Below are positions 1-64,000 of a stretch of DNA of 64,000 nucleotides, one piece after another. Each line of letters opens with the position of its first letter. The stretch's first letter is position 1. Both the position numbers and the translations under genes were made by a program. This DNA is from a virus, in the IMG/VR virus record IMGVR_UViG_3300045971_000247, positions 2,313 to 66,312 of that record. One strand, 5' to 3'. A model generated the notes under the pieces. That model did no database searches, had not been told where the DNA came from, and saw only the letters and a list, made by a program, of their open reading frames with translations.

Positions 1-27
1 CGCAGTGCGCGTGGCAAGGAGCTTCAT
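1..27 (-). CDS. 5' end of a virion gene downstream of the major capsid gene (runs off window)
   Basis: ATG at 27 (minus) preceded by AGGAAAG; reads MKLLATRTA to the window edge. Confidence 0.5.
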
Positions 28-51
28 GGTGGGTTCTTTCCTGTGCTCAGA

Positions 52-1197
52 TCACTGGGCCACGTAGCAGGACAGCACGCCGAAGTCTTCGACGGTGTTC
101 GCTTCGTAGATGGTCCCGAACTTCGGCTTCAAGAACCCGAGAATCTTGCCGATGGCGATGCCCTGGCTGTTCTCGTAGTCGAAGCCCTTCTCGTTCCAGT
201 CCGGGGCGCCGATGTCGGCCATGCCGAGCGCCTGGGCGCCGCAGAACAGGATCTGCGAACCGGGCAAGTTGAAGCCAGCGCCGTACATGCTCGTGCCGCT
301 GATACCGGCCGACACGTTCGGCACGTGCCGGAACTCGTGCAGGTAGATGCCGTCGATCTTGACGCTCGACCCGGTGAACAAGGCGTCGTTCTTGTTCGTC
401 TGCTGCGAGTGCCGCAGGTTCAGGTTGTAGTCGTTGTCGGCCTTCAGCTTGGCGAACGCCTGCGGGGTCAGGAACGCGTGGTACGTCTCTTCGCCGCCTT
501 CACCGGTGACGCCGCGGATGTAGCGGTCCTTGGCATAGGCCTTCAGCTGCACGAAGGTCTGCCACGCCGGGAAGTCGCTGGTGGCAGCGGCGCCGGTGTT
601 GACGATGGAGGTCTGGGTGTTGCTGCCCGAGGCCGAGTCCTTCAGCACCTTGTTGACGTTGTCCCAGCGCAGCATGCGCTTGGTGGACGGGGCCGTCACG
701 TCGTTGGCGAACTCCAGGTTGGCCAGATCGCTGCCCACCCGGGTCGAGCCGTTGGGGCGCGTACCGAAGGCCCGGCCGCCGAGGGCGCTGAAGGCCATCT
801 GGTCGATGCGGTCGGCCAGCCAGTAGGCCAGCACGTCGCGGGAGTTGCCGCGGAATTCGACCACCGACTTCTGGTCGGCCATCTTGCCTTCGTGGCGGTT
901 GGCGTGGCGCAGCTGGTCGATGCGGATGACCTGATCGAAGGTCTGCATCGCTTCTTCGTTGCCCTCCAGGGTCCGGTCGCCTGCGACACCGTCACCGGTC
1001 AGGTCGGCCAGCAGCGTGATGACAGCGCGGGCGCCCTTCTCGGACTTCTTCAGTTCGGTGATGTGCTGGATCAGCGAGTTCGGGCCTTTGCCCAGGAACT
1101 TGTTGACGAAGGACATGTTGCGGGCCTGCTTCCACAGGTCCATCGACCAGACGGTCTTTTGCTCGGACGTGAGCAGCGAGAAATTGGTAACAGCCAT
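52..1197 (-). CDS. Major capsid protein, N4-gp56/DUF4043-like family
   Basis: 381 aa; LTGDGVAGDRTLEGNEE, IDQLRHAN and LFCGAQAL motifs; AGGAG RBS; lies downstream of portal and scaffold. Confidence 0.9.
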   Translation of the reverse strand: MAVTNFSLLTSEQKTVWSMDLWKQARNMSFVNKFLGKGPNSLIQHITELKKSEKGARAVITLLADLTGDGVAGDRTLEGNEEAMQTFDQVIRIDQLRHANRHEGKMADQKSVVEFRGNSRDVLAYWLADRIDQMAFSALGGRAFGTRPNGSTRVGSDLANLEFANDVTAPSTKRMLRWDNVNKVLKDSASGSNTQTSIVNTGAAATSDFPAWQTFVQLKAYAKDRYIRGVTGEGGEETYHAFLTPQAFAKLKADNDYNLNLRHSQQTNKNDALFTGSSVKIDGIYLHEFRHVPNVSAGISGTSMYGAGFNLPGSQILFCGAQALGMADIGAPDWNEKGFDYENSQGIAIGKILGFLKPKFGTIYEANTVEDFGVLSCYVAQ

Positions 1198-1358
1198 TGC
1201 GGCGCTCCTGCGTAGTCGAAGATAGACGTTCGATTTCCGAATGTCGCTTCGGCTACGCGAGGGAGGCTTGACCGTGCCTCTGACGGGCGCACCGTGTCGT
1301 GGTGCCTACGAGTACCATGCTATCGAAAACGACTGCGTGATAGCCGCAGTGTATCGAC

Positions 1359-1391
1359 AAAAAAGAGCCGGCGCAAGGCCGGCTCTAAAAA
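1359..1391 (-). terminator. Intrinsic terminator between the sigma gene and the major capsid gene
   Basis: AGAGCCGGC-gcaag-GCCGGCTCT stem followed by T6 on the minus strand. Confidence 0.7.
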
Positions 1392-1423
1392 GACTGAGTA
1401 CAGTCTTGTGAGGAGCTTAGATG

Positions 1424-2278
1424 TCAACCCCAACGAACGCCTGCGAAGGCCAACACATCCGCCGACGGTGAGGGCGTAGTCAGTTCTGGTGCTGGTTCCG
1501 GTCGGCGTTTCCCTGGTCGTGTTTGCGCCTGGACGTACTCGACGATTCGCCTTTCGGCCTGTCCGAGCAGCTGACTGATTCGGGCGCCGCTCACGCCGTG
1601 GATCTGGGCGATTTCGTTCTGCGTCAGGTCGTCGTCGTAGGTCAAACTCCAGACGCTGCGCTCACGTTCAGAGAGGGCTTCGAGCGCCTGCTCGATCCAT
1701 ACGACGAGGTATGCAAGATCCAGCCGTTCAGCCGGCGGGTCGCCGCGTGTACCGGCACCATGCCGGTCGAGGTAGTCCTCGACGTCCTCGCCCTCGTAAT
1801 CCTCCATGTCGACCAAGCTCGCCGCTTGCGCCTTCAGCGCCAAGGCGTGGTAGTCCGGCAGCGGCAACCCCATCTCAGCTGCGACCTCGCTGTCGCTGGC
1901 CGATCTGCCCAGGCGTTGTTCTGCGGCCCGCATGGCCGCCTCGATCCGACGGCCGTCACGCCGGTCTCCGCGGCTCATCCAGTCGTTGCCCCGCAACTCG
2001 TCGAGCATGGCGCCGCGGATGCGCTGGGTGGCGAAGGTCTCGAACTGCACCCCCTGGGCCGCATCGAAGCGCGACAACGCGTCGCTCAGGCCGATCATGC
2101 CCACCTGGATGAGGTCGTCGAGTTCGACGTTGGCGGGCAGTTTGGCAATCATCTGGTTGGCTAGGCGCCGGACCAGCGGTCGGTGCTGTTTCAGCAGAGC
2201 GCCCAGCTGGTCACGGCCAAGAACAGCGCCGTCGCCGCCGCCATCAGTTCTGGCAACAGCGGCAGGCGCCCGGTCCAT
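1424..2278 (-). CDS. fliA: Phage-encoded FliA/WhiG-family (sigma-28-like) RNA polymerase sigma factor
   Basis: Region 2 LPANVELDDLIQVGMIGLSDALSRFD...FETFATQRIRGAMLDELR and region 4 LSERERSV..LTY..DLTQNEIAQIHGVSGARISQL. Confidence 0.9.
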   Translation of the reverse strand: MDRAPAAVARTDGGGDGAVLGRDQLGALLKQHRPLVRRLANQMIAKLPANVELDDLIQVGMIGLSDALSRFDAAQGVQFETFATQRIRGAMLDELRGNDWMSRGDRRDGRRIEAAMRAAEQRLGRSASDSEVAAEMGLPLPDYHALALKAQAASLVDMEDYEGEDVEDYLDRHGAGTRGDPPAERLDLAYLVVWIEQALEALSERERSVWSLTYDDDLTQNEIAQIHGVSGARISQLLGQAERRIVEYVQAQTRPGKRRPEPAPELTTPSPSADVLAFAGVRWG

Positions 2279-2282
2279 CGTG

Positions 2283-2549
2283 TCACCGCAGCACGGGCTG
2301 GAATGGCAGCATGTCTGGCGCGGTGATCTGCCGGTGCACTGCGGCTGCCGCAGCGGCCACGGTCGTCACGGCGTCGACCAGAGCCTGACTGTAGGCCCCG
2401 ACCGGGATGGCTGCGATCTGCGCTTCCAGGGCGGCCACGGCTGTTTGCAGTGTGTCGATCGTGGATTGCAGGCCGGCGATCAGCGGGATGTCGGCGTTGA
2501 GGGTCGTGGTGGCAACGCTCAGGGCAGCGATCATTTCGGCTTCGGTCAT
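2283..2549 (-). CDS. Hypothetical Ala-rich coiled-coil protein
   Basis: 88 aa ORF with AAGGA RBS, packed in the operon. Confidence 0.6.
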   Translation of the reverse strand: MTEAEMIAALSVATTTLNADIPLIAGLQSTIDTLQTAVAALEAQIAAIPVGAYSQALVDAVTTVAAAAAAVHRQITAPDMLPFQPVLR

Positions 2550-2559
2550 GGTCCGTCCT

Positions 2560-3228
2560 TTATTGAGTGCAGACGGTCATCGTCTGCGGGGTGGCAGCAC
2601 CGGTGAAAGTGCAATAGGTGCGCGATCCGATCACCGTCTTGGCCGTGCAGTCGCACGCCACGCCGAGGCGAACGGTGCCGGCCAGCCCACCGAGGGCGCC
2701 GGCGCGGACAGTGAATGCAAGCGTGCTGGCCGTCTTCCAAGCTGGCGCTGCGGGCGGCTGCGGCCGACCGGCCCAAATAGTCGGCCACGCTGGGCACCAC
2801 ACGGGGGTCATGCTCGGGTCAGCCAGAGGCTTGGTGACGTATAGGGCGGACAGCCGCGCGATGTCGACAGCGCTGGGCTGCGGGCCGGCTTTCAGGAAGT
2901 CCAGCAGCATGGACGGCGTGGCCGCCGATGCGGCGAGAGCGCCCCACTGCGGCAGCCACGTCTGGTCTGCTTGCTGGCAGTAGCGCCAGGACGTGATCCC
3001 TGCGGAGTTGGCGCTGTACTGAACCGGTGTCGCAGCGGCGCACGTTGGTGCGATGGGGGCCACGTAGTCCCGGTAGACGTAGTAGCCATTGGTCGGCTGG
3101 ACGTTGCAGGGGTTTGACAGCGCGGGCGCGCTCGCTGCCTGGGCCATGACCGACAGCGGCAGCGCCACCAGCAGCAGGACGATGAGGATCACCAGCAGGA
3201 TCGGCAGGTAGGTGTGCTTGCGGTACAT
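2560..3228 (-). CDS. Cys-rich exported or membrane-anchored protein
   Basis: Start MYRKHTYL followed by a long hydrophobic signal/TM segment and AQA; several Cys. Confidence 0.65.
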   Translation of the reverse strand: MYRKHTYLPILLVILIVLLLVALPLSVMAQAASAPALSNPCNVQPTNGYYVYRDYVAPIAPTCAAATPVQYSANSAGITSWRYCQQADQTWLPQWGALAASAATPSMLLDFLKAGPQPSAVDIARLSALYVTKPLADPSMTPVWCPAWPTIWAGRPQPPAAPAWKTASTLAFTVRAGALGGLAGTVRLGVACDCTAKTVIGSRTYCTFTGAATPQTMTVCTQ

Positions 3229-3230
3229 GG

Positions 3231-3752
3231 TCAAGCCTTCGGGCGCGTGGTGAAACTGTCGATGCCCTTGCCGATCTGCCGCAGGCCCGAATAGGCCCAT
3301 GGGAGCGCCAGCAAGATGCCAAGAATCGTGATGTCGGGTACCGGTCGCGTGAACACGTAGGCGATGCCAGCGGCCAGCCCGACCCAAGCCTGCAATGGCC
3401 GCGTCCAGCGCACCAGTCGGTCTTCAGCGTTGTCACCAGAGCGGACGGTCTTGCCGGTCTCCTCCTGCTCGGCCTGCAGATCCTTGAGCCGCAGTTCTTC
3501 CATCGCGCGGATGTGCTCGCGGATGCTGGCGTCGTTCTGCACCGCGAGTTCGCGCAGCTTCAGCATGGTCCCCGGGTCGGTCTGTAGGGCCGATAGGGCT
3601 TTGTCGGGGAGCCCTTCGCCGGTGGCCCCGGTAACGAGGGAGACCCCCGCAGCGACAGCGCCGGGGATGTTGCCGGTCAGCAGCGAGCCGACCAGCGCTG
3701 CGCCGGTGCCGGCGTTGTTTGAGAGCCAGTCGCCTACTGTCTTCCAGTCCAT
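3231..3752 (-). CDS. Putative holin (GTA-type 3TM holin-like)
   Basis: Adjacent to endolysin; WTRPL, hydrophobic C-terminal helices and YSGLRQIGKG ending. Confidence 0.65.
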   Translation of the reverse strand: MDWKTVGDWLSNNAGTGAALVGSLLTGNIPGAVAAGVSLVTGATGEGLPDKALSALQTDPGTMLKLRELAVQNDASIREHIRAMEELRLKDLQAEQEETGKTVRSGDNAEDRLVRWTRPLQAWVGLAAGIAYVFTRPVPDITILGILLALPWAYSGLRQIGKGIDSFTTRPKA

Positions 3753-3753
3753 G

Positions 3754-4227
3754 TCACACCTCCGTTAGCGTCTGCGCGGCCCGTCGAATCCACCCCCGGC
3801 CGAAGCGCGCCCAGCGGGCGTCGTCGATGTCGGTGTAGTCGCACAGGCGCGCCGCGGTGAACCGGAAAAGCACGCGCTGCCACGGAGCAGACTGCAGGGC
3901 TTGCAGCGTGAGCGGCCCGAGGATGCCGTCCTCTGTCTCGCCGACGCCGTGCTGCAGCGCCTTGATCGCGGCCGTCACGCCCTGGTTCACGCTCATGTCA
4001 AACAGCGGGTATTTGAGCTGCTCCGGCGCCGCATCACAGCCGGCCGGGCCCCAGTAGTCGCGGCGGTAAATCTCCTTTGCGCGATCCAGCGTGAGAGAGG
4101 GGATGTCCTCCCCTGGATGGGCGCGCTTGGAGATTCCAAAACGGGTGGCGCCTCCGGGATCAAGGGGATCGTTCGTGTACGAACCCTCGCTGCCGACGAC
4201 GCGCCTGAAAGCTTCGTCGAAGTTCAT
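3754..4227 (-). CDS. Endolysin, glycoside hydrolase family 108 with peptidoglycan-binding domain
   Basis: EGSYTNDPLDPGGATRFGIS motif, DGILGPLTL, FGRGWIRR. Confidence 0.9.
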   Translation of the reverse strand: MNFDEAFRRVVGSEGSYTNDPLDPGGATRFGISKRAHPGEDIPSLTLDRAKEIYRRDYWGPAGCDAAPEQLKYPLFDMSVNQGVTAAIKALQHGVGETEDGILGPLTLQALQSAPWQRVLFRFTAARLCDYTDIDDARWARFGRGWIRRAAQTLTEV

Positions 4228-4511
4228 GGCAGCGCCCCGGCGTACATCACGACCGACATCACGACGCCCGGCGCTGTCGTAGCGGCTGCGTCCCACACGT
4301 CGACCGTGTGCATCCCAGGAGACTGCTGGTTGTCACGCCAGTCGCAGAATTCTTTCGTGATGCCGGCGACGAGCCCGCACAGTGCCGGCGTTGCGACGAT
4401 GCCGGCGAACGGCACGACGCCGAACACGACGAGGACGAGATAGACAGCGCACCCGCACAGCGCGGCGCAGAGGCCGGCGACGAAGTGCTGGAGTTTGTCG
4501 GTGATGGTCAT
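4224..4511 (-). CDS. Small membrane protein
   Basis: DKLQHF..G motif and hydrophobic helices; start follows AAAGGA; stop overlaps endolysin start. Confidence 0.65.
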   Translation of the reverse strand: MTITDKLQHFVAGLCAALCGCAVYLVLVVFGVVPFAGIVATPALCGLVAGITKEFCDWRDNQQSPGMHTVDVWDAAATTAPGVVMSVVMYAGALP

Positions 4512-4525
4512 GGCGTTCCTTTCGG

Positions 4526-5521
4526 TTAAATCACATCGCCGCGCATCCGCGCCAGCTGGTCTTCGCTCAGCGCACTGAAGTCCTTGTAGGACATCTTCAG
4601 CACGTCCTTGGCGCTGATGACGCCGCCATCCTTGTCGCTGTCCATGCCGACGCGGGACACCGACGGCGGGGTCTTCTTCGAAGCGTCCAGTGCCTTCTCG
4701 ACAGCGCCCTTCTTCCGCTCGGCGGCCACGTCCTTCGCATCCACCTTCGGCGTGACGGTCGTGGCGACCTCCTGCTTCGTCGTCTCGGCGCCCAGCAGCT
4801 TCTTGACGGCCTTCTGGAGCGCGTCGGTGGGCGTCATGCCCTTGCGCTCGTACGTCACCTTCAGGTCGGCCACGTCGGTCAGCATCTCGCTGTCGAAGTC
4901 GCCGTGGTCCGGGTTCAGCACCGGGTACGCCTGCTCGACGCGCTCCAGGCTGATGTTGTAGCGGGCGCGCTCGGTGGCGCGGGCTTCGGCTTCGGCGATC
5001 TTGAAGTCGCTGCGCTGCTCGTTCATCTGCCGCTCGGCCCGGCGGATGTCGCGCATCAGATCCGTGGCCTTGTCGACCTCGCCGTCGGCCAGGAGCTTCG
5101 TGTACTCCTTCTCCATGCCCAAGACCTTCGCCTCCAGCGCGGTCAGGTCGGCGTTGATGTCGGCCACCTGTTTGCCGGACTGGAACTTGGCAAGCTCGCG
5201 CTCGGCCTCCTTGCGGGCCTCGCGCTCCTTGTTCAGGAGGGCTTCGTGGCGGTCCAGAGGGATGCGCTTGGGCGACTTCTTCTTGTCGTCCTTGGCCTCG
5301 TCCTTCTCTTCCTTCTCTTCGTCGGCGTCGTCAGTTTTGTCCTCGACCTTCTCTTCGGCCTTGTCCTCGACCTTCTCGTCGGCCTTGTCCTCGACCTTCT
5401 CGTCGGCGTCGTCCGTCGGCGTGAAGTCGTCGCCGCGGTCGACAGCACCGCCGCCCGTGTTCTCGACGATGCCGGGGCTCAGCGCCCAGGGGAAGGCCTT
5501 CAGCAGCCAGTGGAGTTTCAT
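4526..5521 (-). CDS. Capsid scaffolding protein
   Basis: Acidic N-terminus, RIPLDR motif, coiled coil; follows the portal. Confidence 0.75.
   Translation of the reverse strand: MKLHWLLKAFPWALSPGIVENTGGGAVDRGDDFTPTDDADEKVEDKADEKVEDKAEEKVEDKTDDADEEKEEKDEAKDDKKKSPKRIPLDRHEALLNKEREARKEAERELAKFQSGKQVADINADLTALEAKVLGMEKEYTKLLADGEVDKATDLMRDIRRAERQMNEQRSDFKIAEAEARATERARYNISLERVEQAYPVLNPDHGDFDSEMLTDVADLKVTYERKGMTPTDALQKAVKKLLGAETTKQEVATTVTPKVDAKDVAAERKKGAVEKALDASKKTPPSVSRVGMDSDKDGGVISAKDVLKMSYKDFSALSEDQLARMRGDVI
5337..5407. repeat. 24-bp tandem repeat x3 in scaffold gene (EKVEDKAD/AE/TD)
   Basis: TTGTCCTCGACCTTCTC recurs with a 24-bp period. Confidence 0.8.
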
Positions 5522-7674
5522 CGCAGTCCTTGTCGTTGGGGTTGAGGTTTCTGTGCGGCCGCAGCCATCTGGGCCTCGCGCTGAGCGCGCTGGTCGGCGC
5601 GCTTGATGGCCATGTCCTGTGCCTGAAGCCTGAGCTTGCCGTCTTCACGCTCGCGCTCCAGGCCGAGCTTCATGAAGTCCATCTGCTGCTCGTGCTTGAA
5701 CTTCTCTTCGTCCAGGCCGGCCTCGTGCTGGGCCTTGGCCATCTCAAGCTCGGGGTTCCCACCCTTGCCTGCGTTCGGGTCTTCGATGGGCGTGTGGGCC
5801 AGCACCTGGGTCTTGACCTGGGTCTCCTGGGTCTTGGCGGTGCGCAGGCCGGCGTCGGCGTGCTTCGCAGCGGCCTCACCCTCGACCTTGGATACCTCGG
5901 CCTGCTGGGCGCGCTGTTGCAGCTGCTGCTGGGCCTGGGCCTCGGGCGAGTTCTTGTCGCCCTCCATCTGCTTGATGATTTCCGTCTTGTTGATGAGCCG
6001 GCTCGAATTGATGATGACGCTGTCGGGGATCATCACGCCCATCTCCTTCATGGCGACGGCCTGATCGAACTGGCTGTCTTCCATCGTCTCGCGGTGCGGC
6101 ACAGACGTGACGACCACGTCGTACTCACCAAGGGTGAGGTCGTTGACGATCGTGCCCTCGGGACTCGCCTGATTCACAGCAAACGTCTGGGTCTCACCGG
6201 TGGCGCTGTTGTGCGTGATCGTCATCAGGCGTTCTTCGGTGTAGAACTCCTGGATCAGGTCGACGATGTTGCGCGCCAAGAGGTAGTCCGACCGCGTCAG
6301 GCTGTCCATCGGCTTGGCCAGACCCGTCGCGCCGCTCTGCTTGTTCTTGTCGATGGCCTTGGCGGCGACGTCCTCGCGCGCCTGCCCGGTCATGTAGTCC
6401 GAGACGCCCGAAATTGTCTTGATGTGTTCCTCGGCCTTGTAGGACACGCGGTCCAAGCCAGAGGGCACGGAATTCGGCTGGATCTTGACCAGATCCTCAT
6501 CAGGGTTCCCGTTCGTTTCGACCACGAGGCCGGTCTCCGCGCCGCGCTGTTCGAGTTCTTCGGGCGTCATGTTCGTCAGCGAGCCGGCCTTCACCTTCCA
6601 GCCGCTGTTGGCGGTGGTGTTGACGACGTGAAGCTCCTGGCTGCTGACCTTGTTGAGCAACTCCTGCGAGCCCAGCAGGTTCTCGACAAGACCGATCGTC
6701 TGGCCGCGACGGAAATAGGGGAAGTACGGGACGATCGTGAAGTGCTTGTACGGGCTCCAGTCGTCGTGCAACTCGACGTTGTCGGCGATCACGGTCCAGC
6801 GGATGCGGTGGACGAGTTTCGTGGTGACCTGGAAGCCGAACTTCTCGACAAACCAGTTGATCCGGTTCTTGTCGAACTCCGCAGGGATGGCGCGCATGTC
6901 GCCGGTCTCTGGGCTGACGAAGTGTTTCTGCCGATCCAGCACCCGGTGCTGGCGCTCGATGACGCGGATGTTGCGCAGCACGCTGCTCTGGTCGTAGTCA
7001 CCCGCGTACATGGGGTTCAGCCGGTCGCCGAAGCGGTCGCGGAACGCCGAAATTGAGTCGTAGCCGTACGGGAAGTAACTCTGCTCGCGGTTGCGCAGCA
7101 ATTCACCGTCGGCCTTGTTGTAGAGGATGCAGATGTCGTCGGCGGTGACCCATTTCGTGACGAAAAGGTCGTTCCACGTGTCCGGGTCGTATTCCTCACC
7201 GTCCGGGTCGACGATGACGTTCTTCGGGTTGATGTTGTCGATGGAAACTTCGCCCTGCATGCTGTCGGTGTAGTCGATGCGGACGTCGAGATAGCCCCGA
7301 CTGGTGATAATCCCGTCGGCGAACATGTCGCTGCGCTTCCAGTCCAGCTGGTTGTTGTCGCTGATCTGCTTGTAGACCTTCGTCAGCGCTTCAGCGACCT
7401 CAGCCGGCGAGCCCGAGCGCGGCCGGAAGCTCGTTTCGGCCCGGTTGTAAATCTGCTCGCCCATCACGTTGCTGACCGTGCTGATGATCTTGTTGATCGT
7501 CAGCGCCGGGCGGCGGGCCAGCTTGAGGCGGGCCACGTCGGCGGGGTCCCACTGGTCGCCGCGGAAGAATCGCTCGCAAACGTCGGCCTTCTCGATGTAG
7601 CGCTGGTGGCCGTTGTCCCGCGCCCAGCAGTAGCGGTTCCAGGTCTTCGAGCAGAGGGCGGTGTTCAGCGGCAT
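5518..7674 (-). CDS. Portal protein (P22/N4-like)
   Basis: 718 aa; FFRGDQW..RPALTINKI N-terminus; Q-rich C-terminal helix; lies downstream of terminase. Confidence 0.9.
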   Translation of the reverse strand: MPLNTALCSKTWNRYCWARDNGHQRYIEKADVCERFFRGDQWDPADVARLKLARRPALTINKIISTVSNVMGEQIYNRAETSFRPRSGSPAEVAEALTKVYKQISDNNQLDWKRSDMFADGIITSRGYLDVRIDYTDSMQGEVSIDNINPKNVIVDPDGEEYDPDTWNDLFVTKWVTADDICILYNKADGELLRNREQSYFPYGYDSISAFRDRFGDRLNPMYAGDYDQSSVLRNIRVIERQHRVLDRQKHFVSPETGDMRAIPAEFDKNRINWFVEKFGFQVTTKLVHRIRWTVIADNVELHDDWSPYKHFTIVPYFPYFRRGQTIGLVENLLGSQELLNKVSSQELHVVNTTANSGWKVKAGSLTNMTPEELEQRGAETGLVVETNGNPDEDLVKIQPNSVPSGLDRVSYKAEEHIKTISGVSDYMTGQAREDVAAKAIDKNKQSGATGLAKPMDSLTRSDYLLARNIVDLIQEFYTEERLMTITHNSATGETQTFAVNQASPEGTIVNDLTLGEYDVVVTSVPHRETMEDSQFDQAVAMKEMGVMIPDSVIINSSRLINKTEIIKQMEGDKNSPEAQAQQQLQQRAQQAEVSKVEGEAAAKHADAGLRTAKTQETQVKTQVLAHTPIEDPNAGKGGNPELEMAKAQHEAGLDEEKFKHEQQMDFMKLGLEREREDGKLRLQAQDMAIKRADQRAQREAQMAAAAQKPQPQRQGLR

Positions 7675-7681
7675 GGTGCGC

Positions 7682-8095
7682 TCATTTCAAGAACTTCAGC
7701 TTGTAAAGAGCCCTGTCGATGACGGCCAGGATGTTGTCGATGAGGTTCGACAACTCTGTGCAGTCAACGTCGTTGCTCTCGGCTTGTTCACCGTCCTTGT
7801 CGTCACCCGCCTCGCTGCACTCTTCGCGGTTCTCCGCGATCCAGGTGCGCAGGGCGGTCAGTTGCTGAATTGGGGCGCCTGTGCTCGGGCGTACGGTCGG
7901 AAAGTCCTCGGCGCTCAGCTGGCCGAAGATCCCCATGTAGCACTCCAGATATTCGTCGGCGGACGTGGCGATGGCGTCATAGAAGTCCCCCAGCGCCATG
8001 TGTTGGGCGTAGCTCTTCGTGACGAGGTGCGCGATGTGCGTGCTGGTGCGGGCTGCGAAGCAGCGGGCGACGAGTTCGGCGCAGGGGTAAGTCAC
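7682..8095 (-). CDS. Ferritin/Dps-like four-helix protein (DUF5856-like)
   Basis: HIAHLVTKSYAQHMALGDFYD...D...E and terminal YKLKFL; GTG start coupled to upstream stop. Confidence 0.7.
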   Translation of the reverse strand: MTYPCAELVARCFAARTSTHIAHLVTKSYAQHMALGDFYDAIATSADEYLECYMGIFGQLSAEDFPTVRPSTGAPIQQLTALRTWIAENREECSEAGDDKDGEQAESNDVDCTELSNLIDNILAVIDRALYKLKFLK

Positions 8096-8169
8096 CGCTG
8101 CTTCTCCAGCGCGTAGACGCACTCGAAGATGTACTGGCGCACGGCCTGGGCGATGGGTGTGGGCTTCAT
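8092..8169 (-). CDS. 25-aa translationally coupled small ORF
   Basis: MKPTPIAQAVRQYIFECVYALEKQR; ATGA and GTGA overlaps with both neighbours. Confidence 0.45.
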   Translation of the reverse strand: MKPTPIAQAVRQYIFECVYALEKQR

Positions 8170-8375
8170 GTCTTGGCCTTACGCGGCACGCCGCTCGGGT
8201 TGTCCTCACTCACCAGCACGCACAGGTGGCGTGCCCGGCGGTCCTGGAGATAGAAACCCAACGCGGCGGCGCTTCTCTCAATGTCGATCGGCTCACCTGG
8301 GGCCGTGCTGCACGAGTGGTGTAGTTCGCAGCCGCAGGGCAGCGCCACGTGGAGTTCGAGCCGGTCGAGTCCCAT
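8166..8375 (-). CDS. Hypothetical protein
   Basis: 69 aa, start overlaps terminase stop; LPCGC motif. Confidence 0.55.
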   Translation of the reverse strand: MGLDRLELHVALPCGCELHHSCSTAPGEPIDIERSAAALGFYLQDRRARHLCVLVSEDNPSGVPRKAKT

Positions 8376-10156
8376 CACGCCCCCATGTGGCCGGCAGCCC
8401 CGCCGAGGCCGAGCTTGAGCTTGTCGCGCCAGGACTTCAGCTGCTGAGCCTTCGGCTTGCGCGGGGCGCCCTTGCCGACGGCCATCTTCGTCATCCAGGC
8501 CATCGCGTCCACCTGATCGTCGTGCACGCCGGCTGGGAACCTCAGCATCTCGTTGCGCGCGTCCTCGTACCACTCGGCTTTGTGGCTGAAGCTCACCATA
8601 CCCTGCTGCATCCGGCCCTGGAGCGGTCGAGCGCGGGCCATCTTGTCCGTGATCGGCTTGAGCACTTCGATGGCGGGGTACATGCGACGCTCTCTCATCC
8701 GTTTCTTAAGTAGAGATTCGATTGCACGGTAAATCTGACCGTCCTCAAAGCCGAGAGCCAGGGAGGCGCTGGGCCATCTCGAACATAGATTCAGGATAGA
8801 TTCTACGATGAAGAAGGAGTCGCCGGACTTGAAGCGCACGATTTCAGCGATGTGCAGCATGTCGTCGTCGTCCTGAAGCCCGACGCAGCCCACCGTGTAG
8901 TCGTTCTGCTTCTTCTCGCTGATGGCGAAGTCCCAGGCGATGAACACGTTGGCCCGGGACACGTGCGGCACCGGTGCGCGCTTGAATTGGCTCTTCGTGA
9001 AGTACCCGCCGTCGTCAGGGACCGGGTTCTGCTGGTACAGAGCCGACCACCACCGGCCGTCCGAGCCGTCGTCCTTGCGGTTCAGCGCCCTGATCTTGTT
9101 GAGCTTCTTCAGGTCGTAGCGCGCCGGGTGCAGCGCCTCGCCCTTCTTGCGCAGCGGGACGTACGCGGCGTCGTTGGCGGCGTCGGGGACCGGAACGATC
9201 GTGCCGTCAGGGGCCAGCCATTCGTCGTCGATGGCCAGGGCCGGGTACTTGACGACCTCGAACTGGTCGATGTCCTCGTCGACCTCGCCGCCCTTCATGG
9301 CCTGGGCCATCATCTGCTGGAGCCGGCCAGCCAAGTCGTCGTCGTGCCACCACGTCTGGATCACCAGCACGCCGCCGCCGGGCGCCAGCCGGGTGTAGGC
9401 GGTGGACAGGTACCACTCCCACACCTTCTCGCGGCCGTCGGCGCTGTCGGCCTCCTCGGCGTTCTTCACCGGGTCGTCGATGACCAGGACGTGCGCGCCC
9501 TTGCCGGTGATCGGGCCGCCGATGCCCGCTGCGACGTAGCCGCCGCGCTGCCCGGCGATGCCCCACTCTTCCGTCGACTGGTTGTTCGGGTCGAGCTTCG
9601 TGCCGAACACGCCCTCGTAGACCGGGTCGTCGATGATCTGCTTGACCTTCCGGCTGAAGCCCATCGCCAGGGACAGGTTGTACGAGCAGGCGATGAACTC
9701 GTGCTCCGGGTGCCGGCCCAGGTGCCAGGGCGGAAACATGCGGGAGGCAAGCTCTGACTTTCCGTGCCGGGGCGGCATCAGGATCATCAGCCGGGGGCTC
9801 AGGCCCGCGGCCACGTCGTCGCTGAACTTCTCCAGGCGTCGGCAGATGTCCTGGTGGACCCAGCCGGCGTCGTAGCGCTCGTTCATCCGCTGCACGAACG
9901 GCAGCAGCCGGCGGCGGGAGAGGACGCGGCTGGCCATCTCCTTCTGCGCCGACAGGTGCGCAGGAGTCAGCGGAGGTAGCGGAGCAGTAGCCTCAGCAGT
10001 AGATGCGGCGTAGGAGACCTGGGCGTCGCGGTCCGGGTCGAAGCGATCGGGAGCATCGACCGGGGGCGTAGCTCGCGCGGGGGCGGTGGCACGGGCTTTG
10101 GTCTTAGGCGGAGCTTTGGCTTTGGGAGCGGGTTTCTTGGTGGCCGCGCGGGTCAC
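8375..10156 (-). CDS. terL: Terminase large subunit
   Basis: Walker A MPPRHGKS, Walker B LVIDDP, nuclease AWDFA and FPAGVHDDQVDA. Confidence 0.95.
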   Translation of the reverse strand: MTRAATKKPAPKAKAPPKTKARATAPARATPPVDAPDRFDPDRDAQVSYAASTAEATAPLPPLTPAHLSAQKEMASRVLSRRRLLPFVQRMNERYDAGWVHQDICRRLEKFSDDVAAGLSPRLMILMPPRHGKSELASRMFPPWHLGRHPEHEFIACSYNLSLAMGFSRKVKQIIDDPVYEGVFGTKLDPNNQSTEEWGIAGQRGGYVAAGIGGPITGKGAHVLVIDDPVKNAEEADSADGREKVWEWYLSTAYTRLAPGGGVLVIQTWWHDDDLAGRLQQMMAQAMKGGEVDEDIDQFEVVKYPALAIDDEWLAPDGTIVPVPDAANDAAYVPLRKKGEALHPARYDLKKLNKIRALNRKDDGSDGRWWSALYQQNPVPDDGGYFTKSQFKRAPVPHVSRANVFIAWDFAISEKKQNDYTVGCVGLQDDDDMLHIAEIVRFKSGDSFFIVESILNLCSRWPSASLALGFEDGQIYRAIESLLKKRMRERRMYPAIEVLKPITDKMARARPLQGRMQQGMVSFSHKAEWYEDARNEMLRFPAGVHDDQVDAMAWMTKMAVGKGAPRKPKAQQLKSWRDKLKLGLGGAAGHMGA

Positions 10157-10485
10157 GGACCGAGGTCATCCAACACGATGGCCGAGGCGCGCTTTCCGCT
10201 CAGCTGCGAGACGCCGCAGAAGTCGAGCATGATTTTTTCCATCCGGGCAGACAACGCTTCGGCCCGCTGGGCTTTGGTGGCGTTCGAGGCGTAGGAGAAG
10301 GCCTTGAGGCCGCGCTCGTCGGCCATCTTGCTGGGCTGGCGGGTCAGGGCGGCGGTGACACGGGCCACGGCCTCCTGTTGCCGCACGTGCTCCAACATGC
10401 GGGCGCGCTCGGTGTTGTCTCGCTTGAGGCGGGCGGCGGTGATGTCGTCCAGCTGGCGCTGGCGGCGGGAGCGTTTGGTGTTCAT
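10153..10485 (-). CDS. Hypothetical protein
   Basis: 110 aa, 4-nt overlaps with both neighbours. Confidence 0.55.
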   Translation of the reverse strand: MNTKRSRRQRQLDDITAARLKRDNTERARMLEHVRQQEAVARVTAALTRQPSKMADERGLKAFSYASNATKAQRAEALSARMEKIMLDFCGVSQLSGKRASAIVLDDLGP

Positions 10486-10847
10486 CGGCGCGGTTGTTGG
10501 CGGGTGAGTTTCGCGGTGATGCGCTTGACGAGTTCGTCGCGCTCGTGCGTGGCGCAGTCATGCTTCTTCTCGGCGTGGCGCAGGCGGGAGGTGAGTTCGT
10601 CTTCGACGTAGCGGGACTCGCTGCGGTCGGTCCAGCGGTCGAGCTTCAGCTTGACCTGGTACATGTGGCCGCAGGCCAGCCGGATCTTGCCGATGCGGTG
10701 GCGGTCGCCCGAGTAGGGGTCGAAGTCGTCTTCAAACCTGATGGGCGCCGGCTCTTTGAACTGTTGCGGCGCGGGTTGTTGCAGGTACTGCCGCTCGAAC
10801 CACTCCCTCGCAGTCTCACCGGTGGCGGGGTGCAAGCGCCTATCCAT
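10482..10847 (-). CDS. Hypothetical protein (ITAKLT near C-terminus)
   Basis: 121 aa, coupled to terS; LACGH motif. Confidence 0.6.
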   Translation of the reverse strand: MDRRLHPATGETAREWFERQYLQQPAPQQFKEPAPIRFEDDFDPYSGDRHRIGKIRLACGHMYQVKLKLDRWTDRSESRYVEDELTSRLRHAEKKHDCATHERDELVKRITAKLTRQQPRR

Positions 10848-11433
10848 TCGCGTCTTCCGCGGGCGCTGGCAGCACTGCCTGGGTGCCGCCGGTGATGAGC
10901 TTCAGCAGTTCGCCGTCCGTCATGGCGTTCAGCTGGCGCACGGCCACCTCGCCGTTGACGGTCATGTCCATCTTCACGCGCACGGGCTCGTAGTAGCCGC
11001 ACATCTTCCCGATTTCACGGGCCGCGGACACCATGGACGCGGGCTCGGCCATCAGCTTGGCCATGTCGAACGACTCGATCAGCATGTCCATGACCCGCTT
11101 GCGGGACATCTGGCAGGCCTCTTCGAACTTGATCTTCTCCGCTTCGTAGGCCCGGCGCACGTTGGGCATGCGGATGAGGCGGTAGCCGATGGAGTCCTGG
11201 GAGTACCCGGCGCGGATGGCGGCGGACGAGACGGATTCGCCCGTGGCCCAGGCTTTTGCGAAGGCCAGCTGCTGGGAGGTCAGCGGCTTGTTCGGGTCGA
11301 CGAGTTCCGCGGTCTCGTAGGTGCTGGTGTCGAGATGTTTGCGGACGTTTTTTGCAGTTGGTGGCGCGACAGCAGCCCCACGCTTGGTGAGCTTGTGCTG
11401 GGGCGGACGATCTAATGTCTGAGTGCGAGCCAT
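10840..11433 (-). CDS. terS: Terminase small subunit
   Basis: LTSQQLAFAKAW..AAIRAGYS HTH and AAREIGKMCGYY; first gene of the packaging operon. Confidence 0.85.
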   Translation of the reverse strand: MARTQTLDRPPQHKLTKRGAAVAPPTAKNVRKHLDTSTYETAELVDPNKPLTSQQLAFAKAWATGESVSSAAIRAGYSQDSIGYRLIRMPNVRRAYEAEKIKFEEACQMSRKRVMDMLIESFDMAKLMAEPASMVSAAREIGKMCGYYEPVRVKMDMTVNGEVAVRQLNAMTDGELLKLITGGTQAVLPAPAEDANG

Positions 11434-11680
11434 CTTAGATCGAAGTGTATTCGATTAGAAATTCTGTGCAAAATTTTGCTGCAAAAAATTGGGAAACACG
11501 AGTCTTGGAGCCTCGTATGTACCCTCTCCTCAGCCGGTACCCGGCTTCGGGTTCGGGTCTGGGACACGCGAAAAGGAGTCTCTTCGTGGTCGCGTGACAA
11601 GAACACGAACAGCCAGGACGCGTGGCCGCGCCCTTCACCCTTGGCTCGGTGAGCAATCACGCTCGTCAAGGAGATCACAC

Positions 11681-12004
11681 ATGGCTACCAAGGCTGAACT
11701 CGAAGTCACCGTCGCTGCCCTCACTGCGGACATGGCCGCGATGGAGAAGCGCATGGACCGCAGCGTGCTGCTCATCACGCGCTTGCTGCGCCGCTCCAGC
11801 GTGGTGGCCCCCACCACCGTGCCACGTGACGAGTACGACGCAGCGCTGCTCGAACTGCGTGGCAACAACGCAGAGTCCACGGAGCGCTTCCCTGTGGACA
11901 CGATCGTGCGCAAGGCACTGGACCGTCGCGTCGGCGTCGCCTTCGAGAGCGTGCGTCAGGTGCTGGCCCGCATCGACCAGGCCGAGGCGAGCAAGGCGGG
12001 CTGA
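11681..12004 (+). CDS. Hypothetical early protein
   Basis: AAGGAG RBS, ATG at 11681. Confidence 0.7.
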   Translation: MATKAELEVTVAALTADMAAMEKRMDRSVLLITRLLRRSSVVAPTTVPRDEYDAALLELRGNNAESTERFPVDTIVRKALDRRVGVAFESVRQVLARIDQAEASKAG

Positions 12005-12007
12005 GGT

Positions 12008-12052
12008 AGGGAGGACCGCTGGCGCGGTCCTTCCTTCTCGTCTTTGTGCAGC
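12008..12052 (+). promoter_or_regulatory. Hairpin plus TCTTTGTGCAGC element, copy 1
   Basis: AGGGAGGACCGC/GCGGTCCTTCCT stem, then TCTCGTCTTTGTGCAGC; second copy at 13361-13404. Confidence 0.55.
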
Positions 12053-12086
12053 GGCTTTCGCTGTCTTTCATCTGTGGAGAACGAAC

Positions 12087-12353
12087 ATGTCTATCGGTAT
12101 CAAGCTGGGTCGCGGTGTTGGCGCTTTGGGCGCGTTGGCTGTTCACGGCGCTGTGCGCTCCGTCGAAGGCCTGGGCACGTTCGGCTCAGACATCGTCACT
12201 GGTGTCGAGCAGGGCTACGAGTCGAAGAGCGCATACCTCGCGATGCCCGTCGAGGTGCGCAAGGCACAGCGCGACGCGGCGCGTGCGGAACTCGCGCAAC
12301 GGCGTGCGCCCATCGCAGCCGCGCCGGCCAAGGCCAAGCGCGCGACGGCGTAA
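12087..12353 (+). CDS. Hypothetical protein
   Basis: GGAG RBS, MSIGIKLGRG... Confidence 0.7.
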   Translation: MSIGIKLGRGVGALGALAVHGAVRSVEGLGTFGSDIVTGVEQGYESKSAYLAMPVEVRKAQRDAARAELAQRRAPIAAAPAKAKRATA

Positions 12354-12549
12354 CACGCGGGACCAGGCCGACATCACGTCGGGCCTGGTCCCAACACGAA
12401 GAGGGCCTGGGCTGGCATGGGGACCAACGGAGTGTTGAGGTTTGGCGGAGCCAAACCGAGACCACGGGACTGTGCACTCAGCCGCAGCGTTAGCACAAAA
12501 CACCGAGCACCCGGTATGGGGTGCGACGTAATTGAATTAGGAGAATTAA

Positions 12550-12864
12550 ATGATCGAAGCAGTGTTGATCTTCGGAATTCTATTAGCGGTATTTGAATTC
12601 GCGGTGCTATCGATGGTGCCGCCGCGTTACCGATTGCGGCTGCTCGGAAATAAGGCCGCGGCGTCATCATGCCACGTCATCATGCTGGTTTTGAATTTGT
12701 GGATTCACTGGGGCACTGTAACCGGAACGATGGCCGCGACTGGGGCTTTCATCACGTCGATGGTGACCATCGAAATAGCAAAGATCGTCTACGGAACAGT
12801 GGTCGACGATGTCCGCGTACGTCGGGGGTTAGTGGGCTACAAGACTGAGGAGTTGATGCTGTGA
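12550..12864 (+). CDS. Membrane protein
   Basis: AGGAG RBS; 2-3 hydrophobic helices. Confidence 0.7.
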   Translation: MIEAVLIFGILLAVFEFAVLSMVPPRYRLRLLGNKAAASSCHVIMLVLNLWIHWGTVTGTMAATGAFITSMVTIEIAKIVYGTVVDDVRVRRGLVGYKTEELML

Positions 12865-13130
12865 ACAACAACCCACACGACCTGTGCGACACCACCGCAC
12901 GCAATCTGCTGCTCGCAAACGGCATGAGCGCAAGCGACGCGCCCGCACTCATCCGCGGCACGCTGACCTCAGCCGTACTCGACATCTATTGGGCAGCAAT
13001 GCTCGCACACTTCGACTGCGACGATCGGCACGCCGCCCTCAACTCCATCCTCGCGCTCAACGAGGCCATGAACCAAGCCGTCGAGCACGCGCAGAACATC
13101 AAGGGAAGCCTCAATGGATGTGAAGACTAA
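12861..13130 (+). CDS. Hypothetical protein
   Basis: GAGGAG RBS, GTGA overlap. Confidence 0.6.
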   Translation: MNNNPHDLCDTTARNLLLANGMSASDAPALIRGTLTSAVLDIYWAAMLAHFDCDDRHAALNSILALNEAMNQAVEHAQNIKGSLNGCED

Positions 13131-13359
13131 GCCCCGCAACCTGGCCGAAGTGAATCTTTGGCTCACAGCGCTCAACGACATGGCCAACACATCGCCTGCC
13201 GAAGCACGCAGTGTGCAGCGCGATCTGGCTGATCCGATCAACCAGATCAGTGAGTACATCGACTCTGTCGAACACTCGCCGCAACACTGCTGCACGCGCT
13301 TCGAAATCATGTGGCGTCAACGCTACCGCACGTTGCTGCGTGTGCGCGGCTTGTTGTGA
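13114..13359 (+). CDS. Hypothetical protein
   Basis: Operon packing and codon bias. Confidence 0.55.
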   Translation: MDVKTKPRNLAEVNLWLTALNDMANTSPAEARSVQRDLADPINQISEYIDSVEHSPQHCCTRFEIMWRQRYRTLLRVRGLL

Positions 13360-13360
13360 T

Positions 13361-13404
13361 GAGAGGCCCGGTTGCCCGGGCCTTTCCTTCTGTCTTTGTG
13401 CAGC
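13361..13404 (+). promoter_or_regulatory. Hairpin plus TCTTTGTGCAGC element, copy 2
   Basis: GAGAGGCCCGG/CCGGGCCTTTC stem, then CTTCTGTCTTTGTGCAGC. Confidence 0.55.
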
Positions 13405-13427
13405 ATGTGCTGTGCCAGGAGCTTCTC

Positions 13428-13637
13428 ATGTCTCGTCTCGCATCACTGCGCATGAAGCGCGAACCCATCAGCGTCGTCCCATTCAGCGACCTGTCCCTCA
13501 AGGACATGGAGACTGTCGAGTGGTTCGAAGCCGCTGAATCCCCCAGCGACATCTTCGACCACAAAGTCGAGCACCTCGCCGACTTGTTGGACTGCACCGA
13601 AGCCGAAGCCACTCGGATCATCTTGCGGAACTTGTGA
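13428..13637 (+). CDS. Hypothetical acidic protein
   Basis: AGGAG RBS, MSRLASLRMK. Confidence 0.65.
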   Translation: MSRLASLRMKREPISVVPFSDLSLKDMETVEWFEAAESPSDIFDHKVEHLADLLDCTEAEATRIILRNL

Positions 13638-14015
13638 CCAACGTACTGCGCATCCACACGTGCGCAGTGCGGCGTTCACCAACCATATACACGGTATCCG
13701 AACGTCGACAACAGGAGAACATCATGTATCGCAGGTGGTAAAGCCCAGCCGGATGCTGCAAAGCATCCGATTGTGTTTTCGATCAGCAAAGCATGCGGAC
13801 AACACCCTCCGCACGCGACTGAAACTCGCACGCCTGAGCGAGTGATAAACGAACCCAGGACGTTTACCCACAGCACAACGCACAGGGGCTGTGAGCTACG
13901 AAACGCTCACGCATCAAGGTTGGGTCTTAATGCAGAACATAACGCGATGCACCCACTGCATGCTGGACACCGTAACCAGCACCTCAAGCCAACTCTCAAC
14001 TCTCAAGGAAACGAA

Positions 14016-15089
14016 ATGACTGTTCATCAAGTCTCTCGCGGCACCATCAGCAACCCCATCACCATCCCCGTCCCCGATCTGCTCGACCTAGTCAAGACCT
14101 ACCTGCCGGGCGACACCGGCATCCCCGTGATGTACTCGATCACCGGTGGACTGGCATTCCGCGCCGCACGCTTGGCCGGCATGATCGCCAACGCGCTGGC
14201 CTCGGACATCCGCAACGACACGTCGGGCCGGACGTCCATCGACTCGTACAACGACGCAATGAGCCACCTCGACGCGTTGGAGTCCGCAGCCATCTCCTTC
14301 GAGGAAGCCGGCAGCACGCGGCGCAACATGTGCGACGACCTGACCAAGCTGCTGCACTACAAGCGCGCGGCCGATGACTACACAGTCACCATCATGGGCG
14401 AGTCCAAGGCACCGGTGACGGATTGGCACAGCACGCTCGATGTCGCCAGCAAGCCCGCACCGATCGACATGTGGAAGCTCGACCACCTGTGGGCGCTGTA
14501 CCTCGACCAGTGCAAGGGCTACCCGCTGATGAACCGTGCCGAGTACGACATGCTCAACACGCGTGAACTGTCTGGCCAGGACGCTACGTGGCGCAACCAC
14601 AAGCAAGCAGTGATGAACATCATCGACATCGCCGACCGCGGTGACAGCATCGACTTCTACCAGCTGGACCTCCAAACCCAGCTGAGCCTGCTGAACAGCT
14701 ACGCCACACCGGAACGCTTGGCCAAGTTCCGTGCAGCGGCCATGCGTCGTGCTCGCAACCCGTTCGAGTTCGACGCATCCTTGCGCCTGCACACGGCGTT
14801 CGTGAAAGCCTGCGAACGCGCCACGCACCATCACCGGTACGCCAACATCGGTGACAAGACCATCGTAGCCAAGCGCGAGCCCATGCCCATCAAGGTGCCG
14901 GCCTTGCGCAAAGACAACAGCCCGGTCGGGAAGTACATCGACCGGGTCAACGAATCGCTGGACAAGGAAGCCGAACTCGACGCCAAGGCCAGCAAGCGCA
15001 AGCCCGCCAAGCCTCGCGGCAAGATCGTCGCTCAAGAGCACCTAGCTGAAGTGATGACCACGATCGCTGACACCCCGAACGACCTGTAA
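14016..15089 (+). CDS. Hypothetical protein (357 aa)
   Basis: AAGGA RBS before ATG 14016; strong codon bias. Confidence 0.8.
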   Translation: MTVHQVSRGTISNPITIPVPDLLDLVKTYLPGDTGIPVMYSITGGLAFRAARLAGMIANALASDIRNDTSGRTSIDSYNDAMSHLDALESAAISFEEAGSTRRNMCDDLTKLLHYKRAADDYTVTIMGESKAPVTDWHSTLDVASKPAPIDMWKLDHLWALYLDQCKGYPLMNRAEYDMLNTRELSGQDATWRNHKQAVMNIIDIADRGDSIDFYQLDLQTQLSLLNSYATPERLAKFRAAAMRRARNPFEFDASLRLHTAFVKACERATHHHRYANIGDKTIVAKREPMPIKVPALRKDNSPVGKYIDRVNESLDKEAELDAKASKRKPAKPRGKIVAQEHLAEVMTTIADTPNDL

Positions 15090-15096
15090 AACGGTC

Positions 15097-15130
15097 GAAG
15101 CACCTGCCCTCAAGGGCGGGTGCTTCTTCT
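15097..15130 (+). terminator. Intrinsic terminator
   Basis: GAAGCACCTGCCC-tcaa-GGGCGGGTGCTTC followed by TTCT. Confidence 0.65.
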
Positions 15131-15164
15131 ATGCCTAACGCCGAAAGGAATGGGTACGCTTACG

Positions 15165-15300
15165 CGGCGCCGCCAACCTTTTCTATAGGAAAACACCTCT
15201 TCTCTTTCTACCCTCTCTTCTACTCTTCTTCTTTTCTCTAGAAGAAGTTTAGATAGTAAGATAGTAAGATAGTAAGAGAAGAGGTGGATTTACCTATGAA
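15165..15300 (+). other. AT-rich iteron element A (candidate replication origin)
   Basis: Pyrimidine tract and (AGATAGTA)x3 at 15251-15274; directly upstream of primase; inverted homolog at 40695-40808. Confidence 0.6.
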
Positions 15301-15336
15301 AACGGCCTCTTACGCTTGCCCCACGAACACATCACG

Positions 15337-15365
15337 TTGTCGTGGGTCTAAGATAGAGCTACACT
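15337..15365 (+). promoter_or_regulatory. Sigma70-like promoter of the primase operon
   Basis: TTGTCG-17 bp-TACACT, with TCTAAGATAG in the spacer. Confidence 0.5.
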
Positions 15366-15393
15366 GCCTTCCCACCTTTGCTGTTAGACAAAA

Positions 15394-17808
15394 ATGCGCG
15401 TCTTCTTTTTGCAAACGGCCCAGCCCCTGACCAAGACCTTTTCCAAGCTCCCAGACGGCTCCGTCGAAAAAACCCCTTACCCCAACATTTTCAACGTCAC
15501 GAGCGTCGAAGAGGTCGTCAAAAACACCGCTGACCTCGCCCTCGTACTTGACCGCCACGCGACCGCTGGCGACTGTCTCGTCAAGGGTCTTCTGCATCGC
15601 AAGCTCGTCAACGAGTCCCGTGCCGGCAGCACCAACACCGCCGACACGACCGACTGGATCTGTCTGGACATCGACGGATTGCCTGACACCTACATGGACA
15701 TGGGGACCACGCCCCCAACCCCCATCAAAGTGACACCCGACACGATCCTCGACGCACTCGGGATGGGGAACGTCTCCTACGTGCTCCAGTGGTCTGCATC
15801 CCACAACATCGGCGCCCCGGGCTACCTGCGCTGCCACCTGTTCGTCCGGCTCACCTCCCCGATCGCAGCCCCTGTCATCAAGCAGTGGCTCATTCAGATC
15901 AACCACACCACGCCTCTCCTGGCCGAGTCCATCAGGCTGACCAAGACGGGCAACGCGCTCAGCTGGCCACTCGACGTGACCGCTTGCCAGAACGACAAGC
16001 TCATCTACATCACGCCGCCCATCCTCAAGGGTATCAAGTACCCACTGGGCCGCACCCCCCGCATCTCCTACGTGGCCAAGAGCGACGAGACCTTCTCGTT
16101 TCCCAGCGCACCCAACGCCGTCGCAGCCAACAAGGCACTCACCGACAAGCGCATCGCTGATCTACGCAACGCAGCCGGCCTGCCCGCACGCAAGCTCATC
16201 ACCAAGATGTCGGGCACACATGAAATTCTGCCCAAGCCCGATGCCTGCGAAGTCACCGAGACGCGCACCGAACGTGGCTTCACGTACTTCAACCTAAACG
16301 GTGGCGACTCCTGGGCCTACTTCCACCCCGAAGACAACCCAGACTACATCCACAACTTCAAGGGTGAGCCCATCTACCTCACCAAAGAGTTGCTGCCAGC
16401 CTACTGGGCCACGCTGACCTCCAAGGCCAGCCGCACAACCTCCACGGGCCTGACCTATCTCGCATTCCTCGACCGCCGCACCGGCACGTACTTCCGCGGC
16501 ACCTACGACCAGGGCACTGACACCCTGGACCTGAACCCCGCGAAGAACGAGACCCAGATCCGTCATTTCGCTGAACAGTTCGGCGTGCCGCTGGGCTCCT
16601 ACATCGCTGAATGGGACATGACGTTCGACCCCAAGGACTCAGTGCGCGTCGACTTCGACAACAAAACGATCAACACCTTCCAGCTGACCGAATACATGCG
16701 CGCCACCGTCAAGCGCGTGCCCAAGTGCCCGCCGACGATCTTCAAGATCATCCACCACGTGCTGGGCTCTGACACCGACTGCACCGTTCACTTCATCAAC
16801 TGGCTGGCGTTCATCCTGCAAGAGCGCACGCGCACCCTGACTGCCTGGGTGCTGCATGGGACGGAAGGCACAGGCAAGGGCGTGCTGATGAACCGCATCC
16901 TGCGCCCTCTGCTCGGCCGCAACCAGACCACCATGCGCCGCATGGAAGAGTTCAACGAGCCCTACAACGCCTTCATGAAGCAGTGCTTCCTGGTATTCGT
17001 CGATGAAGTCGAGGCCAAAGCCTTCACCAATGAGAAGGGCGTGATGGCCAAGCTGCGCAACTTCATCGTCGAGCCCACCATCCAGATCCGTCAGATGTAC
17101 TCCAACGCAACGGAATGGGAAAACTTCACCAACTGGCTCTTCGCCAGCAACCGCCCCGAGCCCGTCGTCATCCCTGCTGACGACCGCCGCTTCAACGTCG
17201 GCAAGTACCAGCCCAAGAAGCTCGGCATGACTGACAAGGAACTCGACCTGATCCCTGGCGAGCTTCAGAACTTCCACGACTTCCTGATCGGCTACCCAGT
17301 GGACCGCAACGCTGTGGCCACGCCACTGGAGAACGAAGACCGTGACGCCATGATCGCCGTGTCTCAGTCCTCTGTCGACACAGTCGTAAATGCTCTGCTC
17401 GACGGCGACATGAAGTTCCTGCTCGACCAGCTGCCCAGCACCATGGCCTACAGCGGCAACGCACACAAGGCCAGCAAGATCGCCGACTACAAGCACGCAG
17501 TGCAGACGATCCTGGTGCGTGCAGACGCAAAGACAGGCGACTGCACGATCAGCCGCGATGAGCTTCACGTCATCTTCGAGTACGTGGTGGGCAATATGCC
17601 CGAGAGCCCAAACAAGTTCACGTCCCTCTTGAAACACCACCGCATCCGCACGGGTTACGTGTGGGTGGACGGCAGGACAGTCCACGGCATCAAGACGAAG
17701 TTCAAGGACGTGGCGAGTTTCGGTAGCTACGCCGGCATGCACTTCCCTGCCCCACCGAAGCCGACAGCGCCCAGCAAGCCAAAGCCCACCAAGAAAGCCA
17801 AACCCTGA
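15394..17808 (+). CDS. Primase-helicase (N-terminal primase/polymerase-like domain, C-terminal SF3/DUF5906-like NTPase)
   Basis: ICLDIDG acidic motif, RCHLFV, Walker A GTEGTGKG, Walker B VFVDE, DDRRF. Confidence 0.85.
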   Translation: MRVFFLQTAQPLTKTFSKLPDGSVEKTPYPNIFNVTSVEEVVKNTADLALVLDRHATAGDCLVKGLLHRKLVNESRAGSTNTADTTDWICLDIDGLPDTYMDMGTTPPTPIKVTPDTILDALGMGNVSYVLQWSASHNIGAPGYLRCHLFVRLTSPIAAPVIKQWLIQINHTTPLLAESIRLTKTGNALSWPLDVTACQNDKLIYITPPILKGIKYPLGRTPRISYVAKSDETFSFPSAPNAVAANKALTDKRIADLRNAAGLPARKLITKMSGTHEILPKPDACEVTETRTERGFTYFNLNGGDSWAYFHPEDNPDYIHNFKGEPIYLTKELLPAYWATLTSKASRTTSTGLTYLAFLDRRTGTYFRGTYDQGTDTLDLNPAKNETQIRHFAEQFGVPLGSYIAEWDMTFDPKDSVRVDFDNKTINTFQLTEYMRATVKRVPKCPPTIFKIIHHVLGSDTDCTVHFINWLAFILQERTRTLTAWVLHGTEGTGKGVLMNRILRPLLGRNQTTMRRMEEFNEPYNAFMKQCFLVFVDEVEAKAFTNEKGVMAKLRNFIVEPTIQIRQMYSNATEWENFTNWLFASNRPEPVVIPADDRRFNVGKYQPKKLGMTDKELDLIPGELQNFHDFLIGYPVDRNAVATPLENEDRDAMIAVSQSSVDTVVNALLDGDMKFLLDQLPSTMAYSGNAHKASKIADYKHAVQTILVRADAKTGDCTISRDELHVIFEYVVGNMPESPNKFTSLLKHHRIRTGYVWVDGRTVHGIKTKFKDVASFGSYAGMHFPAPPKPTAPSKPKPTKKAKP

Positions 17809-18152
17809 TGGCCCTCAACCGCAACCTCTGCTACGCCGCCGCCTACGCAGCATTCTTCGAGATCCTAGTCAACGACGGCGGCTCCGTCTTCGACTTCATG
17901 GAAGAGACTGGCCTTCACAGGAACACTGTGCGCAAGCTGCTCATGGTCATGCGCAACCGCAAGCTGATCCACATCGCCAGCTGGACGCAGGACTCAGCAG
18001 GCCGGTGGGTGCTCCCAGTCTATGCACTGGGCAACAAGCCTGACAAGAAACGACCAGCACCTTTGACAGGCCAGCAACGCAGCGCCAGAGCCGAAGCTCG
18101 ACGCATCGCGCGACTCATCGGCTTCAATGCAGGAGCAGGAGCACAAACGTGA
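17808..18152 (+). CDS. Winged-HTH DNA-binding protein
   Basis: FMEETGLHRNTVRKLL HTH; IHIASW...PVYALG. Confidence 0.7.
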   Translation: MALNRNLCYAAAYAAFFEILVNDGGSVFDFMEETGLHRNTVRKLLMVMRNRKLIHIASWTQDSAGRWVLPVYALGNKPDKKRPAPLTGQQRSARAEARRIARLIGFNAGAGAQT

Positions 18153-18589
18153 CCACACCGCAACTCAAACTCTGGACCCTACAAGCGATCGCAAAGCACC
18201 TGGGCATTCCCGCGGGCTCGGCCCACCACCTCGGGAAGCAGATGACCGCAGCCTACAAGCCCGTCTTCTCCTCACCTTCAGGCAGGGGCGTTCAAAAATA
18301 TTACAGCGACGAAGACGCCCAGGCCTTCATGGCGAAGTGGCGAGCAGAGCACCTGCCCAAGCCCACTGAGGTCAAGCCCGTCGCCGTATCCACCGGTGCC
18401 GAGGCCCAGATCAAGATCCTGGCCAATCACATCAAGGAACTCGACTACCGGCTGGAAGAACAACAGCAGCAGACGCACCAGCTGATGACGGTGCAGAACC
18501 GCGCACTGCTCGAAACGCTGAATAAGCACAACGCGCTGCTGATGCAGATCGCCAAGGAACTCGGTGTTGAGCCGACGGTGATGACATGA
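18149..18589 (+). CDS. Hypothetical protein, possible N-terminal HTH plus coiled coil
   Basis: TLQAIAKHLGI; coupled start. Confidence 0.6.
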   Translation: MTTPQLKLWTLQAIAKHLGIPAGSAHHLGKQMTAAYKPVFSSPSGRGVQKYYSDEDAQAFMAKWRAEHLPKPTEVKPVAVSTGAEAQIKILANHIKELDYRLEEQQQQTHQLMTVQNRALLETLNKHNALLMQIAKELGVEPTVMT

Positions 18590-18975
18590 AGACCAGCGAA
18601 CTCACCGGAGCCGCCCTGGACTGGGCGGTAGCGACGTGCCTCGGGTACACAAACCTGCGCCAGCACAGATACACGACTGAATCCTTCCTGGAGTGGGTCA
18701 TGGACCCGCCGCCCCGTGTGGAATACGGGCCAGTCGAACTCGGTAACTTGGCTTTCTCGTTCGACTGGTCCCAAGGCGGGCCGATCATCGAGCGGGAAAA
18801 CATCGGCACGTATCGTAGCCCCAAAGCAGGCGGCGGAAGTAACTGGGTTGGAGCGCTGGAACAAGACTATCCATATTTCTTCAGAAGCGGCCCCACTCCC
18901 CTGATCGCCGCCATGCGCTGCTTCGTCGCCAGCAAGCTGGGCGATGACGTTGACGTCCCGAAGGAATTGACATGA
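18586..18975 (+). CDS. DUF2591/NinX-like protein
   Basis: ELTGAALDWAVA, DWSQGGPIIERE, GPTPLIAAMRCFVASKLG. Confidence 0.85.
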   Translation: MKTSELTGAALDWAVATCLGYTNLRQHRYTTESFLEWVMDPPPRVEYGPVELGNLAFSFDWSQGGPIIERENIGTYRSPKAGGGSNWVGALEQDYPYFFRSGPTPLIAAMRCFVASKLGDDVDVPKELT

Positions 18976-19190
18976 GCATTTTCGACGCATGGCGAGCCAA
19001 CGAGGAGCGCGCCAACCCCGTGGAGGCCGCCAAGCACGGCATCAGCGACAACCACCTCATGCAGGACTTGGACAGCGGCCTGAGCAAAGCACTGGCCGCA
19101 GATCCGAACGCACGCCAACACGCCCGAGAGGCAGCAGCGACGATTACAGCCACTCGGCATGCGCGGGCGCAACCCCAGGAGCCGACATGA
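18972..19190 (+). CDS. Hypothetical protein
   Basis: AAGGA RBS, ATGA overlap. Confidence 0.55.
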   Translation: MSIFDAWRANEERANPVEAAKHGISDNHLMQDLDSGLSKALAADPNARQHAREAAATITATRHARAQPQEPT

Positions 19191-20023
19191 GCGACATCAT
19201 CAGCCCCGCACGATGCCCCGGGTGCAATGCCGCCAATGGCGAGCTGCACGCCCTCATGTGCGTGTTCAGGGCCGCAGAGCCCGCCCCGGCGCAACCCCAG
19301 GCCGAGCGCATGGAGTGCCTGCTATCCGCGCAAATTGATCTGCTGCGCGCCGAGCTTGCGGACTTAAAGGCACACACCGCAACGTCGGTTGCGAGGGAGA
19401 TTCATGCTTATCTTGAGAAGGTACGGAAGCAGAAACCTATCGGCTACATCGCAACAAGTGCGGCCACCTGGCTGCATGAGAGAGAAGGCCAACCGCACAC
19501 GTGGAAGGAGATTCGCATTTACGTGTCGCCGCCAGACATGTTCGAGAATGAGCCCCTCTACGCCGCCCCCATGTCGCAGCCCGCCCCGGCTCAGTCCCAG
19601 GCCGAGAGCGCACCCACTGCGCAGCCGGTGCAGGCCGCGCCCGTGAGCGCGTCGCAGCATCAGGCTCGCGCTGGGGGTGACATGACCGACGACCCGAAGC
19701 CCGTGGCGTGGATTCACCAATGGGCGCCACACTCTCCCGTGATCGGAAAATCGCTGCACTGGACTGCTCACACCCCCCACGCCAATGCACAAGTCATCCG
19801 CACCCCCCTATTCGACCGCCCCACCCTGGACGCAGCCATTGCCCAGGCCGTGGCTGCGGAGCGGGAGCGCATGAATCAGCATGCGGGCGCGTTGGCTGAA
19901 ACGGCGCGACTGGTGGAGAAGGAGCGGTGCCTGGACATCTGCGAGCAGCACTACAGCATCGAGGGCATCGCGCACGACATCGCCGCCGCAATCCGCGCCC
20001 TCACCCCGACGGCGCCGCCATAG
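19187..20023 (+). CDS. Mosaic hypothetical protein
   Basis: AGGAG RBS; modules separated by PAPAQ(P/S)QAE linkers; PVAW and AERER motifs typical of variable phage early proteins. Confidence 0.6.
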   Translation: MSDIISPARCPGCNAANGELHALMCVFRAAEPAPAQPQAERMECLLSAQIDLLRAELADLKAHTATSVAREIHAYLEKVRKQKPIGYIATSAATWLHEREGQPHTWKEIRIYVSPPDMFENEPLYAAPMSQPAPAQSQAESAPTAQPVQAAPVSASQHQARAGGDMTDDPKPVAWIHQWAPHSPVIGKSLHWTAHTPHANAQVIRTPLFDRPTLDAAIAQAVAAERERMNQHAGALAETARLVEKERCLDICEQHYSIEGIAHDIAAAIRALTPTAPP

Positions 20024-20110
20024 CCTATCCCCACGCACTCCCTCATAGCCAGAACCTACTGGCTATTTTTTCGCCTTCCGTTCTATTCTCGATATTCGAT
20101 CTAACAAGCC

Positions 20111-20266
20111 ATGAACGAATTCAATCGCCCCATCTTTTTGCGCCGCGCTGATCCAAGCCCGCTGACTCTCTTCCTGTTGTGCGCCGCCGCGCTCGTGGCC
20201 GTGTGCGCAATGTTCGTCGTGCTCGGCTACCTCATCTCTCCGTCCTCCATCAACCTCTGCAAGTGA
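20111..20266 (+). CDS. 51-aa single-TM protein
   Basis: MNEFNRPIF...LTLFLLCAAALVAVCAMFVVLGYLI. Confidence 0.5.
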   Translation: MNEFNRPIFLRRADPSPLTLFLLCAAALVAVCAMFVVLGYLISPSSINLCK

Positions 20267-20270
20267 CTCG

Positions 20271-21275
20271 ATGAAACCCTCCACCATTGCCAACGTCCTG
20301 CCCGAACTCATCAACGACGGCATCAGCGTCCTCGTCCACGGCAAAGCCGGCATCGGCAAGTCGTCGGTCGTCAAGCAGGTCACCAAGACCATGAAGCGCG
20401 ACCTCTACGACTTGCGGCTCAGCCAGCTGAGCGAAGTCGACCTCCGCGGCCTGCCGATGCACGACCCGAAGACCAAGCAGGCCGTCTGGTACCCGCCGAA
20501 CTTCCTGCCCAAGCCTGACGCCAAGCCCTCTGTCCTGTTCCTGGACGAAATCAATAAGGCCCACCCTGCCGTCCTGTCTGCGGCCTACCAGCTGATCCTG
20601 GACCGCCGGCTGGGCGACTACCGCCTCCCCGACAACTGCGGCCTCATCGCCGCCGGCAACACGGTCAGCGACCGCGGCGACATCCACACCATCCCCGCAC
20701 CGCTGAACAACCGCTTCATCCACATCGACTTCGAACTCGACCCCGAGGACTGGCAGCGCCAAGCCAGCGCAGACGACGTGACCCCCGCCATCCGTGCCTA
20801 CCACCGGCTCAAAGGCGGCGCCGCGCTGCACGTGTTCGACGCGGCTATCAACCCGCGCGCATTCCCAACGCCGCGCAGCTGGTACACGGTCGACAAGATT
20901 CACAAGAACAAGAAGTACACCGCCAGCGAGCGCGTGCAGCTGGTCGCCGGCACGATCGGCGAGGGCGAGTCGGCCGCGTTCCACACGTTCCTCAACGAAC
21001 TGACGAACATGCCCGACATCGACAGCATCCTGCTGAACCCGAAAGAGGCCAAGCTGCCGGGCTCCCAGTCGGTGATGCACACCGTCGTGACGACGCTGGT
21101 CGACAAGTGCCGCGCTGCGAACTACGCCAAGCTGATGGTCTACATCGAGCGGCTTCAAACCGAGATGCAGGTCGTCTTCAACCGGCACGTGGTCATCAAG
21201 GACCACAACATCACCTCACGCAAGGAGTACATAGATTGGTGCCTGAAGAACCAAGCGGTGTTCGGTGTGATCTGA
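20271..21275 (+). CDS. AAA+ ATPase (MoxR/AAA_5-like)
   Basis: GKAGIGKS, LFLDEIN, AAGN, PLNNRF, PTPRSW. Confidence 0.9.
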   Translation: MKPSTIANVLPELINDGISVLVHGKAGIGKSSVVKQVTKTMKRDLYDLRLSQLSEVDLRGLPMHDPKTKQAVWYPPNFLPKPDAKPSVLFLDEINKAHPAVLSAAYQLILDRRLGDYRLPDNCGLIAAGNTVSDRGDIHTIPAPLNNRFIHIDFELDPEDWQRQASADDVTPAIRAYHRLKGGAALHVFDAAINPRAFPTPRSWYTVDKIHKNKKYTASERVQLVAGTIGEGESAAFHTFLNELTNMPDIDSILLNPKEAKLPGSQSVMHTVVTTLVDKCRAANYAKLMVYIERLQTEMQVVFNRHVVIKDHNITSRKEYIDWCLKNQAVFGVI

Positions 21276-21517
21276 AGCTGCCTGAGTGGCTGGGGCGGAC
21301 GCCGTTCAACGACATGATGAGCTACGCCCCAGGACTCAGCAAAGGCCACCCTACCTGGAGCACAACGGCCCACTGGGCCTGCTGGGCCGGAGCCGCCTAC
21401 GGCTGGTACCACTCGCCCTTCGACACCCACACCATGGCCCTCGCCGGCAACAGACGAGCCCTCGTAATCATGCGGCGGTTCTACACCGAACTCATGACCG
21501 CGAGACTTACCAAGTAG
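21272..21517 (+). CDS. Hypothetical protein ending MTARLTK (start uncertain)
   Basis: Open frame filling the intergenic gap; shares the C-terminal motif. Confidence 0.45.
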   Translation: MKLPEWLGRTPFNDMMSYAPGLSKGHPTWSTTAHWACWAGAAYGWYHSPFDTHTMALAGNRRALVIMRRFYTELMTARLTK

Positions 21518-21534
21518 CTCGACAAGGACTCACC

Positions 21535-22377
21535 ATGCTCCACGAAAAAGCCCTCCTCGTGAATCTCTCCATCTCCCGATGGGGCGCACAGAAGACCGAC
21601 AAGAAGGTCACCAAGGAAGTAACCCGCAGTCATGGGGCAACCGACGACTCCGGCGACTTCCGCAAGTCCCTCGTCGACAAGACCCACCTCAAGGCCCTGA
21701 CCGCGTCGTCCAGCGCTCTGCGCGCGTTCAACTACAAGCTCACCCTGCCGTGGGACGACGACGGCCGGCGCATCCTGCCCTCCAAGGCCTTCGCCGCCTA
21801 CACCGACGGCTACCGCGAACTGCGGTTGGCCGACGAGAAGCTCGTGCGCGACTTCATCTCTCTCTACCCGAACCTCGTGGCCACAGCCCGGAACCGGCTC
21901 GGCTCTCTGTACGACCCGGCCGACTTCCCTGATCCGAAAACGATCAAAGACAAGTTCGGCCTGAAGCTGAGCATGGAGAACATCCCCAACGCCGACGACT
22001 TCCGCGTGAACGTCGGCGACGAAGCCGCGGCCATGATCCGCGAACAGATCACGGCCGAGAACGACGCGAAATTCCAGTCGGCGATGAAGCACTGCTACGA
22101 GCGCGTGCAGAAGATGGTCAGCCACATCAGCACGACGCTGCACCAAGAAGACCCGCGCATCTTCGACAGTCTGGTCAACAACGCCCTCGATCTGGTCGAC
22201 TGCCTGCCGATGCTCAACCTCGCCGACGACCCGCTGCTCGAAGACTTGCGGACAGATCTGAAGGCCATGCTGCCGCACCCCGACGCGCTGCGCACCAGTG
22301 AGCACACGCGGGCCAAGACCGCCGACGCGGCCGACGCGATCATCGCCAAGATGGCTGCCTATGGTCGCGTGGTCTAA
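21535..22377 (+). CDS. Conserved phage protein (DUF3150-like) of the AAA/VWA cluster
   Basis: AAGGA RBS; LSISRW, TLPWDDDGRRILP, LGSLYDPADFP. Confidence 0.75.
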   Translation: MLHEKALLVNLSISRWGAQKTDKKVTKEVTRSHGATDDSGDFRKSLVDKTHLKALTASSSALRAFNYKLTLPWDDDGRRILPSKAFAAYTDGYRELRLADEKLVRDFISLYPNLVATARNRLGSLYDPADFPDPKTIKDKFGLKLSMENIPNADDFRVNVGDEAAAMIREQITAENDAKFQSAMKHCYERVQKMVSHISTTLHQEDPRIFDSLVNNALDLVDCLPMLNLADDPLLEDLRTDLKAMLPHPDALRTSEHTRAKTADAADAIIAKMAAYGRVV

Positions 22378-22573
22378 GCAACTCGACGCCGCCATCCAGC
22401 GCGCCCTGTGGGATCTGGGCCGCAGCAACTGGGCCTGGGACGCCACCTCGAAGCGCTACGAGTCACGCACCCCCGAAGAACGCGAACGCTGGTGGACTCA
22501 CGTCGCCAGCGCCAACACAACAAGCTGGCGCGAACTCCGCGTCAAGGTCGTCACCATGAGCCTCACCAAATGA
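22361..22573 (+). CDS. Hypothetical protein ending VTMSLTK
   Basis: Stop coupled (ATGA) to the next gene. Confidence 0.5.
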   Translation: MVAWSKQLDAAIQRALWDLGRSNWAWDATSKRYESRTPEERERWWTHVASANTTSWRELRVKVVTMSLTK

Positions 22574-23679
22574 ACAAAGAAGCACACGACAAGATGGTCC
22601 GCGGCCGCGTCGCCCTCTACATCAAGGACGGCTTCTACGGCCCGCTCTCGATGCGCTTCCTGATGAAGGAGCGCAAGTCCTGCAAGACCGCGCGCATCAG
22701 CCACACGACGATCTTCTACAACCCGGACTTCATCGACAAGCTGGAAGAGCACCTGATGCCAAGCCTGTTCGCCCACGAAGTGCAGCACTGCATGCTCAAC
22801 CACATCGACCGGTGCGGTGGCCGGAATCCAAGGAAGTGGAACCAAGCCGGCGATTACGTCATCAACGCCAACCTGAAGCGCGACGGCTACGAAATCGGCG
22901 AGTCGTGGCTGTTCAACCAAGCCTACAGCGGCATGTCCACCGACGAGATTTACAACCTGCTGCCCGACCAGGACGACGGCGATGAATCCGGCGATGGTGA
23001 TGGCGCCGGCGACCCGCTCGACGAGATGGAGCCCGGCGACCCGAAGGACATCGAGGAGAAGGAACTGGAGTGGAAGATCGCCACGATCCAGGCCGCCGAA
23101 GCTGCCAAGCTCGCCGGCTGCATGCCAGCCTCCATGGAGCGGCTCGTCGAAAAGCTCACAACAAACCAAGTGTCTTGGCGCGAACGCCTGCGCCGGTTCG
23201 CCACCGAGCACGCCAAGGACGACTCCTGCTGGTCACGGCCTGACCGCCGCATGCTGTCGCTCGGGTACATCTTCCCGAGCCTCTACAGCGAGAATGTCGG
23301 GCTCATCGTCAACGACATCGACACCAGCGGCTCGATCAATCAGGCCACGCTCGACACCTTCGGCGCTGAAATCACGGCCATCAAGCATCAGGTGCGGCCG
23401 CAGAAGATGGTGAACATCTACTGCGACTCGGCCATCAACAAGGTCGATGAGTTCGGCGAGTTCGATGAGCCGGACTACATCATGTGCGGCGGTGGCGGCA
23501 CAGACTTCCGGCCACCGTTTGCGTACGTGGCCGAGAAGGGGCTGAAACCGACGTGCATGATCTACCTCACCGACGGCTACGGCCCATTCCCGACTGAGCC
23601 GCCGCCCTACCCTGTCATGTGGGTGATGACGACGGACGTCGTTGCCCCGTTTGGCGAAACGATCAGGATCAACACATGA
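22570..23679 (+). CDS. DUF2201-like metallopeptidase plus VWA-domain protein
   Basis: HEVQH (HExxH), WN.AGDYVIN, MIDAS DTSGS, GGGGTDF, YLTDGY. Confidence 0.9.
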   Translation: MNKEAHDKMVRGRVALYIKDGFYGPLSMRFLMKERKSCKTARISHTTIFYNPDFIDKLEEHLMPSLFAHEVQHCMLNHIDRCGGRNPRKWNQAGDYVINANLKRDGYEIGESWLFNQAYSGMSTDEIYNLLPDQDDGDESGDGDGAGDPLDEMEPGDPKDIEEKELEWKIATIQAAEAAKLAGCMPASMERLVEKLTTNQVSWRERLRRFATEHAKDDSCWSRPDRRMLSLGYIFPSLYSENVGLIVNDIDTSGSINQATLDTFGAEITAIKHQVRPQKMVNIYCDSAINKVDEFGEFDEPDYIMCGGGGTDFRPPFAYVAEKGLKPTCMIYLTDGYGPFPTEPPPYPVMWVMTTDVVAPFGETIRINT

Positions 23680-23903
23680 GCAACAAACTGACGAGAGACG
23701 CCATCGCCCAGTTATACAGAGACGAGGCCAAGATCAAGGAGATGGAAGGAAAACTCGCCGACTACCCATTCATGCTCAAGGTCGTGCTGGCAGGCTGGGA
23801 CGTGATCGAACACCGAGAAGAAAATCATCTGGACAACAGCGTCCACCCCTATGCAGACCTCAAGCAAGCCTTGGTGAAACTCGCAGACCGAGGAATGAAG
23901 TGA
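23676..23903 (+). CDS. Hypothetical protein
   Basis: ATGA coupling. Confidence 0.55.
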   Translation: MSNKLTRDAIAQLYRDEAKIKEMEGKLADYPFMLKVVLAGWDVIEHREENHLDNSVHPYADLKQALVKLADRGMK

Positions 23904-24118
23904 CCCCAGACCAGATCACCGAGGTCATGCGCTTGGCCTCCATGCTCGCAACCGCCCGCTGCCGGCGGCTCGTTGCCAACAGCCGCAACGGCGGCGCCAC
24001 AGAAGTCGATCAAGCCGAGCAGCTGGTGCAGCGGCGCACCATCGAGTTGCGCACCTACCTGGAGACATTCCAATGCCCCGAACCGTCGAGCGCACCGTCT
24101 ACAAATTCGACGAACTGA
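23900..24118 (+). CDS. Hypothetical protein
   Basis: GAGGA RBS, GTGA coupling. Confidence 0.5.
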   Translation: MTPDQITEVMRLASMLATARCRRLVANSRNGGATEVDQAEQLVQRRTIELRTYLETFQCPEPSSAPSTNSTN

Positions 24119-24678
24119 GCCCTCGTGCCCAGGAGAAAGCACTCGACGACGCTCGATACTGGAACGTCTATCACGGCTGGTGGGAGTGCACCTATGAAGA
24201 CGCTGTGCTTTGTGCAGAATGCCTCGGCATCACGATCGACACGGAAAACCGCAGGCCGCAAATCTTCTTCAGCATCAACGGCAGTCAAGGCGATGGGGCA
24301 GCGTTCACCGGTAGGGTGCAATACAAGCCAGACGCCATCGACACGATCAAAGCGCATGCTCCCAGGGACGAAGAACTGCTCGCGATCGCGCAGGCTCTAA
24401 CCACGACTCAACTCACTTGCCGGATGACAACCAGCGAGTACCTCTGGGCCTCCATCTCCTTATCAGGAAGAAGCACAAGCATCGACATGAACTGCATGCT
24501 TAATCCAGGCGATGAAGTGCCGTATCACCTTGATGTCTTGATTCGACGCACCGTCGAGCGCTTCGCTCAGTGGATCTTCACGCAGCTTCACAACGAACAC
24601 GAGTACCTCACTTCCGACGAGTGCATCAAGGAGGCCCTGGCTGAACACGAGTTCGACGAAGACGGCACCATGATCTAA
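24073..24678 (+). CDS. Conserved phage/MGE hypothetical protein
   Basis: GGAG RBS; VYKFDELS..AQEKA, SQGDGAAF, EYLTSDE, EFDEDG. Confidence 0.75.
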   Translation: MPRTVERTVYKFDELSPRAQEKALDDARYWNVYHGWWECTYEDAVLCAECLGITIDTENRRPQIFFSINGSQGDGAAFTGRVQYKPDAIDTIKAHAPRDEELLAIAQALTTTQLTCRMTTSEYLWASISLSGRSTSIDMNCMLNPGDEVPYHLDVLIRRTVERFAQWIFTQLHNEHEYLTSDECIKEALAEHEFDEDGTMI

Positions 24679-24711
24679 GATCGCACTTCGATCAACACAT
24701 TCCGAAGGTAG

Positions 24712-25440
24712 ATGATGGCCACCAAGCCCTTTCCTGTTCGCATCACCAGCTGGTCCCACAGCAAGGTCGGTGACTTCGAGAAGTGCCGCTTCATGGCTAA
24801 GCTCAAGCACATCGACCGCATCCCTGAACCCGAGCGGCCGTTGCCTCCAGGCAAGACCGAGCACGCCAACGACCGCGGCTCGCGCGTTCACCTCCACGCC
24901 GAGAACTTCGTCACAGGTAAGGAGCCCGCCCAGATCAACGAGATGCGCGCGTTCCACGGTGAGTTCGAGCACCTGCGTCACCTCCACTCTCTGGGCATGG
25001 TGTCCCTCGAAGGTGAATGGGCCGTCGACCAAGGATGGAATCCGACCGACTGGCGCACCGGCTGGCACCGCAGCAAAGTCGACGCGATCGTCCAGCCGAA
25101 CAAGTATCAGGCGATCGTCATCGACTACAAGACCGGCAAGAAGTTCGGCAACGAAATCAAGCACGGGGAACAGACCCAGCTGTACGCCCTCAACGCCGTG
25201 CTGCGCTACCCCGACCTGGAAGAAGTCACCACCGAACTCTGGTACCTCGACCAGGACGAACTGACAACCGCCCGGTTCACCCGCGCCCAGATCCTGCGCT
25301 TCAAGGCCAACTGGGATCGCCGCGGCCACGCAGTCACCGAATGCACGGACTTCCCACCCAACCCGTCAGTCTGGACCTGTCAATGGTGTCAATATGGGCC
25401 TTGGAACGGCAACCAATGCACGGTCGGAGTGCAGCGGTGA
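24712..25440 (+). CDS. PD-(D/E)XK exonuclease (RecB/Cas4-like)
   Basis: WSHSK..FEKC, KVDAI...VIDYKTGK, QLYA, C-terminal CQWC..C. Confidence 0.9.
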   Translation: MMATKPFPVRITSWSHSKVGDFEKCRFMAKLKHIDRIPEPERPLPPGKTEHANDRGSRVHLHAENFVTGKEPAQINEMRAFHGEFEHLRHLHSLGMVSLEGEWAVDQGWNPTDWRTGWHRSKVDAIVQPNKYQAIVIDYKTGKKFGNEIKHGEQTQLYALNAVLRYPDLEEVTTELWYLDQDELTTARFTRAQILRFKANWDRRGHAVTECTDFPPNPSVWTCQWCQYGPWNGNQCTVGVQR

Positions 25441-25664
25441 AGACGGCATACACGATGGAAGAAATTGCTGAAGACCACCCGCAGTGGAAAGCGTACGCCG
25501 CCGGCTACGCCACGACGGTCCTGAATGTTCTGGATGACACAGGTCTTCTAGACGAAACACAACTGCGTTGGCTCTCTCAGTTCGAAGGCTCTGCACGCGA
25601 AATCTGCAATCGCCTGATCGACGCCTACACCGTAGACGAAATCACCAAGAAACTCACCGCATGA
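25437..25664 (+). CDS. Hypothetical protein ending ITKKLTA
   Basis: GGAG RBS; GTGA and ATGA coupling. Confidence 0.6.
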   Translation: MKTAYTMEEIAEDHPQWKAYAAGYATTVLNVLDDTGLLDETQLRWLSQFEGSAREICNRLIDAYTVDEITKKLTA

Positions 25665-27052
25665 AACCCTTCGCCCATCAACTCGTCAGCCTTAAGCACA
25701 ACGAGACGACGGACATCGTCTTCGACTGCTCCGACGCTGGCACCGGCAAGACAGGCGTGCGGGTTTTTCGCTACGCCAAGCGCAAGAAGAAGAAAGCCGG
25801 CTGCATGCTCGTGCTCGGCCTGCGCTCTACGCTGCGCTCCGTGTGGGAATCCGACTTCAAGAAGTTCGCACCCGAAATCACGACCTCTGTAGCCACAGCC
25901 GCTAACCGCGAAGCCGCATTCGCCAAGGACGTCGATGTCTACATCACGAACCACGACGCAGTGAAGTGGCTGGCTAAGCAAAAGCCAGCGTTCTGGAAGA
26001 AGTTCGACGAAATCGTCGTCGACGAGTCGGAGTTCTTCAAGCACTACACCAGCCAGCGCAGCAAGGCCCTGCTGAAGCTCGTCAAGCACTTCAAGTACCG
26101 CACGTGCATGACCGCCACGCCCAACGACAACACCATCGTGGACGTGTGGCATCAGGTGCTGCTGCTTGATAACGGTGCGCGACTGGGCCGGCTGTACTTC
26201 CCGTTCCGCAACTCCGTGTCCACGCCCGTCCAGGTCGGCCACAGTGCCAACATGGTTGAGTGGCGTGACAAGGAAGGCGCTGAAGACGCTGTGTTCGGTC
26301 TCCTGTCCGACATCGTGGTCCGCCACCGCCTGGACGACTGCGCCGACATCCCAGAGAACCACCAGTACCCGCTGATGTACGAGATGTCCACGCCACAGAA
26401 GAAGGCCTACATGCAGATGGAGGCCAGCAAGATGCTCGACCTGGGCAAGCTCGGCGGCGTCACAGCCATCAACGCGGCTGCGGTCGCCACCAAGCTCCTT
26501 CAAGTCGCTTCAGGCGCGGTCTATGACGGTACAGGCAAATACGCCGTCATCGACACCAGCCGCTATGAACTCATCCTGGACCTCTGTGAACAACGCAAAC
26601 ACCCGCTCGTCCTCTTCCAGTGGAAACACCAGCGCGACCTGTTGGTTGCTGAAGCCGAAAAGCGAGGCAAGACCTTCGCGGTCTTCGACGGCGACACCAC
26701 CGACGAAGAGCGCTTCAACATCGTGCAGCGCTACCAGCGCGGCCAGTACGACGTGCTCTTTGCTCACCCCAAGACCGTCGGCCACGGCCAGACCCTGACC
26801 CGCGGCACCTCGACGATCTGGGCCTCACCCACCCACCTCGCTGCTCAATTCCTCCAGGCCTCGTCCCGCCAGCGCCGCATTGGCCAGACGGAGAAGACCG
26901 AGACCGTGGTCATCATCGCCGAGGGCACGACTGATGAGTGGGTCTACGAGAACTGCATGCGCAAAGACGGGCGCATGAAGAGCCTGCTGGAGTTGTTTGC
27001 CGGGAACACGCCGGTGCCGACAAAGTCAACCAAGACGAAAGCCATGGCATGA
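25661..27052 (+). CDS. SNF2-like superfamily 2 helicase
   Basis: DAGTGKT, VVDESE, MTATP, GHGQTL, QASSRQRRIGQ. Confidence 0.9.
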   Translation: MKPFAHQLVSLKHNETTDIVFDCSDAGTGKTGVRVFRYAKRKKKKAGCMLVLGLRSTLRSVWESDFKKFAPEITTSVATAANREAAFAKDVDVYITNHDAVKWLAKQKPAFWKKFDEIVVDESEFFKHYTSQRSKALLKLVKHFKYRTCMTATPNDNTIVDVWHQVLLLDNGARLGRLYFPFRNSVSTPVQVGHSANMVEWRDKEGAEDAVFGLLSDIVVRHRLDDCADIPENHQYPLMYEMSTPQKKAYMQMEASKMLDLGKLGGVTAINAAAVATKLLQVASGAVYDGTGKYAVIDTSRYELILDLCEQRKHPLVLFQWKHQRDLLVAEAEKRGKTFAVFDGDTTDEERFNIVQRYQRGQYDVLFAHPKTVGHGQTLTRGTSTIWASPTHLAAQFLQASSRQRRIGQTEKTETVVIIAEGTTDEWVYENCMRKDGRMKSLLELFAGNTPVPTKSTKTKAMA

Positions 27053-30000
27053 ACTGGAAAACAGCCATCCGCAAGGCCACGCAATACATCGTTCCCGAAT
27101 TCGCTCGGCCGATCTTTCGCTCCAAAGACGTCGACTGGGACCGCCTCGTCTCCATCGACTTCGAGACGTTCTACGACGATGACTACACGTTGTTGAAGCT
27201 CTCCACGTCGGAGTACGTGCGCGACCCGCGCTTCAAGGCGCAGATGCTGTACCTCAAGGTCGGCCGCAAGCCTGCCCGCATCATCCCGCCGAACAGAATT
27301 GCCACCGAACTGCGCAAGATCAACTGGGCCACACATGCGCTCCTCTGCCACCACACTCAGTTTGACGGTCTCATTCTTAGCCATCATTACGGCGTCGTAC
27401 CTTCTTTTTACTACGACACCCTCTCTATGGCCCGTGGTCTGCACAGCAACGAAATCGGTGCTGGGCTGGACGAAGTGTCCATGTACTACGGCGGCGCCGG
27501 CAAAGTCCAGGGCGTCCTGGAGACGACAAAAGGCGTACTCAACTGGAGCCCTGAACTGTTCAAGCGGGTGACACCGTATTGCCAGAACGACGGCGACGAA
27601 ATGCTGCGGGTCTTCGAAGAGATGATCTACGCGCTGCCTGAAGAAGAAGTCGACCTCATCAACGTCATCGTCCGCATGTTCTGCGACCCAGTGCTGGAGA
27701 TTGATCGGCCACGGGTCGAAGCCGAACTGGCGCGAGAGGTCAAGGAACGGGACGAACTGCTCACCGGCATAGTCAACACAGCCGCTTACTACGAAGACAA
27801 GACCGTGCTGAAGACGAAGGCCGAACGCGCACTGGTCGGCAAAGAGCGCGACCTTCTGATCGCCAAGCGCATCCTGGGCAGCAACGAGAAGTTCGCCGGG
27901 CTGCTGCTGGACGAAAGCGTCGACCCACCTGTCAAGCTCAGCCCGGCCTGGATGAAGAAGGACAAAGCCGCGCGTGAAGCCGACCCTGAAGGCAAGTGGA
28001 CCTACGCGTTTGCCAAGGACGACATCGAGTTCCAGAACCTGCCTGACGTTCAAGAACGGTGGCAGAGCATCTTCGACCTGAATGACACCAAGCAGGTCAA
28101 GCTGGCCGCTGAGAAATCCATCCGCCTGCGCGCCCTGGTCGACGCCCGCATCGCTGTCAAGTCGACGACAAACATCACCCGGGCCGAGCGGCTGCTGACC
28201 GCCAGCACCAACGGCATGCGGCTGCCGGCCTACTACGCCTACAGCCGCGCCCACACCCACCGGCTGGGCGGCGGCGACAAGCGCAACCTTCAGAACCTGA
28301 AGCGCGGCGGTGAGCTTCGCCGCTCAATTCGCGCCCAGAAGGGCCATGTCCTGGTCGTCGGTGACTCTGGTCAGATCGAGGCCCGCACAAACGCATGGCT
28401 GTGGCGCCAGGACGACCTCCTGACGATCTTCCGCAACAAGGGCGATCCGTACTGCGACATGGCCTCAGTCGTCTACGGCCGCATCATCACCAAGGCCGAC
28501 GCCACCGAGCGCTTCGTTGGCAAAGTTTGCGTCGCTGGAGACACCCTCGTATTGACAAACCATGGTGTTAAGTCTATCGTCGATGTACGATCTAATGATA
28601 TGCTATGGGACGGTACAGCATGGGTGCTCCACGACGGACTTGTCCGCCAAGGAACGAAACAAGTATTCAGAAGGCACGGCTTCGCCGCCACACGGGACCA
28701 CGAAATCCTGACGGAACGTGGGTGGCAGGAGTGGTCCGCGGTCCTTACCGACCCTTCCCTTTTTCAGTCGGCGCTCAATTCGGCGACCTCACCGTTGTAC
28801 GTTGGGAACACTACGTTTCCAGAGACGGGAAACCTTGGGGTTACCGGCCTGTATGCAGATGCACCTGCGGTGCTGAAAACATGGTCTATGTCAGCAGCCT
28901 CAAAGCTGGCCGCAGCACTCGGTGCAATTCATGCGCCAAAGTCGCCGCCGCCACTAAACGCTACTGGGCCTACAAACACGCAATGGCCAGCGACGAGCAC
29001 CGTACTCGGTTGCTCAATCGACTATCGTCAGCAATCGCTCGTTGTGCAAACCCCAACAACGCTTCGTACAAACATTACGGACTGCGGGGCATTTCAGTGG
29101 CTGCTGAATGGCGTGCAGATCGCGCAGCGTTTCTTATCCATGTTCAAACTTTGCCTGGATGGGACGATCCGACGCTTGAACTCGACAGAATCAACAACAG
29201 CGGCAATTACGAACCGAACAATATCCGATTTCGCTCGAAGGGCGCCAACATGCGCAACCGCCGTAAAGTCGAAGACTTGGAACAGCGCATCCGCGACCTT
29301 GAGCGAGACAACGCAGACCTACGATCTCGCAAACGCAGGACCTAACTGTCGATTTACTGTCCTGACAGAAGCAGGTCCGCTGATAATTCACAACTGTGTT
29401 CTTGGTCTGGGCTTCCAGATGGGCGCCAAGAAGCTCCAGATGACCCTAGCCAAGGGCGCGCTCGGTGGCCCGCCGGTGTTCATCACCTTGGCTGAAGCCG
29501 AGCGCTGGGTCAAGCTGTACCGCAACAAGAACCGCAAGATCGAAGCCGGCTGGCGCATCTGCACCGGCATCATCGAAGACATGGCCGCGGGACGTACCGG
29601 CGCGCACGGGCCGATCAACTGGGAAGCCAACAAGGTCTGGCTGCCCAACGGGATGTGCCTGCACTACCCCGACCTGAAGAAGGCCGTGGGCGACCAGGGC
29701 TTCGAAGAGTGGACCTACGGATCGACCCTCAAGGGCACACCGATCCGCAAGAAGCTCTACGGCGGCCTGCTGTGTCTCGGAGCAGGCACACAAGTCCTGA
29801 CCGACAACGGCTGGAAATCTATCGTCGAAGTGCGATCTGATGATAAAGTATGGGATGGTACTAACTGGGTGGAGCATTCAGGTGTCATCTACAAAGGCAA
29901 AAAGCAAACCATCGACTTCGGCGGTGTGCGCATCACCGCCAACCATGAAGTCCTCGTCGAGGAAACGTGGCTCCCCGCTGGATGCACATCCCACAGTGCC

Positions 30001-30933
30001 GCTACATCATCGTGCGAAAGACATTACGGGGCTGCGACACGGTGCGCTGATAGCAGTGTCCCCGTGGGGCAGCAACGGAAGAAGAACACTGTGGACACTC
30101 CAGTGCAATTGCGGAATGCGCATTACCCGTTCAGCAACCGAGTTTCAGAAAGGCCGCACAAAAAGTTGCGGATGCCAAACCTCTTCGCTCATCTCCTTCA
30201 GCATATCAACCCATGGCATGTCCAAACATCCGACGTTTCACGTATGGCGGGGCATGCTGGACCGGTGTCAACTGCCTACACATCAATCATGGGCGCGATA
30301 CGGAGGGCGGGGCATCACAGTATGCGCGGCGTGGAGTTCGTTCGCCGCGTTCTGGGCAGACATGGGCTCGACCTACAAACCCGGTCTCTGTCTGGATCGC
30401 AAAGACAACATGGCGGGCTATTCACCCAGCAATTGTCACTGGGTCACGTACAAACAGAACAGCCGCAACACTCGTGCTCAAGCACTTATCAATACACCTA
30501 TCGGGCTGATTCCGTTGTGGCAGGCGTCGGAAATTTCGGGAATCAACAGCTCCACTCTCTCCTACAGGCGGGACGCAGGATGGTCAGCCGAACAGATGTT
30601 TCTCCCCCCGAAGACGTCTACGACCTAGTTGACGCGGGACCGCTACGCCGATTTACTGTTCGTGGCGACGACGGCAGACCTTTCATCGTCCACAACTGCG
30701 AGAACATCGTTCAGGCCCTGGCCCGCATCATCGTGCTCTACCAGCTGCTCGAACTGAGCAAGACGTACCGTGTGGTCATGACGACGCACGACGAAGGCGT
30801 GCTGCACGTGCCGAAGCGCCAAGCCGAGTTCGCCTTCCAACGCATGATGAAGGCGATGACGACGCCGCTGCCCTGGTGCGAGGATCTTCCGCTGTCCGCC
30901 GAAGGTGGGTACGCGGAGGACTACAGCAAGTGA
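27049..30933 (+). CDS. polA: Family A DNA polymerase (3'-5' exonuclease plus polymerase) with two inteins; 1294-aa precursor, 697 aa after splicing
   Basis: IDFET exonuclease motif; motif A DSGQIEAR; motif B RFVGKV|CVLGLGF; YGGLL|CENIVQA; motif C THDE. Confidence 0.95.
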   Translation: MNWKTAIRKATQYIVPEFARPIFRSKDVDWDRLVSIDFETFYDDDYTLLKLSTSEYVRDPRFKAQMLYLKVGRKPARIIPPNRIATELRKINWATHALLCHHTQFDGLILSHHYGVVPSFYYDTLSMARGLHSNEIGAGLDEVSMYYGGAGKVQGVLETTKGVLNWSPELFKRVTPYCQNDGDEMLRVFEEMIYALPEEEVDLINVIVRMFCDPVLEIDRPRVEAELAREVKERDELLTGIVNTAAYYEDKTVLKTKAERALVGKERDLLIAKRILGSNEKFAGLLLDESVDPPVKLSPAWMKKDKAAREADPEGKWTYAFAKDDIEFQNLPDVQERWQSIFDLNDTKQVKLAAEKSIRLRALVDARIAVKSTTNITRAERLLTASTNGMRLPAYYAYSRAHTHRLGGGDKRNLQNLKRGGELRRSIRAQKGHVLVVGDSGQIEARTNAWLWRQDDLLTIFRNKGDPYCDMASVVYGRIITKADATERFVGKVCVAGDTLVLTNHGVKSIVDVRSNDMLWDGTAWVLHDGLVRQGTKQVFRRHGFAATRDHEILTERGWQEWSAVLTDPSLFQSALNSATSPLYVGNTTFPETGNLGVTGLYADAPAVLKTWSMSAASKLAAALGAIHAPKSPPPLNATGPTNTQWPATSTVLGCSIDYRQQSLVVQTPTTLRTNITDCGAFQWLLNGVQIAQRFLSMFKLCLDGTIRRLNSTESTTAAITNRTISDFARRAPTCATAVKSKTWNSASATLSETTQTYDLANAGPNCRFTVLTEAGPLIIHNCVLGLGFQMGAKKLQMTLAKGALGGPPVFITLAEAERWVKLYRNKNRKIEAGWRICTGIIEDMAAGRTGAHGPINWEANKVWLPNGMCLHYPDLKKAVGDQGFEEWTYGSTLKGTPIRKKLYGGLLCLGAGTQVLTDNGWKSIVEVRSDDKVWDGTNWVEHSGVIYKGKKQTIDFGGVRITANHEVLVEETWLPAGCTSHSAATSSCERHYGAATRCADSSVPVGQQRKKNTVDTPVQLRNAHYPFSNRVSERPHKKLRMPNLFAHLLQHINPWHVQTSDVSRMAGHAGPVSTAYTSIMGAIRRAGHHSMRGVEFVRRVLGRHGLDLQTRSLSGSQRQHGGLFTQQLSLGHVQTEQPQHSCSSTYQYTYRADSVVAGVGNFGNQQLHSLLQAGRRMVSRTDVSPPEDVYDLVDAGPLRRFTVRGDDGRPFIVHNCENIVQALARIIVLYQLLELSKTYRVVMTTHDEGVLHVPKRQAEFAFQRMMKAMTTPLPWCEDLPLSAEGGYAEDYSK
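28528..29394 (+). mobile_element. Intein 1 (289 aa) in polymerase motif B
   Basis: Starts CVAGDTLVLT; block B TRDHEILT; block F TYDL; ends IIHN followed by +1 Cys. Confidence 0.95.
28722..29345 (+). CDS. HNH-type homing endonuclease in the -1 frame inside intein 1 (start uncertain; frame open from at least 28605)
   Basis: GAQFGDLTVV, CRCTCG, RCNSC, YKHYGLRGISV, LDRINNSGNYEPNNIRF...NMRN. Confidence 0.88.
   Translation: MAGVVRGPYRPFPFSVGAQFGDLTVVRWEHYVSRDGKPWGYRPVCRCTCGAENMVYVSSLKAGRSTRCNSCAKVAAATKRYWAYKHAMASDEHRTRLLNRLSSAIARCANPNNASYKHYGLRGISVAAEWRADRAAFLIHVQTLPGWDDPTLELDRINNSGNYEPNNIRFRSKGANMRNRRKVEDLEQRIRDLERDNADLRSRKRRT
29773..30696 (+). mobile_element. Intein 2 (308 aa) at YGGLL|CENIVQ
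   Basis: Starts CLGAGTQVLT; block B TANHEVL; block F VYDL; ends IVHN followed by +1 Cys. Confidence 0.95.
29945..30628 (+). CDS. HNH-type homing endonuclease in the +1 frame inside intein 2 (start uncertain; frame open from at least 29840)
   Basis: DITGLRHGAL, QCNCG, KSCGC, THGMS, WRGMLDRC, YGGRGITVC, LDRKDNMAGYSPSNCHWVT..QNSRN, C-terminal HTH-like GINSSTLSYRRDAGW. Confidence 0.9.
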   Translation: MKSSSRKRGSPLDAHPTVPLHHRAKDITGLRHGALIAVSPWGSNGRRTLWTLQCNCGMRITRSATEFQKGRTKSCGCQTSSLISFSISTHGMSKHPTFHVWRGMLDRCQLPTHQSWARYGGRGITVCAAWSSFAAFWADMGSTYKPGLCLDRKDNMAGYSPSNCHWVTYKQNSRNTRAQALINTPIGLIPLWQASEISGINSSTLSYRRDAGWSAEQMFLPPKTSTT

Positions 30934-31172
30934 GCGTCGCCGCGGGTGCATGGCCTGCGTGGGTCGAGATTTGGCAAGACATACACGAATGCAAGACCCG
31001 CGTCATCGTCCACCACAAAACTCTGGAATACAGGTTCGTGGTCGACACCCACGCTTATCCATACAAGGAACTGCGCGACCACATCTACGCGATCAAAGGC
31101 TCTCTCGTGCGTCAGCAAGGGATCATTGACGCAGTCACCAAGAAACTCACCTCCAACTCTGAACGACCATGA
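30930..31172 (+). CDS. Hypothetical protein (VTKKLTS near C-terminus)
   Basis: GGAGG RBS, GTGA coupling to the polymerase stop. Confidence 0.6.
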   Translation: MSVAAGAWPAWVEIWQDIHECKTRVIVHHKTLEYRFVVDTHAYPYKELRDHIYAIKGSLVRQQGIIDAVTKKLTSNSERP

Positions 31173-31483
31173 CCCTCAAGATCGAATGCCCTGAATACTT
31201 CGCCGACGTGGAGATGTTCGCGCACGACAACGAATGCTCCGAAGCCCTGCTCACCGGCTTTCAACGGTTGCGGAACATGTGCAAGGAGGATGAGGTCGTC
31301 TACCTGCACAAGGACTTCGCGCCGCTGAGCTTCGCCTTCCTCCTGACCGACGGCAAGCGCAACCGGCTCGTCGGCGGCCTGATCTACAGCGGCCCCGGTC
31401 AAGTCCTGAACGGCGGCGCACCGACCTTCACGGTCAGCGTCGAGCCACACACCGGTGAGCACAAGTGGTCGGTCCACACCTGA
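31169..31483 (+). CDS. DUF4120-like protein
   Basis: DFAPLSF, GGLIY.G, GGAPTFTVS, terminal WSVHT. Confidence 0.7.
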   Translation: MTLKIECPEYFADVEMFAHDNECSEALLTGFQRLRNMCKEDEVVYLHKDFAPLSFAFLLTDGKRNRLVGGLIYSGPGQVLNGGAPTFTVSVEPHTGEHKWSVHT

Positions 31484-31546
31484 AATTTTTCTTCCCAACC
31501 GTCTGTCATCTAAGATAGACTAACGCTCATACAAGGAAACAAAACG

Positions 31547-31978
31547 ATGGTCGCTGTCACCTCCCCCACCGCCAAGGCCCGCGTCAAGGCCGCCCCTGTC
31601 ACCGTCGGTTCGCTGATCGACGCCCTCTGGACCCAGCGTGAAGCCAAGCGCGAACTCGAAGCCAAGATCAAGGAAATCGAGACCCTCATGGCGCAGTACG
31701 AGGAACAACTCGACATCCAGATGGCCAAGGACGGCGTAATCAAGGCCAACGGGGCGCACGCCTCGGCCTCGTTCTCCAGCACCGTCAGCGCCAGCGTCGA
31801 AGGCGAAGGCGGCTGGGATCTGGCCTTCCCCTGGATCGCCAAGCACAAGTATTGGTCCCTGCTGCGCAAGCAGCTGAACGACGCCGCCTACCGCGAAATC
31901 CTGGAAGCCGGCAAGAAGGTGCCCGGCATTCAGCCCTTCACCAAAAAGCGCCTCACCCTCCGCTCCCTGTCGTCCTGA
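31547..31978 (+). CDS. Conserved phage replication-region protein
   Basis: AAGGA RBS; coiled coil; KVPGIQPF. Confidence 0.8.
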   Translation: MVAVTSPTAKARVKAAPVTVGSLIDALWTQREAKRELEAKIKEIETLMAQYEEQLDIQMAKDGVIKANGAHASASFSSTVSASVEGEGGWDLAFPWIAKHKYWSLLRKQLNDAAYREILEAGKKVPGIQPFTKKRLTLRSLSS

Positions 31979-32008
31979 CATCTCACATCGAAGAAAGACA
32001 CCCAGCCC

Positions 32009-32779
32009 ATGGCCACCTCCAAACCTCTCAAGTCTGCTGGCCCCGCCAGCACCAGCGTCGTGCCCCGCAAGGCCAGCGCTGGCGCCATCGTCTCCATCAA
32101 GGAGGCGATCGCCGCCCAGGTCGCCACCCTCGGTGACCGCATCGCCCCGCCGGGCGGCAGCAAGATCAAGCTGTCCGCCGGCAAGATGACCCTGCCCGAC
32201 GGCACCACCACCCCCGGCCCCCTGGAGGTCGTGGTCGTCGACTTCGTGGCCCGCAACATGTTCTACGAAGGCGACTACGACGCGAACAACATCCAGCCGC
32301 CCGTGTGCTTCGCCATCGGCACGAACCCGCTCAAGATGGTGCCGTCGGCCAACAGCCCGCTGCCCCAGGCCGAGTCGTGCAGCGCCTGCCCCATGAACCA
32401 GTTCGGCAGCAAGGGCAAGGGCAAGGCGTGCAAGAACGAGCGCTCGCTGGCCGTCCTGCCCCCGGGCTCGGACAAAGACACGCCGCTGTGGCAGCTGAAC
32501 GTGTCGCCGACGGGCGTCAAGTCCTTCGACGGCTACGTGGCCGGTATCGCACGCACGTTCCAGACGATCCCGGCCGGCGTCGTGACCACGGTGGAACTCG
32601 ACCCCAACGAGAGCTACCCACGCCTGATCTTCAACAACCCGGTGCCGAACCCGGATCTGGCCGGCGACTTCGCCCGCCAGGAAGAAGCCCGCGCGATGCT
32701 GGCCGTCGAGCCCGACGTGTCGGGCTACGAGGCCGCCAAGCCGAAGGCTGCACCGAAGCGCCCGGCCGTTCGTCGGTAG
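32009..32779 (+). CDS. Conserved phage protein, possible ssDNA-binding/annealing protein
   Basis: PVCF, CSACPMNQFGS, GKACKN motifs; position after the polymerase. Confidence 0.65.
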   Translation: MATSKPLKSAGPASTSVVPRKASAGAIVSIKEAIAAQVATLGDRIAPPGGSKIKLSAGKMTLPDGTTTPGPLEVVVVDFVARNMFYEGDYDANNIQPPVCFAIGTNPLKMVPSANSPLPQAESCSACPMNQFGSKGKGKACKNERSLAVLPPGSDKDTPLWQLNVSPTGVKSFDGYVAGIARTFQTIPAGVVTTVELDPNESYPRLIFNNPVPNPDLAGDFARQEEARAMLAVEPDVSGYEAAKPKAAPKRPAVRR

Positions 32780-32839
32780 TTTTGTGGACGTCCTACCCCT
32801 ACTTGAGGGGAGGACATTCCCACCTCGAACAACAGAATC

Positions 32840-33088
32840 ATGGCAACCCGTAAGCACTACATCCAACAGGCTTTGGAGTCCTTCTCCAGTCTGTCGAAAA
32901 CGCTCGACGAGTTGACTGAAGAAGAAGTGTTGGCGTGCCTCGAACTTGAGGCATCCAGCCGCCGCAGGCAGTCCATCCTGGACCGCCTGATTTCCAGGGC
33001 CGTTCGCCTCAACGAACTGCTCTACAACCGCCAACTCAAGGATAAATTCCATGGCACGCGCTCCCTCGAAGATCATGTCCGTCGCTGA
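32840..33088 (+). CDS. Hypothetical protein
   Basis: 82 aa; LTEEEV..LELE...RRR. Confidence 0.6.
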   Translation: MATRKHYIQQALESFSSLSKTLDELTEEEVLACLELEASSRRRQSILDRLISRAVRLNELLYNRQLKDKFHGTRSLEDHVRR

Positions 33089-33437
33089 AAAGAAAGCGGC
33101 CGAGACGAACCTGAAGTCCGCACTGAAGATCGTCAACACCGGCATCAAGGCCAGTGAAGCCGACGTGGCCGTCGCCAACAAGGCGCTGGTCGACGCCAAG
33201 AAACAGGCCGACACCCTGGTCGCCGTTGCCAACAAGGCCCACGACAAGGCCCTGAAGGAAGGCGGCAAGCTCATCGCCACCGCCCAGAAGGCTGTCGACG
33301 CCGCGGCGAAGAAGCACACCAAGGCCTTTGACGCCGCCGCCAAGGGCCGCGAAAAGCTCAACAACCAGCTGACCGCCCTGGCCGAAACGCCGGCCGAACC
33401 CGCCAAGCGCGGCCCCAAGCCGAAGGTCGCCGCCTGA
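33051..33437 (+). CDS. Ala/Lys-rich protein
   Basis: AAGGA RBS; C-terminal KRGPKPK. Confidence 0.75.
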   Translation: MARAPSKIMSVAEKKAAETNLKSALKIVNTGIKASEADVAVANKALVDAKKQADTLVAVANKAHDKALKEGGKLIATAQKAVDAAAKKHTKAFDAAAKGREKLNNQLTALAETPAEPAKRGPKPKVAA

Positions 33438-33502
33438 GTCTGGGCGTGTTCTGTTTTACCCGCACCTCGGTGAGGCGTGGTGACGTAGTTTGATGAGGGA
33501 CC

Positions 33503-34057
33503 ATGCAAAAATTCGGCCATGTCATGATTGACCTGGAGACCCTCGGCACCGCTGCCGATTCGGTCATTCTCTCCATCGGAGCCGTGCGCTTCGACCTCGA
33601 CTCGGACAACATCGACGACGCGGGTTTCTACCGCAGCATCTCGATCGACTCCAATCTCGATTACAAGCGCCGCATCCAGGAAGACACCCTCATCTGGTGG
33701 CTCAAGCAGAGCCCTGAAGCGCAGAAGGTGTTTACCGAACCCAAGGAAACCCTCCTGACTGCGCTCACCGAGTTCTCCGACTGGTTGGACGACGGCTCCG
33801 CAATGATGTGGAGCAACGGCGCCGACTTCGACCTACCGACGGTGGCCCACGCCTACCATCAAGTCGTGATGGACGTGCCCTGGAAGTTCTGGAACAGCCG
33901 GTGCTACCGGACCTTCAAGGGTCTGCCGGGCATGAAGAACGTGAACGTACCGCGCATGGGGACGCACCACAACGCCCTTCAGGACGCGGTGTTCCAGGCA
34001 CAGCACCTCCAGGCCATGCACAAGGCGCTGTTCGGTAAGAAGGCGGTGAAAGCATGA
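33503..34057 (+). CDS. DEDDh 3'-5' exonuclease
   Basis: MIDLETLG, WSNGADFD, HNALQDA. Confidence 0.9.
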   Translation: MQKFGHVMIDLETLGTAADSVILSIGAVRFDLDSDNIDDAGFYRSISIDSNLDYKRRIQEDTLIWWLKQSPEAQKVFTEPKETLLTALTEFSDWLDDGSAMMWSNGADFDLPTVAHAYHQVVMDVPWKFWNSRCYRTFKGLPGMKNVNVPRMGTHHNALQDAVFQAQHLQAMHKALFGKKAVKA

Positions 34058-34353
34058 ACATCGACGCCACCCTGGCTGAGCGCGGGACGCGCTACGGTCA
34101 GTACACGAGCCACGCGCGCATCACCCAGGACTTGAAGAAGGTGATGCACGCCGAGCCGAAGTGGGCGCAGCTGGACGCCCACCAGAAGGAGACCTTGGAG
34201 ATGATCGCCCACAAGATCGGACGCATCCTCAACGGCGACCCGAACTACCATGACAGCTGGCACGACATCGTGGGCTACGCCAAGCTGACGGCGGACGAAC
34301 TGCTGCCCAAGGAAGTCAAGCCGGCTGGGAAGCCCGCCCGTGGCCGGGCTTGA
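34054..34353 (+). CDS. DUF6378-like protein
   Basis: LAERGTRYG, KIGRILNGDP, DSWHDIVGYA. Confidence 0.85.
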   Translation: MNIDATLAERGTRYGQYTSHARITQDLKKVMHAEPKWAQLDAHQKETLEMIAHKIGRILNGDPNYHDSWHDIVGYAKLTADELLPKEVKPAGKPARGRA

Positions 34354-34786
34354 GAACACGTTCATCCAGAGCGTGCATCGGCATCTCCCGCCGAGTCCGC
34401 CGCCCGTCGCCACCATGGCGACGTGGCCCGCGGAAGTGCTCTACCGGATGAAGAACCACAACCAGTACAACAGCGGCATCGCTGATGTCTGGTACGACTG
34501 TGATCCGCGGCGACAAGGACAAGACCTCTGGGTCGAGTACAAGTACGTCGTGATCCCGAAGAGAGACGAGACGTTGATCGTTCCTGGACTCAGCCCTCTT
34601 CAATTCGATTGGCTGACGGCGCGCTTACGAGCGGGCAGGAACGTGACCGTCATCGTCGGGTGCAAAGAAGGCGGCGTCTGTCTTCTCACGGATCAGTGGG
34701 AAGGGTTGCCCACCAAGGTCTTTCGAAAACAACTTCAAACTCGGCAAGACCTCGCCAGATATATCAAGACGCTCGTAAACTCTTAA
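34340..34786 (+). CDS. VRR-NUC/Holliday-junction-resolvase-like nuclease
   Basis: ENTFI, GIAD, WVEYK, LSPLQ..W. Confidence 0.8.
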   Translation: MAGLENTFIQSVHRHLPPSPPPVATMATWPAEVLYRMKNHNQYNSGIADVWYDCDPRRQGQDLWVEYKYVVIPKRDETLIVPGLSPLQFDWLTARLRAGRNVTVIVGCKEGGVCLLTDQWEGLPTKVFRKQLQTRQDLARYIKTLVNS

Positions 34787-34810
34787 ACCCCGAGCGTTCC
34801 AGGAGGATTG

Positions 34811-35200
34811 ATGAGGATCAACGAAGACGGGCTGTTCCCGGCGCTAGAAGCCGTGCTGAAAAAAGCCAGCGAGCCCCTCGACTGCCAGACCCTGTACGAC
34901 ATGCCCGCCATCCGCGAACACGCCGCCTCTGTCAACCGGGTATCCGATTACCTTGGCGGACTCTGGCGCAAGGGCAAGGTGGTCCGTCACGCAGCCTCCC
35001 GTGCTGACGGCACACGCGGCCCACGGTGGGCCTACAGCTGGAAAGGCGACCGCGGCACCAAGCTGCACGCCAAACTGAACGAAGGCCTGGAGTACACACC
35101 AAAGATCCTGGCTGACCGCCCATCGCTGCTCATCACCGAAGAGGGCAGCAAGGTCACGATCGAACTACCCAACCTCATCCTGGTCATCATGACGAAGTAG
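34811..35200 (+). CDS. Hypothetical protein, possible winged helix
   Basis: AGGAGG RBS; VSDYLGGLWRKG. Confidence 0.7.
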   Translation: MRINEDGLFPALEAVLKKASEPLDCQTLYDMPAIREHAASVNRVSDYLGGLWRKGKVVRHAASRADGTRGPRWAYSWKGDRGTKLHAKLNEGLEYTPKILADRPSLLITEEGSKVTIELPNLILVIMTK

Positions 35201-35217
35201 CCACACGCTGCTCCTTG

Positions 35218-35241
35218 AACCGGCTCAGGCCGGTTTTCTTT
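35218..35241 (+). terminator. Intrinsic terminator
   Basis: AACCGGC-tcag-GCCGGTT followed by TTCTTT. Confidence 0.55.
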
Positions 35242-35271
35242 GCCCTTCAATCTTTAATCTGTGTTCGATCT

Positions 35272-35496
35272 ATGCTGACTGTCGAAGAAAACGCTTCCGC
35301 TCGTCGCCAAGGCTGGATGTTGGTCGAAGTCTTCGATCTGCGCACTGGTCGCGCTCGTCCTGAAATTCTCCCAATCGCTTTCACCGCTCCCTTCAACACC
35401 GCGCGCGCCACCACCGGCTGGGTCATTGCCCGAGCCAAGGCCGGTGACGCGCTCGCACAGAAGGCCCTTCAACTCGTCATGCAAGGACTCAAATGA
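35272..35496 (+). CDS. Hypothetical protein
   Basis: Stop coupled to the next gene; start embedded in the TTCGATCTA motif. Confidence 0.55.
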   Translation: MLTVEENASARRQGWMLVEVFDLRTGRARPEILPIAFTAPFNTARATTGWVIARAKAGDALAQKALQLVMQGLK

Positions 35497-35942
35497 GTAC
35501 CCGCTCCCGCATCGGCTATCAACTCGACGACGGCACCGTCCGTTCGATCTATTGCCACAACGATGGCTACATCGACGCACCCCACGGCGTCGGCTACAAG
35601 CTGCTCACGTACTTCAACAACTTGGCGTCCGCCCAGGCCATCGTGTCACTCGGCAACCTGAGTTCGCTGTACCCCAAGCTGGCACCGCCGAAGAACAAGA
35701 AACACTCCATCGACGACCCGATCAAGGGCGTCACGGTGGCCTACACGCGTGACCGCGGTGAACCCGACTGCAAGGGCGTCACCGACCGCGATGACGCTCG
35801 CTTCTTCGCTGGGGGCGAGGAGTACAACTATCTGTTCCGCCATGGCATGTGGCTGGTGCAGTCGGATCACGGCGCCGACGAGCGATTCAAGTTGCCGACC
35901 GACCTAACCGTCGCCGTCACCACCCAGAGACTGACGGCATGA
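35493..35942 (+). CDS. Conserved phage protein ending TTQRLTA
   Basis: MSTRSRIG, SIYCHNDGY, EEYNYLF. Confidence 0.8.
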   Translation: MSTRSRIGYQLDDGTVRSIYCHNDGYIDAPHGVGYKLLTYFNNLASAQAIVSLGNLSSLYPKLAPPKNKKHSIDDPIKGVTVAYTRDRGEPDCKGVTDRDDARFFAGGEEYNYLFRHGMWLVQSDHGADERFKLPTDLTVAVTTQRLTA

Positions 35943-36130
35943 CCAACTCCCGAACCGTCCTCCGCGCCCACCTTGCCGTTTGGTACATGGTGGAAGTCGG
36001 CGAAGCCTCTCACCCAACCGTCATCGACACCGACGGCCACCGCAAGCAATGGGTGGGCATCGGTTGGATCGACGAAGGCCCCGCAACCGCCGAAGACAAG
36101 GCGACCCTCCCCTACGTCAAGGAGGACTGA
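35939..36130 (+). CDS. Hypothetical protein
   Basis: KQWVGIGWIDEG; coupled start. Confidence 0.65.
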   Translation: MTNSRTVLRAHLAVWYMVEVGEASHPTVIDTDGHRKQWVGIGWIDEGPATAEDKATLPYVKED

Positions 36131-36258
36131 TGACTTTCGCCCACATCTGCGCCATCTTGGCCGCCAAGCGCTGTGCCGCAAACGGCATGACGGTCAAGAA
36201 CATCGCCCTTCAGGCCAAACGTCACCCCTCAACCATTCGCCGCTGGATCAACACATGA
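36130..36258 (+). CDS. Small HTH-like protein
   Basis: GGAGG RBS; TVKNIALQAKRHPSTIRRWI. Confidence 0.55.
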   Translation: MTFAHICAILAAKRCAANGMTVKNIALQAKRHPSTIRRWINT

Positions 36259-36626
36259 GCACCCCCTCCCCCACCGCCCTGGTCATCGCCTCTCTCATCG
36301 AGAGCCTGCTGGCCCCCGTGTTCACCGCCATGTCGGCGCCGCTGCTGGAGCGCATCAAGGCGCTCGAAGACGTGGCGCACACGCCCGACGAGAAGAGCTT
36401 GTCCGAGCGTATGGACGCGCTGGAGACCAAGACCGCCATTGCCATCGGCGAGAAGTTCGACGAGGCCGTCTTGGAGTGCATCAGGGAATGCCCCACCGAA
36501 GTCCTCGACGCGATCGAAGACGAGTTGACCGAGAAGATCAAGACGGCCCGCGAAGACAGCCTGGAAGAGTCCGTGGCCTCGGTCATCCGCAACGGCTCGT
36601 TCAACATCGAGTTCAGCCGGTACTGA
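36255..36626 (+). CDS. Hypothetical protein
   Basis: Coupled start; acidic helical sequence. Confidence 0.65.
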   Translation: MSTPSPTALVIASLIESLLAPVFTAMSAPLLERIKALEDVAHTPDEKSLSERMDALETKTAIAIGEKFDEAVLECIRECPTEVLDAIEDELTEKIKTAREDSLEESVASVIRNGSFNIEFSRY

Positions 36627-36627
36627 G

Positions 36628-37503
36628 ATGGCCACCTTCAAGCCCATGCTGGCCTCGCCAGCCGACCTCGACAACGTCCGCTACCCGGCGTTCGCGTCAC
36701 CGAAGCTCGACGGCATCCGCTGCTCGATTGTCGGTGGCAAGGCGCTCAGCCGCACGCTCAAGGAGATCCCGAGCCGACACGTGTTCAACATGCTGAGCAA
36801 GCCAGAGTTCGAAGGCTTCGACGGTGAACTCATCGTCGGCGCCCCAACCTCACCAAACTGCTACCGCGACACCGTCAGCATGGTGATGGCCGACAACAAA
36901 GTGTTCCTCTTCACGTACTACGTGTTCGACCTTTGGAACCACTCGGGCCACTTCTACTTGCGCCGCCTGGACCTGGAACAGCGCATGCACAAGATGAAGT
37001 CCGGCTACATCGAGTTCGTGCAGCACTCTCAGATCGAACATCGAGAGCAACTCGATGCCTACGAAGCCGAGCAAGTTGGCCTGGGCCACGAAGGCATCAT
37101 GCTGGCCGACCCGAAGGCGGCCTACAAGTTCGGCCGGGCCACGACCAAGGGCGGTGAACTGCTGAAGGTCAAGCGCTTCGTCGACGCCGAGGCCATCGTC
37201 ATCGGTATCGAAGAAGAGATGTTCAACGGCAACGAGGCGCAGACCAACGAACTCGGCCGCACGAAGCGCAGCACGGCCAAGGCCGGTCTGGTCGGCAAGG
37301 GCACGATGGGCGCGCTGGTCGTACGCGACGTGAAGACCGGCGTCGAGTTCAACATCGGTACAGGGTTCACGGCGGCGGACCGCCAACGCTTTGCACTTGG
37401 CGGCATCCTCGGTGAGACCGTCAAATACAAGTCCTTCCCCGTCGGCGTCAAGGACAAACCCCGCCACCCCGTTTACCTGGGCCTGCGGCCCGCAGGAGCA
37501 TGA
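36628..37503 (+). CDS. lig: ATP-dependent DNA ligase
   Basis: SPKLDGIR (motif I), FDGEL, YVFD, EGIML, LLKVK. Confidence 0.93.
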   Translation: MATFKPMLASPADLDNVRYPAFASPKLDGIRCSIVGGKALSRTLKEIPSRHVFNMLSKPEFEGFDGELIVGAPTSPNCYRDTVSMVMADNKVFLFTYYVFDLWNHSGHFYLRRLDLEQRMHKMKSGYIEFVQHSQIEHREQLDAYEAEQVGLGHEGIMLADPKAAYKFGRATTKGGELLKVKRFVDAEAIVIGIEEEMFNGNEAQTNELGRTKRSTAKAGLVGKGTMGALVVRDVKTGVEFNIGTGFTAADRQRFALGGILGETVKYKSFPVGVKDKPRHPVYLGLRPAGA

Positions 37504-37504
37504 C

Positions 37505-37735
37505 GTGATCCCTCCCTTCACCCGCAAAACTTGGCACGGCTTTCAGATCGAAGACCGCCACGGCGACCTTGTCTGCGACGCAGCCGGCGAAGCCGAGATG
37601 CAGCGCCTCTTGAAGGCGCTGAACCCTCCACCCGCCGTCTACATCGACGCGCTAGACGACCACGACATCTGCGACGCCATGATGGGCCTGCCGGTGGAGT
37701 TCTTCAACCCGAACCCGCTCTTTGGGCATCCATGA
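37505..37735 (+). CDS. Hypothetical protein
   Basis: AGGAG RBS before GTG. Confidence 0.5.
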   Translation: MIPPFTRKTWHGFQIEDRHGDLVCDAAGEAEMQRLLKALNPPPAVYIDALDDHDICDAMMGLPVEFFNPNPLFGHP

Positions 37736-37914
37736 AGTGCCCAACCTGCCGCAGAACGGCCAAGGTGACCCGCACCTCAGTCCTCGCCTCGGGCCAGATC
37801 AAACGTCAGCGCACGTGTAGCAAGCTCCACGTCTTCGAGACAGTGGAGGTCTTGTTCAAGGAGCCGGCTACGACCCCATGGCAAAGCACCGAGCCAGAGC
37901 ATGAACCTGCCTGA
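37732..37914 (+). CDS. Small zinc-ribbon protein (Ogr/NrdR-N-like)
   Basis: MKCPTC...RQRTC..HVFETVE. Confidence 0.65.
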   Translation: MKCPTCRRTAKVTRTSVLASGQIKRQRTCSKLHVFETVEVLFKEPATTPWQSTEPEHEPA

Positions 37915-38218
37915 GACCCTCGACCTCCCCGCGGCCGCGGCCTTCTGCGGCCTGCACCCCAACACCTTGCGCGAGATGGCAGCACGGGGTGATGCCCCGG
38001 GCGCCAAGCCGGCTCGCGCCTGGATCTTCATCAAGGACGACCTGCTCGCGTGGATGCGTGGGCAGTACGTGGAGAAAGCGCCATGCCACTCTACAAGCAA
38101 GCGGGCAGCGAAGTCTGGTGGGTCTCGATCAGCGAGCCCGGTCAGCCTCGGCTACGTCGGTCTACTGGAACAGCAGATCGCGCTGCGGCGGAAAAGCGCG
38201 CACGCGAAATCCAGATAG
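37901..38218 (+). CDS. xis: Excisionase-like HTH protein
   Basis: LDLPAAAAFCGLHPNTLREMAARG..PGAK..RAWIF; directly upstream of and overlapping the integrase. Confidence 0.8.
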   Translation: MNLPETLDLPAAAAFCGLHPNTLREMAARGDAPGAKPARAWIFIKDDLLAWMRGQYVEKAPCHSTSKRAAKSGGSRSASPVSLGYVGLLEQQIALRRKSAHAKSR

Positions 38219-39123
38219 AGGTCTGGACCCGGCGGCCTGACCCCGCTGCCGGCCACAGCTGGGGTCAGGCCGTCATGGCGTGGCTCGAGGTCGAGACCCG
38301 CAGTGACAGCGAACTGCTGTCGCTGGCCAAGTTCGGCAAGGTCTTCCCCGACCGGCCGCTGAGCGAGGTCACCCGGGACGACGTGGACAAGGCGCTGTCC
38401 TTCTGCAAGACGGCCGGCACCTACATGCGCTACCGCACCATGATCGCTGCCATCCTGAACCTCGCCAAGACCGCCGGCTGGCTGCCCAGCCCGCCGCTGC
38501 TGGCCGTCAGGCGGGACAAGAAGCGCAAGAAAAGGGACTGGCTGACCCATGAGCAGTGGGACGCCCTTTTGACCCAGCTGCCGGCCCACCTAAAGGCTCC
38601 AGCGACCTTCGCCGTGGAGACCGGCCTGCGGCAGGCGAACGTCCTGGGGCTGAGATGGGAGCGCGTCGACCTAGACCGAAGGATGGTATGGGTGGAGGGC
38701 GAAGACGCCAAGGCCGGCGACGCCATCCCGGTGCCCCTGAACGACGCCGCGCTGGCTGTGCTGGTGGCCCAGAAGACGCTGCCGCCCTACAAGCCCAAGC
38801 GCGGGGTCCAGCGCCCCACCAGCGCGTTCGTTTTCACCTTCCGGGGCTCACCCATCGCCGACATCAAAACGGCTTTCATGGCGGCCTGTGTGAGGGCTGA
38901 GGTGGGCGCCTACGTCAGCGAGGACGGGCAGAGCCACTACGAGGGCTTCACGTGGCACGGACTGCGTCACACGTGGGCCACTTGGCATGCCCGAAACGGC
39001 ACGCCCATGGAGGTGCTGCAAAAGCTGGGTGGGTGGAGCGACCCGCGGATGGTGGCGAACTACGCCCATCACGCCCCTGGTTTCATCGCTGGCTACGCCG
39101 GCAACACAAGGAAGAAAGAATGA
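38083..39123 (+). CDS. int: Tyrosine integrase
   Basis: TGLRQAN, AK, HGLRHTWA, LGGW..MV..Y catalytic set; GGAG RBS. Confidence 0.95.
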   Translation: MPLYKQAGSEVWWVSISEPGQPRLRRSTGTADRAAAEKRAREIQIEVWTRRPDPAAGHSWGQAVMAWLEVETRSDSELLSLAKFGKVFPDRPLSEVTRDDVDKALSFCKTAGTYMRYRTMIAAILNLAKTAGWLPSPPLLAVRRDKKRKKRDWLTHEQWDALLTQLPAHLKAPATFAVETGLRQANVLGLRWERVDLDRRMVWVEGEDAKAGDAIPVPLNDAALAVLVAQKTLPPYKPKRGVQRPTSAFVFTFRGSPIADIKTAFMAACVRAEVGAYVSEDGQSHYEGFTWHGLRHTWATWHARNGTPMEVLQKLGGWSDPRMVANYAHHAPGFIAGYAGNTRKKE

Positions 39124-39425
39124 AACTCGTCATCGAGATCCCCGACGAAGCACTGCGCAACGCAGTGCAGGCCCAGATCGGCATCGCGCTCTCTACAATG
39201 ACCCGCGAGCACATCGAAGCCGAGGCCAAGACGATCATCAGCACGGCCATGCAGCGCGTTGACTGGACGCGCACGGCAGAACGCGAAGCCCGCTCACTGC
39301 TCAAGGACAAGATCGAAAACGCCATCAGCGAAGTGCTGGGCAACCAGTCCTACCAGCGCCGCGAAGCCGTCCGCAAGATCATCAACGAAGTGGCGCTGCA
39401 AGCGCTGAAGGACGGGGCCAAGTGA
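39120..39425 (+). CDS. Hypothetical protein
   Basis: ATGA coupling to the integrase. Confidence 0.65.
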   Translation: MKLVIEIPDEALRNAVQAQIGIALSTMTREHIEAEAKTIISTAMQRVDWTRTAEREARSLLKDKIENAISEVLGNQSYQRREAVRKIINEVALQALKDGAK

Positions 39426-39739
39426 ACATCGACTACGCCGCCATCATCGCCAAAGCCAACGAGCGCAAGGACGCGCTTATAAAGTTCGAACTTGCTATGC
39501 AAGAACTTTTTGGCGAAATCAACGAATCGCTCGAACCCGACCTGATCATCGCCGCACGCCACTGGGTCACCGCCTGGAACAAGTTGGACGCCGAAGCAAA
39601 GGAAATGGTAAGCGCTTCCGACGGCCACCAAGTCCACAAGTTCTTGCTGACGCTTCTTCAAAGCTGGCGCCTGCTCGACACAGGAGACACCTGGAACCAA
39701 AAGCCGCGCGACGCCCTTTACAAGATGGACAGCAAATGA
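39422..39739 (+). CDS. Hypothetical protein
   Basis: GTGA coupling. Confidence 0.6.
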   Translation: MNIDYAAIIAKANERKDALIKFELAMQELFGEINESLEPDLIIAARHWVTAWNKLDAEAKEMVSASDGHQVHKFLLTLLQSWRLLDTGDTWNQKPRDALYKMDSK

Positions 39740-39963
39740 CCACCGGCCCCTACCGCGTCGTCGAAGTCTGGGCCGAAGACGATGTGCTGGTCACGTGCGG
39801 CAACTGCGAATGGATCGGCACAGCCGGCGGTACGACAGACATCGAAGTCTGCTCGCTGACCGCCGGCGACCCGTCGCCCGTCGGCCGCTGCCCTGAATGC
39901 GAATGCCTGTGCTACGTCGAAGAGCAGCCGGCTATGACAGCGACTATGACCGAGCCGCCTTAA
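39736..39963 (+). CDS. Small zinc-finger protein
   Basis: CGNC...CPEC. Confidence 0.65.
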   Translation: MTTGPYRVVEVWAEDDVLVTCGNCEWIGTAGGTTDIEVCSLTAGDPSPVGRCPECECLCYVEEQPAMTATMTEPP

Positions 39964-40146
39964 TCTAAGATGCTTCAGGCTGTTCTAAACCAGATCCCAC
40001 TTCGAACAAGTTGCCCTGTTCACCTATGAGAACTGGTAGGCGCGAATGGACTCGAACCATCGACCCCCACCATGTCAAGGTGTCGGGGTAGCTCCAAACG
40101 CAAGGACTGGCGCGGGTTTCTCCGCGCCTATGACCAAAACTATGAC
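39932..40146. other. attP: attP region: core plus arm-type repeats
   Basis: CTATGAC pairs with 12-bp period at 39932/39944 and 40128/40140 flank the tRNA-derived core. Confidence 0.8.
40034..40082 (-). other. attP core = 3' 49 nt of tRNA-Val(GAC); not a full tRNA
   Basis: Minus strand CACCTTGACATGGTGGGGGTCGATGGTTCGAGTCCATTCGCGCCTACCA has the anticodon arm, T arm and CCA; D arm and 5' acceptor strand are absent. Confidence 0.9.
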
Positions 40147-40423
40147 ACGAACCCCAGCCATGCTCCGCGCCGTCCTGGACGACGCGGGCGTCTCGCTTGC
40201 CGACTGCCTGGAGGCCTTCACCCTCAACATGCCGCCCGAAGACCTCATGCTCGCCGAAGCCGCCCGGGTCATCCACAGCGACGAGACCTTCGACTTCGAC
40301 GACTTCCCCATCGTCTCGCGCGGCGACGCCAACGGCGCCTACGTCATGTGCTGGGCTTGGATCGACAACCCTGAGACCGTCACCACCGAGACGTTGAGCA
40401 TGCCGCTCGACGCTACCGTCTAA
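40130..40423 (+). CDS. Hypothetical protein (start uncertain: 40130, 40142 or 40160)
   Basis: DFDDFPIVSRGD.NGAYVMCWAWI; codon bias. Confidence 0.65.
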   Translation: MTKTMTRTPAMLRAVLDDAGVSLADCLEAFTLNMPPEDLMLAEAARVIHSDETFDFDDFPIVSRGDANGAYVMCWAWIDNPETVTTETLSMPLDATV

Positions 40424-40445
40424 CCCAACCGCCCGAAAGGCAACC

Positions 40446-40652
40446 ATGAAACTCTACAAGACGACCTATTTCAAATCCGACGACGGCGAGGCTCAGACCG
40501 GCCGCTTCTTCGACGGCACGGCCGCCGAAGCAAGCAAAAGGCGGACGTCTCTGAAGGCTGCCGACAAGGAGTCGAAACCCGTCACAACGACCGTGGACGT
40601 GTTTGCAAAAAAGACCGAACTTTTGCAGTTCCTGAACGAGTTGGTGGCCTGA
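40446..40652 (+). CDS. Hypothetical protein
   Basis: AAAGG RBS, MKLYKTTY. Confidence 0.7.
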   Translation: MKLYKTTYFKSDDGEAQTGRFFDGTAAEASKRRTSLKAADKESKPVTTTVDVFAKKTELLQFLNELVA

Positions 40653-40694
40653 GCTAGACTGCGCATTCCGTAGGGTGTTCGTGTGGCACTTCTC

Positions 40695-40808
40695 CATAGG
40701 TATTCTTACTATCTTACTTTCTTACAATCTTTCTTTTATTTCAAAATAAAAAGAAGAGAAGAAGAGGGAAAAGAGAAGAAGTGTTTCCTATAGAGATAGG
40801 CGCCGCCG
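40695..40808 (-). other. AT-rich iteron element B (inverted homolog of element A)
   Basis: TCTTACTA TCTTACTT TCTTACAA at 40704-40727, purine tract, GTGTTTCCTATAGA and GGCGCCG. Confidence 0.6.
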
Positions 40809-40824
40809 GAATGTGTGAAAAGCT

Positions 40825-41094
40825 ATGCACTCAAACTTCCTGTTAGGCTCCCTCCAGATGACCGCCGAGGCGCGCATGATCCTCAAGCGCGTGCCCTACG
40901 ACCTTGTCTGCCGACACGCGATCAACGAGCACGGCCACATCTCTGAGCGCCAGCGCAAGATCAATGCGCTGAGCATGAAGACGATCGGGCCGATCAAGTC
41001 GCGCTACAGGGCTGACCCCACCAACCCCCACTCCAAGTTCGTCGTCATCAAAACCGACGAGACCTGGAGCACAACGCTCATCGACGTTGAATGA
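40825..41094 (+). CDS. Hypothetical protein
   Basis: RHAINEHG, IKSRY, KTDETWSTT; last plus-strand gene. Confidence 0.65.
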   Translation: MHSNFLLGSLQMTAEARMILKRVPYDLVCRHAINEHGHISERQRKINALSMKTIGPIKSRYRADPTNPHSKFVVIKTDETWSTTLIDVE

Positions 41095-41177
41095 ACCCGC
41101 CCGGCCTGAGCGCCGGGCTCTCCCTCTACACCTCGTACTCCTTGGGAATGGGGCTTGGGGAAAGGACAGAGGAAGGG

Positions 41178-44100
41178 TCAGTCAGCGACTTCCCGGATGT
41201 GGCTGGCCGTGCCGCCCAGCATCCGCAGCCCAGGCACAGCGTCGATCACGTTCTTGCCCAGGTCAGCCGGGTGCGTCACCAAGTTGATCGCCTGCTCGAC
41301 CGTCGGCCCGAACAGGCTGAACGGGTCGCGCATCGCATCAGCGCCCAGCTGGAACTTGCCGGCCAGCCCGCCGCGGCTCGCACCGTGCTCGATCCAGTCG
41401 GCTGCGTTCCAGGTCTTCATGTAGTCAGGCAGCGAGCCGGCGTTCGTCGCCATGCCCTTGACCACGTCGCTGACGATCATGATCGGGATGACGCTGGACA
41501 GCGCGCCGATCGGGTTCATGTTGCCCTGCCGCGCCTCGTTCCACGCCCGCTTCAGGATGACGTGGTGCATCGCGTACGTGAACTGCTTCAGGTGGTAGAA
41601 GACGGCGTAGTGTGGGTCACTGGCCCGGCTCGGGCGCAGGCCGGCGTTGGGCGACAGCACCGCGCCCTCGACCCAGCGCACGACGGCGTTGTGGATGCGC
41701 TCGGCGTCCTTCGTGGCCTTCGCCATGACCTGAGCCCGCGCCGCCTCGTCCATGCCCTCTGTCGTCCGTATCTGGGCCAGGACGTTCCGGTCCCAGACCA
41801 GCTTGCCGTCGTTGTCCAGTGTGATGTCCGCCGGCTTCAGGCCAAGCTCGGCCAGCCAGCGGGCGCTGTGCTCCTTGTCGGGCAGCGCCTTGTGCCGCTC
41901 CAGGAACTGCGTGGCGAACTTCGTGGCCGTCACCCGCATGCTGCGGTCCCAGGCTGTCAGGCCGTTGACCATGAACAGCTTGCGGCCGATGTTGCGCGCC
42001 GCGTCGGTCATGAACTCGCTGGTGTGGGCCTTGCCTACCTGCTCCAGGAACATGTGGCTGTCGACGACGCCCATGGCTTCAGCCATGTTCTCCAGCGGTG
42101 AGACCTGACGCGGGCCGGGCATGTCGCTGGCGTTGCGCTTCCAGTTGGCGAACACGTCCCTGAGACCGTTGACGAAGCCCTCGTAGGCTGCGCCCAGGCC
42201 GCCCTCGTCCGTGCGCGCGGCAAGGCCAGCGACGTCACCGAAGGCAGCGAACAGGCTCAGCGGCAGCAGGCGCAGGTTCTGGTAGGCGATCAGGGCGCTG
42301 GACAGCTTGCGCGCGCCGTCGCTGATGTCGCCGCCCAGCGAGCCCTCCATGGCCGCCACGGCGTTGCGCGCGTTCCCCATGTGCCGGTCGACGACGACCT
42401 TGGCCTCGTCGCCCTTGACGCCCTTCTCGGCCAGATGGTCGTACATCTCCTGCTCGGCCGGGCCATAGGTCGTGCGGGGTTCGAGCTTGCCGGTGCTGGG
42501 GTCGAGTTCGAGGTTGCCCTTCATGACCAGGGCCTTCTTCAGGCCCTGCCCGCCTTCACCGAACTTGTTCGTGAACTCGGCCGCGCGCACGCCCTGCTGG
42601 AAGTAGCGGGACAGAGCGCCCACCAGATCCTTCTCCAGGAAGCCCTTGATGTCGCCGCTCTCCAGCCACTTGAAGCTGCGCTCTTTGCTCGACGCAAAGA
42701 ACGGCTTGAAGATCACGTCGCCCATGTCGGACTCGGCGTCCAGGGCGTTGTCGTCTACGCCGCCGCGATCGACCAGCGACCGGTGCATGGCGTCGATCAG
42801 ATCCTCTTTGCTCTTGCGATCAGCGGCCGGCAGTTTGACGTTGATCGCCGTGAGCATGTTGCCCAGCACCTTGTCGTACTTCGACTGGTTCAGCATGGCG
42901 ACGAACTTCGCCTTGCCGTCGCCTTCGATCAGCTTGGACACGTCCCAGATCCGAGGGAAATAGTTGGAGATGTACTCCAGCTTCATGCCGCGGCCCGTGG
43001 CGTACTGGTGGTAGCGCTCCAGCAGGTTGTGGACGTCGTCGTAGGCTTTGCGCTGGAGGTCGAGCTTCAGCGTGTCGCGTGCCTTCGGGTCTTCGGCCTG
43101 GAGCGCTTCGATGACCGCCAGCCGGTCCTTGTCGTTGAGCTTGGAGCGCGTACCGATGACGCGGTCCATCTGGTTCGAGAACTTGCGCATCATCGTCGTG
43201 CGCGCGTTGATGAAGCCCGGCTCGTGCTGGCCCGCGGCCGCGTCGCCCGGGTTTGAGAAGAACTTCGCGCCCAGGCTGCGGATCGTCGCGCTCATCGCCT
43301 CCTTGTCGAGCACGTCGTGCGCCGGGCTGAGTTCGTAGTGGAGCCGCTGGGTCAGCTTGTCCCACTTCAGCTTCACGTCCTCGTTCCAGGACTCGCGGTC
43401 GGTGGTCTTCTTGATCGCCTTCGACGCCGCGTCGGGCTCGGCCAGCTTGCCCTCGTGGAACGCCGTCATGATGTCCAGGGCGATTTCGCTCTCGCGCACC
43501 ATGCCCAGCACCGTGCGCAGCGCCCGGCGGAACTTGTCGAACAGAGTAGTGGCCGGCTTGTCCACGTCGAGTGCGCCAGCGGCCCAGAACTGGAAAGCGT
43601 AGGCGACGCGCTCTTCGGGGTCACGGGCCATGGCTTCGAGGGCGGCCGCCTCGTCGCGCAACAGGCCCTTCACGCGCTCGTAGATTTCGCCGCTGCCTAG
43701 CACGTTCTTGAGCTTGGCCGCGGCCTCGGGGTTGTGCTCGACGAGGCGGCTGAAGAAGGCGTGCAGCGCCTCGTGGTGGGCGACGGTCTCCAGACCCGGG
43801 CCTTTGCCCAGCGCGAGCTTGATGAGGTTCTCAGCACTGACCCACTCTCCGGCTGCGTCGAAGTCCTTGAGGAACTGAACCTTGACCTTCGGTCCGAGCA
43901 CCTTGGCGATGTAGGCCTTGGCCTTGGCCATGGCCTCGTCGCTCGGCGCGGCGTTGGCCTGGGCCTGGATGCCGGCGGGCGTGGCCTGCTCGTTGAGCTT
44001 GCGGCCCTCGGTGGCGGGTGCCGGTGCAGGCGCACCCGCGGGCTCAGCCTTCGGCTTCACCTCTGGTGCCGGCAGCAGCTTCGTCAGCGCCTCCTTCAAG

Positions 44101-47100
44101 CCCGGCGATGTCAGCTTCTCGTCGCCCGTCAGCAGGCGGGCCAGCGCCACCCTGTTGTGCTGGGCGATCTCGCTCGGGTCGGCCGACAGGATCGCGTCAG
44201 CCACCTTGCCGCGCCACTCGCGCAATGTGACCTTGGCCTTCGCCTTGTCGCGCGCCAGGGCGACGATGGCGTTCGAGTTCTTCGGGGTCAGGATGTGGGC
44301 CAGCGGGGCAGCGTAGAACTTGCCGCCGGCCAGCTGATCCTTGCCTTCAGCACGTGGGTTCGCCTTCGGTTCGACCGGGCGGCTCAGGCTGTCGATCATC
44401 TGCTGAGTGCGCGTGAACGCTCCGCGCGGATCACCGTCGCTGTGGAACTGCCCGAGTACCTGACCGGCAATCGCCGCAGCGCGGCTCATGGCGTTCGTCG
44501 GCGTCAGGGTCTGGATCTTGTCGAGGCCCTGGTTCAGCGCCGACGTGAGGTTGCGCTGGTCGGTGCGGTCGGTGGGCACGCCGTCGGTCTGCTCGGGCTC
44601 GGCGTCCAGCTGAGTGCGGCCGGTGTCCTCGCTGCGGCGGCTCATCGTTTCGGGGGCAGCGACGGTGCCAGACACGCGCCGTACCTTCGGGTCTTTGTTC
44701 TTGCCGGTGAACGGATCGGTGTCAGGGTTCTGGACGGCGTCGGCATTGGCGTTGATCGCCGACCGCAGCGCGGTATCAGACGACGGGGCTGCGGGCTCAT
44801 CCCAGTAGCGGGCACCCAGCGCAGGCTTGGCCGCGGGGACGCCCGGCAGATCAGGCTGACCGTTCTCAGGCATCAGCCGGTAGTTTGGGATGCCGAACGG
44901 GTACTCCGCTTTGTTGAGCGGGTCGCGCTTCGCTTCCTTGCCCTGGTCGAGCAGTTCCTCAGCGTCCGTGTTGTTGACCGGCTTGTCTTCAGCCCTCAGC
45001 TGGTCGATCGCCACAGCCTTGTGCTGGCGCTCGGCCGCGAGCTTGGCTTGCTTTGCACGGTCGTGGTCGCTTAACGTGGCTTCGGTCGCCGCGTCGCGCT
45101 TGCTCTTCACGACCCCAGCCTCGGCCTTGGCCTTCGTCTGAGCGTCGATGTCCGCCTGCGTCTTGCGGCCCAGCTTCAGCGACGGCGGGAACCCGTTCTC
45201 GAATGACTCCTTCTCGCCCTTGGCGTTCAGCATGTAGGGCGCGCCCTCCATGTGCCCGTCGGCCAGCAGCGCGCCGATGCCCTCCATGAGCTTGTCGCGG
45301 TAGGTGTGGGCGCCGTCTGCTTCGCCGTTGTTCCGTCCGGGCTGGTTCTCTGTCACCCAGGCCACGAGGTCGCTCGCCGCGATGGCAGCGACGCCGTCCT
45401 TTGCGGTGGCCTGCGGCGACTTGAAGCGGATCAGGTTCATGTCCGCCTGCGTCGCCTTCGGGTCGTCGCTCACCTTCGGGTCCGTGCTCTTGTTGAGCAG
45501 CGCCGCGCCGTGGCGGATCATCTTCACGACCTCGGCCACGTTCAGGCGCAGCTGATCCTTCTCGGCCATCTGCTCGGCGCTGACCAGGAAGCGCGTAGAG
45601 AAATAGGCGTCGGCCAGCTTGCCGAGGTCGTCCGCGCCGCTGACATCGACGCCCATTCTTTCTGCGAGCTTCGACACGACCTCACGGCGTTCTTCGGTGA
45701 GGCGCTCCAGAGCGGCAGAGCGCAGGCCTGCCTTCGGCACAGCCTGGGGCTGACCCTTCACCGGCTGCGGTGCGGCCTCGTCCTTCAGGGCGCGGATCTT
45801 CCGGTCGAGCGTGCTGATCTGTTGGAGGGTGTCGTCACCTTCGCCCAGAACCTTGTCCTTGCGCAGGTACTGGCGCAGCAGCGTGACGCGGCGCGACGAC
45901 GCGACGCTGCGGTCGTCCATCACCTCCTTGGCCGACATGGTGCGGATGCGGTAGCTGCCCGTGCCCAGCATGCCTTTGTGCTGGTCCGCGCTCTCAAGCT
46001 CATTGGGCAGCAGACTTTCCTTGATGGTGCGGCCGTCGGCGGGCCGCTTGGTCTCCGTCTCGACGCCTTCCTCGTCGCCGCCCAGCACCTTGTAGACCCG
46101 CTCCTGCATCCGTGCCAACGAGTTCGTTCCGTCCTGGTCCTTCTTGTCCGCACTGATGAGTGTCGGCAAATTACCGGCGTCGTTCTTCGTGAATGGGTGC
46201 GGGCCACTCAGGCTATCGCGGGCGTTCGTCTCGTGCCGGAACATGTAGAGCTTGGCGCCGGGCGCCTTCTCGATGTTCTTCTTCGCGCCGTCGAGTTCCC
46301 AGTTGTCGGGCTCACTCAGATCGTCGCTCTCGCCCGGCGTCGTGGTCTCCGCGCCGTCCTTCTCGTCCGTGTCCGCGGGCTTGTGCTCGACGGGCTTACG
46401 CGGCTCGACCTTGCCCTCCATCTTGGCGTAGGCCTTGGTCATCGCCTCGAACGCAGGGGCGCCCAGCAGCGACTTGAACTCGATGGCCTTGCGCGCATCG
46501 TCGGCCCTGCCCAGGTGCTGCTCGAAGTGGTGGAGCAGCGACTCGGCCACATGGTCGTCCGTGATGTCCAGGCCTGCCTTGTAGAGCTTGGCCTTCGCCT
46601 CGACCGGGATCGCAGCCACCAGCTTGTGCGCAGCCTCAGTGCGCGGCACCGCGTTGCTGGTGCTCCAGGCCTTGCGGTCTTCGGAGCCCTTCAGCATCTG
46701 CTGGAAGCGCTGCATGACGGGCGTCTTCTCGGCGCCCAGCGCCGTCGCCACCTTGGCAATCGCGGCCTGGGCCTGAGCGCCACCGTAGAGGTCGACCGCT
46801 TGGCCGGCCAGATCGCGCATCTGACCAGCAGTGCGGACGCCTGTGCCCGTGTCCTTCGACTGAGCCAGGGTCGCCAGTTGAGCGCCGATGTCGCGAGCCC
46901 GTGCGCGCAGGTTCGTGAAGTAACCCTTGTCGTTCGACTCGTACTTTGCCTTCTCGGGGACAGCGTCTTCGAGGATGCCGCCGGCCAGCGAGGCGCGCGG
47001 GTCTTCACCCTGCTCGTTGAGCTTTCGGTCCTTGTAGGCGTCCACCAGCTTCTGGCGCTGGGCCGGCGAGCCGTCGCCCGTGATGTAGTCCGCAGCTTCG

Positions 47101-48383
47101 GCAACGGCCCCGCCCACGGTCGGGTCGGCCGGGTCGCCCTGGATGGCGCTGAGGTGCTTGGCCGCTTCGGCGTCGCCCCGGTCGGCACGAGCCGCGAGTT
47201 CTTTCGTGACGGCCTCGTGCTGCGCCGACAGTGACTCGGGCGAGAACGCCCCGTCAGCGCCGACGCCCTGCATGGCGTCGTACCACTTGTCCACCGAGCC
47301 GTCGTCCGCCTTGCGCTCAGTCGCACGCTTCAGGATCGCGCCCTTCAGGCTCTTGTCTTCGGCCAGCGCGGCGGGCGCGGCCGGCGCAGCGCCCAGCTTG
47401 CTCAGGTCGTTGTTCGGGTCGTCGGGCGTGCCCACCCGGGCGTGGCCCGCACCGGCGAGGTGGGACAGGCCGCTGACCGGTCCGGCGCCCGCGATGCCGC
47501 CGGCAAACGAGTCCACGAGGTTGCCCAGGTCGCCGCTCTTGTCCCGGTTCGGGTTCAGGTAGCTCAGGGCGCCCTGTTTGATGCCCTCCTGGCCCGTTTC
47601 CGTCACGCCCTCCCCCAGGAGGTCCAGACCGAACGCTGCGGGCCTGCTGAGGCCCCCCAGGGCCTTCAGGCCGGGCTTCCCGAGCACCCGCCCCGCCACC
47701 ATGTGCGGCAGGGCCGTATCGAGGCTTCCAGCCAGCGCCCCGTGCACCATGGCGGCGTTCTCAAGCTCCTGCGGCGTCTTGCCGGCCATGATCGCCGGGT
47801 CTTTCCAGGCGTCCCGGACGAACTCGCCCTTGTTCTGGCGGTAGTTCAGGGCGCCCGCTGCCAGCGGGGCGCCGTACTGGAGCCCCTTGCCCAGCGCCTG
47901 GACCGGTGCCCACGGCAGCGCGCCCAGCACCTTACCGGCGCCCGCCAGACCCACCTCAGCGCCCACGGGCTCGACCATGCTGGCCGTGCCCTGCCCCACG
48001 GCCCCCAGCGCCCAGTTGCCGACCCGGCCCGGGTCGCGCAGGGCGCCGTTCAGGCCGATGTCGTACAGGCTCGGCTCGGTGGGCGCGAACGTGGCGGCCT
48101 TCTGGTTCGCCAGTTCGATCTGCGGCATCAGGGCGTCGGCCTCAGCGTTGCGGCCGCCCGCGCGCAGGGACGAGACCTGACCCGCCAGGGCGTTGGCGTC
48201 GCCGCCGTACAGGCCCGAGGCGAAGCCCTTGCGGAGTTCGCCCATGGAGTTAGCCGCAGCGGTGTCCATGAACTGCTGGGCTTCGGCGTCCTGGGGCGCG
48301 GCCGGCGTGATGCCCATGCCGCGCAGGGTCGCCGGCCCTTGGGGGCCAGCCGGGGTAACGCCGAGTTCGCGCAGGGTGGCCAT
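41178..48383 (-). CDS. Very large (2401 aa) internal virion/DNA-ejection polyvalent protein with a zincin-like motif
   Basis: Long ORF at the end of the virion operon; HHEALH at 43761-43778 with downstream EERVAYAF; YFPRIWD motif. Confidence 0.75.
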   Translation of the reverse strand: MATLRELGVTPAGPQGPATLRGMGITPAAPQDAEAQQFMDTAAANSMGELRKGFASGLYGGDANALAGQVSSLRAGGRNAEADALMPQIELANQKAATFAPTEPSLYDIGLNGALRDPGRVGNWALGAVGQGTASMVEPVGAEVGLAGAGKVLGALPWAPVQALGKGLQYGAPLAAGALNYRQNKGEFVRDAWKDPAIMAGKTPQELENAAMVHGALAGSLDTALPHMVAGRVLGKPGLKALGGLSRPAAFGLDLLGEGVTETGQEGIKQGALSYLNPNRDKSGDLGNLVDSFAGGIAGAGPVSGLSHLAGAGHARVGTPDDPNNDLSKLGAAPAAPAALAEDKSLKGAILKRATERKADDGSVDKWYDAMQGVGADGAFSPESLSAQHEAVTKELAARADRGDAEAAKHLSAIQGDPADPTVGGAVAEAADYITGDGSPAQRQKLVDAYKDRKLNEQGEDPRASLAGGILEDAVPEKAKYESNDKGYFTNLRARARDIGAQLATLAQSKDTGTGVRTAGQMRDLAGQAVDLYGGAQAQAAIAKVATALGAEKTPVMQRFQQMLKGSEDRKAWSTSNAVPRTEAAHKLVAAIPVEAKAKLYKAGLDITDDHVAESLLHHFEQHLGRADDARKAIEFKSLLGAPAFEAMTKAYAKMEGKVEPRKPVEHKPADTDEKDGAETTTPGESDDLSEPDNWELDGAKKNIEKAPGAKLYMFRHETNARDSLSGPHPFTKNDAGNLPTLISADKKDQDGTNSLARMQERVYKVLGGDEEGVETETKRPADGRTIKESLLPNELESADQHKGMLGTGSYRIRTMSAKEVMDDRSVASSRRVTLLRQYLRKDKVLGEGDDTLQQISTLDRKIRALKDEAAPQPVKGQPQAVPKAGLRSAALERLTEERREVVSKLAERMGVDVSGADDLGKLADAYFSTRFLVSAEQMAEKDQLRLNVAEVVKMIRHGAALLNKSTDPKVSDDPKATQADMNLIRFKSPQATAKDGVAAIAASDLVAWVTENQPGRNNGEADGAHTYRDKLMEGIGALLADGHMEGAPYMLNAKGEKESFENGFPPSLKLGRKTQADIDAQTKAKAEAGVVKSKRDAATEATLSDHDRAKQAKLAAERQHKAVAIDQLRAEDKPVNNTDAEELLDQGKEAKRDPLNKAEYPFGIPNYRLMPENGQPDLPGVPAAKPALGARYWDEPAAPSSDTALRSAINANADAVQNPDTDPFTGKNKDPKVRRVSGTVAAPETMSRRSEDTGRTQLDAEPEQTDGVPTDRTDQRNLTSALNQGLDKIQTLTPTNAMSRAAAIAGQVLGQFHSDGDPRGAFTRTQQMIDSLSRPVEPKANPRAEGKDQLAGGKFYAAPLAHILTPKNSNAIVALARDKAKAKVTLREWRGKVADAILSADPSEIAQHNRVALARLLTGDEKLTSPGLKEALTKLLPAPEVKPKAEPAGAPAPAPATEGRKLNEQATPAGIQAQANAAPSDEAMAKAKAYIAKVLGPKVKVQFLKDFDAAGEWVSAENLIKLALGKGPGLETVAHHEALHAFFSRLVEHNPEAAAKLKNVLGSGEIYERVKGLLRDEAAALEAMARDPEERVAYAFQFWAAGALDVDKPATTLFDKFRRALRTVLGMVRESEIALDIMTAFHEGKLAEPDAASKAIKKTTDRESWNEDVKLKWDKLTQRLHYELSPAHDVLDKEAMSATIRSLGAKFFSNPGDAAAGQHEPGFINARTTMMRKFSNQMDRVIGTRSKLNDKDRLAVIEALQAEDPKARDTLKLDLQRKAYDDVHNLLERYHQYATGRGMKLEYISNYFPRIWDVSKLIEGDGKAKFVAMLNQSKYDKVLGNMLTAINVKLPAADRKSKEDLIDAMHRSLVDRGGVDDNALDAESDMGDVIFKPFFASSKERSFKWLESGDIKGFLEKDLVGALSRYFQQGVRAAEFTNKFGEGGQGLKKALVMKGNLELDPSTGKLEPRTTYGPAEQEMYDHLAEKGVKGDEAKVVVDRHMGNARNAVAAMEGSLGGDISDGARKLSSALIAYQNLRLLPLSLFAAFGDVAGLAARTDEGGLGAAYEGFVNGLRDVFANWKRNASDMPGPRQVSPLENMAEAMGVVDSHMFLEQVGKAHTSEFMTDAARNIGRKLFMVNGLTAWDRSMRVTATKFATQFLERHKALPDKEHSARWLAELGLKPADITLDNDGKLVWDRNVLAQIRTTEGMDEAARAQVMAKATKDAERIHNAVVRWVEGAVLSPNAGLRPSRASDPHYAVFYHLKQFTYAMHHVILKRAWNEARQGNMNPIGALSSVIPIMIVSDVVKGMATNAGSLPDYMKTWNAADWIEHGASRGGLAGKFQLGADAMRDPFSLFGPTVEQAINLVTHPADLGKNVIDAVPGLRMLGGTASHIREVAD

Positions 48384-50413
48384 TACCGCAGGCCTTTGGT
48401 GTTCACGCCGCGCTCGTTCAGAGCCTTGACCATGGCGTCGGTCTGCTCACCGGCGTTGTAGGTCTTGTCGCCCTGGCGAAGCAGGATGTCGTTCGGACTG
48501 TGGCCCGGCCACACCGTGAAGCCGCGGCGCTCTGGCTTCGCGTTCCGTAGATTGGGAACAGCGGTGTTGTCGGCAGGCTTGCGGTACTGGCCGACCACGT
48601 TGGCGACATGATCCATGACGCTCATCTCGGGCTGCACCAGACGGGATTGCAACGTCGACTGCGCGATGGCGTCGGGCGTCGCGGCACGCTTCTGGTCCTG
48701 AGTCATGTTGGCGAGCTTCGAGCCGTACATGTTCTGCAAGGCCGTGGCCGCCTGCTTGGCGCCGTTCTCGTCGAACACAGTCTCGCCGGACTTCGACGGG
48801 TGCGGCGAGTTGTAGCGCGGGTCGCCCTTGAACAGATCGACGAGGTCGCCGAAGTCGTCACGCGATTGTTTCGACTCGCTGCCCTTCCTGGCCTGCCCCG
48901 TAGTGGCAGCGGCGTAGGCGTCGTTCGACTGCTCATGCAGACCCTGCCCGCGCATCATGTCCCCGACGACTGCGTGCTGCTCCGGGGTGATGGGCGCCTT
49001 CCCGTCTTTGCCGCCGGCCCCGATGCTCTGGTACGCCTTTGCAAGCGCGGCGCGCTGCTGTGCGGCCAACATCATTGGCGCCATCGCCTGCTGGAAATGG
49101 ATGTCCTGACCGCGCAGCGCGGTGTTGTTGTTCGTGGAGTTCAGATCACGTTGGGTGTTGTCGTGCATCTGGGCGATGCGCAGCGCTTGGTTGTTCTGGT
49201 TGTTGCTCAGCGTCAAATGGGCGGTGTCCGACTTGTCGCGCTGCGCGAGTTCGGCCTGACTCGTCGCCCACTGCACCGCCTGCTGACTCGACAGGCCGGG
49301 CGGCGGCTTTTTCGCCATGTCGGCCAAGAATTTGTCGTGAGACGAGGAACTCAGGGTGTCGCCGCCGATGCCGCCGATGCCGCCGGGCGTGGGCTCACCA
49401 AGAGCGCGCAGGTTCGCCAGTTGGTGGTTGTAGCCGTCGACGCCGATCGAGCCCACGGTCGATACCCCATAGCCGGCGCGTGCCCCGCTCTTCACGCCTG
49501 AAGCGTCATCGAGAGCCTTCATGCCGGGCGCGTCGATGTTTGCGCCGAACTTGACATCGCCGCCGCTGTAGTCGTTGCCCGTACGCAGGATGGTGCCGGG
49601 GCCGGCGGCGGCAGAGAGTTCGACCGGCGTCATGCCCGGCTGCTTGTCAGGGAACGAGCGCGTGTCAGTGGGGCCGGGGGTGATGGGCGGCGGGGTGTTG
49701 CCGGCGGCCGGGGCCGAGCCGACCTCTTCTCCGGGAGACCCAATCTCTCCAACTTGGTTGCCAGCGCTGCGCTTGAATCCGTTGCCCGCGATCAGGTTGC
49801 CGACGCGGTCGGCAACGCCCATGGTCAACGTGTTGCCCAGGTCTTGCATCGTGCCCAGGCCGCGGATGCCGGCATCCTTGACAGCGTCGAACCGCAGCCG
49901 TGCGCCAGCGTCGGTGCCCTTCCCGGTCCAGTCGCTTGCGCCGCGGTCGATGCCGGTTCGCTGCGCGTAGGTGTCGGTGTCGGTGCCGTAGCTGCCCGCC
50001 GCCGACATCCCTGCCGTGAGCGGGAGCGTCGCTCGACCCACACCCGCGGACAGGGAGTTCCCCACCCCCGCAGCAGCGCGCCCCGCAGTCCGCAGCCCGC
50101 TCGCGGTCGCGCCGACGACATCTGCGTCGAGCACGCCGCTGGCAGCGCCGGGAACTTTGGCCGCCCCGCCGCGCAGTGCATCGGCCGTGCGGCGGAACCA
50201 GCCCGACGACGGGCTTGCCGGGGCTTCCCCGACTGGCGCGGCCGTCGCCGCAGCAGCAGGCGCGGGCGTAGCCACGGGCGGCGCACGATAGCTGCCAACC
50301 CCGGGCGCTTCGCCGACGCCGGTCGCGCGCAGGGCATCCCGCGCAGCGCGAGCGTCACGGGCTGCCCTGACCTCTGGCCCCAGTTCAGTGACTTCGGGTT
50401 CGGGGAGTGCCAT
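48383..50413 (-). CDS. Internal virion protein (Ala/Gly/Gln-rich)
   Basis: 676 aa, coupled to the next gene; LRGQD motif. Confidence 0.7.
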   Translation of the reverse strand: MALPEPEVTELGPEVRAARDARAARDALRATGVGEAPGVGSYRAPPVATPAPAAAATAAPVGEAPASPSSGWFRRTADALRGGAAKVPGAASGVLDADVVGATASGLRTAGRAAAGVGNSLSAGVGRATLPLTAGMSAAGSYGTDTDTYAQRTGIDRGASDWTGKGTDAGARLRFDAVKDAGIRGLGTMQDLGNTLTMGVADRVGNLIAGNGFKRSAGNQVGEIGSPGEEVGSAPAAGNTPPPITPGPTDTRSFPDKQPGMTPVELSAAAGPGTILRTGNDYSGGDVKFGANIDAPGMKALDDASGVKSGARAGYGVSTVGSIGVDGYNHQLANLRALGEPTPGGIGGIGGDTLSSSSHDKFLADMAKKPPPGLSSQQAVQWATSQAELAQRDKSDTAHLTLSNNQNNQALRIAQMHDNTQRDLNSTNNNTALRGQDIHFQQAMAPMMLAAQQRAALAKAYQSIGAGGKDGKAPITPEQHAVVGDMMRGQGLHEQSNDAYAAATTGQARKGSESKQSRDDFGDLVDLFKGDPRYNSPHPSKSGETVFDENGAKQAATALQNMYGSKLANMTQDQKRAATPDAIAQSTLQSRLVQPEMSVMDHVANVVGQYRKPADNTAVPNLRNAKPERRGFTVWPGHSPNDILLRQGDKTYNAGEQTDAMVKALNERGVNTKGLR

Positions 50414-50485
50414 ATCTACGTCCGATCTGTGTTAGAGCTTCGATTGTAGGCCGTGGCAACCGCCGCCACCCGGGCGGCAAGAAGC

Positions 50486-50704
50486 CTAGAGCGTCTGAAC
50501 TTCGGACACCTGTGCCGCCTTGGCGTTGAGATACGCCCCCCAGAGGCCAGCCAAGAAGGCTAGGGCCTGCAACGGCATGGCCGTGGGCCGCACCTCGACG
50601 TAGGTGCTGCCGAAGAGGCCGGCGACGAAGCCTACGACCAGAGACACCGCGTAGGCGAAGCCCGGCGCATAGATCGCCGCCCGCCACAAGAAAGACCAGA
50701 CCAT
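50486..50704 (-). CDS. Small two-TM membrane protein
   Basis: AGGAG RBS; hydrophobic sequence. Confidence 0.55.
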   Translation of the reverse strand: MVWSFLWRAAIYAPGFAYAVSLVVGFVAGLFGSTYVEVRPTAMPLQALAFLAGLWGAYLNAKAAQVSEVQTL

Positions 50705-50740
50705 TTGTTCTCTCCTTTTTGCGGCGACCAGTATGCCGGA

Positions 50741-52582
50741 TCAGATGCTCGTTGTGGTGGGTGCCGCGCTCATCGTGCCGTTGCTGTACTGGTAGCCCAC
50801 GGTCATGCCGCTGGTCTGCGATACCTGGGCCTGGGCGTGGATGATCCCGTACGCGCTCGACGCCAGCTGGGCGTAGACCTGAGCGCCCACCTTGGCTGCG
50901 TCCAGGTTGGCAGCGCGGTTGGCCAGCGTGGCGTCGTTGTTGATCTTCGCCACCTGGATCGAGAGCGACTGGCTGGCCTCGTAGTCCTTGATCTGCGTCT
51001 CCCACAGCCGCGACTGCATGTTCGCTGTGGCCTCGATCGCCGCGGCGCCGGCCTTGTACCCATCCAGCAGCGTGGACGACTGCGCGGTCAGCGCGCCGAG
51101 CCGCGCCCGCTCCGCATCGACCTGGGCGCGGTAGCCGTCCCACTCCAGGGTCTTGCTCCGCGTCAGGCTCTCGTAATACCCCAGCTGGGTCCGCAGCTGC
51201 TCGGCCTTGGCGCCGACGGTCGTGGCGAACGCTGCGGCCTTCGTCTTGTAGACCTCGACCTTCGTGTTCTCGGCCTCGACGCCCGCCTTGTACGCTTCGA
51301 TCTTGGCGGTCTCCGCGTTGATCTGGGCGACGTAGGCTCTAACCTGTTCGGCGCCCGCGTTGACTTTGGCCTGCTCGATTTCGACGAGCACCTTGGCGCC
51401 CTCGACCTGGGCTTTGAAAATCTCCACGCCCGACATGACGGCGTCGATGCTGGCCTTGTACTGCTCGACCAGGGAGCGGTTGACGTCGGCCTTCGCCTGT
51501 TCGCCATCGACCTGGGCCTTGTAGATGTCGACCTTGGCGAGTTCGCCCTTGATGATCGTGTCGTAGGCAGCGGCGTAGGTCTGGTACCCGGTCATCAGCG
51601 CCTTGTAGCCGTCGACCTGGGCGTTGTACGCAGCGATGGCGTTCTCGGCGTACGCCTTCGCGCCTTCGAAGGTCAGCTGCTCCAACTTGTAGCTGTAGTC
51701 GATCAGCTGGCCCTCCAGCTGCATCCCCGCAGCGATGGCGTCCTTCAGGTTGCTCTGCTCCAGTTCGGCCTGCTTGACGCTGATGTCGCGGGACAGTTCG
51801 GAAATCTTGTCGTAGTAGTTCTGCTCAGCCTCACGGGTCTGGGCTGCGATCACGCCGGCCGGCAGCTGAAAGCCCAGCGCTTCGCTGCTCCGCATGATCT
51901 GGTCGATGTTCGCCTGGGCGGCGTTCGTCTCGCGGTCGCGCAGCCGGTCCCACAGCGCCTGCTCGACGGCCGGCGTCAGTCCGCTGCCGCCAGCGATGCG
52001 GCTCAGCAGCTTGGACGTCAGCGCGCTCAGCAGCGACGAACTGTAGTCAGGACCGGGGCTGTAGCTGTAGGGCGTCGGCTCGACCAGGGCGAGCGTCGGA
52101 ATCGTCGTCAGGTTGTCGAGGTACGCCGTGTGAAGGTCGACGCTGGCCAGCGTCGGCGTGATGAGCGACAGGTAGGACGGCGCATCGGGCAGCGTGATCG
52201 TCGGCGCGCTGGGCACGCTGATGGCCGCGACTGAGTGGATCGCGGGCGTGGTCCCATAGTTCAGCGTGGGCGCGGTCGGGAACGACGTGATGGGCGCGGT
52301 CTCGCTGAACGTGTCCAGGGTCAGCGTCGGGGCGGTGATGGCCAGCGACGACGGCGTGCTGCTCGGTCCGCTGTAGGCGATCGTCGGCATCGACGGTACC
52401 GACGGCAACGTCGGCAACGTCGGCGGCGTGATCGTGCGCCACGTCATGCTGATGGTCGGCGGTGCGTAGACGGACGCATTCAGCGCTGTCGTGAAAGTCG
52501 ACAGCGCGATCTGCGCGCTTGAGGCGTAGCCCGACGCTGCGGAGAATGCGTTGGCGACTTGGTCTGATGCGCTGGTGGCCAT
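50741..52582 (-). CDS. Virion structural protein (Pro/Thr/Ser-rich N-terminus, long coiled coil)
   Basis: 613 aa; GGAGG RBS; GFQLPAG; repeated YKAQV heptads. Confidence 0.8.
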   Translation of the reverse strand: MATSASDQVANAFSAASGYASSAQIALSTFTTALNASVYAPPTISMTWRTITPPTLPTLPSVPSMPTIAYSGPSSTPSSLAITAPTLTLDTFSETAPITSFPTAPTLNYGTTPAIHSVAAISVPSAPTITLPDAPSYLSLITPTLASVDLHTAYLDNLTTIPTLALVEPTPYSYSPGPDYSSSLLSALTSKLLSRIAGGSGLTPAVEQALWDRLRDRETNAAQANIDQIMRSSEALGFQLPAGVIAAQTREAEQNYYDKISELSRDISVKQAELEQSNLKDAIAAGMQLEGQLIDYSYKLEQLTFEGAKAYAENAIAAYNAQVDGYKALMTGYQTYAAAYDTIIKGELAKVDIYKAQVDGEQAKADVNRSLVEQYKASIDAVMSGVEIFKAQVEGAKVLVEIEQAKVNAGAEQVRAYVAQINAETAKIEAYKAGVEAENTKVEVYKTKAAAFATTVGAKAEQLRTQLGYYESLTRSKTLEWDGYRAQVDAERARLGALTAQSSTLLDGYKAGAAAIEATANMQSRLWETQIKDYEASQSLSIQVAKINNDATLANRAANLDAAKVGAQVYAQLASSAYGIIHAQAQVSQTSGMTVGYQYSNGTMSAAPTTTSI

Positions 52583-52584
52583 GA

Positions 52585-53025
52585 TTAAACCCTCCGGGTT
52601 TTCGACTTCGCCGTGGCGACCTCGATGCTGTCAAGTTGGAAGTCTTGGCCGGACGGGTTCGTGAACCCGAACGCCAGATAGTTCTCTCGGATGCCCTTGC
52701 CCGGCTGCGCGCGGGATTCGCCCGAGGCCGCGGCTGTGAACGCGTAGCTGTACTCCGTCGCTTCCCCGGCGACGATGGCGTTGAAGCTGCCAACGCCCTT
52801 GAGCCCGAAGAACATTTTGTCCATCAGCATTTTAAGCGACCCGCCCCACTCAGGCTTGCCGGTCAGCACACGGCTGGCGATCGGTAGACCGCCGTCGGTC
52901 TCACCGACGAGTTCGAACAGCCCGGTGGCTGAACCGGCGTGTGTCGGCGTAGCGCTCTGGAACATGAAGGTGTACTCAGAGACCGCGCCGCTGAGTGTGT
53001 TGACGACGATGGCGTTCATGGTCAT
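52585..53025 (-). CDS. Virion structural protein
   Basis: IVVNTLSGAVSEY, GKGIRENY. Confidence 0.75.
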   Translation of the reverse strand: MTMNAIVVNTLSGAVSEYTFMFQSATPTHAGSATGLFELVGETDGGLPIASRVLTGKPEWGGSLKMLMDKMFFGLKGVGSFNAIVAGEATEYSYAFTAAASGESRAQPGKGIRENYLAFGFTNPSGQDFQLDSIEVATAKSKTRRV

Positions 53026-55508
53026 ACCCTGAAAAGTTTGACGTCGGGCGTTGCGATGCCGCTCTGCGGGAATAGCTCAGTCGTCCAGTCGACGAACTCG
53101 CCGTCCCTCATTTCGATGTGGTACGTGTGGTTCTTCAGGTTGTCGCCCAGCTGAGACATGTAATACCACTCAGTCGCGCCTACGCTCTGCGGGGCGTCGT
53201 TTTTGGTCGCGTTGCACTTCGTCGCTATCAACAACCACAGAGCGTCGTAGAAGTCGTAGAGTTTGAACGTGCGCGCATACAGCATGCCCGACGCGTGCTT
53301 GTAGGGCGCCGGGCCGTCCGGCAGCCTCGAAAACTCGATCCCCGAATCACTGACGCTGCTCGACGGACTGCCGATGTCTTCGCCGACGTAGGCCGTGCCT
53401 AAGCCCTGCGGCCGCAGCAGGTTCTTCATCTGAGAGATTGCCTCGGCCGGCACACCGAGTTCCGGCGGCGGGTAAATAACGATGTCCCACTGGCTCAGCG
53501 CGCTCGGGTAAACAAACGGGTTGGCTAGGCGAGTGGCGGGGCACTCGAACAGGGGGCGCGAGTCGAAGGCCGAAGTCAAGAGCTTCGACGTGGTGGTGCC
53601 CTTCCAGGTCGTCTCAAAGAATATCTCGACTTGGTGCCGCGGTGTGCCCCCAGCGACCAGCATACCGATGAAGTACCCCGGCGTCCCCACAGCGGCTTGC
53701 GACCAAGACGCTCCTGAACACGCGACGCGGATTTTCAAGTACGCGCAGAAGTCGCTCCGGTGGTCGTAGTCGATGATGTACCTGGACGTGAAGTCGTACT
53801 CCATGTTGCAGATGGACGGCACCAAGGACGAAGTGCTTGTATTGCCTTCGGCGAGTGCCGCAGCTACACCCCCCACGACCTGGGTGTGGATGCCGTACCC
53901 CGACATAAAAGCCGAGGCGTTGTTCGGAGTGACCGCCACGTACCTACCCACGTAGAACGGAGTGCGCCAGTCCGCGGGCAAGTCTGACCCCTGGGGGCGC
54001 GTCGGCTCAGACGCCGAAGAAAAAAGATAGCCGGGGTCTGGACCTCTCCCGGACGTCGATTTTGAAAGCGTAGACCGACCCCCGGTCAGCTTCAAGGACG
54101 ACGAACCGCTCAGAAGAAAGAACTGCTTGCCACCGATTTCGAGGTAACACGAGGCGACACCTGACCTCGTATCCTTGATTTCCATTTCCCCTGCGGTCGC
54201 GCTGTAAGTGCCCCACCAATAGGTTGAAGAATTCGGGTGTTGAATCCCGCAGCTAACTGTGCCCGCGCGGAACAGAGACTCCCGGCTGTACCTGTGGGCG
54301 GTCACGAAATTAACCCAGTCGACGCCGTTCGCAGTCGGGAGAGCGGCGATTCTGTCGGCTCTTACTGGGGGGCCAGGGTCGACCCTGACTGTCGTCACGA
54401 TGGTGTTGTTAGTGGGGTTAAGTCCTGGCTTCCAGGAAATGACGCTGAGGTTATAAATAAAAAAATTACCGACCATGAAAAACACCGTCGACCAGCCCCC
54501 AGACGTGGCGAGATACCCCAGAGAAATCGGTTGGTAGATGTTGTTAAAACCGATGACCAGGGACATCTTGCACGCGTCTTCGGCGCCCGTAGTTGGGCCT
54601 TTCCCGGAAGTGCCGGACACGATCGGCGCGACGAACGCCGGTGTCACGAAGGAGGTAATCGACTGGTCTTCGAACTGAACCCGCTGATCGTTGTCGTACT
54701 TCACCACTTCGGTGACGACGTTGTAGTACGTCGGCCCACCCGCGGTAAGCGTCGAACTCTGCCAAGCAGTGAGGATGGTGTAAGCGCCATCGCCGGAAGT
54801 GTTGGGCGACAGGTATTGAACGCTTCTCGCGTCCTGGCCGACCGCCACGGTGTTCGGTGAAGTCATCACGTACTTCGGCGTTGTAGCGTCGGAGCCGAAT
54901 ATCTGCCCGTCCCGCAGCGTCACCGTCGCGTATTCGCTGCTCGACCCAATGCGGATCATGGCGGGAAGTGCCGTGGTATTAGGAGGCACCTGTAGCTGCT
55001 TGTACGTCCACAGAAGACCCGTCCCGCCTTTCAGTACCAGTGGCGTGAACACGTAGTCGCCGCCCGCGTCGACCGAAGTCATCTGGTTGTGTGCGGTGAT
55101 CGCCCCTGACTGCAAGACGGTGAACGGTTTCAACGTCCAGGCGCCGTTCGTGGAAATTCCTTTCCCGTAAATGAACGGAGAAGCCAGATCCGACTGAACG
55201 AGGAACCCGTGGGGCAGGAACGAGAGAACCGACGTCGTCGGTGCGGGGGCTATGACGACTTTATGCTTTCCCCCGATTGCGGTGATCCAGATCATCGAGC
55301 CGTCGGCGAGCGCTTGCGTGTGGGTGTGGTAGCCAAAGGCCAGTGCTGAGTTTGCGACGCGGTCGCAGAAGCGCGAGTAGACGCGCTCAGCAGCGCTGAA
55401 CTGCGCCGGGGAGGGAGCGACGTTGCCGATGATGACGACCCCGGTCGGGGTCTTGCCGCCGTCCGCTGTGCCGTCCAGGCCGATCCAGCGGTGGTTGACG
55501 AAGCTCAT
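53022..55508 (-). CDS. Large beta-rich tail-associated protein
   Basis: 828 aa; coupled on both sides; central part has visibly weaker GC3 bias. Confidence 0.7.
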   Translation of the reverse strand: MSFVNHRWIGLDGTADGGKTPTGVVIIGNVAPSPAQFSAAERVYSRFCDRVANSALAFGYHTHTQALADGSMIWITAIGGKHKVVIAPAPTTSVLSFLPHGFLVQSDLASPFIYGKGISTNGAWTLKPFTVLQSGAITAHNQMTSVDAGGDYVFTPLVLKGGTGLLWTYKQLQVPPNTTALPAMIRIGSSSEYATVTLRDGQIFGSDATTPKYVMTSPNTVAVGQDARSVQYLSPNTSGDGAYTILTAWQSSTLTAGGPTYYNVVTEVVKYDNDQRVQFEDQSITSFVTPAFVAPIVSGTSGKGPTTGAEDACKMSLVIGFNNIYQPISLGYLATSGGWSTVFFMVGNFFIYNLSVISWKPGLNPTNNTIVTTVRVDPGPPVRADRIAALPTANGVDWVNFVTAHRYSRESLFRAGTVSCGIQHPNSSTYWWGTYSATAGEMEIKDTRSGVASCYLEIGGKQFFLLSGSSSLKLTGGRSTLSKSTSGRGPDPGYLFSSASEPTRPQGSDLPADWRTPFYVGRYVAVTPNNASAFMSGYGIHTQVVGGVAAALAEGNTSTSSLVPSICNMEYDFTSRYIIDYDHRSDFCAYLKIRVACSGASWSQAAVGTPGYFIGMLVAGGTPRHQVEIFFETTWKGTTTSKLLTSAFDSRPLFECPATRLANPFVYPSALSQWDIVIYPPPELGVPAEAISQMKNLLRPQGLGTAYVGEDIGSPSSSVSDSGIEFSRLPDGPAPYKHASGMLYARTFKLYDFYDALWLLIATKCNATKNDAPQSVGATEWYYMSQLGDNLKNHTYHIEMRDGEFVDWTTELFPQSGIATPDVKLFRV

Positions 55509-56671
55509 TGCGGCAGCGCGATGTACTGCGGCGTGCGGCCGCTCATGCGGAACGTCGCGGCCACTTCGGTCACCGCGGTCTTGTAGCGGCCTTCGGTCAG
55601 CCGCTCGATTCCGCCGTCACTGAAGCCCGCCACCACCACGCCGTCGGCGATGCACACCATCGCGCCGCCAAGGCCTGCGCCCTCGCCCTGCTTGATGAGT
55701 TCGCCGCGGACCGCGACGCCGCTGCCCAGCACGGTCGCGCCATCGACCTTGCGCACGTAGGTGAGTTTGTCGAACTCGTTGCCCGCCAGGAAGCAGAGTT
55801 CCTTCGTTGTGCCCACGAACACGCCACCGTCGACGGGCTGGATCAGGGTGATGGGCGCCGAGAATTGCTTGAAGTCGCGGCGCATGTCGCAGAGTTCCCA
55901 CTGCGGTGGCTTCGACGCATACATCACGGAGCCGACAGCGACCAGCGCACGGCCACGCCAGAATGCACTCACTGTGCCGACCGGCATCGGGTTCAGGAAC
56001 TCGGTGCGGCAAGGCAGCACGAGTTGCGAGACCGCGCCGGTGAATGCGAACAGCCCGTTCGTCGTCGAGCCGGCGAGATAGGCTGTGCCCCCGTTCGTGC
56101 CGGTCAGGTACACGTTGATTTTGTAGCCGGCCAGGACCGGCAGGCCTGTGAGCATCACCCCGCCCGCTGCAATTGGGAGCGGGTTCGAGTAGAGCGGCGA
56201 GCCCTCGACATTGTCTGCCAGCCGCACGTAGGTCAGCTGGTACTGGTAATCGCCCGAGAACAGCGAGCCCGCAACGTCGGTGAGAGCGCCCAGGCTCGTC
56301 GGAATCGGCACGCCCCAGCCTGTGATGGTGGTGCCGTCGGTGATGCCGGCAATCAAGCCGTTGCTGAAGGCGACGCGCCCGTCAGGCAGGTTGAGGTACC
56401 AGACCCGGGACACGCCGAGCGACGGGTAGAGCACCGTCTGTGTACCGCCGTCGGTACGCACGAGGTCGCTGTTGCACGTGGCCAGCATGAAGCCGTCGGC
56501 CTGCCAGAGGTTCTTGTGGCACAGGGCCGAGCGCTGGGTGTAGCCGACGCGGCGGCGAATTTCGCCCGACAGCCCGATGTCCACGTCGGTCGCAGTGGTG
56601 AGGTCGCTCTGCTTGAGCCGGTGAGCGGGCAGGACGTTGTTGATGCCGGCGAACTTCTCGAACTTCAGCAT
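55505..56671 (-). CDS. Virion structural/tail protein
   Basis: FAGINNV..., DVDI...GEIRRR.G N-terminus; operon position. Confidence 0.8.
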   Translation of the reverse strand: MLKFEKFAGINNVLPAHRLKQSDLTTATDVDIGLSGEIRRRVGYTQRSALCHKNLWQADGFMLATCNSDLVRTDGGTQTVLYPSLGVSRVWYLNLPDGRVAFSNGLIAGITDGTTITGWGVPIPTSLGALTDVAGSLFSGDYQYQLTYVRLADNVEGSPLYSNPLPIAAGGVMLTGLPVLAGYKINVYLTGTNGGTAYLAGSTTNGLFAFTGAVSQLVLPCRTEFLNPMPVGTVSAFWRGRALVAVGSVMYASKPPQWELCDMRRDFKQFSAPITLIQPVDGGVFVGTTKELCFLAGNEFDKLTYVRKVDGATVLGSGVAVRGELIKQGEGAGLGGAMVCIADGVVVAGFSDGGIERLTEGRYKTAVTEVAATFRMSGRTPQYIALPQ

Positions 56672-57762
56672 AGCGGAGCCCTGACGAGAGTGCCCGTGCC
56701 GAAGAGCGCAGTCGGCGGCACGGAGGTGGCGCGGTGCCCGATGGCGCTGCTGGCAGTGCCGAAGGCGCCGCTGGCGAACCCGGTGGCCGGGTAGTTGAAG
56801 CGGTTGGAGGCCGACGGCCGACCGAAGCGGCGGCCCGGGGGAATGGCTGAGGCCTTGTACCCTTTGATGTGGGCGATCGGCCGACCGAAGTGAGTGGAGG
56901 CGACAGCCGTCTGGCTGTACGGCCCAAGGGCGACAGGCAGGCCGAACGTGGTCGAGGGGCTCGACGCCTGGACGATGCACGGGGAGAACAGGGTGCCGAA
57001 CACCGTGCTGGTGAAGCCGGTGGCGATGCAGGGGACGGACACCGTCGGCGTACCGAACACAGTCGACGGACCGGTGAAGAATGAGATTGGGTCGCTGAAG
57101 AACGTCGAGCTAATTCCGGTCGCGTCCGCGGTGAGGGTGGACGGCGAATTCGCGGTGCCGAGTGCTGTACCAGAAAACCCCTCGGCTATGGCAAGGCCGT
57201 CCCGAAGAACCACGGGCTGAACGACGCTGTACGGCGAGCCGACCGAAGTCGAAGCGATGCCGGTCCCGGAGCAAAACTGTGCGTAGAGGGCGTTCGGTGC
57301 CGAGACCGCGGTGCTGCTGAAGCCGCTCGGAGAGACCAGCTGCCCGAAGGAAGGGGTGCCGAAGACCGTGCCGGTGAAGCCGGCCCCTACGGTCGTCGTC
57401 GGTACCGGAGTGCTCGGCGTGCCGAAGACGGTGGAGTAGATCCCCTTGGCGTACAGCGGCACGACGGCGAGCCCGATCGCGCTCGACGTGAACCCGCTGG
57501 CGACGGCGACACGCGGGGTGGCTGTCGCTGCGCCACCGACGTCGCCGAAGGCGTTCGCCCCGATGACCTCGCCTCGGAAAACGAGTACGGGAGCCGTTGT
57601 GTTTGGCGTGCCGAGGACGGTCGAGTAGATTGACGCGCTGCCCGAAACGGGGGTGCCGGCCGCTCCCGACACGAACCCGCTGGCAGCGAAAGATGCAAAC
57701 TTCAGCGCGCCGTCAGCGTCTCCGAAGGCCCCCGCACCGAGTGCGGAGTTGAGTCCGCTCAT
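56665..57762 (-). CDS. Tail-associated protein with G(F/I)xSTxFGTP repeats
   Basis: Many imperfect STVFGTP repeats. Confidence 0.75.
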   Translation of the reverse strand: MSGLNSALGAGAFGDADGALKFASFAASGFVSGAAGTPVSGSASIYSTVLGTPNTTAPVLVFRGEVIGANAFGDVGGAATATPRVAVASGFTSSAIGLAVVPLYAKGIYSTVFGTPSTPVPTTTVGAGFTGTVFGTPSFGQLVSPSGFSSTAVSAPNALYAQFCSGTGIASTSVGSPYSVVQPVVLRDGLAIAEGFSGTALGTANSPSTLTADATGISSTFFSDPISFFTGPSTVFGTPTVSVPCIATGFTSTVFGTLFSPCIVQASSPSTTFGLPVALGPYSQTAVASTHFGRPIAHIKGYKASAIPPGRRFGRPSASNRFNYPATGFASGAFGTASSAIGHRATSVPPTALFGTGTLVRAPLC

Positions 57763-58535
57763 AGCGGGCCGTAGACAGCGAAGTTACAACGACCCCCTGA
57801 GTTGTTCAGCGTCGCCGACAGTAGCGAGTTATCGAGAAACATAACAGGCTGGATGAAGTCTGTAGTCCCGTTGCAGTAAAGGACAGCTACGGAGTTGCCT
57901 GCGTAGCGGTCGATGCCGTAGGTAGAGACTGGGCTCATGCAGCTGTGGTTGTAATACAGCACACTGGGGGTGCCTGCATGGTAGGGCGAGCCGCCCTGAC
58001 TCATGCCGACCCCCAGAGGGAGGGCGGCTGTATTGCATTCTATGTTGAGCACTGCTCGGTAATAGCCGAGGGTTTTCGGGACGACGCGAAAATTGGCGTA
58101 GTCCCAAATCGCTGCTAAATCCGTAACTATGGAATCGAACGGGATCACGGGATGTATGTAGGTCAGGTTGGTGCTGCTCAAAGTGCAGGGGAGCGTCAGT
58201 TGGGCGTACACGAGAGTTTCCTGCGCGTCGGCGGCGGTCCCGACGTTGTAGACGTTCAGCACCTTCGTAAAAGCGACCAGCGTACCTCCGTTGCTCGACG
58301 CGAACACCTTGGCCCGTGTCAGCGTCATGCCCGTCACGGTCCAGATCCCTTCCCCCACCTCCCACTCTAAAAAATCAGCTGAGATGGCGCAATAGCGAAC
58401 TGTCGAGCCTGTAGGGAACGCCGCGGCGATAAACGGGCGGAACCCGGTAACGGCCAACCCAGTGAGTGTTAGCGTTCCCGTCCCCGGCACTGTCGCTACG
58501 GTGTCGCCGACACGGTCTCTGAATACGAGGGCCAT
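57759..58535 (-). CDS. Tail fibre/appendage protein 1 (shared N-terminal DRV...WEVG domain)
   Basis: N-terminus homologous to 60409-61956; AAGGAG RBS. Confidence 0.7.
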   Translation of the reverse strand: MALVFRDRVGDTVATVPGTGTLTLTGLAVTGFRPFIAAAFPTGSTVRYCAISADFLEWEVGEGIWTVTGMTLTRAKVFASSNGGTLVAFTKVLNVYNVGTAADAQETLVYAQLTLPCTLSSTNLTYIHPVIPFDSIVTDLAAIWDYANFRVVPKTLGYYRAVLNIECNTAALPLGVGMSQGGSPYHAGTPSVLYYNHSCMSPVSTYGIDRYAGNSVAVLYCNGTTDFIQPVMFLDNSLLSATLNNSGGRCNFAVYGPL

Positions 58536-58544
58536 ACCGGCTCC

Positions 58545-58973
58545 TTACAGGCTGAAAATCTTGTAGGCGCCGTTGTCCCACTGCACCGTGATGTCGCCGC
58601 CGTTCGTCGTCAGCGGGAACCCGGTGATCGTGTCCAGGCACGCGATCAGCGGCGAGGTGCCAGCGACGCCGGAGTCCTTCCAGAGGACAACGTACTTGGC
58701 CGACTGCCCAGTCGTGACAGCAGGGAACAGGATGTCGAGCGCATCGAACACGCCCAGAGTGATCGTCTTGGTGATTAGCGTCTGCGTGTTCATCGTCGCG
58801 CTGGTCGTGCCCGTCAGGAACGACGCGATCGCCGAGTAGAACTCGTCGGTCGCAAGGTTCGGGGTGTACGCCGAAGTGACGAGGCACGCCTTGATCGTGT
58901 CCGTGTCCAGGCTGATCGGGTTGACGCTGCTCAGCAGCTTCTGTTTGCCGAGACCGTAGAGAGCGTTGGCCAT
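58545..58973 (-). CDS. Conserved virion structural protein
   Basis: MANALY..GK, DTIKACLV, TNGGDITVQW...KIFSL. Confidence 0.85.
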   Translation of the reverse strand: MANALYGLGKQKLLSSVNPISLDTDTIKACLVTSAYTPNLATDEFYSAIASFLTGTTSATMNTQTLITKTITLGVFDALDILFPAVTTGQSAKYVVLWKDSGVAGTSPLIACLDTITGFPLTTNGGDITVQWDNGAYKIFSL

Positions 58974-59102
58974 GATGGTGTCCTTCTAAAGTAGATCTAT
59001 TGTAGAGGTGCGACAACGGTCCTGACCAAGGAATCAGTCCGTTGCCGCTGTAGGGGGTTGGATACGGGCGATGCTCCCGACAGCGGCGACACCCCCTACT
59101 GG

Positions 59103-59381
59103 TCAGTGCCGCGTGTTCGTGTGTTTTTCGATGATCCGGTCGAGCTTCTCGTCGATACGTTCCAGCTGGCGTTGGAGCAGCGTCATCGACTCGACGGTCG
59201 TCTTGTCCTGGCGTTCATCGCGCTCATGCTGGTCGGTTTTCCCAACCTCAAGCGCGTAGATCCGCGAGTCGAGTTTGCTGACGTACCAGACCCCCATCGC
59301 GGACTGCACAAGGATTGCTACGATGATCCCGATCGGTACCTTCTTGTCGAGATGCCATCGTTCTTCAGGTCTGGTCACCAT
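59103..59381 (-). CDS. Single-TM coiled-coil protein (holin-like)
   Basis: WHLDKKVPI, TM segment, LERIDEKLDR. Confidence 0.7.
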   Translation of the reverse strand: MVTRPEERWHLDKKVPIGIIVAILVQSAMGVWYVSKLDSRIYALEVGKTDQHERDERQDKTTVESMTLLQRQLERIDEKLDRIIEKHTNTRH

Positions 59382-59382
59382 C

Positions 59383-59688
59383 TCAGCGCTCCTTCAGTTT
59401 GAAATAGATCGTGCGGTCGTCGGTACGGCCACCGACCGTGACGATCCGCGCTGTGCACGAACCGGTCGTGCCCGCCGCGCCGCCAGTGACCCAGACGGCG
59501 ACCTTCGTGCCGGCGACGATGCCGCTGCCGAGCACGGACACGCCGACCGTGGCAGGGAACGTCACCGAGGCGATCGTGTCGCTGACGACGGCGAGCCAGT
59601 CAGTGAAGTCGAACGTGTAGTCGAGGGTTGCACCCGGGTCTTTGGTGATCGTCGGTTTGCCGGCGACGGTGACGAAGGTTTCGGCCAT
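59383..59688 (-). CDS. Fibre-tail adaptor-like protein
   Basis: KDPGATLDYTFDFTDWL, VWVTGG, GRTDDRT. Confidence 0.8.
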   Translation of the reverse strand: MAETFVTVAGKPTITKDPGATLDYTFDFTDWLAVVSDTIASVTFPATVGVSVLGSGIVAGTKVAVWVTGGAAGTTGSCTARIVTVGGRTDDRTIYFKLKER

Positions 59689-59711
59689 GGTGGTTCCTAT
59701 GCAGTGGTCGA

Positions 59712-60092
59712 TCAGTTTTCGGCGGGTACCAAGAGGTTGCGCACCTCAGCGGCGACTAGGTAGTCGCGCAATTCAGAATCCAGGAGGTAGGCGCGCAATT
59801 CGGGGATCACGCTGTACACGCGATCTGTCTGGTTTGCGCTGCCTGTGCCAAGATAGCCGTAGACATTCGCGCTCAGAGTGGCTGCGGCCCGGAGTTGGGC
59901 CTGGCTCAGGGCCAGCGTTGCCGTAAGCGCCGCGCGCGCAGAAGAACCTGCTGCCAGCGCGGCGCTGATCCCCGTCAAAAGCGCGTTGAGTGCGGCGCTC
60001 GCGGACGGTGTTGCCGCAAGCGCCGCTTGTGAAGTGGTCGCCCCTGAGCCCGCCGAAATCGGCGTTGCAGAGATAGGGGCGAAGCCCAGCAC
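59712..60092 (-). CDS. Ala-rich tail-associated protein, paralog of 61966-62613
   Basis: LGFAPISATPIS start; GYLGTGSANQTDRVY. Confidence 0.65.
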   Translation of the reverse strand: MLGFAPISATPISAGSGATTSQAALAATPSASAALNALLTGISAALAAGSSARAALTATLALSQAQLRAAATLSANVYGYLGTGSANQTDRVYSVIPELRAYLLDSELRDYLVAAEVRNLLVPAEN

Positions 60093-60095
60093 GGA

Positions 60096-60398
60096 TTACC
60101 CCTGGTCAAACTGCTTGATGATCGCAAGCACGCTGGCGCTATTCGTGCCGGCCAGCAGCGTGACGACGGCGTTGTACATGATTGCGCCCTGTCCGGCAGC
60201 CAGTGGAACAGCGTTGGCACCTGACCCGATGATCTCGGTGGAGGTTTCGAGCGCCGTCAGGACGGTTCCGCCCGTCGTGATCTCGTCCATGATGTTCTTG
60301 GTCCGCGTCAGTTGATCCCGCAGGCTGATGACCTGTTGAATCTCGGAGATAAACTGCCGGGATACCAGCTGAGCTACATTGAGTGCGATGCGTGCCAT
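60096..60398 (-). CDS. Hypothetical protein
   Basis: AAGGA RBS. Confidence 0.7.
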   Translation of the reverse strand: MARIALNVAQLVSRQFISEIQQVISLRDQLTRTKNIMDEITTGGTVLTALETSTEIIGSGANAVPLAAGQGAIMYNAVVTLLAGTNSASVLAIIKQFDQG

Positions 60399-60408
60399 GT
60401 TTGATCCT

Positions 60409-61956
60409 TTAAGTTGCGTTGAGCCCGACGCCCATCGTCGTGGACGAGTCGTTGATGAGGGAAACGATTAGCTGCTTGAGAATCAGGTTATCTGCAGCAA
60501 GCTGATTAACCTTGGTTGCGATAGCATCAGCTTGCGCCTGAGTAGTAAACCCGTAAGGCGCAATGTTTGTCGCTGCCGTAGTGACAAGATTTGTAAATGC
60601 GGCATTTGGAACTGTGCGCGACGCCGTGCTGTAGGTCTTGGTGTAGGCGGAAAGCTGCTTTATGGGTGCCGCACCAAAGAAACTGAGTGCTGGTAATCCG
60701 CTGACCGAGCTTACGACAACGACATCGTTACCGGCAGCGTCTTGCAAACGTATTGCACCGTCGGCTACTGAACCAGCGCCGAATGCAAGAACAAGTTCTC
60801 CGCCAGTGCCTGATGAAGAGCCGCCCGAAGAAAAATAGAAACCGCCCCCGGTAGCGCCAGCACCAGTTCCAGAATCTCCGGCTTGAAAACTTACAGAGCC
60901 ACCACTGGCGCCTACCCCTGATGCGGAACCTGCGTTAAAATTTAAGTCTCCGCCAGCCGTAGCTCCGTTACCCGCAATAAAAAGCGCGGAAGAACCAACA
61001 CCAGAGTAAGATTGACCTAGCAGCACAGTAAAAGCACCACCTACACCCAATGCGCCGCCATCGCCTGTTCTGAAAAGTAATCCGCCGCCAGCGCCTGTTC
61101 CCAATCCATTCCCCACGGAAAATATTATTGATCCTGCTGGTGTGTTTGCCTTCGCTGCGGTCGGAGTGCTTAGGGTTAGTAGGCCGCCAGTCTCTAAAGC
61201 AGTCGGCACCTTCGGCTGAATCGTCATCGCTAGCGCAGAGCCGGTGATATTTCCCACGCTCAGCGTATTCGTGCCGCTGGCGTAGCTGAAGAGGGATGAG
61301 GCTGCGTAGACCCCCGCCCCGCCGTTGTACGGGATCTCGGTGGTGGAGCCGACCGGCGCGACGCTGCTGATGTAGCCTGCCGGGTTGGCTGATGAGTACG
61401 GGGTAAAGCCAAGCGCAGTGGTGACCTGGCCGCTGGTGATGCCTGTCAGGTAGCCGGCCGGGTTTGCGGCGCTGTAGGGCGTGAATGCCAGCGCGCTCGT
61501 CACGTCCGCAGAGGTCAGCGTGACCGCTCCGCTGCGGGTGTTGAATGTTGTGACGCCGCCCGTCGCAGCCCATGCCCCATCGGCCCGCAGGAAGTTGGCC
61601 GTGCCTCCACCAGACGCCGGCACAGTGCCCTGCTGAGTCGCCGTGAACGGCTGGAGCATTGCAGCCGGCACTGTGCAGAAAACGTCCTTCGTGCCGGCTG
61701 TAAACGCCACGAATCCACCTGCGTTGCTGCTGGCCAGGACTGCCGAGCGAGTCAGGCCAGTCGTGCCGTTGAACGTCCCGATGCCGACCTCCCAATTCGG
61801 GCCGGATTGATCTGCAATGCAATAGCTTACGGCGACGGGTGCAGAGCCGAACGCACTGGCGAACGTCTGGAATCTAGTCGGCGCGGTGCCGCTGAGCACA
61901 ATCGGGCCGATGCCCGTGCTGTCCGTGCTGTCTTTGACGCGGTCGGCGAAGTTCAT
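60409..61956 (-). CDS. Tail fibre/appendage protein 2 with Gly-rich C-terminal repeats
   Basis: ADRVKD...WEVGIG N-domain; FLRADGAWA; VTTFNTRSGAVTL; TALGFTPY repeats; GG-x-L repeats. Confidence 0.8.
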   Translation of the reverse strand: MNFADRVKDSTDSTGIGPIVLSGTAPTRFQTFASAFGSAPVAVSYCIADQSGPNWEVGIGTFNGTTGLTRSAVLASSNAGGFVAFTAGTKDVFCTVPAAMLQPFTATQQGTVPASGGGTANFLRADGAWAATGGVTTFNTRSGAVTLTSADVTSALAFTPYSAANPAGYLTGITSGQVTTALGFTPYSSANPAGYISSVAPVGSTTEIPYNGGAGVYAASSLFSYASGTNTLSVGNITGSALAMTIQPKVPTALETGGLLTLSTPTAAKANTPAGSIIFSVGNGLGTGAGGGLLFRTGDGGALGVGGAFTVLLGQSYSGVGSSALFIAGNGATAGGDLNFNAGSASGVGASGGSVSFQAGDSGTGAGATGGGFYFSSGGSSSGTGGELVLAFGAGSVADGAIRLQDAAGNDVVVVSSVSGLPALSFFGAAPIKQLSAYTKTYSTASRTVPNAAFTNLVTTAATNIAPYGFTTQAQADAIATKVNQLAADNLILKQLIVSLINDSSTTMGVGLNAT

Positions 61957-61965
61957 GGTGTCCCT

Positions 61966-62613
61966 TTAAACGGTGAACGTCCGGTCTTCAACAGCTGGCG
62001 CAATTACGCGTAGTTCCGCAGCGACGCCGTAGATGCGGTCCGTCTGCGTCGCGCTGCCCGTGCCGAGATAACCGCCAAACGATGCTGCCCCCGCTGCAGC
62101 TGCCCTACACCGAATTTTGGTCAGGAGATTTGCCGTAGCCGCAGCCGCAGCAATACCGCTAGCTCTGAAATCACCGCCCGTCGTCAGTCCGGCCGAGACC
62201 TGGGCGCGAGCGATTGCTGCCGCGGCCAGCAAAGCCGAAGCTCCACCCATCGCTGCAGTGATCGTGGCCTGGCACAGAGCAACCGCGCTTAGGCGGGCCG
62301 CCACCGTCAACGACGCAGATGCTGTGCACTGAGCCGCAGGGGTCGATGCGAGCCTGATAGTCGCGGAGAGGCTCGCCGTGGCGCTGGACGAAGCCGCCGG
62401 GGTCGATGCGAGCCTGATAGTCGCGGAGAGGCTCGCCGTGGCGCTGGACGAAGCCGCCGGGGTCGATGCGAGCCTGATAGTCGCGGAGAGGCTCGCCGTG
62501 GCGCTGGACGAAGCCGCAGGCGCGGCCGCAGTGCTGCTGACCCCCGACGACGAACGTGGGGATAGTAGGGGTAGGTTGCCTGCAGAGCGCTGGCTGCTGA
62601 GTACGAGAGCCAT
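61966..62613 (-). CDS. Ala/Ser-rich tail-associated protein with 20-aa tandem repeats
   Basis: PAASSSATASLSATIRLAST x3; GYLGTGSATQTDRIY. Confidence 0.7.
   Translation of the reverse strand: MALVLSSQRSAGNLPLLSPRSSSGVSSTAAAPAASSSATASLSATIRLASTPAASSSATASLSATIRLASTPAASSSATASLSATIRLASTPAAQCTASASLTVAARLSAVALCQATITAAMGGASALLAAAAIARAQVSAGLTTGGDFRASGIAAAAATANLLTKIRCRAAAAGAASFGGYLGTGSATQTDRIYGVAAELRVIAPAVEDRTFTV
62341..62520. repeat. 60-bp tandem repeat x3
   Basis: Blocks starting at 62341, 62401 and 62461 are identical except for one base. Confidence 0.95.
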
Positions 62614-64000
62614 TACGTCACCTGGACCGGCCCGTCAAAGGCCAACAGCGCGGCGCCCTGAGTCGTCGTTCCGTCACTATTGCTCAGCAGCAAATGCCCG
62701 ACTCCACCACTAGCGAGGTTCGTACGTACGAGAAAGCTGATAACGCCAAGGTTGTTGGTGCTCAGCCCTGACAAGTTATCGGTCGGGTTCGTGAGTGTGT
62801 CGGGCGTTGTCTGGTCAAACCAGGCCGCTTTCAGGCCAGTCACGTTCGAGCGCAACGTCACGCCATCGGGGTAATAGAGAGTCAGCGTGACCGTTCTTGT
62901 CGTCGTCGGCTGAATAAATCCCGAGAAGGGAGGGATGAACACTTCGTCGGGAATCGAGTACACGCCCGCACCGTTGTCCCAGACGATGATCCCGCGCCAA
63001 CTCTTGTCGGAGTTCAGGGTCAGCCCCACGTCTGTCGAAACCCCAGTTGCGACGCCTGGGATGGCGGTCACGCCGATGGTGACCCGTGAACCTACTGCGG
63101 TCAACGTGCCACCGACATCCTGGTAAAGCTGGTACCCGGGGCTCGTCATGGCCGTGCCGTAGGGGAAGACCGTGACCTTGGTCACTTCCCCTATCGAGCC
63201 TGGGTTGAAAAGCGGCGGCAGGTACAACTCGCGCGGCGCGTACACGTTCGTCGTCTGGCCGGTCTCCCACAGTGCGTACCCGTGGAAGCCGCCGTAGGTG
63301 TCGGTCGGTACCGCGATTGCGGCCAGCCGGCCATTGCTGATGCCGGTGATCGACGCGATGTTCGTCGTGACCAACGCGGACACCAGCGTGCTGTTCCCGC
63401 TAAACACCCGATAGCCGGGGGTGGGCAGCGTGTCGGTGGTGAGGAACGGCCCGATCTGCTGAATCAGGTTCGACCCAACGTAGCCGTTCGGGGTGACGCC
63501 GGCAGACGGCGAGGACGACGTACCTACCCCGCCCGCGTTGTACGCGTAGACCGTCGCCGTGTACGCCGTACCGTTGGCGAGCCCTGTGACCGTGATGGGC
63601 GACCCAACGCCGGATCTTGTGGCGCCGTTCGACGCCGTGACCAGATAGCCTGTGATCGCGCCGCCGCCATCGTCAGCCGGCGCGGTGAACGAGAACGTGA
63701 TTTGCTGGTTGCCCGCCACGCCAACAAGCCCGGTCGGTGCCCCCGGGGCTACGACTGCGTTGCTGAACGCTTGACTGGTGGCCGTGCCGCTTTCCGCGAT
63801 GATGATCGGCGTGTACGAGACCGAGGTGGTCGTCAGGTTGAACGTCGCGGTGGTCGAGTTGACCTGGACGTAGGCTGAGATTCCTGATGCCGGGCCGCTG
63901 GTGATCGAGAACGTGTTGGTGGCGCTGGAAGTCGCACCGTTCAGGAACGTCGCGGTGATGCTGACTACGCCGACGGCGTGCCCTGCAGACGGAGAAAGGC
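62613..64000 (-). CDS. Fibronectin type III domain virion protein (start probably outside window)
   Basis: APGAPTGL..VAGNQQITFSFTAPADDGGGAITGY...TGLANGTAYTATVYAYNAGG; frame continues upstream of 63719. Confidence 0.8.
   Translation of the reverse strand, partial: LSPSAGHAVGVVSITATFLNGATSSATNTFSITSGPASGISAYVQVNSTTATFNLTTTSVSYTPIIIAESGTATSQAFSNAVVAPGAPTGLVGVAGNQQITFSFTAPADDGGGAITGYLVTASNGATRSGVGSPITVTGLANGTAYTATVYAYNAGGVGTSSSPSAGVTPNGYVGSNLIQQIGPFLTTDTLPTPGYRVFSGNSTLVSALVTTNIASITGISNGRLAAIAVPTDTYGGFHGYALWETGQTTNVYAPRELYLPPLFNPGSIGEVTKVTVFPYGTAMTSPGYQLYQDVGGTLTAVGSRVTIGVTAIPGVATGVSTDVGLTLNSDKSWRGIIVWDNGAGVYSIPDEVFIPPFSGFIQPTTTRTVTLTLYYPDGVTLRSNVTGLKAAWFDQTTPDTLTNPTDNLSGLSTNNLGVISFLVRTNLASGGVGHLLLSNSDGTTTQGAALLAFDGPVQVT

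Follow-up and report, generated by a model that had tools for sequence, protein, structure and literature searches.

The polA gene in the window of viral DNA analysed here (a stretch of 64,000 nucleotides) carries two class-1 inteins (28528..29394 and 29773..30696), and each of them encloses a nested gene for an HNH-like nuclease on the same strand but out of frame with the polymerase (−1 in intein 1, +1 in intein 2). The explanation that we think very probably holds is that the two inteins, paralogous to one another, were each colonised by a homing-endonuclease gene, which forms an independent translation unit in another frame. According to this model, ribosomes translating the polymerase would cross the nuclease gene without leaving the polymerase frame, the 'wrong' one for the nuclease, and produce an unstructured linker of ~200 residues; the N- and C-terminal Hint halves would associate, excise the whole insert and restore an intact polymerase. 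The nuclease would be produced separately, by internal initiation just after block B and termination within block F. This predicted His-Me-finger-type enzyme, flanked by zinc-ribbon-like and helix-turn-helix-like domains, would presumably cleave the intein-free polA of co-infecting phages, and repair would then copy the intein together with its nuclease gene into the vacant position (homing).

Architecture of the polymerase gene

The polymerase ORF (26938..30933) contains no stop codon and is open across both inteins and both nested ORFs. Its probable start codon, the ATG at 27049 (Met38 of the ORF translation), overlaps the TGA stop of the helicase ORF upstream (ATGA). The features, all on the + strand, are:

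27049..30933, +, family-A DNA polymerase precursor (Pfam DNA_pol_A 2.6e-09; phrog_17 DNA polymerase 5.4e-48)
28528..29394, +, intein 1, 289 aa, class 1 (Cys1, block B TRDH, ...IIHN then Cys)
28528..28707, +, N-terminal splicing region of intein 1, end approximate (constrained in the polymerase frame)
28722..29345, +, nuclease gene 1, HNH-like, −1 frame (phrog_374; dN/dS; stop TAA 29343–29345 in block F)
29293..29394, +, C-terminal splicing region of intein 1, blocks F and G, start approximate (constrained in the polymerase frame)
29773..30696, +, intein 2, 308 aa, class 1 (Cys1, TANH, ...IVHN then Cys)
29773..29991, +, N-terminal splicing half of intein 2, residues 1–73 (pLDDT, variation phase)
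29992..30591, +, linker of intein 2 in the polymerase frame, residues 74–273 (stop-free, predicted unstructured, apparently unconstrained)
29996..30628, +, nuclease gene 2, HNH-like, 210 aa, +1 frame (phrog_374; stop TAG 30626–30628 in block F)
30592..30696, +, C-terminal splicing half of intein 2, residues 274–308, blocks F and G (pLDDT, variation phase)

Intein 1 interrupts polymerase motif B, with GKV before it and CVLGLGFQMG after it, and intein 2 lies between ...LYGGLL and CENIVQALAR; their N-terminal halves share 48% identity (E 7e-22). The initial annotation had described intact splicing motifs in both inteins, and these are present (Cys1, TRDH or TANH, and IIHN or IVHN then Cys), as is the termination of both nested ORFs within block F, where 49 nt (intein 1) and 68 nt (intein 2) of the intein remain. 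Intein HMMs barely detect the splicing domains, TIGR01445 reaching E 0.047, under the model's cut-off. In the predicted structure of intein 2 in the polymerase frame, residues 1–73 have a pLDDT of 76–97 per 10-residue block and residues 274–308 of ~90, all as beta strands, while residues 74–273 stay below 50. Among PDB structures this model comes closest to the gp41-1 intein (Z 13.9, rmsd 2.3 over 106 residues), every one of the 33 highest-ranking rows is an intein or a Hint domain, and the two ends of intein 2 are predicted to fold as a Hint domain. The intein-frame middle matched no domain in Pfam or NCBIfam searches and is predicted to be unstructured, in line with its earlier description as a stop-free stretch lacking a recognisable domain.

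Selection switches frame within the inteins

Across the type-1 inteins, compared in three sequences only (the window and loci L020 and L021; ungapped, 867 nt), substitutions are most frequent at the third position of polymerase codons in nucleotides 0–179, at nuclease position 3 in the stretch between, and again at polymerase position 3 in nucleotides 765–854. The N-terminal region has a dN/dS of 0.28–0.59 in the polymerase frame versus ~1 in the nuclease frame. Per-frame dN/dS had been proposed as a check in the initial annotation, and in the middle it separates the frames, with ~0.1 in the nuclease frame (0.09 and 0.12, the third pair being saturated) versus ~1.4 in the polymerase frame (1.28–1.49); amino-acid identity there is 72–73% in the nuclease frame versus 40–45% in the polymerase frame.

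Among the 15 type-2 inteins, the phase switches at codon columns 75 and 275, with variation peaking at polymerase position 3 in columns 0–74 and returning there from column 275, and mean pairwise amino-acid identity in the polymerase frame is 0.26 in the linker versus 0.51 and 0.62 at the ends. In the middle of the type-2 inteins of the window's sub-lineage, pN/pS is 0.35–0.47 in the nuclease frame versus 1.35–1.54 in the polymerase frame, in a selection test that is limited by type-2 synonymous sites close to saturation. Constraint acts on the polymerase frame at the splicing ends and on the nuclease frame between them; the sequences indicate that the polymerase frame of the middle is kept stop-free and is otherwise apparently unconstrained.

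The nested genes encode putative HNH-like nucleases

Both nested products had been annotated as complete phage HNH-family endonucleases, an assignment that holds in part. The motifs C.CG, YG.RGI and LDR...Y...N are present in the nuclease alignment, and both products match PHROG 'HNH endonuclease' families (phrog_374, E 2.2e-36 for nuclease 1 and 2.9e-51 for nuclease 2). However, the proteins are not canonical HNH enzymes: Pfam HNH models gave no match at E up to 10, no NCBIfam HNH model recognises the nuclease, and the position of the catalytic His in I-HmuI, the general-base His of HNH enzymes, is taken by an invariant Arg. The best PDB match of the nuclease 2 model (pLDDT 82) is PacI (Z 6.2, rmsd 2.2 over 73 residues), and a Foldseek search with the model returned nothing at E ≤ 0.001; because the former is modest and the latter empty, we infer nuclease activity instead of asserting it.

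Start signals and integrity of the nuclease genes

An ATG or GTG lies directly 5' of the conserved HHRAKDITG in 12 of 14 type-2 relatives, and 7 of those 12 starts have a GAGG-type or AGGA motif 7–9 nt upstream. In a profile survey of 80 viral loci (70 distinct nuclease DNA sequences), the HHRAKDITG motif was located in 50, with an ATG or GTG there in 37 and an SD-like motif in 20 of these 37. For nuclease 1 of the window, whose frame is open over 28599..29345 (listed ORF 28605..29345), there are four candidate starts: the GTGs at 28722 and 28731, which 4 of 5 type-1 inteins share, and the ATGs at 28605 and 28620. The frame of nuclease 2 is open over 29801..30628 (listed ORF 29840..30628); its best-supported candidate start is the GTG at 29996, with the ATG at 29945 as the alternative, and this GTG aligns with the ATG of L033 and L034, the window's closest nuclease 2 relatives.

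In an alternative reading, which we consider unlikely, the nested ORFs of the window phage are recently inactivated relics, the inteins having become mini-inteins with a long junk linker and the nuclease being no longer made. At the family's usual start position nuclease 2 has CTA and ~27 extra nt in place of a start codon, and no good SD precedes the proposed GTG; moreover, the nuclease frames of two APSE-like loci (L015 and L019) are shortened, so nuclease genes do decay. Nevertheless, both nuclease ORFs of the window are stop-free and full length, and nuclease 2, read from GTG 29996, retains 46 of the 47 columns that are invariant in 14 relatives. The L033 alignment points to a start relocated within the window's sub-lineage, whose nuclease-frame pN/pS shows purifying selection, and the dN/dS of nuclease 1 likewise argues against decay.

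Conservation, empty sites and mobility

The same frame relation is found in four GenBank phages (Jerseyvirus PVP-SE2, APSE-1, Shewanella SFCi1 and Caulobacter GB2A) that span GC contents from 45% to 62%. All 15 HNH2-type viral loci have the nested layout, as do 4 of 11 HNH1-type loci, the other 7 being free-standing. Whether both frames stay open in homologues had been proposed as a check, and throughout the 80-locus survey the nuclease frame is stop-free in 80/80 and the polymerase frame in 78/80, versus 0/80 for the third frame (median 11 stops). The out-of-frame layout is real and widespread, yet a rare intein type.

Related inteins occupy four nearby insertion sites. The intein 1 site and its frame relation recur in L020–L022 and in Jerseyvirus (L001), and the site is empty in the APSE-1, Caulobacter and Shewanella phages. 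Site 2 is empty in the closest relatives, L020 and L021, where matching flanks read IYGGLL directly followed by CENIVQALARIIV. Differential loss of the APSE polymerase intein is described in a report by Rouil et al. 2020 (PMC7313666). In L081, the nuclease gene is free-standing, directly 3' of a polA that has no intein. In L057 the halves of a split intein flank it; the polymerase frame contains 22 stops there, and the ATG of Int-C overlaps the TGA of the nuclease gene. Together with selection and the start signals, these two loci support the earlier proposal that the nuclease would be made separately from a nested gene and that the intein would remove its meaningless translation from the polymerase.

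The free-standing copy in L081 and the many free-standing relatives in unrelated phages also fit the view that the nuclease serves the phage, by cutting competitors' polA (exclusion) or in replication or recombination, with the intein as a tolerated parking place. We regard this as distinctly improbable: the nuclease is tightly linked to one pair of polA insertion regions, with 78 of 80 loci nested, and the pattern of empty and filled sites fits homing, although the two roles can coexist.

Even less probable is programmed ribosomal frameshifting at both ends, joining the nuclease to the intein as a canonical in-frame intein-endonuclease. Each nuclease frame extends into the splicing blocks on either side, which makes such a fusion geometrically possible, but two shifts per intein would be needed (−1 and back in intein 1, +1 and back in intein 2), and the relevant zones of the window contain no slippery heptamer (X_XXY_YYZ). 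Furthermore, in 9 of 14 type-2 relatives no more than 18 nt of open nuclease frame precede the conserved ATG or GTG with its SD-like motif, the nuclease is a stand-alone gene in L057 and L081, and the polymerase frame is actively held stop-free, which would be needless if ribosomes left it.

Chance and sequencing error

When the nuclease protein was held fixed and synonymous codons were redrawn from extein usage (3000 trials per case), the polymerase frame was open in 12 of 3000 trials for intein 1 and 28 of 3000 for intein 2; for the four GenBank relatives, the same resampling left it open in 0, 0, 23 and 3 of 3000. None of the extein control windows was open (0/486 for intein 1, 0/459 for intein 2, and 0 of 412–525 per case over all cases tested). 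In the polymerase frame, stop codons are selected against.

An independent assembly of a possible source run covers the whole gene with 0 differences, and 8 pieces among the matches listed for a run from a different study, spanning parts of both nucleases and 3 of the 4 junctions, show 0 differences or gaps. Compensating sequencing or assembly indels that displaced an in-frame endonuclease domain, to which we give next to no probability, were rejected on the same frame relation in the four GenBank phages and in 78 of 80 loci and on the lack of indels in the independent assembly and the second study's run, and would leave the open polymerase frame an unexplained coincidence. Chance and sequencing error are excluded as causes of the layout, the latter as the initial annotation had argued.

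Comparison with known systems

The novelty implied in that annotation is not supported, since inteins with an endonuclease in another frame have already been published (1998, 2025–26). Among these are the 'non-canonical inteins' of Gorbalenya 1998, as later papers cite them, and the cases described by Gosselin et al. (bioRxiv 10.1101/2025.01.02.630785) and Phillips et al. (bioRxiv 10.64898/2026.09.14.751524).

Canonical inteins carry an in-frame LAGLIDADG or HNH domain at the same position between blocks B and F, with the same presumed homing function, but there the nuclease is part of the intein polypeptide, whereas in-frame nuclease-intein fusions occur in 0 of the 80 surveyed loci here. PacI, placed in His-Me finger group 20 by Jablonska et al. 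2017 (PMC5714182), is the closest structural counterpart of the nuclease core; in both, the catalytic His is absent and the beta-beta-alpha-metal loop contains a Tyr. Identity to PacI is only 22% over 73 residues (Z 6.2) and the N- and C-terminal domains differ; the nuclease is at most a candidate member of the group.

The ShiLan phage methylases, as reported by Arsenault et al. 2025 (PMC11855218), likewise have an out-of-frame HNH gene in a still-open host ORF; the cases described there have no splicing domain and no detectable RBS, whereas here the nuclease gene is set within a Hint domain and an SD-like motif is present in most relatives. In the fractured genes described by Dassa et al. 2009 (PMC2677866), a free-standing nuclease gene, of the GIY-YIG or Vsr-like kind in that report, lies between N- and C-intein, exactly the layout of L057; unlike these, the polymerase frame of the window is contiguous and therefore not split.

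The inteins of Gosselin et al., in the description given in their preprint, are contiguous like those of the window, with a homing endonuclease encoded on the same strand, but out of frame, between the splicing blocks and an in-frame middle of no recognisable structure; the authors propose that a free-standing HEN invaded an intein. Their examples come from phages of actinobacterial hosts (actinophages), in Pol III alpha, minor capsid, terminase and thymidylate synthase exteins, with a nuclease matched to EndoVII (1E7D, Z 6.5). In contrast, the present inteins are found, among others, in phages of Hamiltonella, Salmonella, Shewanella and Caulobacter (proteobacterial) and in the window's pond-metagenome virus, the extein is a family-A polymerase, one gene holds two inteins with nucleases in different frames, the nuclease resembles PacI and is without the His, and relatives share a conserved start preceded by an SD-like motif.

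For the cyanobacterial dnaX intein, a case linked to Gorbalenya 1998 as well, Phillips et al. report an out-of-frame LAGLIDADG endonuclease with, likewise, purifying selection on the overlapping frame and raised dN/dS of the intein frame within the overlap, and they propose a secondary invasion of a mini-intein. That case, as reported, concerns a cellular gene and one site; the inteins described here lie in phage polA, carry a nuclease predicted to be of the His-Me-finger type and occupy at least four insertion sites.

Two inteins interrupt the polymerase gene

The viral record that holds the window comprises 66,312 bases and is rated 100% complete. A family-A DNA polymerase gene (polA), whose product matches Pfam DNA_pol_A (2.6e-09) and phrog_17 (5.4e-48), carries two inserts that both split conserved polymerase motifs, and a second open frame runs through each of them:

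26938..30933, + strand: family-A DNA polymerase ORF, 1331 codons without a stop
28528..29394, + strand: intein 1, 289 aa, flanked by GKV and CVLGLGFQMG
28599 to 29345, + strand: open frame of nuclease 1, -1 relative to the polymerase frame
29773..30696, + strand: intein 2, 308 aa, flanked by LYGGLL and CENIVQALAR
29801 to 30628, + strand: open frame of nuclease 2, +1 relative to the polymerase frame

The probable polymerase start, read off the translation, is ATG 27049. It overlaps the TGA of an upstream SNF2-like helicase ORF (25568..27052) in an ATGA (window 27049-27052), an arrangement that suggests translational coupling.

Both inserts carry the N-terminal nucleophile and block B of a class-1 intein, Cys1 with TRDH in intein 1 and Cys1 with TANH in intein 2, as well as the C-terminal HN followed by Cys at +1 (IIHN/C and IVHN/C, respectively, the slash marking the junction). 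C1, T55 and H58 are invariant among 18 aligned inteins, and H307 and N308 are invariant in the intein alignment, with SN/C found instead in three relatives. Intein 2, translated in the polymerase frame, was modelled with AlphaFold from the 18-sequence alignment; residues 1-73 and 274-308 are modelled with confidence, and pLDDT drops to <50 at residues 74-273. When this model was compared with 48,161 PDB chains, the top 33 rows were all inteins or Hint domains, with the gp41-1 intein as the best match (Z 13.9, rmsd 2.3 over 106 residues), and the N- and C-terminal parts of intein 2 are predicted to form a Hint fold. The fold was modelled for intein 2, to whose N-half the N-half of intein 1 is 48% identical (66 residues, E 7e-22). 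Among profiles, TIGR01445 matched intein 1 only, under its cut-off of 24.5 (E 0.047, 14.7 bits), and a Pfam scan of both inteins returned no match at E up to 10. On their sequence motifs both inserts qualify as class-1 inteins, for which splicing is predicted.

A nuclease frame is nested in each intein

Both nested products match phrog_374, annotated as an HNH endonuclease (E 2.2e-36 for nuclease 1 and 2.9e-51 for nuclease 2), with further matches to the PHROG HNH endonuclease families phrog_3377 and phrog_2081. Each nested ORF stops inside block F, 49 nt (nuclease 1) and 68 nt (nuclease 2) before the intein ends; each intein therefore has an endonuclease ORF lying out of frame between its splicing blocks, and the extein frame, that of the polymerase outside the inteins, stays open across it. 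Since coordinates, frames, PHROG matches and block-F stops were all found, the initial annotation, which had described two inteins with intact splicing motifs and out-of-frame nucleases ending in block F, was correct in every checkable particular.

The two nucleases share 29% identity over 149 residues (E 3e-12). By sequence comparison we class the two inteins as paralogues and the two nucleases as more distant homologues, and the different frames of the two inteins would fit either two separate invasions or a later frame change.

The layout is neither a sequencing error nor a chance overlap

Sequencing error, a concern for which the initial annotation had proposed read mapping, is excluded as the origin of the layout: a Logan assembly of a possible source run covers the whole polymerase gene with 0 differences, the 8 listed pieces from a run of a different study, which take in three of the four junctions and stretches of each nuclease gene, show 0 differences or gaps, and the frame relation recurs in relatives. 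A joint from 27888 to 29455 in sequencing run X2 was discounted, its shorter side being only 22 letters long.

For the chance test, the nuclease protein was held fixed while synonymous codons were redrawn from the polymerase's own extein usage in 3000 resamplings. The polymerase frame was still open in 12/3000 resamplings for intein 1 and in 28/3000 for intein 2, and extein control windows of equal length and offset were never free of stops (0/486 and 0/459). Four GenBank phages have an equal frame relation, Jerseyvirus PVP-SE2 at the intein-1 site (-1) and APSE-1, Caulobacter phage GB2A and Shewanella phage SFCi1 in the intein-2 region (+1); here resampling left the frame open in 0/3000, 0/3000, 3/3000 and 23/3000 cases, respectively. 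For APSE-1, at only 45% GC, 12 stops would be expected in the polymerase frame, and 0 are present.

A blastn search with the polymerase gene returned just 5 short matches (86-104 nt) among phage records, with one lead, to a Jerseyvirus. All loci found among viral contigs with nuclease 2 (15/15) have the nuclease nested in a longer ORF with intein junctions, as do 4/11 of those found with nuclease 1, the other 7 (30-44% identity) being free-standing genes. A profile scan of IMG/VR yielded 189 related stretches, the best 80 of which, representing 70 distinct nuclease DNA sequences, were examined. Among these best 80 of 189, the nuclease frame is free of stops in 80/80, the polymerase frame in 78/80 and the third frame in 0/80 (median 11 stops), and in-frame fusions of nuclease and intein were found in 0/80.

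Selection switches frame within the inteins

The type-1 inteins (those of the intein-1 kind) of the window and of two viral loci, L020 and L021, align without gaps over 867 nt, and their substitutions peak at position 3 of the polymerase codons in nt 0-179 and 765-854 and at position 3 of the nuclease codons in between. In this middle part, amino acid identity is 72-73% in the nuclease frame, with dN/dS of 0.09 and 0.12 (three sequences, the third pair being saturated), and 40-45% in the polymerase frame, with dN/dS of 1.28-1.49. The N-terminal splicing region shows the reverse, the polymerase frame having dN/dS of 0.28-0.59 and the nuclease frame ~1.

For the intein-2 kind (type 2), we compared 15 inteins, a set that excludes L011 (a near-duplicate of APSE-1), L012 (a truncated contig) and L015 and L019 (shortened nuclease frames). 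Variation switches frame at codon columns 75 and 275, and in the polymerase frame the two ends retain a mean amino acid identity of 0.51 and 0.62, vs 0.26 for the middle. In the sub-lineage of the window's own intein 2 (with L033 and L035), the nuclease CDS gives an uncorrected pN/pS of 0.35-0.47 when read in its own frame vs 1.35-1.54 when read in the polymerase frame. The boundaries between confident and disordered parts of the intein 2 model fall where selection switches frame.

Within the overlap, purifying selection thus acts on the endonuclease frame and not on the intein frame. This is the outcome of a frame-by-frame dN/dS comparison such as the initial annotation had proposed, with the nuclease frame constrained in the middle and the polymerase frame in the ends. 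The frame switch in substitutions, together with the dN/dS and pN/pS values, indicates that each intein has a nuclease gene as its middle part, where the polymerase frame is constrained against stops alone.

The nested products resemble PacI

The description of the nested products as HNH-family endonucleases holds in part: PHROG HNH families match strongly, but neither the two inteins nor the two nested products reach the cut-off of any intein or HNH family in Pfam/NCBIfam, and the general-base His expected where the first beta strand ends is replaced. In the alignment of the nuclease-family profile with I-HmuI, which was reached only at E = 1 in a search against the PDB, the His of the I-HmuI VDH motif falls opposite an Arg that is invariant in the family (R135 in the 210-aa product), and the nuclease is for that reason not filed as a canonical HNH enzyme. 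Rows for INO80F, DUF6745 and I-TevI_ZnF in the Pfam/NCBIfam scans were set aside as weak, as were viral-protease matches of nuclease 2 in a phmmer search against PDB sequences, which reached only E ~1.

In the nuclease model (mean pLDDT 82), a core at residues 74-160 lies between an N-terminal part rich in beta strands, which carries the C.CG and CGC motifs, and a C-terminal part made of helices. As a candidate beta-beta-alpha-metal fold, this core has its best match in the HNH restriction enzyme PacI (3m7k), with Z 6.2 and rmsd 2.2 over 73 residues at 22% identity; a Foldseek search of the model against the PDB returned nothing at E <= 0.001, with PacI (E 0.11) and I-HmuI (E 0.41) as top rows. 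PacI has no catalytic His, a loop Tyr serving instead (Jablonska et al. 2017, PMC5714182). The nuclease core is like PacI in both respects, with an invariant Tyr (Y142) in the loop that corresponds to the PacI Tyr loop. Based on the core match, the Arg at the His position and the loop Tyr, we regard the nuclease as a PacI-like His-Me-finger candidate with predicted nuclease activity.

The C-termini differ between types. Nuclease 1 and its type-1 relatives have a charged helical tail, EDLEQRIRDLE...RSRKRR (window 29230-29342), in place of which type-2 nucleases have a helix-turn-helix-like C-terminus that weakly matches the I-TevI DNA-binding domain (Z 3.4) and the LCoR HTH (E 0.87).

A putative nuclease start is conserved in most relatives

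In 12/14 type-2 relatives, the conserved nuclease N-terminus HHRAKDITG is directly preceded by ATG or GTG, and 7/12 of these starts have GAGG, GGAGG, AGGAGG or AGGA 7-9 nt upstream, built from the intein's E-G-W codons. When the best 80 of the 189 loci were scored, the anchor motif HHR was found in 50/80 and missing in 30/80; ATG or GTG occupies the start in 37/50 loci with the motif and another codon in 13/50, and an SD-like motif precedes the ATG or GTG in 20/37. The nuclease frame opens just 18 nt before the conserved start in 9/14 type-2 relatives, which leaves little room for a frameshift model, and a scan of the relevant zones of the window for slippery heptamers found none.

Intein 2 of the window is atypical in having CTA where the start usually stands. 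An extra ~27 nt, shared with L033/L034 and L035, separates the conserved Trp codon of the intein from the N-terminus of the nuclease, and an ATG left over in ...CTGGATGCAC... no longer lies in the nuclease frame (window 29973-29999). The closest intein-2 relatives, which share the extra segment, have an ATG two or three codons upstream, that of L033 aligning with GTG 29996 of the window. We take GTG 29996 as the putative start of nuclease 2, with ATG 29945 as the alternative, neither having a good SD. Given the extra segment and the out-of-frame remnant ATG, the window's intein-2 sub-lineage appears to have moved its nuclease start codon. Candidates for nuclease 1 are GTG 28722 and 28731, conserved in 4/5 type-1 inteins, and ATG 28605 and 28620; the stretch between the ATG and GTG candidates shows no selection in the nuclease frame.

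Scanned for promoters and terminators, 28300-30900 contains one candidate of each, in line with chance (0.9 and 2.2 in shuffles), and the promoter-like site (28552-28580) is not conserved among type-1 relatives. RNA folding around both start regions gave z of 0.34 and -0.37, with no special structure.

Empty sites and other forms of the insert

Uninterrupted homologous exteins exist at both sites. The closest polymerase relatives, L020 and L021 (59-60% extein identity), carry intein 1 and have an empty site 2 with matching flanks, which reads IYGGLL/CENIVQALARIIV, and site 1 is empty in APSE-1, GB2A and SFCi1. Related inteins occur at four nearby sites: GKV/C, GKTTILG/C, GGKx/CEN and GGKxxEN/C. 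The APSE polymerase intein has been described as differentially lost, the nested nuclease going unmentioned in the passages of that paper on the intein (Rouil et al. 2020, PMC7313666). Small contigs from two pond-metagenome runs, X1 and X3, match the 32 nt after site 2 (window 30703-30734) and have a loose end KKIYSGLLNE; they hint weakly at a related polymerase whose site 2 is empty and whose +1 residue is Asn rather than Cys.

Other forms were found among the relatives. In L081 (1390-4018), an intein-free polA (open frame 1390-3369), which reads GGKFTAELVQATARD at the place of the others' intein, has a member of the nuclease family directly after it as a free-standing gene (open frame 3215-4018). 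In L057 (2053-4935), both splicing halves are intact and the polymerase frame between them contains 22 stops: the PolA-N/Int-N ORF ends 88 codons into the intein (stop 4021), the nuclease ORF is intact (3938-4618), and the Int-C/PolA-C ORF begins just before block F at ATG 4615, overlapping the nuclease TGA (ATGA). L057 looks like a naturally split intein whose gap holds an HNH-like nuclease, and it is a natural control for a polymerase frame that need not stay open. In the APSE-like L015 and L019 (3934-4851), the nuclease frame is 169 and 161 codons long, respectively, vs ~220 elsewhere; the intein frame of L015 is open and the polymerase ORF of L019 is truncated to 383 codons, which looks like decay of the nuclease in L015 and of nuclease and polymerase in L019.

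It is possible, if slightly short of an even prospect in our judgement, that one nuclease family and one pair of polA target regions keep every stage of a proposed intein-endonuclease life history. These stages would be free-standing (L081), nested out of frame (the window and 78/80 of the best 80 loci), split (L057) and decaying (L015, L019). If this is true, a Hint domain can splice over a 200-residue meaningless linker, in two frames of one essential gene, and if the stages are true transitions, the family offers a test bed for how inteins gain endonucleases and how split inteins arise.

Comparison with known inteins

The mechanistic reading, in which a nested gene would encode the nuclease and the intein would splice out its alternative translation, is supported. 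The suggestion that this is a novel class is not supported, inteins with an endonuclease in another frame having been published for actinophages and for cyanobacterial dnaX. The 63 actinophage inteins with non-canonical endonucleases described by Gosselin, Arsenault and Gogarten include an endonuclease-VII-like gene 'in reading frame 3 relative to the intein'; these authors describe an in-frame middle without recognisable structure and propose invasion by free-standing nucleases (bioRxiv 10.1101/2025.01.02.630785). For a cyanobacterial dnaX intein, Phillips et al. make the same frame-specific dN/dS argument as is made here and credit the idea to Gorbalenya 1998 (bioRxiv 10.64898/2026.09.14.751524). 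A methylase with an out-of-frame HNH, no splicing domain and no detectable RBS has also been reported (Arsenault et al. 2025, PMC11855218). In the main texts searched, no description was found of the layout for family-A polymerases, APSE or Jerseyviruses, or with the nuclease family of the window.

Long-known phages hid the layout. The nested P46 of APSE-1 (L002 3136-3786) is annotated from an internal ATG at 3364, the conserved GTG start of the family being 3136, and the polymerase of Jerseyvirus PVP-SE2 (L001 1563-4661) is one plain CDS without an intein note, in a record that does label the helicase as containing an intein. Both components of this layout, intein as well as nuclease, escape gene callers and intein HMMs. 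With 189 IMG/VR stretches, 78/80 of the best 80 being nested, this supposedly rare and only recently described architecture reaches beyond actinophages and cyanobacteria into a large family. For protein engineering, it suggests that such Hint domains may tolerate very long unstructured inserts.

Fractured genes with GIY-YIG and Vsr-like nucleases have been found, and HNH types predicted (Dassa et al. 2009, PMC2677866). By sequence, L057 is the only relative that matches this layout of two ORFs with their own stop and start; the window polymerase is unlike it, its frame being contiguous. Split and free-standing relatives, together with the conserved start, link contiguous and split inteins, and with the SD-like motif they support nuclease acquisition by invasion of independent genes. 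What the window case contributes is that the layout occurs twice in a single essential gene, that its relatives conserve an initiation signal and that four forms coexist in one family; it is a new, large and unusually well-documented addition to a rare, already published intein architecture.
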